In this document: in pieces, positions 1 through 32,000 of the stretch
How positions within the stretch are numbered: the stretch's first letter is position 1
How the letters are laid out: each line of letters begins with the position of its first letter
DNA from: an uncultured Lentisphaeria bacterium
GTDB lineage: Bacteria; Verrucomicrobiota; Lentisphaeria; JABSQK01; JAJFLO01
Direction of reading: 5' to 3'
NCBI GenBank assembly: GCA_951812855.1
Contig: OX638337.1
Span: forward strand, 1,530,001-1,562,000
DNA length: 32,000 bases
Program-made: the position numbers and the translations under genes
Notes under the pieces: model-generated
What the model saw: only the letters and a program-made list of their open reading frames with translations
Databases searched by the model: none
Told to the model about the DNA's origin: nothing

Positions 1-2
1 CT

Positions 3-329
3 CATAATGGCTATATATCAGTTGATGGTTGGCAAACAGATTCCCCGATTAAAGTTTCTGATCTGGCAACGAACCTGTTTAACAGCGGTATCAGGCACTT
101 CATCTATACAGATATTTCAACAGATGGTATGTTTACCGGTCCAAATATCGAAGGAACAAAAATGTTATGTGAATCCTTCCCTGAGGCAAATTTTATTGCT
201 TCCGGCGGCGTAGGCTCTAAAGAGCACATTTTAAGTCTGCTTGATCTGAAATTGGAAAATTTGGAAGGAGTAATCGTAGGAAAAGCACTCTACGATGGTC
301 GTGTCAGCTATAATGAACTTATAACGTAA
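3..329 (+). CDS. hisA: HisA-like ProFAR isomerase, C-terminal part (5' end lies off-window)
   Basis: Frame 3 is open from the window edge. Translation HNGYISVDGWQTDSPIKVSDLATNLFNSGIRHFIYTDISTDGMFTGPNIEG...ASGGVGS...VIVGKALYDG matches the conserved second half of the HisA/HisF barrel (TDI..DG, SGG.G, GKA.Y). Confidence 0.8.
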   Translation, partial: HNGYISVDGWQTDSPIKVSDLATNLFNSGIRHFIYTDISTDGMFTGPNIEGTKMLCESFPEANFIASGGVGSKEHILSLLDLKLENLEGVIVGKALYDGRVSYNELIT

Positions 330-426
330 GTTTAGACAGGTATGATTTTCGTTGCCTGTCACCTGGCAAACCACAACTGCTGTCTTTATCAATGTTTTGT
401 ATTTAAATAAATATTAAAAAAACATT

Positions 427-455
427 CGCGTTTATGTGCAAACGCGGTTTTTATT
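427..455 (+). terminator. Rho-independent terminator candidate (possibly bidirectional)
   Basis: Stem cgcgttt (427-433) pairs with aaacgcg (440-446) across a 6-nt loop, followed by gtttttatt. An A-run lies immediately upstream. It sits about 100 nt after the hisA stop. Confidence 0.55.
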
Positions 456-456
456 C

Positions 457-485
457 TTGACAGATTGCAGTTGATTCACTATTGA
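457..485 (+). promoter_or_regulatory. sigma70-like promoter candidate for the PSP1-like gene
   Basis: TTGACA (457-462), a 17-nt spacer, then TATTGA (480-485), about 30 nt upstream of the 515 start. Confidence 0.35.
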
Positions 486-514
486 TATTGTAAAAGGAAT
501 AACCTAAGGCTGTC

Positions 515-1327
515 TTGACTAAACAAATTATGTATGACTTTTGTAAAATTACAATAAACGAGATTATTAAGGTTAACTGTAAAGGGGATAAAACTCTCGG
601 CCTGAAGAAAAATGATTATTGCATTGTCAGTCGAAACAATTGCGAAGACTATGGCCGGGTAACTTATATAGGAAGTATTCCTTCTGAGATTTCGTTAAAA
701 GATCTAAGGTCGATCAAACGGCGTGCCACGCTGGTTGATCAGGGAAGAGCTCACGAAAATAGTGTTCGAAGTAAATCATTCCACAGAACCGCACAGGAGA
801 AAATAAAGAGTTATAATTTCCCTATGAAACTCATCGCAACTCACTATTCGTTTGACCAGAGTTTGGTCAGCTTTATTTTTACGTCACCTACGCGGATAGA
901 CTATCGTGATTTAGCAAAAGATCTTAATAATACTCTTAATTTAAAGGTTGAGCTTAAACAACTTGGTCCCAGGGACTATGCCAGCTTAATCGGCGGGGTT
1001 GAAACCTGCGGCAGAACATTGTGCTGTTCAGCATTTTTAACAAATTTTGTGAGTATTAATATGAAAATGGCCAAAGATCAGGGACTGTCACTTAATCCTT
1101 CGAATATCATAGGTGCCTGTGGTCGTTTAAAATGCTGCCTTTCGTTTGAGCATGAAGGATATAAGTCGTTGATGAAAACAATACCCCAAAATGGTTCTAA
1201 ATGTGATTGCCAGGGATGTGAAGGTAAAATCATAGAAGGAAATGCACTAAAACAAACTGTAAAAGTTTCATTAAATGGTGGTAATAAAATCGTATCAGTT
1301 CCGGTCTCTGAAATAGTTCTAAAATAA
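515..1327 (+). CDS. PSP1 C-terminal domain protein (YaaT/RicT-like)
   Basis: 270-aa ORF with Cys-rich blocks TCGRTLCCSAFL and GACGRLKCCLSFEH typical of the PSP1/YaaT family. The track start is TTG at 515; ATG at 530 is an alternative. Confidence 0.75.
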   Translation: MTKQIMYDFCKITINEIIKVNCKGDKTLGLKKNDYCIVSRNNCEDYGRVTYIGSIPSEISLKDLRSIKRRATLVDQGRAHENSVRSKSFHRTAQEKIKSYNFPMKLIATHYSFDQSLVSFIFTSPTRIDYRDLAKDLNNTLNLKVELKQLGPRDYASLIGGVETCGRTLCCSAFLTNFVSINMKMAKDQGLSLNPSNIIGACGRLKCCLSFEHEGYKSLMKTIPQNGSKCDCQGCEGKIIEGNALKQTVKVSLNGGNKIVSVPVSEIVLK

Positions 1328-1600
1328 ACAGGCCTTTAACATCGCAGTATTGGGTGGTCCCTTTCACATAGTTCATTTTTTAGTGATTTTTATCGGTTTA
1401 CGAATAGAAATGGCTATTGAATTTCTAAACACTGCCTTTTTCTGAGTCCGGTATAAGCTATTGATGCCAATGTAATCCCCGCCAATATTAATAAGGCAAA
1501 TTCAAGATATCACAAATCCGTTGACGCGTTTAGAAATTTTATTATACGAGGGAGTTGTTTTACAATCATCCGTACAAGCAGGAACCCGGGAACTAATTCA

Positions 1601-3415
1601 GTGGAGAAAAATACCCAGACCGTGTCGCCTGATCGAAATGATACAGGACTGCTTCAGCGAATAACCGGTATATTCATTTTTTTTATCATTTCCATCTGTC
1701 CACTAAAATTTGGGTCTGTCATAAATAATACAGGCACAGGCATATATCCATTATCTATCCATGAATGGGTATTCTCGATATGGCCTCCTGTCCTCACATG
1801 TTTATTTTCCAGTATTGCACTTCTCTTATCATTGATGTCCAACAAGTTAAGCATCGTGATGATTTTGAAAAATACAATGGTACTTATTCTACCTTTCTTT
1901 CTTCTTTTCTGCACTACATTTATTGGTATCATTAATTCGTCTGAACGAGACTATACTATAATTTTTATTTGGCATATGTTGAGTGCTGTAAATTTCTTAT
2001 TTGCAGTTGTGATTTTCGTTCAAAATCACCCCAAATCCCGAAATATATTTTTAACCGCTGTATGTCTGGGAACATTTCTTTCAATTCTAAGCGGAATTTA
2101 TCAAATACATATAGGATTTGAAGAGACTCGAGACATTGCTATACAACTTGCAGAAAGTGATGGCAGAATATTGCATCCGGATATGATCAGCAGATTGAAT
2201 CAGAATAGAGCATATGCAGCTTTTACCTATCCTAACAGTTATGCTGCCCATCTGATATTGACAATGCCGTTGTTAATCGCATTTATTTGGAAAAGAAGCA
2301 AGAGTATACATCCTGCATTTATCAGCCGAATAACTTTTTCGGGCACCTTTTTTATCTTATCAATTTATTGCCTGATGTCAACGGGCAGCAGGGGTGCGAT
2401 AACAGCGATCACAGTATCAATCATTTTCATTTTGGCAATTGAAATTAAACAGCTGAAGACATCGTTAAATCTTGATAAGAAAATTATATTTTCGGGGTCG
2501 TTATTTTTATCAATTCTGTCAATTATTTTACTCATAATCGTATTTAAACAGCGAGACCTCTTATCTGTAAGTGCAAGGATGGATTACTATTCAGCAGCTG
2601 TCAAATTATTTTTAGAACATCCTGTTGCAGGCATTGGATTAGGAGAGTTTTTTCCTAATTATCTTCGTATAAAACCACCATCTGCAGAAGAAACCCGGTT
2701 GGTTCATAACATGGTTCTTCATTTCCTTTCACAATGCGGATTATTCGGTGGTGTTGCGGCTTTGATTTTTCTGCTGCACCCTCTAATCATTTGGCGGTCA
2801 TATAAAAAACAACAACTTAAATGCATAGTGCCTGAGTACTATTTTGCATTATTAACAGGATATACCGCCTGGTTATGTCACTCGCTTTCTGATTTTAATA
2901 TCCAGATAACAGGTACCCTTTTAATTGCAGTCATACTTCCCCCTTTAGTTATGGCGGGGCATAATGATCTTAAAAACGAAATACATTCGGGAAAATCTAT
3001 TTCGATTTGCTTTTATGCTCTGGCGATAATCGGTTTCAGCTCCATTATCCGAATTTCCGGAGAAAAAGCCTATCAACGTTTATATAACAAACAATCTAAA
3101 CCCGTCACTGCAAATTCATTGACAAATGAAGTAAAAGCCGCAAGTATTAAAATGCCATATTCTCCTTATCCATGGGATATTTTAGGGAAAAAAGCGTTAT
3201 CTCAATCACAGTTAGAACTCGCGATAATCGCATTTGAGGAAGCAAAGAAACGCACACCTCACCGTGCTTCTTATTATGCATATACGGCACATTGTCTTTT
3301 ATTAACAGGAAACATACCGGAAGCACTAAAAAATATTGATTCTGCATTGCAATGGTATCCACATAAACCTGAATACCAAAGACTTAAGAAAACAATCGTA
3401 AAAAAATCACCTTGA
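1601..3415 (+). CDS. O-antigen ligase/polymerase-like (Wzy_C-type) polytopic membrane protein with C-terminal TPR-like repeats
   Basis: 604 aa with many hydrophobic spans. Motifs GSRGAITAI and GIGLGEFF...HNMVLHFLSQCGLFG are typical of the O-antigen ligase family. The C-terminal ~90 aa are soluble and TPR-like (AFEEAKKRTPHRASYYAYTAHCLLLTGNIPEALKNIDSALQWYP). GTG start. Confidence 0.7.
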   Translation: MEKNTQTVSPDRNDTGLLQRITGIFIFFIISICPLKFGSVINNTGTGIYPLSIHEWVFSIWPPVLTCLFSSIALLLSLMSNKLSIVMILKNTMVLILPFFLLFCTTFIGIINSSERDYTIIFIWHMLSAVNFLFAVVIFVQNHPKSRNIFLTAVCLGTFLSILSGIYQIHIGFEETRDIAIQLAESDGRILHPDMISRLNQNRAYAAFTYPNSYAAHLILTMPLLIAFIWKRSKSIHPAFISRITFSGTFFILSIYCLMSTGSRGAITAITVSIIFILAIEIKQLKTSLNLDKKIIFSGSLFLSILSIILLIIVFKQRDLLSVSARMDYYSAAVKLFLEHPVAGIGLGEFFPNYLRIKPPSAEETRLVHNMVLHFLSQCGLFGGVAALIFLLHPLIIWRSYKKQQLKCIVPEYYFALLTGYTAWLCHSLSDFNIQITGTLLIAVILPPLVMAGHNDLKNEIHSGKSISICFYALAIIGFSSIIRISGEKAYQRLYNKQSKPVTANSLTNEVKAASIKMPYSPYPWDILGKKALSQSQLELAIIAFEEAKKRTPHRASYYAYTAHCLLLTGNIPEALKNIDSALQWYPHKPEYQRLKKTIVKKSP

Positions 3416-4088
3416 ATAAAGCTTCAAATACGATTTTTTTGCTCATTTTAGACTCTCCAACCCGCCGGTCTTCGAAAGTGATGGGCAATTCAATATACTG
3501 CATTTTTTTCAAGAATGCTTTGTACTTAAGTTCAATCTGGAAAACATAACCATCTGCAGTAAGGCTTTGAATTCCAATCGATCTTAAACATTGGTTTGAC
3601 CAAAAATTAAACCCGCCTGTTAAATCTTTTATAGGTATTCCCAAAACGATCCTTGCATACCAGCTTCCGCATCTACTGATTAGTCTGCGGATGATATTCC
3701 AATTAACAGTTCCTCCCCCGTCTACATAACGTGATCCAATAATGACCTCGTGCAGTCCTTCATTAATAAGTCGATTAACCTCAAGCAATGAATGTGGATG
3801 ATGTGAAAAATCTGCATCCATTTCTCCAATAAATTGATAATCATTATCTAAACCATATTGAAATCCATCGATATATGCTGATGCAAATCCACGCTTATCA
3901 ACGCGTGATATTAAATTCAGATTATCATAAGCATCCCTTAATGATTCAACTATTTTCGACGTGCCGTCCAGACTGTTATCATCAATGACAACAATATCAA
4001 AACCCAATCCCAATGATGAAATTTGCTTGATTAATTCACCAATATTTTCGGCTTCGTTAAGTGTCGGAATACAAATTAATTTCTTCAT
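3384..4088 (-). CDS. GT2 polyprenol/dolichol-phosphate mannosyl(glycosyl)transferase-like
   Basis: 234 aa. ICIPTLNEAENI...VVIDDNSLDGT...EMDADFSHHP...GSRY are the hallmark motifs of Dpm1/Ppm1-type GT2 enzymes. Confidence 0.8.
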   Translation of the reverse strand: MKKLICIPTLNEAENIGELIKQISSLGLGFDIVVIDDNSLDGTSKIVESLRDAYDNLNLISRVDKRGFASAYIDGFQYGLDNDYQFIGEMDADFSHHPHSLLEVNRLINEGLHEVIIGSRYVDGGGTVNWNIIRRLISRCGSWYARIVLGIPIKDLTGGFNFWSNQCLRSIGIQSLTADGYVFQIELKYKAFLKKMQYIELPITFEDRRVGESKMSKKIVFEALFKVIFLRLFS

Positions 4089-4262
4089 ATTTGATTGAAA
4101 TCATTTTGATGCTGTCAAAATTGAAAACCGGTGAAACACAAAATCGGTTCAAGGAAAAAATTGTCAATTACCAGAACGTCTCGAAAATGATAACAATGTG
4201 ATTTCAACGTCAGTGTTAAAATGAGCAACTGTTTATTCGTCATTCTAAACAGAATAAAAATA

Positions 4263-6500
4263 TCAGCTTAATTCCAACACCGACTTCACAATAGCATTCG
4301 CTGTAATTCCAAAATGCTCCCATGTTTCCATATGCCCTTCAGATGGTGCTATTCTCGGGTCAGTAATACCAATATGTCCCAGCGGAAGTTTCTCCCCGGA
4401 CACAGCAACACCTGATGAAACCACACCTGCAAAACCCCTAAGTCCCACTCTCGCGTCGGCGATGAGGCCATCTTCGACAGTGACAATTCCCCCTGAATAG
4501 GTAGAAAACAGGGTGAGCAATTTACTTTCAGAGATTGGTAAACCATTAATGATATGAACATCTGTTTTAACCCCTTTTTTATTAAGCTCAAAGGATGCCT
4601 GGTCTGCCAAAAAAGCGGGTGCACCGATTACAAGAATTGCTCTCTCTGCCCCGGGGAACTTCCTGAATTCAGTTATTTCTTCCCAGCTATCAGTATTTGA
4701 CCATAACGCTCCACTGCCATCTTGTTTTTCTAAAATGGGTAAATTGTCTCTGGGGATACCAATAATATGACCACCATAATGTGCGGCCAGATCCCGAACT
4801 GCAATAAAGGCAGAAATAGCATCCGCAGGGGCATAAAACCGGTGCAGATAAGGCAGGTATCCAAGTGCTAATGTGATCCAGTCCAAACTCCAGCCTGAAA
4901 AATGATCCCTGCCTGTACATGACCCCACATGTGATAAATGAAACGTTACGTTCAGTCCTTCATTAATACCGGTTAAATTCCGTTGGTAACGCCACAGTTC
5001 GAATCCCTCTCTGGCTATTCCTTCAAAAAAAGCAGCAAAGGTAGAAAAAACATTCAGCTGTGGATGATTATCTCCATAAGCAAGGCCGTTAGCCATCAAT
5101 GCAGAAACCTGTTCCTGAATACTCATCTCAAATTGATGATTGGCTTGTAAAAATCCCCGTGCTTTTGCCAGTTTTGTCGACGGATCAAGATCACAACTAA
5201 CAACAAACATATTTTCGGGATAAATTTCTGCAACTGCGGCGTAACCAACCTCCACTCCTGCTCTTGCACTAATAACCTTACCGGTTTCAGGTAATTTTAA
5301 TGATGAAACAAAATCGTCATCCAGTATGAGATTAGGCGTTCCCGGTTGTGGTCGGGCTTGAGTTCTAACCCTTCGTTTTGGTTTTAAACTGGAGTTCTCA
5401 AGTGCCATTTTTTGCTTACTGCTTAACTGCAGCATCGGGTTGCCCAGTACCTGATTCACATCACGCCCTTTCATATGACCGTCATGATGCCCTGCTCCAC
5501 CCGGTAAACTATTAACCAGAAATATGCATTCTAACATTGATTCCAGATCTCTATAACTCATCAGTGATCCGGGAATCCAAACTCTCGTATCGAGAGGAAC
5601 ACTATGTTTATCAGCAAAGGAATTAACCGGTGCAATTATCCCATGATTATCTGCAAATTCTCTAATGGTCTGATGATTTCCTGCAGGATATATCAGATTG
5701 GGTTTACCGGACTGGGCCAGCTTAAATCCTTCCCGATATGCATCAAATAATATCTTACTTTTATGCAGAGACGGAATTTCAATAATTGTAATGCCCATTG
5801 ATTCTATTATTTTTCGTGGATCCTTTGCCATGATACTGTGTGTTGATCCCGAGAGCTGAATTCCATTACGGTGCATCACAAATGTTGTCGGTGCTTCATG
5901 CAGTGATGCTCCTATAAATCCATTCAAAGCCTGACCGGAAATCCAACCAGCATCACCACAATGCGTAATGACCCAGGCACCATCATCATTTATTGCTTTT
6001 TTAGAAAGGGCCAGACCAACCGCAACGGGTATCATAACACCCAATCTGCCTCCATTTAACTCAGTGCCGCCGGGAACCCAGGAAACATGACCGGGAAAGT
6101 CAATCCCGCGACGAAAACCATTTATGACATCATCTTTGTCCAGAAAACCCAGTGCAGCGAGGCTCGAGTAATAGCCAATACTGGTATGAGCATGTTCAAT
6201 TGTATAAAACGTACGCTTCTGATCCGTTACTGCAAGAGTTAATAACAATGCAGAGATGAGATCAAGACCTCCTCCAAGATGGTCAAGTTCATTTATTTTA
6301 GAAAGTGATGCCAAAGAACGAATCGCAATTGATGCTGCTTCAATCTCCAAGGCTTCAAGCGTGAAGACATCGTCTTCTGTTAATCCACTGTATTTTGAGA
6401 TATCAAAATGTAATGGGATTACCTCAGAATCAAATGATGGTCCCAAGTATTGTGATGCTGAAAGTAATTCGCTGTTTATGTCACGTTGACTGTGATTCAT
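4263..6500 (-). CDS. Transketolase-superfamily thiamine-diphosphate enzyme (fused N- and C-terminal modules, divergent)
   Basis: 745 aa. HLGGGLDLISALL (TPP-binding His region) and THCGDAGWISGQALNGF...MHRNGIQLSG (GDG-x-N TPP/metal motif variant). The C-terminal half resembles the pyrimidine-binding and C-terminal TK domains. The exact enzyme cannot be assigned. Confidence 0.55.
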   Translation of the reverse strand: MNHSQRDINSELLSASQYLGPSFDSEVIPLHFDISKYSGLTEDDVFTLEALEIEAASIAIRSLASLSKINELDHLGGGLDLISALLLTLAVTDQKRTFYTIEHAHTSIGYYSSLAALGFLDKDDVINGFRRGIDFPGHVSWVPGGTELNGGRLGVMIPVAVGLALSKKAINDDGAWVITHCGDAGWISGQALNGFIGASLHEAPTTFVMHRNGIQLSGSTHSIMAKDPRKIIESMGITIIEIPSLHKSKILFDAYREGFKLAQSGKPNLIYPAGNHQTIREFADNHGIIAPVNSFADKHSVPLDTRVWIPGSLMSYRDLESMLECIFLVNSLPGGAGHHDGHMKGRDVNQVLGNPMLQLSSKQKMALENSSLKPKRRVRTQARPQPGTPNLILDDDFVSSLKLPETGKVISARAGVEVGYAAVAEIYPENMFVVSCDLDPSTKLAKARGFLQANHQFEMSIQEQVSALMANGLAYGDNHPQLNVFSTFAAFFEGIAREGFELWRYQRNLTGINEGLNVTFHLSHVGSCTGRDHFSGWSLDWITLALGYLPYLHRFYAPADAISAFIAVRDLAAHYGGHIIGIPRDNLPILEKQDGSGALWSNTDSWEEITEFRKFPGAERAILVIGAPAFLADQASFELNKKGVKTDVHIINGLPISESKLLTLFSTYSGGIVTVEDGLIADARVGLRGFAGVVSSGVAVSGEKLPLGHIGITDPRIAPSEGHMETWEHFGITANAIVKSVLELS

Positions 6501-6650
6501 AATCCGTTCTCCTGAGCTTTTGACAAATGTTTATTTGGAATGTCCCACATTTGAGCAACTCATATGAACCTGCAATTATATGATTTGCGATTATAAAAAG
6601 ATCTTTGCAAGAAGTTCACAAAATAAATAATAATGGTTATATATCAAGTA

Positions 6651-6667
6651 TTAACAGTCGCTGTTAA
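6651..6667. promoter_or_regulatory. Palindromic operator candidate in a divergent intergenic region
   Basis: ttaacag-tcg-ctgttaa: 7-nt inverted arms with a 3-nt spacer, in the 355-nt gap between divergent genes 4263..6500(-) and 6856..7323(+). Confidence 0.2.
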
Positions 6668-6855
6668 CTGTTTGTAACTGGATTTACAGACGTAAAAAAA
6701 ACTCGATGCCATAGAGTAGATAATGAATTGAAAAAATCAAGAAAAAAGGTGTCGAAAGAGTTTTTCCCGGTACATTGACAACATCAGTATTTCAATTAAC
6801 CTTTAGACTCTTAAATATATCAAACCTTTAACCTGAGAATAAGGAAGGATTATCA

Positions 6856-7323
6856 GTGAAGAAATTTAACTTAATGATCATGATTATCAGTCTTTGTATG
6901 ATATCTGCGACAGACTTATATGCACAAAATGAAATGGCAGACCAGGATCAGCAACAAAAGATAATTAAAGTTTGTTCTCTCAACAGCATAGAGGCCAACC
7001 AGGAGTTTCAACGAAATGTACAATTGCTGCGTGCACAACGTCAAAAAGTAATAGAACTAAAAGCTGAATTCGATACCACCAAAAAGAAAAAGGCGAAAAA
7101 GAATATTCAAAAAGAACTTGATGACCTCCTCTTAAAGCTTAATGAAAATAACCAGACGATGTTCAAGACCTACGGCTTTTCATTAACGAGAAATTACACA
7201 CAAATTGTAGAACAATCACATGTTTATATGTTGGTTTCGGATGTTGAAGCAGATAAATTCAATAAACTGCAAAGTGAAAGTACAGGTTCTGACTCAGAGG
7301 ATAACGAAGAACAGGGTCACTGA
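6856..7323 (+). CDS. Secreted coiled-coil protein (possibly OmpH/Skp-like), function unknown
   Basis: 155 aa. N-terminal signal peptide MKKFNLMIMIISLCMISATDLYA, a Lys/Glu/Gln-rich helical core and an acidic tail. GGAAGG lies upstream of the GTG start. Confidence 0.5.
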   Translation: MKKFNLMIMIISLCMISATDLYAQNEMADQDQQQKIIKVCSLNSIEANQEFQRNVQLLRAQRQKVIELKAEFDTTKKKKAKKNIQKELDDLLLKLNENNQTMFKTYGFSLTRNYTQIVEQSHVYMLVSDVEADKFNKLQSESTGSDSEDNEEQGH

Positions 7324-7573
7324 ATACTATAAAAATTATAAATTGATCTTTTAATTTTATACGATACGTTACTCCGGTTACTCAGTGATTTCGGGAAATT
7401 TGATCGTACAACACTGTAATTTGTTTATATTCAAAAAGTTGTAACAGAGATTGCGGCGAGTTCAGCTGGACAGAAATACAATATTTTACCAGTCGGAAAC
7501 TTCCATTTAACGCATTGAGCAAAGACGGGCTTAACTATAATTTGGGCAGCAGTTTAAACAGTGTTCTGAGCAA

Positions 7574-10237
7574 ATGAACAATAACAAACAGTTGGAAACA
7601 GATCTTGAAACTGAAGAATGGCTCAATTCTCTGGAATGGGTTATTAAACATGGTGGTAACAAAAGAACCCTTAATTTACTCAGACAGTTACAGACTCATG
7701 CACAGAATAAAGGCGTTGAGTTTCCGTTTACTGCCAATACTCCCTACATCAATACAATCCCTATTGAAAAACAACCTCCATTCCCCGGGAACAGAAATTT
7801 AGAACGACGAATAAAGAGTATCGTTCGATGGAATGCAATGGCAATGGTCGTAAGAGCAAATAAATTGTCGGACGTCGGCGGTCATATATCAACCTACGCC
7901 TCATCAGCAACATTATTTGAAATAGGATTTAATCATTTCTTCAAAGGCAAGAGTGATGATTATGATGGTGATTTAGTCTACTTTCAGGGCCATGCATCAC
8001 CCGGTATTTATGCCAGAGCATTTGTTGAAGGCAGATTAAGTAAAGAAAAGCTCGAAAATTTTCGACGTGAACTAAAATCAGGGGGTGGATTATCCTCATA
8101 CCCGCATCCATGGCTGATGCCGGATTTTTGGCAGTTTCCAACTGTGTCAATGGGGTTGGGACCCATTTGTGCTATTTACCAGGCCAGATTTATGAGATAT
8201 CTCGAAGACCGCAGTTTAAAATCACATCGTAACGGGAGAGTCTGGGCATTTCTCGGAGATGGAGAAACTGATGAACCTGAGTCTTTGGGTGCGATTACAC
8301 TCGCTTCCAGAGAAAAATTAGATAACCTCATTTTCGTAATAAATTGTAACCTTCAACGCCTGGATGGCCCTGTAAGGGGTAACGGCAAAATAATTCAGGA
8401 ACTTGAATCTGTTTTCCGGGGAGCCGGGTGGAATGTAATCAAGGTCATTTGGGGTGATGATTGGGATCCGTTGTTAAAACATGAAGATGCAAATAAGCTT
8501 ATTGAACGAATGGATGAAGTTGTCGACGGACAATACCAGAAATATACCGTTGAATCAGGAGAATACATACGCGATCATTTCTTTGGCAAACATCCCGACC
8601 TTTTAAAAATGGTTGAACATTTAACTGACCAACAGATTCAACATATGAGACGAGGTGGCCATGACCCGGAGAAAGTATATGCTGCATACAATGCTGCAGT
8701 TGAGCATACAGGATCTCCCACTGTTATTCTGGCGAAAACAATCAAAGGATATGGACTTGGGGAGGCAGGTGAAGGGAAAAATATAACTCACCAGCAGAAA
8801 AAATTAAACGAAGAAGAATTATCTCGATTTCGAACACGATTCGGGATACCAATCTCTGATGAAGACGTTGCCCAGGCACCATTCTACGTTCCTCCTGAAA
8901 ATAGCGAAGAAATAAAGTATATACATAAAAGAAGAAGTGCGTTAAACGGCTATCTTCCCAATCGTCAAACTCGAACAAAACCGCTGGCAGTACCTGACGA
9001 AAAACTGTTTAATGAATTCAACGGGGGAACAGGTGAACGCGAAATTTCTACAACATTTGCTTTTGTTCGAATATTGTCAAAATTGCTTAAGGATGATAAA
9101 ATCGGGAATTTAATTGTTCCAATTATTCCGGATGAAGCCAGAACATTCGGTATGGAAGCATTGTTCAGGCAATTTGGAATCTATTCTCACGTTGGTCAAC
9201 TGTACAAACCTGTAGATTCAGATCAATTGCTGTATTATAAAGAAGCAGCTGATGGTCAAATATTTGAAGAAGGTATTACTGAAGCGGGATCTATGTCAAC
9301 ATTTATCGCCGCTGGTACAGCCTATGCAAATCATGGTGTAAATACCATCCCTTTTTTCATATACTACTCAATGTTCGGCTTTCAGCGTATCGGCGATCTC
9401 GTATGGGCTGCTGCTGATAGTCGCAGTCGAGGTTTTATGTTAGGAGGAACTGCCGGCCGAACAACTTTAAACGGAGAGGGACTCCAACATCAGGACGGCC
9501 ATAGTCATATACTCTTTACTGTCGTGCCGAGCGTAATCACTTATGACCCTGCATTTGCTTATGAACTCGGGATAATCATTCGGGATGGTATAAAAAGAAT
9601 GTATCATGAACAACAAAGTATATTTTATTATATCACTGTTGGAAATGAGCCATATCCAATGCCGGCAATGCCAAATAATTCAGCTGAAGGAATTATTAAG
9701 GGCATCTACAAATTTAAAACCTCCAACCTGAAAAAAAGTGAACACAAAGCACATTTGTTCGGAAGTGGTTCAATAATGAATCTTGTTTTAGAAGCCCAGA
9801 CTGTTCTGGAAGAAAAATATAAAGTGTCTGCAGATGTATGGAGTGTTACAAGTTACAATGAATTAAGAAGGGACGCACAAGAAGTACAACGTTGGAATAT
9901 GCTTAACCCGCGGAAAACAAAAAAGAAACCCTTTATAAGTGCTGCATTGGAACAAGAATCAGGAGTGTTTGTTGCTGCATCAGATTACATGAAAATATTA
10001 CCAAATTCAATCGCCCAATGGATTCCGGGAACCTATGTTTCTCTTGGAACAGATGGCTTTGGCAGAAGTGAGACGCGTGAAGCATTGCGAGATCATTTTG
10101 AAATTGATGCACGTTATATCGTTCTTGCAACACTCACGGCACTTATGGATGAGGGTAAGATCAAACCTGTTGCGGTAGGTAAAGCTATTAAAGATTTGAA
10201 GATTAATCCAGCCAAGTTAAATCCTTTAACAACCTAG
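7574..10237 (+). CDS. aceE: Pyruvate dehydrogenase E1 component, homodimeric type
   Basis: 887 aa. GGHISTYASSATLFEIGFNHFF, YFQGHASPGIYARAF and GDGETDEPES are diagnostic AceE motifs. It is followed by an E2 gene. Confidence 0.93.
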   Translation: MNNNKQLETDLETEEWLNSLEWVIKHGGNKRTLNLLRQLQTHAQNKGVEFPFTANTPYINTIPIEKQPPFPGNRNLERRIKSIVRWNAMAMVVRANKLSDVGGHISTYASSATLFEIGFNHFFKGKSDDYDGDLVYFQGHASPGIYARAFVEGRLSKEKLENFRRELKSGGGLSSYPHPWLMPDFWQFPTVSMGLGPICAIYQARFMRYLEDRSLKSHRNGRVWAFLGDGETDEPESLGAITLASREKLDNLIFVINCNLQRLDGPVRGNGKIIQELESVFRGAGWNVIKVIWGDDWDPLLKHEDANKLIERMDEVVDGQYQKYTVESGEYIRDHFFGKHPDLLKMVEHLTDQQIQHMRRGGHDPEKVYAAYNAAVEHTGSPTVILAKTIKGYGLGEAGEGKNITHQQKKLNEEELSRFRTRFGIPISDEDVAQAPFYVPPENSEEIKYIHKRRSALNGYLPNRQTRTKPLAVPDEKLFNEFNGGTGEREISTTFAFVRILSKLLKDDKIGNLIVPIIPDEARTFGMEALFRQFGIYSHVGQLYKPVDSDQLLYYKEAADGQIFEEGITEAGSMSTFIAAGTAYANHGVNTIPFFIYYSMFGFQRIGDLVWAAADSRSRGFMLGGTAGRTTLNGEGLQHQDGHSHILFTVVPSVITYDPAFAYELGIIIRDGIKRMYHEQQSIFYYITVGNEPYPMPAMPNNSAEGIIKGIYKFKTSNLKKSEHKAHLFGSGSIMNLVLEAQTVLEEKYKVSADVWSVTSYNELRRDAQEVQRWNMLNPRKTKKKPFISAALEQESGVFVAASDYMKILPNSIAQWIPGTYVSLGTDGFGRSETREALRDHFEIDARYIVLATLTALMDEGKIKPVAVGKAIKDLKINPAKLNPLTT

Positions 10238-10279
10238 CGATACTCATTATTATTGCGTTAAAGTGAAAGGTAAAAATCT

Positions 10280-11563
10280 ATGATTCATGAAATCCAACTG
10301 CCCCATCTCGGTGAAAATATCGAAACCGGTAAAGTTGTTAAAATCCTGGTAAAACCCGGCCAAAAAATTTCCGACAGTGAAAACACAGTAGAATTAGAAA
10401 CAGACAAAGCTTCTATCGAAATCCCTGCTGAAAAAAGCGGGACTGTAAAAAAGATTTTTATTAAGGAAGGCGATACCGTAAAAATCGGTCAAGTTATTTT
10501 ATCTGTTGATGATGACCGCAAAACTACTGACGAGCCTGAACCCGATCAAATTGCAGAAACCTCTGATCCTGATGTTGAAATTAAATCCGTAAAAAGTGAA
10601 AAAGTCAAAATTGATCAAATTGATGCGAAGAGTAAAGAACCGGATACCAGTACCTTTGTAAAAAATAATAAGCTTGTACCCGCAGCACCATCTATTCGTC
10701 GATTTGCAAGAGAAATTGGCATTGATATCAATCGTGTTGCCGGCACAGGACCTGCAGGCCGAATTTCCATCGATGATGTAAAGACACATGCAAAATCATT
10801 AAATTCTTCACCCCGGGGATTGAAAACAGAGTCCGGAAGTTTACCTGATTTCAAAAAATGGGGTGATATCGAAGTTCAGGCCATGAACAATGTAAGATTA
10901 AAAACGACTGAACATCTTACCTATGCCTGGTCATCTATTCCTCATGTAACACAGTTTGACAGTGCAGATATAACTGACCTGGAATCACAGCGAAAACAGT
11001 TTGCAAAAATTGCAACTGACGCAGGAGGGAAATTGACGATCACTGCAATATTGTTGAAAGTTGTTTCTTCAGCATTGCGTAAGTTTCCTCAATTTAATAC
11101 GAGTATAGATCTCTGCAACAACTCCATTATACTCAAAAAATACTGTAATATAGGAATCGCAGTAGATACAGACCGGGGTTTATTAGTTCCTGTAATTAGA
11201 AATACAGATCAAAAAAACATTATTCAACTGAGTGTTGAACTCGGTGAAATTGCAAAAAAGGCTGGAAATAGAAAATTAAAATTAGAAGATATGCAGGGAG
11301 GGAATTTCACAATTTCAAATCTGGGCGGTATCGGCGGTTCTAATTTTACTCCTATAATTAATTGGCCGGAAGTTGCTATATTGGGAATTTCAAAAGCTGA
11401 AATAAAAGCTGTTTACATTAACGAAAAGTTTAGCCCGAGGCTGACAGTGCCACTGTCATTATCATATGATCATCGTGTTATTGACGGGGCTGACGGGGCA
11501 CGTTTTTTAACCTGGATAAAAAATGCATTGGAAAATCCATTCTTAATACCCCTGGAAGGTTAA
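10280..11563 (+). CDS. aceF: Dihydrolipoamide acetyltransferase (E2) of a 2-oxoacid (pyruvate) dehydrogenase complex
   Basis: 427 aa. Single lipoyl domain (ELETDKASIEIPA), E3-binding domain (PSIRRFAREIGIDINRVAGTGPAGRI) and catalytic domain with SLSYDHRVIDGA. Confidence 0.92.
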   Translation: MIHEIQLPHLGENIETGKVVKILVKPGQKISDSENTVELETDKASIEIPAEKSGTVKKIFIKEGDTVKIGQVILSVDDDRKTTDEPEPDQIAETSDPDVEIKSVKSEKVKIDQIDAKSKEPDTSTFVKNNKLVPAAPSIRRFAREIGIDINRVAGTGPAGRISIDDVKTHAKSLNSSPRGLKTESGSLPDFKKWGDIEVQAMNNVRLKTTEHLTYAWSSIPHVTQFDSADITDLESQRKQFAKIATDAGGKLTITAILLKVVSSALRKFPQFNTSIDLCNNSIILKKYCNIGIAVDTDRGLLVPVIRNTDQKNIIQLSVELGEIAKKAGNRKLKLEDMQGGNFTISNLGGIGGSNFTPIINWPEVAILGISKAEIKAVYINEKFSPRLTVPLSLSYDHRVIDGADGARFLTWIKNALENPFLIPLEG

Positions 11564-11643
11564 GGCTTGAAACATAAGTAAAATAACGCATTAATTCATT
11601 TTAAATCCGGAAAATCAATGCATTCTTCACCGGCCGGCCTTAG

Positions 11644-11722
<79 letters not shown>

Positions 11723-11895
11723 TAAATCCAATTCATTGTAATATTTTTTATAAAATTTATAATAGGCAAAGAAAATTCATCTGTGATGACTGACAGACAA
11801 AAACTTAAATACTTTAGAACTGATTATTTCAGTTACAAATTATAGCGATTTCTACTATAGACAGGTAATCTAATTTTAAGAAAGGTAATCCATTA

Positions 11896-13263
11896 ATGAA
11901 GAATATTTTATGTATAGGCGCAGGCTATGTTGGTGGGCCGACGATGGCAATGATTGCGAAAAAATGCCCGGACTACACCATAACCGTTGTCGATATAAAC
12001 GAGGACAGAATACAAAAATGGCAGTCTGATTCACTCCCGATTTATGAACCGGGATTAAAACCCATTGTCGATGACACATTAAACAAAAACCTGTTCTTTT
12101 CCACTGATGTTGCAGGAAATATAACTAAAGCAGACATCATTTTTGTAAGCGTTAATACCCCGACTAAAACATTTGGAAAAGGTGCTGGTAAAGCTGCAGA
12201 CCTGCAATATTGGGAAAAAACTGCTCGGCAAATTTTATTACATTCTAAAACGAATAAGATTGTGGTTGAGAAAAGCACATTACCTGTGCGAACTGCAGAA
12301 GCAATGGAAAGAATTCTTAATTCACATGACAACGGAATTCATTTTGAGGTATTATCAAACCCGGAATTTCTTGCAGAAGGCACAGCAATTCGAGATTTAA
12401 CAGATCCGGATCGAGTTTTAATTGGAGGACACAGCACAGAATCAGGACAGAAGGCTGTTAACGAGTTGGTGAAAATTTATGCACACTGGGTTCAACCTGA
12501 AAAAATATTGACTACAAATCTCTGGTCCAGTGAACTGTCAAAGCTGGTTGCTAATGCATTTTTATCTCAAAGAATTAGCTCAATTAATACAATTTCAGCA
12601 TTATGTGAAGCAACGGAAGCCGATGTAGAGGAAGTATCAAAGGCTATAGGTACCGATTCGCGAATCGGCAGCAAATTCCTAAATGCCAGTGTTGGGTTTG
12701 GCGGATCGTGTTTTCAAAAAGATATCTTAAACATGGTCTATCTTTGTGAGTATTACGGTTTAAACGAAGTTGCAACTTACTGGGAGCAGGTTGTTTCAAT
12801 CAATAATTATCAAAAACAACGTTTTGTCACACGAATGATTAAAAGTATGTTTAACACTGTAGTAGATAAAAAAATTGCTGTTTTAGGATTCGCATTTAAA
12901 GCTGATACAGGTGATACACGAGAAAGTCCTGCCATTGATATTTGCAAGCAATTATTGGAAGAACGTGCAAGTCTGATTATCAGTGATCCAAAAGCAATTA
13001 GAAATGCCAAAATCGATCTTGAACTATATCTCGATCAGATTGAATTCGAACCGGATCCATATGCAGCAGCGGCAGATGCCCATGCACTTGCTGTATTGAC
13101 TGAATGGGAAGAATATAAGTCGTTGGATTATGACAGAATATTTGATGTCATGATCAAACCTGCCTTTATTTTTGATGGACGAAATATATTGGATCATCAA
13201 AGACTTTTTGATATTGGGTTTAATGTATATGCAATTGGCAAGCCCGAATTATCACACCTATAG
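11896..13263 (+). CDS. ugd: UDP-glucose 6-dehydrogenase
   Basis: 455 aa. N-terminal Rossmann motif [22 protein letters not shown] and the catalytic [10 protein letters not shown] motif. Confidence 0.92.
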
Positions 13264-13311
13264 GAATTTCGGGTAGAATTTAAGAATTAAATCAATATTA
13301 AATTTTATATA

Positions 13312-13730
13312 ATGAAACCGGGAGTTTTAATAATTGACGATGATGTCAGCATTTTAACGGTGTTGAAATGCACTGCTTGACCGAGATGGTTTTGAAGTAA
13401 CGACCCTCGAAACCAGTAACAGGGATTAAATATTTTTCGAAACGAAGAATTTGACATGACCCTTTGCGATATCGTCATGAAATTAGTTGATGGAATCACT
13501 CTCCTGCAGCAGGGCCGGCAAATCGACTCGGATGATGTACCGATTATAATGATGACCGGTTTTCCAAAGATTGAAACAGCCAGTAAAGCAATGAAGCTCG
13601 GTACGTTTGATTATATTTGCAACCCCTTCAAAATGGATGAATTGCAATCAATGGCGATAAGGAAAAAGCAGCAAAAATGTTAGGTATTAGTTTAAGAGTT
13701 TTTGAGAAAAAATATGGAGATGAAAATTAA
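13312..13730 (+). pseudogene. Decayed response regulator: receiver domain with two frameshifts, fused to the tail of a Fis-type HTH (central domain missing)
   Basis: Frame a: MKPGVLIIDDDVSILTVLKCTA*. Frame b: LDRDGFEVTTLETSNRD*. Frame a again: GLNIFRNEEFDMTLCDIVMKLVDGITLLQQ...PIIMMTGFPKIETASKAMKLGTFDYICNPFKMDEL. A further shifted frame then gives EKAAKMLGISLRVFEKKYGDEN*, the classic end of NtrC/Fis HTH_8. Confidence 0.75.
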
Positions 13731-15819
13731 TATGCCTGAACAGACAGATGAATTAACCTTAATGGAAGAAACGTTACTGAAAATTACAGAAAACGATCAA
13801 GAAGCGATTAAAACGTTTTATGATTTATTAGACAGGTATAAAAATCAAGGTATTCCCGGCAGCCTAAAAACGGCTCTTTCGGAAAATATAAACTTAATAC
13901 TCGATGATATCGATTTTGTCGTATCGAATAATCCAATTCAAAAATTATTAATTGACCTGGCCGAGCTGGGAGTCGACACGTCGCAATTGCGTGATTGCCT
14001 GGCTGTTATCTTTCGAAATAAACAAGCCTCCTGCCCCGACCCCGCCGGCTTAATTCGATCACTTGGGGTATTCGATCAATCAATCAGTATTATTGAAGTA
14101 ATAAAAAGATGGAAAACATTTTCAATAATGAAAGAAAAATGCGTCATTTGGCACAACTCTTATGGAATAGGCCAAATTGAGGAAATAGATGTTCTGAGCG
14201 ACCTTGTGTATATCCAATTTCAAAGCAGGCAGTATCTTAGTTTAGCACAGGCAATGAATACATTATCAGTGGCGGTTGATGAATCGTTCATCAAACCAAT
14301 ACTTGAAAACACTGAAAATAATATCCGGGTACAGGAAGATTTTAAAGAGTTTGAAATTAATCTGACAAAGAGTTTTATTCCAAATTTGGCAAATCCCGGT
14401 TTGGTTATGGATACTTTGTTGTCATCCAAACGGATAAACAATTTAAATTTTAACGAATGGAAGCAAGGAAATTCGAATAACAAAAAACAAATTTCGAGAT
14501 CAAACAAACCAAGAGAATGGCGTCAGGCCCGAAGTCTGGAAGAATTGAAATTGTGTCTTCAGGGCTTAACTACAATTAAAGTAGGAAATGACGAGGCAAG
14601 TCATTTATTAAAACTTCATAAAATTGAGGCGGTTAAACCAAATTCGCTCGTTGCCTTCCGCGATACCCTTTCAACGTTGTGGGCATTATGCGGAAAACAA
14701 AACTGGCTTATAGACCTCATTGGTGAATTGCCAAACAATACCCTTATCTGGACTGATACTGACACATTCGTATCACTAACATGTAAACTTCCCACGAGAT
14801 TAGTCGCAAACTGGCTTACCGTTTCGTATTATGGAAATTCCAAAAAATGGTTACTCGAACAAATAACTCTGCTGCCTTTAAAATTTTGGCTTGCAGCTGA
14901 AAAAATATTGGCAAATCTTGAGATACCAAATCAGGAATTGCTGGACATCGCACATGTAAGACTTAAAGAGAAAACAGCCTCTGCTGATGTCGTTTTATGG
15001 CTTTGGAAACAAAAAAATCCAAAAATTAATGAGACCCTTGCAAATCATATTATTGTTTTCAAGATATTAGGCAAAAAAAGTAAGGGGGAATATGCAAAAG
15101 CTCAAAAAAAGTTATTTAAACTACTAATGAACGATCAAACCTTCCAGACTGTATTAATGGATAATGGAACCGAAAAAGGTATTAGCACATTTGTAAAAAC
15201 GATAAAAAATGTTCCCCTCCTAAACAAAGGAGAACAACAGAGCCTATTAGTAAAAATCTTGCGGATTTTCCCTGACGCACAATTATTAGTAGAAAATAAG
15301 AAAAAGGTTCTACCTAAAAAAGCGATAGAAAAAGTAACGTCTATAAGAAGTATCATTATCAAAGAGAATGAATTAGAAAATATTATAAACGAGAAAATTC
15401 CCCAAAACAGTGCCGCCATCGCCCATGCCAGAAGTTATGGCGATCTCCGTGAAAACGCTGAATATAAAGCCGCCAAAGAAGAGCAGCGATTACTGATGGT
15501 TAGACGGGGAGAACTTGAAAAAGGTCTCAAAGAAATTAAAGGAACGGATTACAGTGAAGTTGTTAAATTCGAATCTGTGATACCCGGATGCTCTGTTAAA
15601 ATAGAACTTGACAGCGGAAAAATGGAATCCTATCATATCCTCGGATTATGGGATAGTGTACCGGAAAAAAACATTCTTTCTTATGACACACCGATGGGCC
15701 GATTACTGTTAGGAAAAATTAAACAAGACCAAATTACGACACCACAGGGAAAATCTGCTGCAATCAAAGATATAACAAAACTCCCGGCGGAAATATTAGC
15801 CTGGGCAAAATCTGACTGA
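13714..15819 (+). CDS. greA: GreA-family transcript-cleavage factor with a ~550-aa N-terminal extension
   Basis: The last ~150 aa (AAIAHARSYGDLRENAEYKAAKEEQRLLMVRRGELEKGL...VIPGCSVKIEL...YHILG...ILSYDTPMGRLLLGK) are a canonical GreA coiled-coil tip plus C-terminal domain. The N-terminal extension has no motif I recognise. The start is uncertain: TTG 13702, ATG 13714 or ATG 13732. Confidence 0.8.
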   Translation: MEMKINMPEQTDELTLMEETLLKITENDQEAIKTFYDLLDRYKNQGIPGSLKTALSENINLILDDIDFVVSNNPIQKLLIDLAELGVDTSQLRDCLAVIFRNKQASCPDPAGLIRSLGVFDQSISIIEVIKRWKTFSIMKEKCVIWHNSYGIGQIEEIDVLSDLVYIQFQSRQYLSLAQAMNTLSVAVDESFIKPILENTENNIRVQEDFKEFEINLTKSFIPNLANPGLVMDTLLSSKRINNLNFNEWKQGNSNNKKQISRSNKPREWRQARSLEELKLCLQGLTTIKVGNDEASHLLKLHKIEAVKPNSLVAFRDTLSTLWALCGKQNWLIDLIGELPNNTLIWTDTDTFVSLTCKLPTRLVANWLTVSYYGNSKKWLLEQITLLPLKFWLAAEKILANLEIPNQELLDIAHVRLKEKTASADVVLWLWKQKNPKINETLANHIIVFKILGKKSKGEYAKAQKKLFKLLMNDQTFQTVLMDNGTEKGISTFVKTIKNVPLLNKGEQQSLLVKILRIFPDAQLLVENKKKVLPKKAIEKVTSIRSIIIKENELENIINEKIPQNSAAIAHARSYGDLRENAEYKAAKEEQRLLMVRRGELEKGLKEIKGTDYSEVVKFESVIPGCSVKIELDSGKMESYHILGLWDSVPEKNILSYDTPMGRLLLGKIKQDQITTPQGKSAAIKDITKLPAEILAWAKSD

Positions 15820-15876
15820 CCAGAAATACAATTCATTTAATTCTACAACAATTTTTTATAACCACTCATCAACTTT

Positions 15877-16686
15877 ATGACCAAATCAAAATGTCAATCC
15901 GATGCTATATGGCAGTCCATTCGATCTGAGACCAAAAAAGATGTAGAAAATGAACCGCTCCTGGCCAGTTTCTTCCATGCAACTGTACTTAATCACAATA
16001 CACTTGAAAATGCGTTGACCTTTATTCTTGCAAATAAACTTGCCAGTCCCGTCCTTCAATCAATTTCATTAACGGAGTTAATTTGTTCTGCGTTTGAAAA
16101 CGATCCTCAAATAGGAATGAGTATTCGTGCTGATTTATCTGCAATTAAAGAACGCGATCCTGCATGCAATGGTTACACAAGTCCTCTTTTGTATTTTAAA
16201 GGATTCCATGCACTACAGTCCTATCGTATCGCTCACTCGTTGTGGTCCCATAAAAGAAGATCTTTGGCACTGGCAATCCAAAGCCGTGTATCTGAAGTTT
16301 TTTCTGTTGATATACATCCCGCAGCAAAAATCGGCAACGGGATTCTGGTAGACCATGCCACCGGTTTAGTCATTGGAGAAACTGCCGTTGTCGAAAACAA
16401 CGTTTCTATACTTCATCAAGTCACATTAGGAGGAACCGGAAAAGAAAATGGAGACCGGCATCCCAAAATTGGTGAAGGTGTATTAATCAGTGCAAATGCA
16501 ACGATTCTGGGTAACGTCAGAATAGGTGATGGTGCAAAAATCGGGGCGGGCAGTGTTGTGCTTTCAGATATCCCTGAACACTGTACCGCTGTAGGCGTTC
16601 CTGCAAAAGTCTGCGGACATCCGTCAGTCCCCCGCCCGGCATTGGAAATGAATCACCAGGTAACAAATAATTCTGAAGATAAATAG
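15877..16686 (+). CDS. cysE: Serine O-acetyltransferase
   Basis: 269 aa. SATase N-terminal helical domain (IKERDPACNGYTSPLLYFKGFHALQSYRIAHSLW) and hexapeptide repeats (DIHPAAKIGNGILVDHATGLVIGETAVV...GGTGKENGDRHPKIG). Confidence 0.92.
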   Translation: MTKSKCQSDAIWQSIRSETKKDVENEPLLASFFHATVLNHNTLENALTFILANKLASPVLQSISLTELICSAFENDPQIGMSIRADLSAIKERDPACNGYTSPLLYFKGFHALQSYRIAHSLWSHKRRSLALAIQSRVSEVFSVDIHPAAKIGNGILVDHATGLVIGETAVVENNVSILHQVTLGGTGKENGDRHPKIGEGVLISANATILGNVRIGDGAKIGAGSVVLSDIPEHCTAVGVPAKVCGHPSVPRPALEMNHQVTNNSEDK

Positions 16687-17089
16687 CTATTTCAAAAAAT
16701 TAAGATCTAAAGTCTTTAGGAAGAGATTTAAAAATCCTGTCACTGAGTCTGATTTCCAAAGACTGTATCAAGCATTTCGCCCCTCAATTAATTAAGATCT
16801 GCTCAAATACTATTTGGAAATCCCCGGTTAACCTCAACTTAATAATTTTTAATGATATCCAAATTAAACGTCTATTCAAAATAACGCGATTCAATATCGC
16901 AACAGCAGTTGGAATTTTCATTTTAGAGTGTCGAATGATTTAGTCTAATTTTAGTATTATTAATCACATTCTAAAAAGATATCAGCAAATTCGCCAATAT
17001 CCGATGAACTGCTCTGACCTTTCCCCTTAAAACCAGCCCGTTTTGAAATAGAGTCCTCAATACTAAATTATAGTAATAAAGGAGGACAT

Positions 17090-17478
17090 ATACTGAAACG
17101 GGTTACAGATGAGCAGATAATCGGGATATTAAAAAAAGGTAAATCAGGCGTTTCGGTTCAAAGATATACTTCGTAAACATGGAATAGCTGAGTACCTGTT
17201 ATCGATGGAAGTCGTAATTTGGAACAGGCGAATAATCGTTTGAAAACGATGGTTACCGATTTGATGCTTGAAAATCAAGTAGTAAAGGACGTCAACTCAA
17301 AAAAGTGGTGATGCCTGCATCGAAACGCAAAGTGGTCGATTTTGCATGCAGCAGGTATGATCTGTCAATTCGCCGGAGTTGTGGGCTGTTTGCACTTAAT
17401 CGAAGCAGTTATTACTGTAAATCTCATTCTGAAGATGACGGATTATTAAGAACGACATTAAAGGATTATGCTGCAATA
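17090..17478 (+). mobile_element. IS3-family transposase remnant (OrfA plus the first ~55 codons of OrfB), multiply disrupted
   Basis: Broken frames read ILKRVTDEQIIGILKKGKSGVSV / KIYFVNME*LSTCYRWKS*FG / NRLKTMVTDLMLENQVVKDVNSKKW / PASKRKVVDFACSRYDLSIRRSCGLFALNRSSYYCKSHSEDDGLLRTTLKDYAAI. These are collinear with IS3 OrfA/OrfB N-termini. There is no DDE region, and it ends abruptly at the wecB fragment. Confidence 0.75.
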
Positions 17479-17725
17479 GCACCTCCTCTATCTTTTCGAT
17501 CATCCGACCTGTGTTCTGACCATGCGTACCACCACCAATACCAAGATGATACTGAGGAGGTATAATTTTCAGCTCTTCAAAGAAAGCATCCGACATATCA
17601 CTGTCATAATGCTGCCCGGTATGCAGAATGAGATCGGTACACGCTTCACTGTTGTGCATTGCCCTCGACAGTGTTGCTGCTGTGATAAATTGGGGACGAG
17701 TACCGAGTATGGTTAACAACTTCAC
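17462..17725 (-). pseudogene. wecB: UDP-N-acetylglucosamine 2-epimerase (WecB-like), 5' fragment only (88 codons)
   Basis: MKLLTILGTRPQFITAATLSRAM...LILHTGQHYD..MSDAFFEEL.I..P.YHLGIGGGTHGQNTGRMIEKIEEVLLQHNP is the conserved N-terminus of non-hydrolysing 2-epimerases. Homology stops at 17462-17478, where the IS3 remnant abuts. Its ATG overlaps the upstream GT4 stop. Confidence 0.8.
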
Positions 17726-18939
17726 GACAATATCTTTTTATAGAGGCCCAACAATTTCCCTTCTTCCTGCATCCAATTGTAGCAATCGACAATCGCAGAC
17801 ATCCCGTTCTTACCCATTTGTGCCGACTCAACAGGATTACTCAGTACATAGCTGATCGCTTCTGCAATCGCTTGAGGAGACTGAGGATCTACGCACAGGC
17901 CACATTCAGCTCCTTCCACAATTTCCCGCCAGAACGGAAAATCTGAGGCGATAACCGGCAATCCGGCACTCATGTACTCAAACAACTTGTTCGGTTGAGC
18001 CTCCATGTAATTGGGCACCGGGTAATAGGTGACAATGCCTGCCCTCGAACGTCCAAGCACGTCTGCTATATCATTACGCTTAAGGAATCCAAGTTCATTT
18101 ACCTTACTCCAGCCTGCAGACAACCTGATGCGTGCTTCGAGTTCTTCTTCATTGAATCTGCCAACAAGATTCAACCGTGTGTTATCAAGCAGAGCCATTG
18201 CTTCAACAAGTTCCTTGATTCCCCTGACAGTGACCATACCACCGACATAACTCACTTCGTCCTTTCGTTCGGACCAGGGAACCGGCCGTTGCAATTCTTC
18301 TGGTATTGGGAAATTGTTAACAGTGACCACTGAGGCACCGATACGAGCGAACTTGTCCGTGATTGATGGTGTGGCCCCGATGACACTTGTGAATAGCGGT
18401 GCACAAACTCTCTCCATCACCCTGATAATCGCAGCCACAATGTGTCGGGCCAGAGGGGTAAAGTAAGGTTTGCTCATCACCTGTTTGGGCAGATCTTCAT
18501 GAGCATCGAAGATAACCTTTCGGCCTGTCATTCTGAGCAATAGTCCAAATGGTATCAGTTCAGGGTCGTGCAGGTGGTAAATGTCCGCATCCAACGACCG
18601 GGCTCTAGTATACACCCCCGCTGCTGTTGTTGTCATTCGTTTAAGCCGACTTGTGGATTTTTCTCCTGTATCTACAATCTGCACATTCGCTACGCATTCA
18701 TCACCTGCACCATCTGCGACCACCAGATATACCTCACTGTCAGACGCTGCAATCGACATGCACATTTTTAGAAAGATCCTTGTGTCTTTTCGGTAGTGTA
18801 CCGATGTCAGATGCACGATCCTGGCTGTAGTTTCGGACATTCTTGCCGGGATCCTCTGTAAGCCGTTCCAGTTCCTCGACACTGATCCTTTGACGAGGTC
18901 TCTTAATCGATGATATAATGTCATTTCGAATTCTTTCAA
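17722..18939 (-). CDS. GT4-family glycosyltransferase (polysaccharide biosynthesis)
   Basis: 405 aa. N-terminal IVHLTSVHYRKDTRIF and C-terminal GT-B signature (EAQPNKLFEYMSAGLPVIASD). The start is probably ATG 18840 (MSETTARIVHLTS). G+C is visibly higher than its neighbours: one sampled line, 17881-17940, has 32/60 G+C. Confidence 0.8.
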   Translation of the reverse strand: MKEFEMTLYHRLRDLVKGSVSRNWNGLQRIPARMSETTARIVHLTSVHYRKDTRIFLKMCMSIAASDSEVYLVVADGAGDECVANVQIVDTGEKSTSRLKRMTTTAAGVYTRARSLDADIYHLHDPELIPFGLLLRMTGRKVIFDAHEDLPKQVMSKPYFTPLARHIVAAIIRVMERVCAPLFTSVIGATPSITDKFARIGASVVTVNNFPIPEELQRPVPWSERKDEVSYVGGMVTVRGIKELVEAMALLDNTRLNLVGRFNEEELEARIRLSAGWSKVNELGFLKRNDIADVLGRSRAGIVTYYPVPNYMEAQPNKLFEYMSAGLPVIASDFPFWREIVEGAECGLCVDPQSPQAIAEAISYVLSNPVESAQMGKNGMSAIVDCYNWMQEEGKLLGLYKKILS

Positions 18940-19026
18940 TTAAAAAATTAAGTTTTGGAGGGTATAGCACATTTTTATAGGTTCAAAACAACTTAATTAG
19001 TGATTTTCTAATAATTTTTAATAGCC

Positions 19027-19400
19027 TTAGACAGATTTTTGGTCACGATAATTGAATCTGAATTCACACTCTTTCAAATGTAAATAAAATGTGTTTTTAT
19101 GAATGCCTCTAAATTTAGACAATCTGGATTTGGCAACACCCAAAAAATTTTCAATCCCATTTATATGGTTGTTACCTTTAGCAAATTCATTGTTCATATG
19201 TTTAACCCGACAGTGCTTTTTATAACGGAAATTCACAAGACCATAAGTTGTATTAAACCTTAAATTATTAGATGAACGCTACCGGCATATTTGTAGTCAT
19301 GGGATTAAAAAACTTGCCTCGGGTATAATTGTCATGGTAATTTGTGCCTTTTTGATAATGTCGCCGGACCATTTCTTCGGCTATTATAATCGACGTGCAG
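19027..19400 (-). mobile_element. IS1595-family (ISXO2-like DDE) transposase remnant, C-terminal part, frameshifted
   Basis: GLVNFRYKKHCRVKHMNNEFAKGNNHINGIENFLGVAKSRLSKFRGIHKNTFYLHLKECEFRFNYRDQ is the conserved IS1595 C-terminus. Upstream, in another frame, STDATCTSIIIAEEMVRRHYQKGTNYHDNYTRG resembles the preceding DDE segment. No N-terminal zinc ribbon is present. Confidence 0.7.
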
Positions 19401-19576
19401 GTGGCGTCAGTGGAATTTACAAACCATAGCTTAACTTATCATGCGGTTGAATTATCACTCAGTCCGATAATTCTGTCCCGGATCACCTCGTTGTCATTCT
19501 TCATGCGAAAGTCAGCAGGATAACGGTTTATTTCAGGACGTTTACCGGCAATCTCTTATGGGTAGAATCTCTTTGG

Positions 19577-19920
19577 CTATATTAATGCTATATTTCTGGC
19601 ATCATCAATTCTCGGGTGATGTGTAGAGGAAAATTCTAAGTCCAGGTATTCTAATGCTTGTACAACTGATTTTGGTGCAACGCCTTTTAATTCAGTATAT
19701 GATTTTTGAGATTTATATGGTTGAAGAATGAGGTTGAATTCAGTAAATCAAATCGTTTACATTCAGACTTAATTTGTGTTACATCATAGATTTCCCGGGA
19801 ACAAAGGATAAATTCTTCGGTACCTGTCCATTCTAAAAAGCGGTTAAATTCAACATCAAAAAAGCCTGTTTTATCAATATCTTCCTGGCTGATTGTAGTA
19901 AGTTCCTGACACTATTTAAA
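19577..19920 (-). pseudogene. ERI-1/KapD-like DEDDh 3'-5' exonuclease, N-terminally truncated with one frameshift
   Basis: The minus strand reads CQELTTISQEDIDKTGFFDVEFNRFLEWTGTEEFILCSREIYDVTQIKSECKRFDLL...FFNHINLKNHI, then shifts frame to ELKGVAPKSVVQALEYLDLEFSSTHHPRIDDARNIALI*. The Exo I (DxE) segment is absent. Confidence 0.55.
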
Positions 19921-19980
19921 TAGTGTTGGGTTTATTGTTGATTTGATAAAACACGAAAACTCTTTCTCAATTCTATTTTT

Positions 19981-20673
19981 CTATCCATTTTCAATATTTG
20001 TTAAGATGGTAAACATGATTTTGTTAATTGCGTCAAATTTGCCTGTATTGGCCAGCATCAATTCTTTAGATTGAATATAGGGTCTATCAACAAGTTCATC
20101 AGCACAGTTCTTAATAATCGTCGATGCACTTGTCGGAGTTGCCTCCAAATGAAATTGTAACGCTAAAACGTTTTTTTCATATAAAAATGCCTGATTTTCG
20201 CACGCTGAACTCTTCGCCAGATGAACCGCACCATCAGGTAAAGAAAATGTATCACCATGCCAGTGAAAGGCATCAAATTCCTCAGGGACTCCCCTAAGCA
20301 GAGGCAGCTTTTTCCCTTCGGAGGATAGTTGAAGTGGAAACCATCCAATTTCTTTGTGTTTATTTGGATAAACTCTTGCTCCGAGGACATCGGCGATTAT
20401 CTGTGCACCAAGACAAATTCCAATAACAGTTTTTCCAGCATCAATGGACTTTTCAACAAATTTTTTTTCGTCAATGAGCCATGGATAGTCTTCGTCATCA
20501 TAAATACCCATGGGCCCTCCCATTACAATGAGCCAGTTGAATTCGTCAATTTCTACTGGTTTGTGAGGTTCATAAAGAAGGGTTTTAGATAATAAATAAT
20601 TTTTATCGGTTATCCATTGGTCGATGACACCCAAACCCTCAAACTCGACATGCTGAATACACTGTATTTTCAT
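19981..20673 (-). CDS. Class-I glutamine amidotransferase-like protein (GMP-synthase-type GATase1 domain only)
   Basis: 230 aa. WLIVMGGPMGIYDD..YPWL and the nucleophile elbow GICLGAQIIADVLG, with a later HWHGD His. Confidence 0.8.
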   Translation of the reverse strand: MKIQCIQHVEFEGLGVIDQWITDKNYLLSKTLLYEPHKPVEIDEFNWLIVMGGPMGIYDDEDYPWLIDEKKFVEKSIDAGKTVIGICLGAQIIADVLGARVYPNKHKEIGWFPLQLSSEGKKLPLLRGVPEEFDAFHWHGDTFSLPDGAVHLAKSSACENQAFLYEKNVLALQFHLEATPTSASTIIKNCADELVDRPYIQSKELMLANTGKFDAINKIMFTILTNIENG

Positions 20674-21100
20674 AGAGACTACCTAGATTTGATGTGAACT
20701 CTTCGTCATTTTATCATGTCTATATTGACATAGGTATCACTGGTTTTGTTATAAAAAAATAGTAAAACTGACTTAATCGGACAAAGAATCAGAATATCTC
20801 AATAAGAAATTATTCCACTCCAACAGTCTGCCTTATTTTGAATTGGATTTTGAAACTTCCAATTGTATCTCATAGAAAAATGAACTAATTTTAAGTTGAT
20901 ATCATTTGGTTAAGTACGGTCTCCTTATTTTTGATCTGAACAGACCATAAAGTCAGGTCGATATATATATATATACCGAATTGATTTAGGTTTTGAAACA
21001 TGATTTCTCATATATGATAACCGGTTATAAATCGGAAACATAAAATTATATGAATAGAATTTTCATAATAGCAGAAGCAGGAGTTAATCAGAATAGATTT

Positions 21101-23311
21101 ATGAAAACTCTTTTCCTTTACTTCGTTTTTCGCCTGAGAATGCTTATCGCAGCCTTACTTCTTATGACAGGGCCACTGGTTTCTCAGGGGAAATCTGTCA
21201 AGGTAAATCATGTGGACGTTGAATTAGTTTCCGAAGGATTGTCGATTCAACCGGGGTATTCAATCAATGTCGGAATCCGTATGCAGATGGACGAACATTG
21301 GCATACTTACTGGATTAACCCTGGAGGAGAAGTTGGAATTCCCACAAAAATTTCATGGAATATGCCAAAAGGATTTGTCGCAGGGGAAATTCAATGGCCG
21401 TACCCGGAAAAGTTCGTTGATGCATTATTAGAGGATGAGCCGCCATTAATTAGTTATGGTTACCAAGGAGAAGTCTTACTTCGTACATCCATTGATGTAC
21501 CGGCCGATATCGCGGATTATTCAGAGGTACAGTTGAGTGCAACAGTCAGTTGGTTAGCATGTAAAACGATGTGCATTCCGGGATCCGCAGAGGTTCATCT
21601 TACCCTCCCGGTTACAAATCAAATTCCAAAGATTAATGAGCAATGGACGGGATTGTTTTCTCAAAGTGTTGAACGGATACCATTGAATCATTCTGAGTGG
21701 AATATAGAAGGAGTTTTGTCTGGTACCGATAAACTGACATTATTACTTGCTCCCCCCGAAGATATTAGTTCTTATAATGTCTCTGACATTTTTTTTATCC
21801 CGTTAAAATCGCAGAGTATAGTTGATCATTTACCACAGTCTTTAGTTCATAAGGAGGGTATTTATTCGTTAACAATTTCTATAAATCCAGAGAATGTTAA
21901 AATAAATGATTATATTGATGGAATATTGATTTCAAGAGAAGGCTGGCGTGGTCCTGATTCTGAAAAAGCATTACACATTAAAGTGCCAATCCTGGTATCT
22001 TCTACGTTCGATAAATCAACAGAAATAACAAATTTCGATTCTTATTCACCACCACGCGGAGTAACTCTGAGTTTGACGCCGGCTCTTATCTCGGCATTTA
22101 TAGGTGGCTTTATTTTAAATTTGATGCCATGTGTTTTGCCAGTGCTCTCATTAAAAGTACTGAGTCTCATCAAGAAAGCCGGTGAAGATAAATCCAGAAT
22201 TTGGAAACATGGTATTGTTTTTACGGGTGGTGTTCTGATTTCATTTTGGTTTATTGCCGGCATCATGATGGTTTTACGAATGGCTGGTCAGACCGTGGGG
22301 TGGGGTTATCAACTTCAATCACCGGCGTTCTTAGTTATTTTAATCTTATTTCTTTTCTTAATGAGTTTAAATCTGTTCGGGGTGTTTGAAATTGGTACAC
22401 GTTTGATTGGGCTTGGATCAAAGGCAGCACATCGATCAGGGTATATAGGGTCATTTTCAACAGGTGTCGTCGCAGTCATCGTTGCGACACCATGTATGGC
22501 ACCATTTATGGGAAGTGCAATTGCCTATGCAATTATTCAACCGCCAATTGTTGCCGCATTAGTTTTTACGTTTTTAGGTCTTGGCCTTGCTGCCCCATAT
22601 CTATTATTATCCTGTTTTCCTTCTCTATTGAAATTTGTCCCGAAGCCCGGTGCATGGATGGAATCATTCAAACAACTTATGGGGTTTCCGTTAATGGGAA
22701 CTGTTGTTTGGCTGTTATGGGTATTAGGTCGACGAAGTAACATAGATATCGTTGGCCATGTAATGGTATCGTTAGTCATCATGGGTTTAGCTGCCTGGAT
22801 ATTGGGTCGATGGGGAACGCCTGAGCGTTCAATGAATACTAAACGAAGAGCTTATTTGGTGTTTATTGTTTTAGTAAGTCTTGGTATATATTATGATTTG
22901 AAAATTATCAATTCAACATTGAATGATCGTGAACGTAATGCGTTAAAAATTGGTTCACGAGATCATGGACCATACTGGCAGCCCTTCACGGGAAAAAAAC
23001 TGAATCGTTTAAGAGCAGAAGGAAAACCTGTTTTTATCAATTTCACTGCCGATTGGTGCCTGACCTGTAAGGTAAATGAAAAAATAGCGTTAAATAAACC
23101 GGTACTCGATCAATTTATTGCAAATGGTGTTACGTTATTAAAAGCAGATTTTACCAGTCACAGCCCTGAAATCGCTAATACACTGGCAGGTTATGGTCGA
23201 ACTGGGGTGCCGTTATACGTCTTTTATGGCCAGGGAGTTGACAAGAAACCGCAGCTATTACCTCAGCTTTTAACAAAACGGATGGTTTTAGCTGTGTTAG
23301 AAACGAATTAA
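21101..23311 (+). CDS. DsbD/ScsB-family thiol:disulfide interchange (protein-disulfide reductase) membrane protein
   Basis: N-terminal periplasmic DsbD_N-like domain (HWHTYWINPG...LACKTMCIP), a central DsbD transmembrane core (LNLMPCVLPVLSLK ... ATPCMAPFMG) and a C-terminal thioredoxin fold (FTADWCLTCK). The track ORF starts at 21050, but the signal-peptide-like start MKTLFLYFVF is at 21101. Confidence 0.85.
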   Translation: MKTLFLYFVFRLRMLIAALLLMTGPLVSQGKSVKVNHVDVELVSEGLSIQPGYSINVGIRMQMDEHWHTYWINPGGEVGIPTKISWNMPKGFVAGEIQWPYPEKFVDALLEDEPPLISYGYQGEVLLRTSIDVPADIADYSEVQLSATVSWLACKTMCIPGSAEVHLTLPVTNQIPKINEQWTGLFSQSVERIPLNHSEWNIEGVLSGTDKLTLLLAPPEDISSYNVSDIFFIPLKSQSIVDHLPQSLVHKEGIYSLTISINPENVKINDYIDGILISREGWRGPDSEKALHIKVPILVSSTFDKSTEITNFDSYSPPRGVTLSLTPALISAFIGGFILNLMPCVLPVLSLKVLSLIKKAGEDKSRIWKHGIVFTGGVLISFWFIAGIMMVLRMAGQTVGWGYQLQSPAFLVILILFLFLMSLNLFGVFEIGTRLIGLGSKAAHRSGYIGSFSTGVVAVIVATPCMAPFMGSAIAYAIIQPPIVAALVFTFLGLGLAAPYLLLSCFPSLLKFVPKPGAWMESFKQLMGFPLMGTVVWLLWVLGRRSNIDIVGHVMVSLVIMGLAAWILGRWGTPERSMNTKRRAYLVFIVLVSLGIYYDLKIINSTLNDRERNALKIGSRDHGPYWQPFTGKKLNRLRAEGKPVFINFTADWCLTCKVNEKIALNKPVLDQFIANGVTLLKADFTSHSPEIANTLAGYGRTGVPLYVFYGQGVDKKPQLLPQLLTKRMVLAVLETN

Positions 23312-23323
23312 GAAAGAAGACCA

Positions 23324-23956
23324 ATGAGTTCTATTTCAAATCGAACAGGTATTGTATTTGTAATTTCTGGTCCGAGTGGAACTGGAAAGTCTTCGATTTG
23401 TCATCGCGTATTGGAAGTCGATCCGTTATTGCATTTTTCTGTGTCATGCACCACAAGACAACCTCGAAAAAATGAAATTGATGGTAAAGACTACTTTTTC
23501 ATGTCAAAAAAATTGTTTCAAGAGCACATATCCAATGACCATTTTTTAGAATACGCCGAAGTTCACGGGAATTTTTATGGGACGCTGGATTCGGAAATTG
23601 ACCGAATAACCAATAACGGGGAAGATATTTTGTTGGATATTGATATTCGGGGAGTAAAAAATATCCAGAAGAAATATAAATCCTTATCCAAACCGATAAA
23701 CTGTCACTACATATTCGTTGGCCCACCGTCATTTTCAGAACTGGAAGACCGATTAAGATCCAGAGGAACCGAGTCGGAAGATGTTATTGTTCAGCGAATG
23801 AACACCGCAAAAACAGAGTTAACTCACTGGCGAAATTTTGATTCGATTATAGTTAACTCAAACCTTGATGATTCCATCAATAATTTGAAAATGATCATTC
23901 AAGCCCAGCGGTTAAGCAGAAATGTTCTCCTGACAGACCCGTGGGAAATTAATTAA
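23324..23956 (+). CDS. gmk: Guanylate kinase
   Basis: 210 aa. P-loop ISGPSGTGKSS, then SCTTRQPRKNEIDGKDYFF and EYAEVHGNFYGT. Confidence 0.92.
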   Translation: MSSISNRTGIVFVISGPSGTGKSSICHRVLEVDPLLHFSVSCTTRQPRKNEIDGKDYFFMSKKLFQEHISNDHFLEYAEVHGNFYGTLDSEIDRITNNGEDILLDIDIRGVKNIQKKYKSLSKPINCHYIFVGPPSFSELEDRLRSRGTESEDVIVQRMNTAKTELTHWRNFDSIIVNSNLDDSINNLKMIIQAQRLSRNVLLTDPWEIN

Positions 23957-24260
23957 GTTGGAAATAGTCATTTGACAATTCTGCAATTAAGTCCGGGTTC
24001 GATGCTTTTTTAAGCAATAAATGTCATCCCGCACCCGAGAATTAACAGGATTATGATCTCGCCGATAACCCAGGATTTCCTTTTGATTTTTAAGAACATC
24101 AGGAACAAATAATTTAGAGCCAATCGCAACACCTTTGGTGGCAAATCTAACCCGGAGCATCATTCGATTTGACCATTGGAGCTTAAATCCAACAAGAAAA
24201 CACTCAGGGAAAAGTTGATATTTTTTATTTTCCCGATTTAATTGTGGTTAATTTAGTGTC

Positions 24261-24817
24261 TTCTCAAAGGGGTGTCTACTATTTTTTGCTGTATAATTCA
24301 ATCTCTTTTTTTAATTTTTTAATTCTTTTAGTATTCTCTCTCTTTTTGTCCGTAAAGCATCCCAGTCTACTTCCCAAACAGTGCCATCAGAGAAACGAGC
24401 CTTCACTATACCAGCAATGCCTGTGGCAAATTTTAAGCCTCCGTCTGCAGTGTCTAACCATACTTCATATCCATTTCCATCTGGCGGGATATCTTCAATG
24501 GAAAATCCATTTATGCCATTAATATGTTCATTCCATATATCATAACTAACAAAACCGATTGCTAACGCTACAATGGTTTTTTCACTTGTATTTTTATATT
24601 CAGCGTAATGTATAATTCCTTCTTTTATGAAAAGGTCGCCTTCTTGATAAGCAGCTGTATATGATGTAATTTTTAAAGGTGCCCGGCTTTGTTCAATTAT
24701 TTTTGTAACCGGTTCGATTGCCCATGCATAGGATGCCGTCATTATGGCAATTAACAGAACAGCGATATTTGTTTTCATAATTTCTCCTTATTTGTTGTTT
24801 GTTGGATTTAAGCGATT
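24261..24817 (-). repeat. Direct repeat copy A (cassette carrying the 155-aa secreted protein)
   Basis: Aligns with 27921..28490 at an offset of 3660 nt. 24264..24335 is a 72-nt block identical to 27924..27995 (47 nt non-coding plus the last codons). The signal-peptide end is also near-identical, while the middle is diverged. Confidence 0.9.
24311..24778 (-). CDS. Secreted 155-aa protein of unknown function, paralog 1
   Basis: Sec-type signal peptide MKTNIAVLLIAIMTASYAWA|IEP and AAGGAG upstream of the ATG. 125/155 residues are identical to 27971..28438 by hand alignment. Confidence 0.8.
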   Translation of the reverse strand: MKTNIAVLLIAIMTASYAWAIEPVTKIIEQSRAPLKITSYTAAYQEGDLFIKEGIIHYAEYKNTSEKTIVALAIGFVSYDIWNEHINGINGFSIEDIPPDGNGYEVWLDTADGGLKFATGIAGIVKARFSDGTVWEVDWDALRTKRERILKELKN

Positions 24818-24891
24818 GTGATTTTTAAATTCAAAAAAATCTTCGGGTGTACCAGAGTCAGCCAGGAACAGTACCGTTTGGTAATTTTTTA

Positions 24892-25659
24892 TCATGCCGC
24901 TAAATCTTCCCTTATATCTTCTCGTTCAGACCATTTAACCGGCTTGAGATTATAGTTTTTCAAAGCGGATATAGTCGATTCTGAAACGCCTGTATCCGTA
25001 TCATTTAAAACGGCATAAAGTTGTGTGTCCGGCTCTCTTGTCTCTCGTGTATCCAGCCATTTGAACATTAAATTTTCGGCAGTGTTTTTTTGGGGACTGT
25101 TAATTGCCTGCACAATACGTTCGGGTTGTTGACGTGATTTTGGAATAATAAAATCAAATAAATGGTCGTATCCGCTTTTGCCAGTAAATTTAATCTTTGG
25201 CGTATAACGAATCTCCACCGAACCCAGCCACTGTGTGACATCTTCATAGAATAAGCTGGCGACATGCGGTGAGGCCAGATAAAACAAATCATTGATTGCA
25301 AGCATGGCCTGGACAAGATTATGTTTTTTCAGAGAGAAATTTTCTGATGTCGCCTTGACCAATAATTGATTGTTGTCCAGTTCCACACCAAATCTGGTCA
25401 AAGTAGTTTTCAGTATTGCCTGGCGTTTTTTGCTTTCTGGAAAACAGCCGGAAAGCCTTAAATCGTTGATGATGTACCCGTCATCTGTCAACAGGTATCC
25501 ACCATTTTCCTTGCACACATAAAATTGCAAACAATCATTATGACGATCAAGGTGTGGGGTGGTTACCTGCACACAGTCGCTGCCAATCCGGCGTAGCACT
25601 GTTTTATCTTTCAGCCAGACGATATAGCGATCAAGCAATGTTTGGATGTCGTCTATCAT
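24892..25659 (-). CDS. DUF1828 (N-terminal) + DUF1829 (C-terminal)-type protein, function unknown
   Basis: 255 aa. [16 protein letters not shown]...[12 protein letters not shown] and [18 protein letters not shown]...LNDTD match my memory of the DUF1828/DUF1829 architecture. Its start overlaps the stop of the upstream ORF by 4 nt. Confidence 0.65.
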
Positions 25660-26099
25660 GCGAATAGCCCCCCATCAATAACAGGTTTTTTAACAATAGC
25701 ACAATAATTCATAAAGGCATCAAGCAAGCCTAAAATATCGCTATCGCTGATTCCCGCAAGTTCGCTCGGCAATGGACATGCCCACTTATCACCAAGGCCT
25801 TCCCGATATAAATGGAGATGAGGACATTCAAGCTCTTCGCCATCAGGATTGCGGTGGGGTGGTCCTGCCAAATCCAGACGCACCAGAATGATTGTTTGTC
25901 GTGCTCTGGTCTGAAAAGTATTTTTCTTAAGTGAAATCCGACCCCTGGTAATATCAAGAGAAAATTCTTCCCTTTTATCAAGTGAATGTAATGGCAGGCG
26001 TAATGAGCCTCCCAGGCTGGGAAAATCAAAGCGACCTGTCGAACCAAAATAGTGCTTTTCCATGGCTAACAGGGCATCGGCTTTATGTTGGGTTAACAA
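25656..26099 (-). CDS. Small conserved-looking hypothetical protein (147 aa), partner of the DUF1828/1829 gene
   Basis: ORF with TTG start (AGGAGAG about 12 nt upstream) or internal ATG. Distinctive motif [31 protein letters not shown]-type overlap with the downstream gene. No family assigned with confidence. Confidence 0.6.
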
Positions 26100-26153
26100 T
26101 ATTACTTGCTACTCTCCTTTCCTGGTAAGGCTTAAACAGTGCTAATCCAGAAA

Positions 26154-26206
26154 TCTCGCGGCCTTGGACACCACGGGTTTTTGCCTAATCATACCAGGCC
26201 GCGAGA
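26154..26206. other. Strong GC-rich hairpin in the 300-nt non-coding leader of the DUF pair
   Basis: tctcgcggccttgg (26154-26167) pairs with ccaggccgcgaga (26194-26206): 13 bp with one bulged T and a 26-nt loop. Confidence 0.6.
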
Positions 26207-26408
26207 CCAGCAATATCGCACTCCTGTGCCCGTTTGGTTAATAAAGGTCTTAAGCTATCAAGCAGGACTTTTTCTTTCTGGCCTTTTGCTTTCCAGCCAA
26301 GCTATCCGCTAATCAGGCCTTAAAATAAGTGGTTTTAATGGATGCTATCGCAAATAAAACGCTTTTCTACTCTCATTAATGATTTTTGATGTCAGAGTTT
26401 ATCCGCTA

Positions 26409-26468
26409 TTTTAACGACCGAACTCAGCGGCTGCCGTCAGGCAATTCCGCTGGAGTGCCTTGTTAGGA
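26409..26468 (-). other. attC-like recombination site candidate 1 (60 bp)
   Basis: Minus strand: TCCTAAC-AAGGCA-CTCCAGCGG-(16 nt)-CCGCTGAG-TTCGGTC-GTTAAAA. This gives an inverse-core ..YTAAC, an imperfect inner palindrome with one extra base, and a core GTTRRR. The RDD stop codon TAA lies inside the TAAC. Confidence 0.55.
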
Positions 26469-26912
26469 ATTTTCTGACTTTATAACATAAGTGCCTGCCA
26501 TTATATCGTGAAGCCCTTGCTTCTTTTTTGTCCATCCGACCATCATACACCCGATACCGAGAATTAACCCCGAAAGGAGCAGAGCGAAATATCGCCCAGT
26601 AGCTCTGCCAAATGAAATGCGATTTCCTTTCTCATTAACAACCTTCAATCCAACCGCCTTTTTTCCTACAGATGCCTGCCATTTTGAAGAATGTAAGACT
26701 GCAAGATATACCCACCAAACAATCAGGGAGTGCATAGACTCTACGATTACTTGCTCTATTTCATCAGTTGCGGGGGTCACAGAACGAGATAGAAATGAAA
26801 TAAGCAAAACTGGGATAATCAGAACTACTGAATCAATAAAGCAAGCTCCAACTCGTATCCAGAAGCCCCCAAACTGGATTGCTTCGTTAATTTCATGAGT
26901 TGGTTGATTCAT
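26463..26912 (-). CDS. RDD-family membrane protein
   Basis: 149 aa. GGFWIRVGACFIDSVVL, SVGKKAVGLKVVNEKGNRISFGRATGRYF and KKQGLHDIMAGTYVI are the RDD-family signature with three TM spans. Confidence 0.8.
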   Translation of the reverse strand: MNQPTHEINEAIQFGGFWIRVGACFIDSVVLIIPVLLISFLSRSVTPATDEIEQVIVESMHSLIVWWVYLAVLHSSKWQASVGKKAVGLKVVNEKGNRISFGRATGRYFALLLSGLILGIGCMMVGWTKKKQGLHDIMAGTYVIKSENS

Positions 26913-26932
26913 TGTTGCTCCTTATAGTTTGA

Positions 26933-27060
26933 TACCTAATGCCAAGCTCAGCGGCAGCTAACCTCCCAGAAACTCCATAGAAACGGCCAAGTTTGAATTC
27001 TACAATAAATTCAAAAAAACTAACGGGTCAGCCATCCGCTGAAGTGCTTTGTTAGAAGGT
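26933..27060 (-). other. attC-like recombination site candidate 2 (128 bp)
   Basis: Minus strand: ACCTTCTAAC-AAAGCA-CTTCAGCGG-(~85 nt)-CCGCTGAG-CTTGGCA-TTAGGTA. It has the same conserved arms as site 1 with a longer variable centre, and starts 5 nt after the TIR-like gene stop. Confidence 0.55.
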
Positions 27061-27065
27061 TTATA

Positions 27066-27464
27066 TTATACATCATTCACTGCTTTTTTAATGGAGTCTT
27101 CAGCAAATGACATAGCCCAAGAAGTATCAACGCCATATAAATTGTCAGGTGTTGTATTTGTGCTACTCGTTTTTACAGTCACGATTTTTTTATTTAATTC
27201 AACTGCCTTATCGATTTCCCATTCTACCCAATCGCTTTTATGAGTTTTTTCTCCAACAATGCAGAGAAAGTAAGTTGCATTATTAATTTTGGCAGATATT
27301 GCTCGTTTAATTACTGTCGCGTTGGTACTTTTGATGGATACATCTGCAGAATGGTCATGAAAACTAAAATCAAATGTTCCGTTCGCATCCCATGCCTTCA
27401 ATAAATTTTTGTAGTGTTTGTCGTTATTGTAATCATAACTTATAAATATCTTTTTCTTAGCCAT
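27066..27464 (-). CDS. TIR-like protein (MTH538/DUF1863, ThsB-like)
   Basis: 132 aa. KKIFISYDYNND...YFLCIVGEKTHKSDWVEWEIDKAVELNKKIV matches the MTH538 TIR-like pattern (FISY..D, vliG..T..S.WV.WEI) including the conserved Glu. The start is 2 nt after the SLATT-like stop. Confidence 0.7.
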   Translation of the reverse strand: MAKKKIFISYDYNNDKHYKNLLKAWDANGTFDFSFHDHSADVSIKSTNATVIKRAISAKINNATYFLCIVGEKTHKSDWVEWEIDKAVELNKKIVTVKTSSTNTTPDNLYGVDTSWAMSFAEDSIKKAVNDV

Positions 27465-27466
27465 TT

Positions 27467-27886
27467 TTATTTATCCTTTATTTGTTTAATATAAATATTC
27501 CAATTGGAATTTTCCTTTGAAATTAAAGCCTCTGTAGTAGCAACAAGCATTTTAAAAGAATCTTCGCCATCATACGGCCTGGACTCAGTTTGGTATAAAT
27601 ATTTATGATGTTTAAGGCTTTCTGATGTGGTTCTATATTGTATCCATATCTCTTGAAATTTGTTTATTGATATTATTCCAGCAACAATCGCAATACAAAT
27701 ACCTAGTAGAGCAACGATAATTTGGTTCGTTTCAGAAGCATAACAAGCCAAAAAAGGAATTGTTGCAGCTGCTGATATTTCAAAAATACGCAGAGACTTA
27801 AACCAAAGTTGGGCACGGTTGCTTTTTTTGCTATACCAATCAATTTGGTCATCTATTCTCTGTTTAATGTATTCTTCCTGCTCCAT
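27467..27886 (-). CDS. DUF4231/SLATT-family two-transmembrane protein
   Basis: 139 aa. N-terminal helix with DWYSKKS, two hydrophobic spans (ISAAATIPFLACYA; IVALLGICIAIVAGIISI), then WIQYRTTSESLKHHKYLY. This topology and motif order is typical of DUF4231/SLATT. Confidence 0.65.
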   Translation of the reverse strand: MEQEEYIKQRIDDQIDWYSKKSNRAQLWFKSLRIFEISAAATIPFLACYASETNQIIVALLGICIAIVAGIISINKFQEIWIQYRTTSESLKHHKYLYQTESRPYDGEDSFKMLVATTEALISKENSNWNIYIKQIKDK

Positions 27887-27903
27887 TTTTTTTCTTACTA
27901 TTG

Positions 27904-27912
27904 CCTTCTAAC
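27904..27912 (-). other. Cassette-start core GTTAGAAGG (inverted copy of the R''-like end of attC-like site 2)
   Basis: The plus strand reads ccttctaac here and gttagaagg at 27051-27059, so a perfect 9-nt inverted repeat brackets the SLATT/TIR pair. Confidence 0.6.
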
Positions 27913-27920
27913 ATTTAATA

Positions 27921-28490
27921 TTTTCAAAGGGGTGTCTACTATTTTTTGCTGTATAATTCAATCTCTTTTTTTAATTTTTTAATTCTTTTAGTATTAACCC
28001 TATTTTTGACGATAAAGCATCATAGTCTGCTTCCCAAACAGTTCCATCAGAGAAACGAACCTTCACTATACCAGCAATGCCTGTGGTAAATGCGAAGCCT
28101 CCGTCTGCAGGGTCTAACCATACTCCATTTCCATTTCCATCCGGCGGGATATCTTCAATAGAATATCTAGGCATGCTATTAATATGTTTATTCCAGATAT
28201 CAAAACTAAAAAAAGCGATTATTAACGCTACAATGGTTTTTCCACTTGTATTTTTATATTCAGCGTAATGTCTAATTCCTTCTTTTGTGAAAAGGTCGCC
28301 TTCTTGATAAGCAGCTGTATATGATGTAATTTTTAAAGGGGCCCCGCTCTGTTCAACTATTTTTGTAACCGGTTCGATTGCCCGGGCATAGGATGCCGTC
28401 ATTATGGCAATTAACAGAACAGCGATATTTGTTTTCATACTTTCTCCTTAATTATTAGAGTTGGATTTGGTGTTGTTGCATTTAAGCGAC
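27921..28490 (-). repeat. Direct repeat copy B (cassette carrying the 155-aa secreted protein)
   Basis: See copy A. The 5' flanks share tcgcttaaat(g/c)caacaa and contain indels. Confidence 0.9.
27971..28438 (-). CDS. Secreted 155-aa protein of unknown function, paralog 2
   Basis: Signal peptide MKTNIAVLLIAIMTASYARA|IEP and AAGGAG RBS. 30 substitutions and no indels relative to paralog 1. Confidence 0.8.
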   Translation of the reverse strand: MKTNIAVLLIAIMTASYARAIEPVTKIVEQSGAPLKITSYTAAYQEGDLFTKEGIRHYAEYKNTSGKTIVALIIAFFSFDIWNKHINSMPRYSIEDIPPDGNGNGVWLDPADGGFAFTTGIAGIVKVRFSDGTVWEADYDALSSKIGLILKELKN

Positions 28491-28562
28491 TTCAAATCCT
28501 TGTTGTTTATTTAAGATATTGAAAAGAATTTATCTCTCTTATTCATTTTTTTAATAAACAAT

Positions 28563-28724
28563 TCAAGACTTAATTTTCTTTTTATTCAATGCATCGACTA
28601 AATCATTTAAATACTTTTTAGTTTCCTCATCTGTTTTCCTATTTTCTATCTCAATAATAATAGGATCATATTCTCTGTTATTATCGACATATACTTTTTT
28701 ACTTTTCCATTTACAAAGGGGCAT
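28563..28724 (-). CDS. Small ORF (53 aa), hypothetical; below the track's size cut-off
   Basis: My translation: MPLCKWKSKKVYVDNNREYDPIIIEIENRKTDEETKKYLNDLVDALNKKKIKS*. It lies on the same strand as the array and begins right after a copy of the boundary motif. It is followed by an A/T hairpin (28503-28514 / 28551-28561). No clear RBS. Confidence 0.3.
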   Translation of the reverse strand: MPLCKWKSKKVYVDNNREYDPIIIEIENRKTDEETKKYLNDLVDALNKKKIKS

Positions 28725-28727
28725 TTA

Positions 28728-28750
28728 CGAAGGGGTGTCCGCTATTTTAA
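28728..28750 (-). repeat. Third copy of the cassette-boundary motif AAAATAG(YR)RGACACCCCTTYG
   Basis: The plus strand cgaaggggtgtccgctattttaa compares with caaaggggtgtctactatttt at 24265-24285 and 27925-27945. The half-motif tccgctattttaac also occurs at 26402-26415, where it forms the R'-like end of attC-like site 1. Confidence 0.7.
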
Positions 28751-28759
28751 AAAAGAGAA

Positions 28760-28987
28760 ATGAAGAACAATGGAATAGAATTACCCGAAAAGATAGTCTC
28801 GAATCACTACGTCGATATGGAGACTCTGCAAAAACAAATATATGAAAATTATCGACAGAATATTTCGCACGACATTGTTCTTGATGGGAATGCTAGAGTC
28901 GATAACGCCGAAAACATTCTAAAGCTCTTGATGCGACTTGTTCAATGTGTATCAAACCCGGTGTTGGTTGACGAGTCCTACTTATAA
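28760..28987 (+). CDS. Hypothetical 75-aa protein (only plus-strand ORF in the accessory block)
   Basis: ORF with AAGAGAA immediately before the ATG. Its 3' end overlaps the methyltransferase 3' end convergently by 6 nt. No recognisable motif. Confidence 0.35.
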   Translation: MKNNGIELPEKIVSNHYVDMETLQKQIYENYRQNISHDIVLDGNARVDNAENILKLLMRLVQCVSNPVLVDESYL

Positions 28988-30154
28988 AGATGTCTCACAG
29001 ACAGAGCGCATTATATCGTTAGCTATATGTTCACCAATAAACTTTGCCACTTTTGGCGGAATAGCATTACCAATCAGTGTTGCCGAGAGCTGTAAATTGT
29101 CTTCAGGATAAAAAACGTAACTTTTTGGAAAGGTTTGCAACATAGCGCCTTCCCTTATCGAAAGTGCCCGATTCTGGTTGACATCAAAATGTCCAAAGCG
29201 CCCGTTAGTAATCGATAGAAATTTTGTTGTGATCGTCGGAGAAACACAATCTTCAGCCATACGGGTATAGGTATCGCTAAAAGAAGGATTTTTCATTTTA
29301 TTATGGCAATACAAAGACAGATCACCGTAAGGAGTGTTCTTCAAATAGCCGTTTGTCTCACCAGGGATGGCAGAAGAAATGCGTTTCAAATTAAGATCGC
29401 TGAGCGAGCGCGTTCGATGATTACGTATTCTCGGATGGGCTTGTCCGGCGGTCAATGGCGGCAGACCACCAATAACATCGCCTACGGTTCGAGGTTTTGC
29501 TCTCTTGTTTTTTTCAGGAATAGCAGGAGACATTGAAAATTTCTTTTTTCTATAACCCATAATAATGGTTCTTCTTCTGTTTTGAGCAACGCCAAAATTC
29601 TTTACATTAATTATTTTCACATCAACCATATACTTCAATGAATCAAGTTCATCTGTAAAACATTTCAGTATTTCAATATCCTGATCTCGTTTACAGATAC
29701 CTTCAACATTTTCACAGACAACTGCGTCAGGCCGCAATGCTTTGATAACACCCAATGAGGCTGGCAATAAGTCTTTATCCCTGCTTCGGTCAGAGTATCT
29801 TTTGCGCGACAATTCAATTTTAGTAATTCTTGTAAATGGCTGACACGGCGCACATATCGCCAGCAAAAGAATATCACCATTTTTTTTTGCATAACCGCGT
29901 TTTTTTAAACATTGTTTCAGTGCCTTAATAGCAATCTCCTGCTGTCCTTCCGGATAGTTTTCCGTATTCTGAAACAAATCAAACGCCATAAAGTCGGGCA
30001 CCGAGCCATCACAATTTTTATTCTGGCTATACGTTTTTCTGCATCTTTCTTCTTTATCAACACCAGCAACAACCACATAGCCTGCATTCGCAAGACCACA
30101 GGTCATTCCACCAGCGCCACAAAACAAATCGATCACAAATTTCCTCATAGTCAC
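28982..30154 (-). CDS. dcm: DNA (cytosine-5) methyltransferase
   Basis: 390 aa with all C5-MTase motifs: I DLFCGAGG, IV APCQPFT, VI ENV, VIII QNRRR, IX REGAMLQTFP, X GNAIPP. Start is GTG 30154 (overlapping the upstream stop) or ATG 30148. Confidence 0.93.
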   Translation of the reverse strand: MTMRKFVIDLFCGAGGMTCGLANAGYVVVAGVDKEERCRKTYSQNKNCDGSVPDFMAFDLFQNTENYPEGQQEIAIKALKQCLKKRGYAKKNGDILLLAICAPCQPFTRITKIELSRKRYSDRSRDKDLLPASLGVIKALRPDAVVCENVEGICKRDQDIEILKCFTDELDSLKYMVDVKIINVKNFGVAQNRRRTIIMGYRKKKFSMSPAIPEKNKRAKPRTVGDVIGGLPPLTAGQAHPRIRNHRTRSLSDLNLKRISSAIPGETNGYLKNTPYGDLSLYCHNKMKNPSFSDTYTRMAEDCVSPTITTKFLSITNGRFGHFDVNQNRALSIREGAMLQTFPKSYVFYPEDNLQLSATLIGNAIPPKVAKFIGEHIANDIMRSVCETSL

Positions 30155-32000
30155 GATCCGTCTTCGCCACCTAACACATTAATGATTGAAAGTATATAAG
30201 GTGCCATCGCCTGCGAACTTTTTTCTGCCTGTGAATCTGCATCGTCTGGATTTTCTGTTTCATCATAATGTCTATACACAGCCAAAGTTAAAAATCCGAG
30301 GCATATTCTAAAGCGATTTTCATTCAATTTTATGGCCGCTTCATCGTTTCCTAATCTCATTTCTTCTAAACGTTCATGGTCTCTATTTACATAAACCATT
30401 AGCCCTTCTTCTGAGTTAATGACTTTTGCTCCAGATTTTTCATCGAAACCGTATTCATCCCAATTAGATTTTTCTGCCCATTGCGTAGGGTCGGCTATTT
30501 GTGGCTTCTCTGTGTTTTTTGTATCAGATTTTGTTGTGCCCCCAGATTTTGCAGGATTTTCTTCGGGTGTGATCTTTATCTTTATAGGGACTGTTAAAGG
30601 AACAGGTCGCGGGCCGTGATCGTCAAAACCAATTTCAAAATCGATAACATCGCCAACTTGTTTATGTTTTGGAACCGAAACAGTAAATGTTGCCGTTCCA
30701 TTGCGCAGGCTGGCGCTTCTTGGCAGATCTGCACTCGTCAATGAACACTTCACCCAGCCAGGGCTGTTGGTTCTGGAAAGATAATCATCGGCGGCATCTG
30801 TGCCACATTTTATTTTTCGGTTTGCATTGACGGGAACTTCTTTTAAAAAATATTTATTTTGCCCTTCTTTGACAGGAGTCAAATTCAGAGGGTTTAAAAA
30901 AGTAGGGAATTTCTTTCCTTCATACAACTCTGTTCCTCTTGGAGTTTTTATCGTTTTAATCGCCGCATTTCCAAAACCAAGAAGTTCTTTTATCATAGGA
31001 TCTCGTGCAATAAAATCGTTAAGCATTTTTTGGGTTTCTTCATCATTTTCAATTTTTTCTTTTGCCCGCCGCAGGCGAATAATTTTTGCGTATTGTTTTA
31101 GTTTAGAATCGTCTTTCAAGCGATCTTTTACCAATTTTTTCAACTCTCGGGATAGGTTGTTAATTATCATCCGCTCACGATCACCCATAAATATTGTTAA
31201 GGCATCTCTGTTCATTTCCTCACATTGAACGTTAATGATAAGGTGATTTTGAAGATCTCCGAGCTTTACGCTGTTCAGCAAGCCCGCATTTTCTGTTGCG
31301 TGAGTTTGGCCGTTGATAGTGTAAAATACACGCTTCCTGCTGTTCTCCATATAGTTGGGAAGTTTGCTAACGCCTGTAGCGATAATTCTAACTTTTCCCA
31401 ATTCAGGATTGGATAAGTCATCTTCGACCAAATGAACAAATTCAGTGGTTCCTTTTGCTGGAGCCTCAGTTGGAATTTCCGGATCTTGATTAGAAGGATC
31501 TGCAAACTCGGCATTGAGTATCACACTCATACCGCTAAATGTGCGATCTGCGATACCTTGTGCTCTGCGTTTTCCTTTCCCTTGTGTTAGTTTGGCATCA
31601 AAATCATATAAGCGAATTGGCAATGCACAATCCAAAAGATTCAGATTCAGCGCGTAATAAAGCCCGAAATCAACACCATGCGCGCCATCTCCTATGTCGT
31701 AATCAAACAATCTTACAACCGAACCTTGTGCTATCAATCCAATTTCCTTATCACCAAAAGACGGTATTGTGGAGGCTTTGAATTGTGGAATTTTGTCATC
31801 AGGTGCCAAATATTCGACGGTTGGCAGTTTTTTACCCTCCTTTATTTTCGGGACGCGAATCAAACTCCAGCCCCAGCTATCAGAATTTCGTTTTTTGCTG
31901 ACTATCAGTTTATAGTGCGGCTTGTCCGATTCTGAGCAAAACCGGATTGAACCGGTTGACCCCATATTGAACTTTCCCTGAACAAAGCCAATACCTTCTT
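30151..32000 (-). CDS. Large protein, N-terminus off-window; possible GHKL/MORC-like ATPase with a long uncharacterised C-terminal region
   Basis: The track starts at Met 31965, but my translation of 32000-31966 gives EGIGFVQGKFN with no stop, so the frame is open to the window edge. GKFNMGSTGS resembles the GxFGxG ATP-lid box of HATPase_c_3/MORC proteins. The remaining ~600 aa have no motif I recognise. Its stop is within 2-4 nt of the dcm start. Confidence 0.5.
   Translation of the reverse strand, partial: EGIGFVQGKFNMGSTGSIRFCSESDKPHYKLIVSKKRNSDSWGWSLIRVPKIKEGKKLPTVEYLAPDDKIPQFKASTIPSFGDKEIGLIAQGSVVRLFDYDIGDGAHGVDFGLYYALNLNLLDCALPIRLYDFDAKLTQGKGKRRAQGIADRTFSGMSVILNAEFADPSNQDPEIPTEAPAKGTTEFVHLVEDDLSNPELGKVRIIATGVSKLPNYMENSRKRVFYTINGQTHATENAGLLNSVKLGDLQNHLIINVQCEEMNRDALTIFMGDRERMIINNLSRELKKLVKDRLKDDSKLKQYAKIIRLRRAKEKIENDEETQKMLNDFIARDPMIKELLGFGNAAIKTIKTPRGTELYEGKKFPTFLNPLNLTPVKEGQNKYFLKEVPVNANRKIKCGTDAADDYLSRTNSPGWVKCSLTSADLPRSASLRNGTATFTVSVPKHKQVGDVIDFEIGFDDHGPRPVPLTVPIKIKITPEENPAKSGGTTKSDTKNTEKPQIADPTQWAEKSNWDEYGFDEKSGAKVINSEEGLMVYVNRDHERLEEMRLGNDEAAIKLNENRFRICLGFLTLAVYRHYDETENPDDADSQAEKSSQAMAPYILSIINVLGGEDGS

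Follow-up and report, generated by a model that had tools for sequence, protein, structure and literature searches.

Two attC-terminated integron gene cassettes form an orphan cluster within an anti-phage defence island of an uncultured Lentisphaeria bacterium

The 32-kb stretch of DNA analysed here (the window) reaches into a 10-kb island flanked by lpdA and gmk, with housekeeping genes directly at both borders according to the gene map of the source contig; the island contains known and candidate defence genes, and nearly all its genes lie on one strand. Eight minus-strand ORFs occupy 24311-28724, as a preliminary description of the sequence had noted, with spacing that runs from overlap to gaps of 363 nt; one of them, encoding 53 aa, is doubtful and overlaps the island repeat D2. 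Within this series, we consider it very likely that the segment 26409-27912 comprises two genuine integron cassettes, one combining a SLATT gene with a ThsB-like TIR gene and the other carrying an RDD gene, each terminated by an attC site, and that they form a two-site CALIN in an island devoid of an integrase (Table 1).

Table 1. Coordinates of the cassettes, attC sites and neighbouring features, in window positions
Feature	Position	Strand	Details
Direct repeat copy 1	24261..24815	-	155-aa secreted protein gene (24311-24778); 3' tail ending in D2
Possible B-like attC remnant, left and inner part	24820..24890	-	TGGCTGAC ... CCGAAGATTTTTTTGAATTTA
Unit 3	24892..26408	-	309-nt leader, DUF6978, DUF1828/DUF1829
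DUF1828/DUF1829	24892-25659	-	Pfam; PADLOC PDC-M24A/B pair
DUF6978	25656-26099	-	Pfam; PADLOC PDC-M24A/B pair
Downstream junction	26400..26415	-	G|TTAAAATAGCGGATA; attC A core, then directly first half of island repeat D2
attC A	26409..26468	-	60 nt; terminates RDD cassette; R'' TCCTAAC, L'' CTCCAGCGG with one extra C, L' CCGCTGAG, R' GTTAAAA
Cassette 2	26415..26939	-	525 bp; RDD gene and attC A
RDD-family membrane protein	26463-26912	-	Pfam
attC B	26934..27057	-	124 nt; terminates SLATT-TIR cassette; R'' TTCTAAC, L'' CTTCAGCGG, long imperfect stem, 66-nt variable centre, L' CCGCTGAG, R' ATTAGGT
Cassette 1	26940..27911	-	972 bp; SLATT and TIR genes, then attC B
ThsB-like TIR protein	27066-27464	-	Pfam, PADLOC
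SLATT/DUF4231 two-transmembrane protein	27467-27886	-	Pfam
Upstream junction	27904..27912	-	G|TTAGAAGG; 9/9 complement of attC B R'' side
Direct repeat copy 2	27921..28489	-	Paralogous 155-aa gene (27971-28438); identical 3' tail and D2
Third full D2 copy	28723..28748	-	AAAATAGCGGACACCCCTTCGTAAAT
C-5 cytosine methyltransferase	28982-30154	-	Not a cassette by any test used
782-aa protein, no family assigned	30151 to beyond 32000	-	Not a cassette by any test used

Both elements share the R''-L''...L'-R' architecture of classical attC sites (59-base elements, such as those of sedentary chromosomal integrons), with RYYYAAC and GTTRRRY cores, an unpaired spacer, a variable centre and, on the L'' side of the bottom strand, an extrahelical base, the elements being 60 and 124 nt long and their centres unrelated and unequal in length. 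Their arms can be aligned to each other. The shared left arm YCTAACAARGCACTYCAGCGGA matches only 26446-26467 and 27035-27056 in the window when up to three mismatches are allowed (shuffle expectation 0.00), and the shared right arm GCCGCTGAGYTYGG only 26418-26431 and 26942-26955 (shuffle expectation 0.18). Specifically, CT(C/T)CAGCGG pairs with CCGCTGAG and leaves one base over; the extra C in L'' of attC A corresponds to a bulged bottom-strand G, and a DNA fold of that strand of attC A pairs AAC with GTT with one G bulged. As in classical sites, a stop codon lies within R'' (the RDD TAA at 26463-26465, inside CCTAAC) and the start of a cassette complements the R'' at its own end. For cassette 1, GTTAGAAGG (27904-27912, minus strand) is the exact complement (9/9) of CCTTCTAAC (27051-27059, minus strand), these being the only two occurrences in the window, and for cassette 2 ATTAGGTA against TTCCTAAC gives 6/8, compared with 8/8 for the counterpart of the RDD cassette in a foreign locus, L051 (loci from other genomes carry L numbers). 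The two sites, known here from sequence, depart from classical ones in the R' of attC B, where an A replaces the canonical G of GTT, and in the unusual similarity of their arms despite unrelated centres. This ATT core variant recurs in one family member (L019), and the junction in L051 homologous to attC B reads GTTAGGC. The preliminary description, whose statements on the sequence all hold, had taken both elements for integron attC sites; this reading is supported, and none of the checks it had proposed, or our surrogates for them, went against it.

Sites A and B belong to an attC family that is linked elsewhere to integron integrases. A 20-mer of the left arm, used as the retrieval query, recurs in 39 loci across many phyla (Gammaproteobacteria, Spirochaetaceae, Nitrospirota, Planctomycetota, Elusimicrobia, Thermodesulfobacteriota, Verrucomicrobiae and Bathyarchaeia), and the right arm CCGCTGAG-N6-7-GTT, which lay outside the query, is present in 35 of 35 distinct sites (33 foreign and the two in the window). 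Stem pairing is kept in 92% of the cells of the family alignment, as against 24-53% with slid partners, with compensatory changes at four inner-stem pairs and the bulged C retained in all 29 aligned sites. Relatives carry co-oriented arrays of three (L017), four (L015), five (L012) or six sites (L024, L051), and divergent integron integrases scoring above the TIGR02249 cut-off occur in L006, L009, L017 and L044. Covariance models built from foreign family members only, with no window sequence included, matched both elements where predicted and in minus-strand orientation: model R1 scored attC A at 59.3 bits (E 8e-15), and R2 scored attC A at 54.3 bits (E 2e-12) and attC B, over its full length, at 49.6 bits (E 3e-11). 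Neither R1 nor R2, the latter also with filters off, detected a further attC in the 32-kb window, the next best hit having an E of 0.45.

The same cassettes occur in integrons and arrays of unrelated bacteria, with boundaries exactly at G|TT. Measured from G|TT to G|TT, their sizes of 972 and 525 bp agree with those first proposed. Across 899 nt, cassette 1 shows 84% nucleotide identity to the cassette that comes first in a complete integron (L044), whose integrase matches IntI TIGR02249 at 426 bits, and to L045-L049; its homology to other genomes starts exactly at GTTAGAAGG, that is, at the GTT core. Cassette 2, its 5' leader TTAGG(T/C)ATC..AGGAGCAACAATG included, is 81% identical in nucleotide sequence to a cassette in a six-attC array (L051/L053, whose protein cluster is named Verrucomicrobia), and 86% identical to a cassette with a single attC in a Chlorobiales MAG (L055/L056). 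The cassettes are present in each of the two haplotypes of the sample (L042, L043), and we found no genome with an empty site.

The DUF6978 and DUF1828/DUF1829 genes of unit 3 match the candidate defence system PDC-M24A/B (PADLOC, E 2e-54 and 2e-106), and the leader of the unit contains a bulged 14-15-bp hairpin at ~26150-26205. R2 detected no attC at the end of unit 3. A homologous gene pair lies inside an attC-bounded cassette adjoining IntI in L009, and unit 3 may be a third, former cassette that has lost its attC. The segment at 24820..24890 could, with low confidence, be the remnant of a B-like attC: its local alignment score of 29 compares with a shuffle mean of 15.9 and is reached by none of 1000 shuffles, but 538 real segments of the window include two with scores equally high, and no covariance model matches it. 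A 27-nt repeat is found at unit boundaries within the island. The two direct repeat copies are ~90% identical, the second lying immediately upstream of cassette 1, and the third D2 copy abuts a truncated SNF2-like fragment on the plus strand (28760-28987). Across the methyltransferase and 782-aa region (28982..32000), R2 returned only 28900-28946, which is not significant (10.6 bits, E 1.3).

No integrase was found by Pfam searches of all large ORFs and the island gene map, and tblastn with four IntI proteins gave no pseudogene trace over ~36 kb (all E > 0.3). The earlier statement that no intI is visible thus holds for the window and ~4 kb beyond it, but the integrase expected past the high-coordinate side is absent there: lpdA ends the island on that side, with one further attC before it. 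This third site lies ~2 kb beyond the window end and 6.9 kb upstream of the two-site CALIN, and under a 4-kb clustering rule it would count as a separate SALIN (bioRxiv 10.1101/2022.09.11.507474). Since the units end in attC sites and no integrase lies nearby, the locus is an ordinary "orphan" cassette cluster, or CALIN (PMC4889954), within an anti-phage defence island. Like other CALINs, it is small, with two co-oriented attC sites ~0.5 kb apart, non-resistance cassettes and no adjacent intI, intI pseudogene or IS. Many two-cassette CALINs lack intI pseudogenes and transposable elements (bioRxiv 10.1101/2022.09.11.507474), and two-cassette CALINs number 1362 of 2961 in the CALIN/SALIN comparison (PMC4889954; bioRxiv 10.1101/2022.09.11.507474). 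There is no difference in kind; the locus is peculiar in the substitution of A for G in one core and in its bare G|TT upstream junction, which adjoins a repeat specific to the island.

Going by established integron biology, each attC would form a bottom-strand hairpin composed of R box, unpaired spacer and L box, the last bearing an extrahelical G; an integron integrase would recognise this hairpin, excise a cassette as a circle through attC x attC recombination, and insert it through a crossover within the G|TT core. The likeliest origin of the locus, which we advance tentatively, is that both cassettes arrived as one circle and that a trans-acting integrase recombined attC A with an ordinary GTT in the genome, as at attG-type secondary sites, which have a GWT core (Loot et al., bioRxiv 10.1101/2022.09.11.507474). 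Such an insertion would explain both the bare upstream G|TT, beside DNA in which an R2 search found no attC, and the direct joining of attC A to island sequence downstream. The unoccupied site would read ...AAATGTTAAAATAGCGG..., and the reconstructed target ..AAATG|TTAAAATAG.. contains a GWT core. As in attG insertions, a GWT triplet links the cassettes to ordinary genomic DNA, the upstream side lacks an att site and there is no integrase in cis; unlike in those cases, we infer the insertion, a pair of cassettes would have come in together, and the right-hand CRGM motif that IntI1 attG hotspots in E. coli are reported to have is absent. Because no integrase is present in cis, the cassettes are fixed at present, and separate excision of cassette 1 is probably crippled as well by the A that replaces G in the attC B core.

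Somewhat unlikely, by comparison, is that the cluster is the relic of a complete chromosomal integron, the whole lpdA-gmk island having once been an array that lost its intI and attI by deletion and all but three of its attC sites by erosion or deletion. The three co-oriented sites spread over 7.6 kb, with genes nearly all on the same strand, would suit such a relic, as would the degraded ATT core and the start complementarity of the RDD cassette, decayed relative to L051; the co-oriented trio, the PDC-M24-like cassette in L009 and the possible remnant after the DUF pair fit a decayed array as well as they fit secondary-site insertion. Against a relic stand the missing intI trace, the clean G|TT upstream of cassette 1 adjoining a D2 repeat that is not attC-like, the lack of any attC signal in units ending in D2 even with filters off, and the housekeeping genes directly bounding the island.

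It is improbable that the cassettes are a fragment that rearrangement separated from an active integron at another position of this 1.94-Mb chromosome, with which they could still be exchanged; for about half of CALINs, IntI is encoded on the same replicon (Cury et al., PMC4889954), and the sites are well preserved at 50-62 bits, but no IS or transposase adjoins the attC sites in the island. More doubtful still is the broad claim of the preliminary description that all eight ORFs of 24261-28750 are cassettes of one array, for which their small size, common orientation and varying G+C (0.34 in the SLATT-TIR cassette, 0.43 in both the RDD cassette and the DUF pair, 0.386 in the 24-kb flank) would speak. 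This claim stands for the two attC-bounded cassettes (26415-27911), but the other six ORFs are not demonstrable as cassettes, the window having only two attC sites even with filters off, the two 155-aa genes being paralogous direct repeats whose tail is D2 rather than attC, and the 53-aa ORF overlapping D2. That the elements are generic palindromes (REP, MITE or transcription terminators) unconnected to integrons can be dismissed despite the modest folding z-scores of the isolated elements (-0.7 to -2.1), since no copies occur outside the island in the 32 kb, the family forms co-oriented arrays beside TIGR02249 integrases across phyla, cassette homology breaks at the GTT core, and no T-run follows either attC A or attC B.

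Like the defence cassettes described by Darracq et al. (bioRxiv 10.1101/2024.07.02.601686), whose main text mentions neither SLATT nor TIR, cassette 1 packages a two-gene module of predicted defence function, and it shares its locus with a type II methyltransferase and PDC-M24. The module is not Thoeris, since ThsA is absent and the partner of the TIR protein is instead a SLATT/DUF4231 membrane protein, for which PADLOC has no model. Judging from its domains, the combination of a TIR enzyme with a SLATT membrane effector looks like an anti-phage module of the abortive-infection type.

The two minus-strand elements that close the SLATT-TIR unit (cassette 1) and the RDD unit (cassette 2), here called attC B and attC A respectively, share a 22-nt left arm, (C/T)CTAACAA(G/A)GCACT(C/T)CAGCGGA, and a 14-nt right arm, GCCGCTGAG(T/C)T(C/T)GG, around unrelated centres, giving elements of 124 nt (attC B) and 60 nt (attC A). 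Neither arm recurs elsewhere in the 32 kb with two to three mismatches allowed, and shuffled sequences gave 0.00 matches to the left arm and 0.18 to the right. The elements carry R'' and R' cores of the attC type (RYYYAAC and GTTRRRY), with the core G of attC B replaced by A (ATT), a variant also present in one foreign locus (L019). Inside the cores, the L'' and L' boxes form an imperfect palindrome in which CT(C/T)CAGCGG pairs with CCGCTGAG and leaves one base over, and folding of the bottom strand as DNA shows a bulged G; the R-box/L-box spacer is an unpaired loop of 6 x 7 nt. The preliminary description had recognized the shared arms, the unrelated centres of differing length and the palindrome with its unpaired base, and had proposed the bottom-strand fold as a check; all of this held. 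The arrangement of R box, unpaired spacer, bulged L box and inner stem-loop is that of textbook integron attC sites. By every testable sequence-level property, including a conserved structure around a centre variable in sequence and length and membership of a family linked to integron integrases and co-oriented arrays, attC A and attC B are attC sites, and their recombination by an integron integrase (IntI) is predicted.

We scanned one genome per GTDB species using only the left arm (CTAACAARGCACTYCAGCGG) and obtained 39 loci, which belong to Gammaproteobacteria, Spirochaetaceae, Nitrospirota, Planctomycetota, Elusimicrobia, Thermodesulfobacteriota, Verrucomicrobiae, Cyclobacteriaceae and one Bathyarchaeia MAG. 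All 35 distinct sites gathered (33 foreign and 2 in the window) run on into the right arm CCGCTGAG, a 6–7-nt spacer and GTT(A/R), none of which were in the query, and site length across the family is 55–138 nt. On an alignment of 29 short foreign sites we proposed a structure of R box, unpaired spacer, L box with a bulged C and inner stem-loop. Within it, AAC pairs with GTT in 28 of the 29 aligned members, the extra L-box base is kept in every one, and 92% of the proposed partners pair, versus 24–53% when they are slid by one to three columns. Compensatory changes occur at four inner-stem pairs, and the covariation score of 0.125, against 0.062 in shuffles, was reached by 0 of 500 shuffles.

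Covariance models built from foreign sites only, used as surrogates for the attC model check proposed earlier, recover both elements on the minus strand at 49.6–59.3 bits. R1, built from the 29 short sites, scores 59.3 bits on attC A and 28.3 bits on attC B, the latter a partial match (27018-27057), and R2, built from 71 R1 hits in the loci, long ones included, scores 54.3 bits (E 2e-12) on attC A and 49.6 bits (E 3e-11) on attC B over its full length; the best remaining R2 match in the 32-kb window has E 0.45. The partial match to the short-site model raised the idea that attC B is a compact 40-nt pseudo-site, which we dropped since R2 aligns the full 124 nt. A further R2 match at 28900-28946, just past the methyltransferase gene (10.6 bits, E 1.3), was judged to be chance because it lies inside an opposite-strand SNF2-like coding remnant. 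At gathering thresholds Rfam returned only tRNA-Pro in the window, because Rfam has no attC family.

Members of the family form co-oriented arrays at cassette-like spacing in foreign loci (five sites in L012, six in L024, four in L015 and three in L017), and divergently transcribed integron integrases scoring 409–462 bits on TIGR02249 (cut-off 265 bits) adjoin the arrays in L006, L009 and L017. We therefore exclude that the elements are a generic REP or MITE, which would be scattered outside cassette contexts: the 24 kb of flanking chromosome contain 0 copies, and copies occur only at cassette 3′ ends. In a Halieaceae MAG (OZ242189.1, loci L002 and L004), two copies of the left arm are broken off after CAGCGGAC and followed by an ORF that, we presume, resembles OrfA of the IS3 family; insertion of an IS into attC sites of this genome is suggested.

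Cassette 1 runs from G|TT to G|TT over 972 bp, lies in varied contexts and has its breakpoints at the core. Its start, GTTAGAAGG (27904-27912), and CCTTCTAAC (27051-27059) in its own end are fully complementary, and the window contains no further occurrence. The SLATT protein has a relative at 88% identity (P0003), whose contigs, L044-L049, carry the same SLATT+TIR pair. In L044 this pair occupies the first cassette position, next to a divergently oriented integron integrase that scores 426 bits on TIGR02249, and the DNA is 84% identical to the window over 899 nt (window 27921-27023). Identity with L044-L049 starts at GTTAGAAGG, and the sequence upstream of it is unrelated. At the 3′ end, comparison with L044 shows R'' and the spacer conserved and the L boxes and loop diverged with their pairing kept, and the closing attC is 57 nt long there versus 124 nt in the window. 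Past the attC GTT, the next cassette in L044 and L049 is unlike that in L045-L048.

Cassette 2 measures 525 bp from G|TT to G|TT, and the RDD stop codon falls within CCTAAC of attC A. Relatives of the RDD protein at 73–80% amino-acid identity carry the source names Verrucomicrobia, Chlorobiales and Candidatus Thiosymbion. In L051 and L053 the gene is held in an array of six attC sites, where its leader reads G|TTAGGCATCGAACCATGAGGAGCAACAATG, versus A|TTAGGTATCAAACTATAAGGAGCAACAATG in the window, with conservation from TTAGG onward; the cassette's own R'' in these loci, GCCTAAC, is a full complement of the cassette start. In a Chlorobiales MAG the RDD gene and a single attC stand by themselves next to the ATP synthase operon. 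Since homologues of both units occur in foreign arrays and contexts, both are, on sequence comparison, cassettes circulating among phyla. The cassette sizes, the self-complementary SLATT-TIR start, the position of the RDD stop codon and the boundaries at GTT cores had all been put forward from the window by itself, and each agrees with these data.

The cassettes sit in an island between lpdA and gmk (Table). Eight minus-strand ORFs within it, counted correctly at the outset, span 24311-28724, and the variation in G+C noted between units was measured as 0.34 in cassette 1 and 0.43 in both cassette 2 and the DUF6978-DUF1828/1829 pair, against 0.386 in the 24-kb flank. Exact matches to gmk and the 135-aa DUF6978 protein identified the source assembly, ENA ERZ18545485, while the 604-aa ORF, the methyltransferase, the TIR protein, paralog 2 and P0001 gave no exact match. 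An alternate contig of this assembly matches window 22684-32000 at 100% identity, and the 1.94-Mb circular primary contig is 97.9% identical; the cassettes are present on both, and the differences between the contigs cluster in two paralogous 155-aa genes.

Table. Features of the lpdA-gmk island and its surroundings. Map order runs left to right along the cassette strand, from lpdA to gmk; D2 is an island-specific repeat, and L043 is a haplotype contig of the source sample.
Map order	Feature	Position	Strand	Remarks
1-2	lpdA; then degenerate D2 motif			
3	Short ORF ending in attC0 (third attC)	L043 2037-2095 (~33969-34027 in window numbering)		61.9 bits
4-6	162-aa lipoprotein gene; 101-aa lipoprotein gene then D2; 70-aa ORF			
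7-8	782-aa protein gene; Dcm methyltransferase gene	30151-32000; L043 3565-5913 (782-aa protein)		
9-11	Reversed SNF2 fragment (75-aa ORF); D2; 53-aa ORF	28760-28987 (SNF2 fragment)	plus (SNF2 fragment)	
12-14	Paralog 2 then D2; G|TT junction, cassette 1 and attC B; cassette 2 and attC A			
15-16	First half of D2 then 309-nt leader; PDC-M24A and PDC-M24B genes			
17-18	Paralog 1 then D2; gmk			gmk on opposite strand
	attC A	26409-26468	minus	R'' TCCTAAC ... R' GTTAAAA
	attC B	26934-27057	minus	R'' TTCTAAC ... R' ATTAGGT
	D2 copies	28723-28748, 27920-27945, 24260-24285, 26400-26412	minus	
	D2 copies beyond window	L043 3210-3238, 1867-1893		
	Direct repeats	24261-24815, 27921-28489		
	15-nt inverted repeat	24181-24195, 24799-24813		
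	Hairpin	26150-26205 (approximate)		
	705-aa protein gene	13702-15819		

Beyond the window, 280 nt past lpdA, attC0 is the best-scoring of the three family attC sites; it closes an ORF of ~58 codons whose stop codon lies within R'' (GTATAAC), and it defines the island's far limit. The genes for the 782-aa protein and the Dcm methyltransferase share 4 nt. The 782-aa protein, which has no family in Pfam, NCBIfam or PADLOC, has in its N-terminus the sequence ELITNAIDA, which we take to resemble a GHKL ATPase motif, and it may work with the methyltransferase as its restriction or effector partner. In the 75-aa ORF, Pfam detects just the final ~60 residues of the SNF2-related domain (E 6e-5). This ORF looks like a helicase gene truncated at a D2 copy, its sequence overlapping the end of the methyltransferase gene, and it indicates a past rearrangement. 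Outside the island, the 705-aa protein has a GreA/GreB domain at its C-terminus only and resembles long GreA fusion proteins, with weak NCBIfam matches to PRK14720 and PRK06330.

IntegronFinder classes a locus as a CALIN (an attC cluster without integrase) when two or more attC sites fall within 4 kb of each other and intI is lacking (PMC4889954). attC A and attC B lie on the same strand less than 4 kb apart, no ORF in the window or in the two haplotype contigs (L042 and L043) contains an IntI domain, and tblastn with four IntI proteins against the window, L042 and L043 gave nothing better than E 0.3. By these rules the locus comprises a CALIN of two sites and, 6.9 kb from it, a lone attC. The preliminary description was thus right to call it CALIN-like; the integrase that it placed, if present, past the high-coordinate side is not there, where the island ends at lpdA. 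Nor is this a complete integron, with intI, attI and Pc upstream of the first cassette, because a co-oriented 155-aa gene and D2 precede cassette 1 and the island ends at lpdA.

The most puzzling feature is D2 itself, AAAATAG(C/T)(G/A)GA(C/T)A followed by one or two tandem CCCCTT(T/C)G(A/T)AAAT (also written AAAATAGCGGAYA + CCCCTTYGWAAAT). Always on the cassette strand and mostly directly past the stop codon of a small gene, D2 is confined to the lpdA-gmk interval, flanks both attC-bearing insertions and closes several other small gene units, and its tandem copy number varies between the two haplotypes. It is absent from the 39 integron loci, and a scan of JGI metagenomes found none. We rejected D2 as a degenerate attC: it has only AGCGGA in common with the attC family, no fold and no covariance-model match. 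The direct repeats, ~555 bp long and ~90% identical, bracket the three units and encode the paralogous 155-aa signal-peptide proteins, which have a weak, sub-threshold match to DUF5780. Their last ~85 nt are identical and their coding parts ~12% different, and no other segments vary as strongly between the two haplotypes, a pattern that suggests diversifying selection or gene conversion. Paralog 1 is flanked by a perfect 15-nt inverted repeat (GCTTAAATCCAACAA / TTGTTGGATTTAAGC; 33 nt at 76%), with related sequence upstream of paralog 2, and this repeat could delimit a small mobile or duplicated unit.

Cassette 1 is preceded by neither an attC nor an attI: the DNA before it is the D2 tail of paralog 2, which ends in ...TTAAATG, and attC A is followed by TTAAAATAGCGGATA.... 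The most economical single event would be insertion of a two-cassette circle by recombination of attC A with a genomic GTT, the integrase acting in trans; the unoccupied allele would then read ...CCCCTTTGAAAATATTAAATGTTAAAATAGCGGATAAAC..., and the inserted unit would be 1.5 kb. We favor this origin tentatively, as a good possibility. Experiments have shown such secondary-site (attG) insertions at a GWT core, and these have also been proposed as the source of small CALINs and of SALINs, their single-attC counterparts (bioRxiv 10.1101/2022.09.11.507474). The main rival, in-situ decay of a former array, strikes us as somewhat unlikely; the three co-oriented attC sites, the occurrence of PDC-M24 relatives as a cassette elsewhere and a weak attC-B-like remnant at 24820-24890 speak for it. 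The cassettes may instead have split from an integron elsewhere in the same genome. We doubt a more specific form of the attG route, in which the 1.9-Mb genome is perhaps integron-free and D2 is a preferred landing or boundary site; if true, the island would have in D2 a second type of module boundary besides attC.

The TIR protein of cassette 1 matches ThsB models (best E 2e-19, PADLOC), and its SLATT/DUF4231 partner has no PADLOC match. A ThsB-like TIR is shared with Thoeris, but the partner here is SLATT/DUF4231 instead of ThsA (SIR2 or Macro with a SLOG sensor-effector), and because no ThsA is found in the island we do not class the module as Thoeris. Literature on SLATT together with integrons returned author-name matches only. 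In PADLOC, DUF6978 and DUF1828/1829 are matched by the models of the candidate system PDC-M24A/B (E 2e-54 and 2e-106), and in L009 a homologous pair with a RelA/SpoT-like gene forms an attC-bounded cassette beside IntI; DUF1829 has lately been implicated in defence (PMC13092281). Judged by these matches, that report and the L009 cassette, the island is thus largely a defence island in its predicted gene content, in agreement with reports of defence systems stored as integron cassettes (bioRxiv 10.1101/2024.07.02.601686). The 309-nt non-coding leader 5′ of DUF6978 contains a GC-rich, imperfect hairpin (GGTCTCGCGGCCTGG...CCAAGGCCGCGAGA, one bulged base, 26-nt loop, z ~-2.7) that may be a regulatory element or terminator; considered with its flanking ACCAAAC...GTTTAAG as a divergent third attC, it was rejected for an arm spacing unlike the R/L layout and the lack of a covariance-model match.

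These results leave existing knowledge of integrons unchanged and confirm that integron cassettes, exemplified by a candidate TIR+SLATT anti-phage module, cross phyla and settle in chromosomes without a nearby integrase. We nominate the SLATT-TIR pair and PDC-M24 as candidates for defence assays. At 84% DNA identity, the SLATT-TIR cassette is the first cassette of a complete integron elsewhere and an orphan with a bare G|TT junction here, a pairing that offers a clean natural test case for secondary-site (attG) cassette spread.

Follow-up and report, generated by a model that had tools for sequence, protein, structure and literature searches.

A probable type VII Thoeris gene pair on an integron cassette in the defence island of an uncultured low-GC bacterium

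A probable type VII Thoeris pair and its cassette

Two small adjacent genes in the 32-kb stretch of DNA analyzed here (the window) most probably constitute a type VII Thoeris system, in which a ThsH SLATT effector is paired with a ThsB TIR protein, carried on an integron gene cassette of ~980 bp that comprises the two genes and an attC site. Operons of TIR and SLATT genes were described as type VII Thoeris, with ThsH as the effector, by Yirmiya et al. (bioRxiv, December 2025, 10.64898/2025.12.03.692087), and three of the six such operons in their test set defended against phage in a heterologous host. The pair in the window adds a divergent and very compact member to this already described type. 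A preliminary description of the same DNA had taken the two-gene architecture to be uncharacterized, a claim that no longer holds given the published operons and the 50% identity between the window TIR and a validated ThsB. The two genes are as follows:

27467..27886, minus strand: thsH-like gene, 139 aa, SLATT/DUF4231 with two hydrophobic helices, predicted membrane effector
27066..27464, minus strand: thsB-like gene, 132 aa, TIR with the invariant glutamate E83, predicted phage sensor and cADPR synthase

The sequence and the ORF listing bear out the arrangement first described, two minus-strand genes separated by 2 nt, and the gap from the SLATT gene to the TIR gene occupies 27465-27466. Both ORFs are intact, with all invariant residues kept.

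The TIR protein

The TIR protein matches Pfam ThsB_TIR (PF08937) with an E-value of 7e-21 and also matches many of the PADLOC ThsB models (best E 2e-19). Within an alignment of 28 homologues the glutamate of the WEI motif, E83, is invariant, and a profile search of the PDB aligns it with the YEI-motif glutamate of the solved ThsB structure 6LHY. The family is strongly conserved, having a mean column identity of 81% over the 28 sequences from many phyla, and TIR proteins from different phyla are 70–80% identical to each other. The AlphaFold model of the window protein (pLDDT 86, pTM 0.82) finds its best PDB matches in the ThsB structures 9b7d, 8fz9, 8wcf, 8v6t and 6lhy. Both the assignment of a ThsB-like TIR with a WEI glutamate and the fold expected for it were therefore correct in the preliminary description.

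For comparison with the published systems, TIR domain sequences were taken from Table S1 of Yirmiya et al. (10.64898/2025.12.03.692087). The TIR domain of the validated ThsB of B. licheniformis SCCB 37 shares 50% identity (E 1e-38) with the window TIR, and a type VIII TIR that the authors list in the same cluster shares 69%. The validated Alteromonadales TIR is distant, with 29% identity over 66 residues, and comparison by eye showed no obvious similarity to the validated Pseudohongiella TIR. A phage origin was considered and dropped, viral contigs holding only five distant relatives of the TIR.

The SLATT protein

The product of the upstream gene matches Pfam DUF4231 (E 8e-23), Pfam SLATT_1 (E 1e-15) and NCBIfam SLATT_1 (E 1.5e-35). 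Residues W17, Y18, W81, Y84, R85, E89 and L91 are invariant among 36 aligned homologues; these include the W..YR...E.L motif residues on which the original DUF4231/SLATT assignment had drawn, and together with the family matches they uphold that assignment of a two-TM protein. The hydrophobic segments are centred near residues 42 and 64, and the AlphaFold model (pLDDT 86) consists of four helices. As a proxy for validated ThsH in sequence comparison we used the SLATT adjoining a Bacillus altitudinis ThsB (locus L069), which is 39% identical to the window protein over the full length. The B. altitudinis ThsB has 75% identity to the validated B. licheniformis ThsB.

Neither by fold (Foldseek) nor by sequence (profile search) did the SLATT model have an analogue in the PDB, so for the pore mechanism we rely on the published prediction only. 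In PADLOC the TIR protein is recognized by ThsB models, and the SLATT protein gave no match to the PADLOC 2.0 models.

SLATT proteins with 64–71% identity to that of the window also exist at loci with no adjoining TIR gene (L001, at 6001-7971, L007 and L008). The L001 SLATT adjoins a TPR-S protein and has a pentapeptide-TIR protein at a distance of 4 kb, whereas those of L007 and L008 each adjoin a KTSC-domain gene, amid toxin-antitoxin genes.

Gene order among relatives of the TIR

Gene neighbourhoods were compared in the 80 nearest genomic relatives of the window TIR. A short SLATT gene lies immediately upstream of the TIR gene in 21 of these, and wherever among them the short SLATT occurs the TIR gene is directly downstream (21/21 genomes), so that the pairing proposed from the window alone is syntenic at these loci. 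Spacing at the 21 loci ranges from -11 to +11 nt, an 8-nt overlap being the most frequent arrangement, and the window pair has the same SLATT-then-TIR order with near-zero spacing. In six of the 80 relatives the protein immediately upstream of the TIR is a longer SLATT-type protein (293–327 aa) with weak matches to SLATT profiles; the one of these scanned with Pfam, from L012, is a double SLATT (SLATT_3 and SLATT_1). Downstream of the TIR, ~28 of the 80 relatives carry a TPR-S protein of ~415 aa, which fits the published type VIII effector. No Macro domain was found among the 74 neighbouring proteins scanned with Pfam. The partners of this TIR clade are thus those of types VII and VIII only, which supports a cADPR signal without proving it.

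Some loci of the same TIR clade look like a larger operon variant. In L012, L017, L028 and L022 the TIR is situated between a SLATT-type protein of ~320 aa and a TGT-like protein of ~330 aa, the latter confirmed or matched by size in L012, L017 and L028, while L030 and L040 carry the long SLATT only. A second TIR gene is often present ~2 kb downstream in the long-SLATT/TGT-like loci.

Predicted signal and mechanism

Yirmiya et al. found that the TIRs of three defending type VII systems made canonical cADPR, and did so only after infection (10.64898/2025.12.03.692087). In the same report added cADPR, but not 2'cADPR or 3'cADPR, halted growth with two of the systems, from an Alteromonadales scaffold and from B. 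licheniformis; ThsH was proposed to oligomerise in the membrane on binding cADPR, and type VIII Thoeris was likewise reported to use cADPR. By analogy, phage infection would cause the TIR protein of the window to make a cyclic ADP-ribose from NAD+ as a signal, the likeliest product being canonical cADPR. This signal would bind the cytoplasmic part of the two-helix SLATT protein, which would then oligomerise and breach the membrane, so that the infected cell would be stopped before phage release. The roles given to the two proteins in the preliminary description, the TIR as sensor and signal generator and the SLATT as membrane effector, agree with the published type VII model.

The signal could in principle differ. 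Published type VII TIRs are spread over several unrelated clusters, some of which include type II (His-ADPR) TIRs (10.64898/2025.12.03.692087), and the signal is therefore not readable from the operon type alone; in addition, the window TIR is merely 50% identical to a validated cADPR producer. A Thoeris-like system in which this SLATT subfamily reads another molecule, be it 2'cADPR, 3'cADPR, His-ADPR or a new one, is nevertheless rather unlikely, as the three validated type VII TIRs made cADPR and the partners of the TIR clade, SLATT and TPR-S, both belong to cADPR types, with no Macro domain among the 74 proteins.

Toxin-antitoxin cassettes are frequent in integron arrays, and some of the other loci encountered here carry PemK or YoeB/Phd genes. 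The tight coupling of the SLATT and TIR genes would also suit an addiction module of the toxin-antitoxin type, with a SLATT membrane toxin held in check by the TIR and the pair kept because its loss kills the cell. We regard this as highly improbable. A TIR with an invariant glutamate that is 70–80% identical across phyla fits an enzyme and not an antitoxin, the same TIR clade pairs with unrelated effectors, and homologous operons defended against phage.

Cassette boundaries and the attC-like site

The sequence GTTAGAAGG is present exactly twice in the window, at 27051-27059 on the plus strand and at 27904-27912 on the minus strand, on either side of the gene pair. The perfect inverted repeat of 9 nt noted in the preliminary description is exact and at the positions given there, but it is one nucleotide longer, its full extent being the 10-nt TGTTAGAAGG at 27050-27059 / 27904-27913. 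Inverted repeats of at least 10 nt arose in only 2 of 500 shuffled flank pairs. The cassette features at this locus are:

27904..27913, minus strand: 5' cassette boundary, G followed by TTAGAAGG, the R' half-site from integration, complementary to the cassette's own R''
26934..27059, minus strand: putative SLATT-TIR attC of ~126 nt, with R'' at 27051-27059, L'' at 27036-27050, L' at 26941-26954 and R' at 26934-26940
26409..26468, minus strand: RDD cassette attC of 60 nt with a canonical GTT, after the RDD-family gene at 26463-26912

The closest relatives of the pair (88% identity for the SLATT, 91% for the TIR) are found on four contigs, L002 to L005. DNA homology to these copies begins exactly at the 27904..27913 boundary, at GTTAGAAGG, and in the alignment with the L002 copy it continues through CCTTCTAAC and ends in the attC. 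Because homology to the other copies starts at the repeat and ends in the attC, the two halves of the flanking repeat are the R' half-site and the R'' box that belong to the cassette itself and were separated when it integrated. No AAC, and hence no R'' box, was seen by eye in the ~130 nt upstream of the 5' boundary.

The attC-like element that had been noted at the end of the pair extends over 26934-27059 and carries an R'' box with the sequence CCTTCTAAC as well as a pair of L boxes (CAGCGG...CCGCTG). The R' box reads ATTAGGT, compared with the consensus GTTRRRY, and so has an A in place of the crossover G. The folding energy of the site is unexceptional (z -0.6). Its left arm aligns with the canonical attC of L002 and L003, and its right arm resembles, by eye, the right arm of the RDD cassette attC. 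The L-box pairs of the SLATT-TIR and RDD attC sites are the sole such pairs in the 32 kb, each with 0.01 expected by chance. A shorter attC of 42 nt, ending at GTTAGTT (~27018-27024), was also considered; the 126-nt version was preferred on account of its distal right arm, which matches the left arm as well as the RDD attC. Scans for attC sites over the whole window, using either minimum free energy or the energy of the arm duplex, failed to tell the known attC apart from chance hits within genes, and we therefore make no claim on further attC sites. The few attC examples differ greatly in their spacing.

Copies of the cassette in other genomes

The first cassette next to the integron integrase of contig L002 is this pair; the integrase is divergently oriented and matches TIGR02249 with a score of 426 bits against a cut-off of 265. 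L002 and L003 have a common canonical attC of 60 nt, and the two sequences part just after the GTTA of the R' box. Inspection by eye found the pair flanked by attC-like sequences in Colwellia, Oceanobacter and Thiobacillus, and probably also in a Desulfolunaceae MAG. The Colwellia pair carries a 9-nt flanking repeat and is enclosed by two attC-like sequences that are nearly identical. We conclude that the pair is a true integron cassette, since the unit recurs in unlike surroundings, has its breakpoints at the R' core and in one genome adjoins an integrase. The single two-gene cassette suggested by the preliminary description accordingly recurs as a unit with the same boundaries next to an integron integrase. 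Transfer as a cassette could account for TIR proteins being 70–80% identical in very different bacteria.

Genomic context of the cassette

The gene at 26463-26912 on the minus strand encodes an RDD-family membrane protein (Pfam RDD, E 1.5e-24) and forms a separate cassette; the attC that follows it at 26409..26468 places the SLATT-TIR pair in a short cassette array. The RDD protein also resembles the C-terminal region of PADLOC PD-T4-6 (E 2e-11). No tyrosine recombinase matching the L002 IntI was found in the window when ORFs of at least 50 aa were searched with phmmer. A sister genome (L089), reached through its 99% identical TIR, has the same island with 98.3% DNA identity, bounded by gmk (guanylate kinase) at one end and by lipoamide dehydrogenase and 2-oxoacid dehydrogenase E2 genes at the other, and no integrase is called there within 10 kb on either side of the TIR gene. 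The locus is thus a short cluster of cassettes within a defence island of the chromosome, and the sequence examined contains no integrase. Because neither the window nor the 20-kb sister-genome locus has an integrase platform, there is no integron Pc promoter either.

Two further gene pairs belong to the island:

24892-26099, minus strand: overlapping genes for a DUF6978 protein (147 aa) and a DUF1828/DUF1829 protein (255 aa), matching PADLOC PDC-M24A/B (E 2e-54 and 2e-106)
28982-32000, minus strand: genes for a C5 cytosine methyltransferase (390 aa) and a large protein, overlapping by 4 nt

The DUF6978-DUF1828/DUF1829 pair is a putative second defence module of the island. The large partner of the C5 methyltransferase belongs to no Pfam family and measures 604 aa in the window, where it is cut by the window end, and 781 aa in L089. 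A 75-aa ORF at 28760-28987, on the strand opposite the C5 methyltransferase, is called in L089 too. The nine ORFs of the island at 24.3-32 kb, that is the pair and seven others, were scanned with Pfam and contained no SIR2, SLOG, Macro, TPR-S or CD-NTase/SMODS domain, in agreement with the earlier statement that the pair has no SIR2/SLOG or Macro ThsA.

The island contains other repeated sequences. Two copies of a unit, at 24261-24815 and 27921-28489, have ~88–89% DNA identity, lie 3660 nt apart and bracket the PDC-M24 / RDD / SLATT-TIR block; the N-terminus of the 155-aa protein encoded by the unit is hydrophobic and resembles a signal peptide. In copy 1 the gene lies between the halves, 620 nt apart, of a perfect 15-nt inverted repeat, GCTTAAATCCAACAA (24181-24195 / 24799-24813), the core of which fits the attC R-box consensus (ATCCAAC / GTTGGAT). 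A 26-nt motif, ATTTTCAAAGGGGTGTCTACTATTTT, is found three times in the island (24260-24285, 27920-27945 and 28723-28748), and 13 nt of it, TAAAATAGCGGA on the minus strand, reappear directly after the RDD attC at ~26400-26412. The block of two cassettes seems to have been inserted next to this motif. Within the 360-nt non-coding gap from the RDD cassette to the DUF6978 gene, a hairpin at 26154-26206 has a G+C-rich stem of 13–14 bp (RNA fold -29.5 to -30.8 kcal/mol, z -4.3, plus strand) and could be a terminator or regulatory element. Elsewhere in the window, ~800 bp at 19027-19870 are missing from the 98–99% identical sister genome. A 69-aa ORF within this segment looks like the C-terminal end of an IS1595-family transposase, and the segment is probably a decayed insertion sequence.

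Mobility and expression of the window copy

With an A for the crossover G in its attC, the cassette may no longer be mobile. A homologue of a defence system located outside integrons has been reported with a pseudo-attC that is mutated at the crossover point and probably non-recombinogenic (Kieffer et al. 2025). One tentative history of the locus would be that a complete cADPR-type Thoeris travels as a sub-kilobase cassette, was left, along with the RDD cassette, at a simple GTT site that lacks an upstream attC, in a region of the chromosome having no integrase in the sequence examined, and was then fixed by the G-to-A change at the attC crossover. We put this forward as possible though doubtful; if true, it would provide an actual example of an ordinary defence island being seeded by integron cassettes.

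A cassette deposited outside an integron might also be an inert passenger, promoterless and unexpressed, with no current function for the host. The lack of an integrase or Pc promoter in the window and in the 20-kb sister-genome locus would fit such a passenger, as would the mutated crossover base of the attC and the promoter and terminator scans near the cassette, which gave nothing above chance (the promoter scan dealt with sigma-70-type sites only). Still, both frames are intact with every invariant residue kept, the sister genome retains the same island at 98.3% DNA identity with a 99% identical TIR, and read-through from the upstream gene on the same strand is possible, in addition to any promoter of a kind other than the sigma-70-type sites scanned. 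An inert passenger is quite improbable, and the window copy of the Thoeris pair is probably expressed.

Comparison with known systems

With published type VII Thoeris the window pair shares the two-gene composition of a SLATT membrane protein and a ThsB-type TIR with a conserved glutamate. However, it comes from another host lineage (uncultured, ~38% GC), its TIR is distant from the two validated proteobacterial (E. coli-tested) TIRs, and it is located on an integron cassette, whereas the word ‘integron’ is absent from the type VII report (10.64898/2025.12.03.692087). Type VIII Thoeris (ThsB plus ThsI, a CMP hydrolase-TPR protein) is similar in that one of its TIRs is 69% identical to that of the window and that ~28 of the 80 relatives adjoin a TPR-S protein, yet the effector in the window is a SLATT protein and none of the nine island ORFs at 24.3-32 kb is a TPR-S protein. 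Types I and II also use a ThsB-family TIR as sensor and signal synthase, and the fold of the window TIR matches solved ThsB structures. Their effectors, ThsA with SIR2-SLOG and a Macro-TM protein respectively, are of kinds found in none of the island ORFs scanned with Pfam, and their published signals are 3'cADPR and His-ADPR, not cADPR (10.64898/2025.12.03.692087). CBASS systems with SLATT effectors also draw on this family of effector domains, for which oligomerisation in the membrane on binding a nucleotide signal is predicted, but the predicted signal generator in the window is a TIR and the neighbouring ORFs scanned contain no CD-NTase/SMODS.

Integron cassettes for phage defence (BRiCs) are established (Kieffer et al. 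2025, Darracq et al. 2025, Getz et al. 2025), and two-gene integron cassettes with ThsB homologues have been described previously (Kieffer et al. 2025). The window cassette resembles BRiCs in being a compact defence system that starts with a TTRRRY-type end and finishes with an attC-like site, and one genome has it next to an integron integrase. The effector partner there (‘Tragantia’) is different, a protein of ~300 aa that was reported to be shorter than ThsA and to differ greatly from it in predicted fold, while the window cassette carries a type VII Thoeris pair in an array that has no integrase in the sequence examined.

What appears to be new is therefore only mildly so, namely that type VII Thoeris circulates as an integron cassette, here apparently stranded outside an integron platform. 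The finding opens no new mechanism and settles no standing question, and it adds a member from an uncultured low-GC bacterium. Type VII Thoeris moves between phyla as an integron cassette, which ties TIR signalling systems to the idea of integrons as a defence ‘biobank’.
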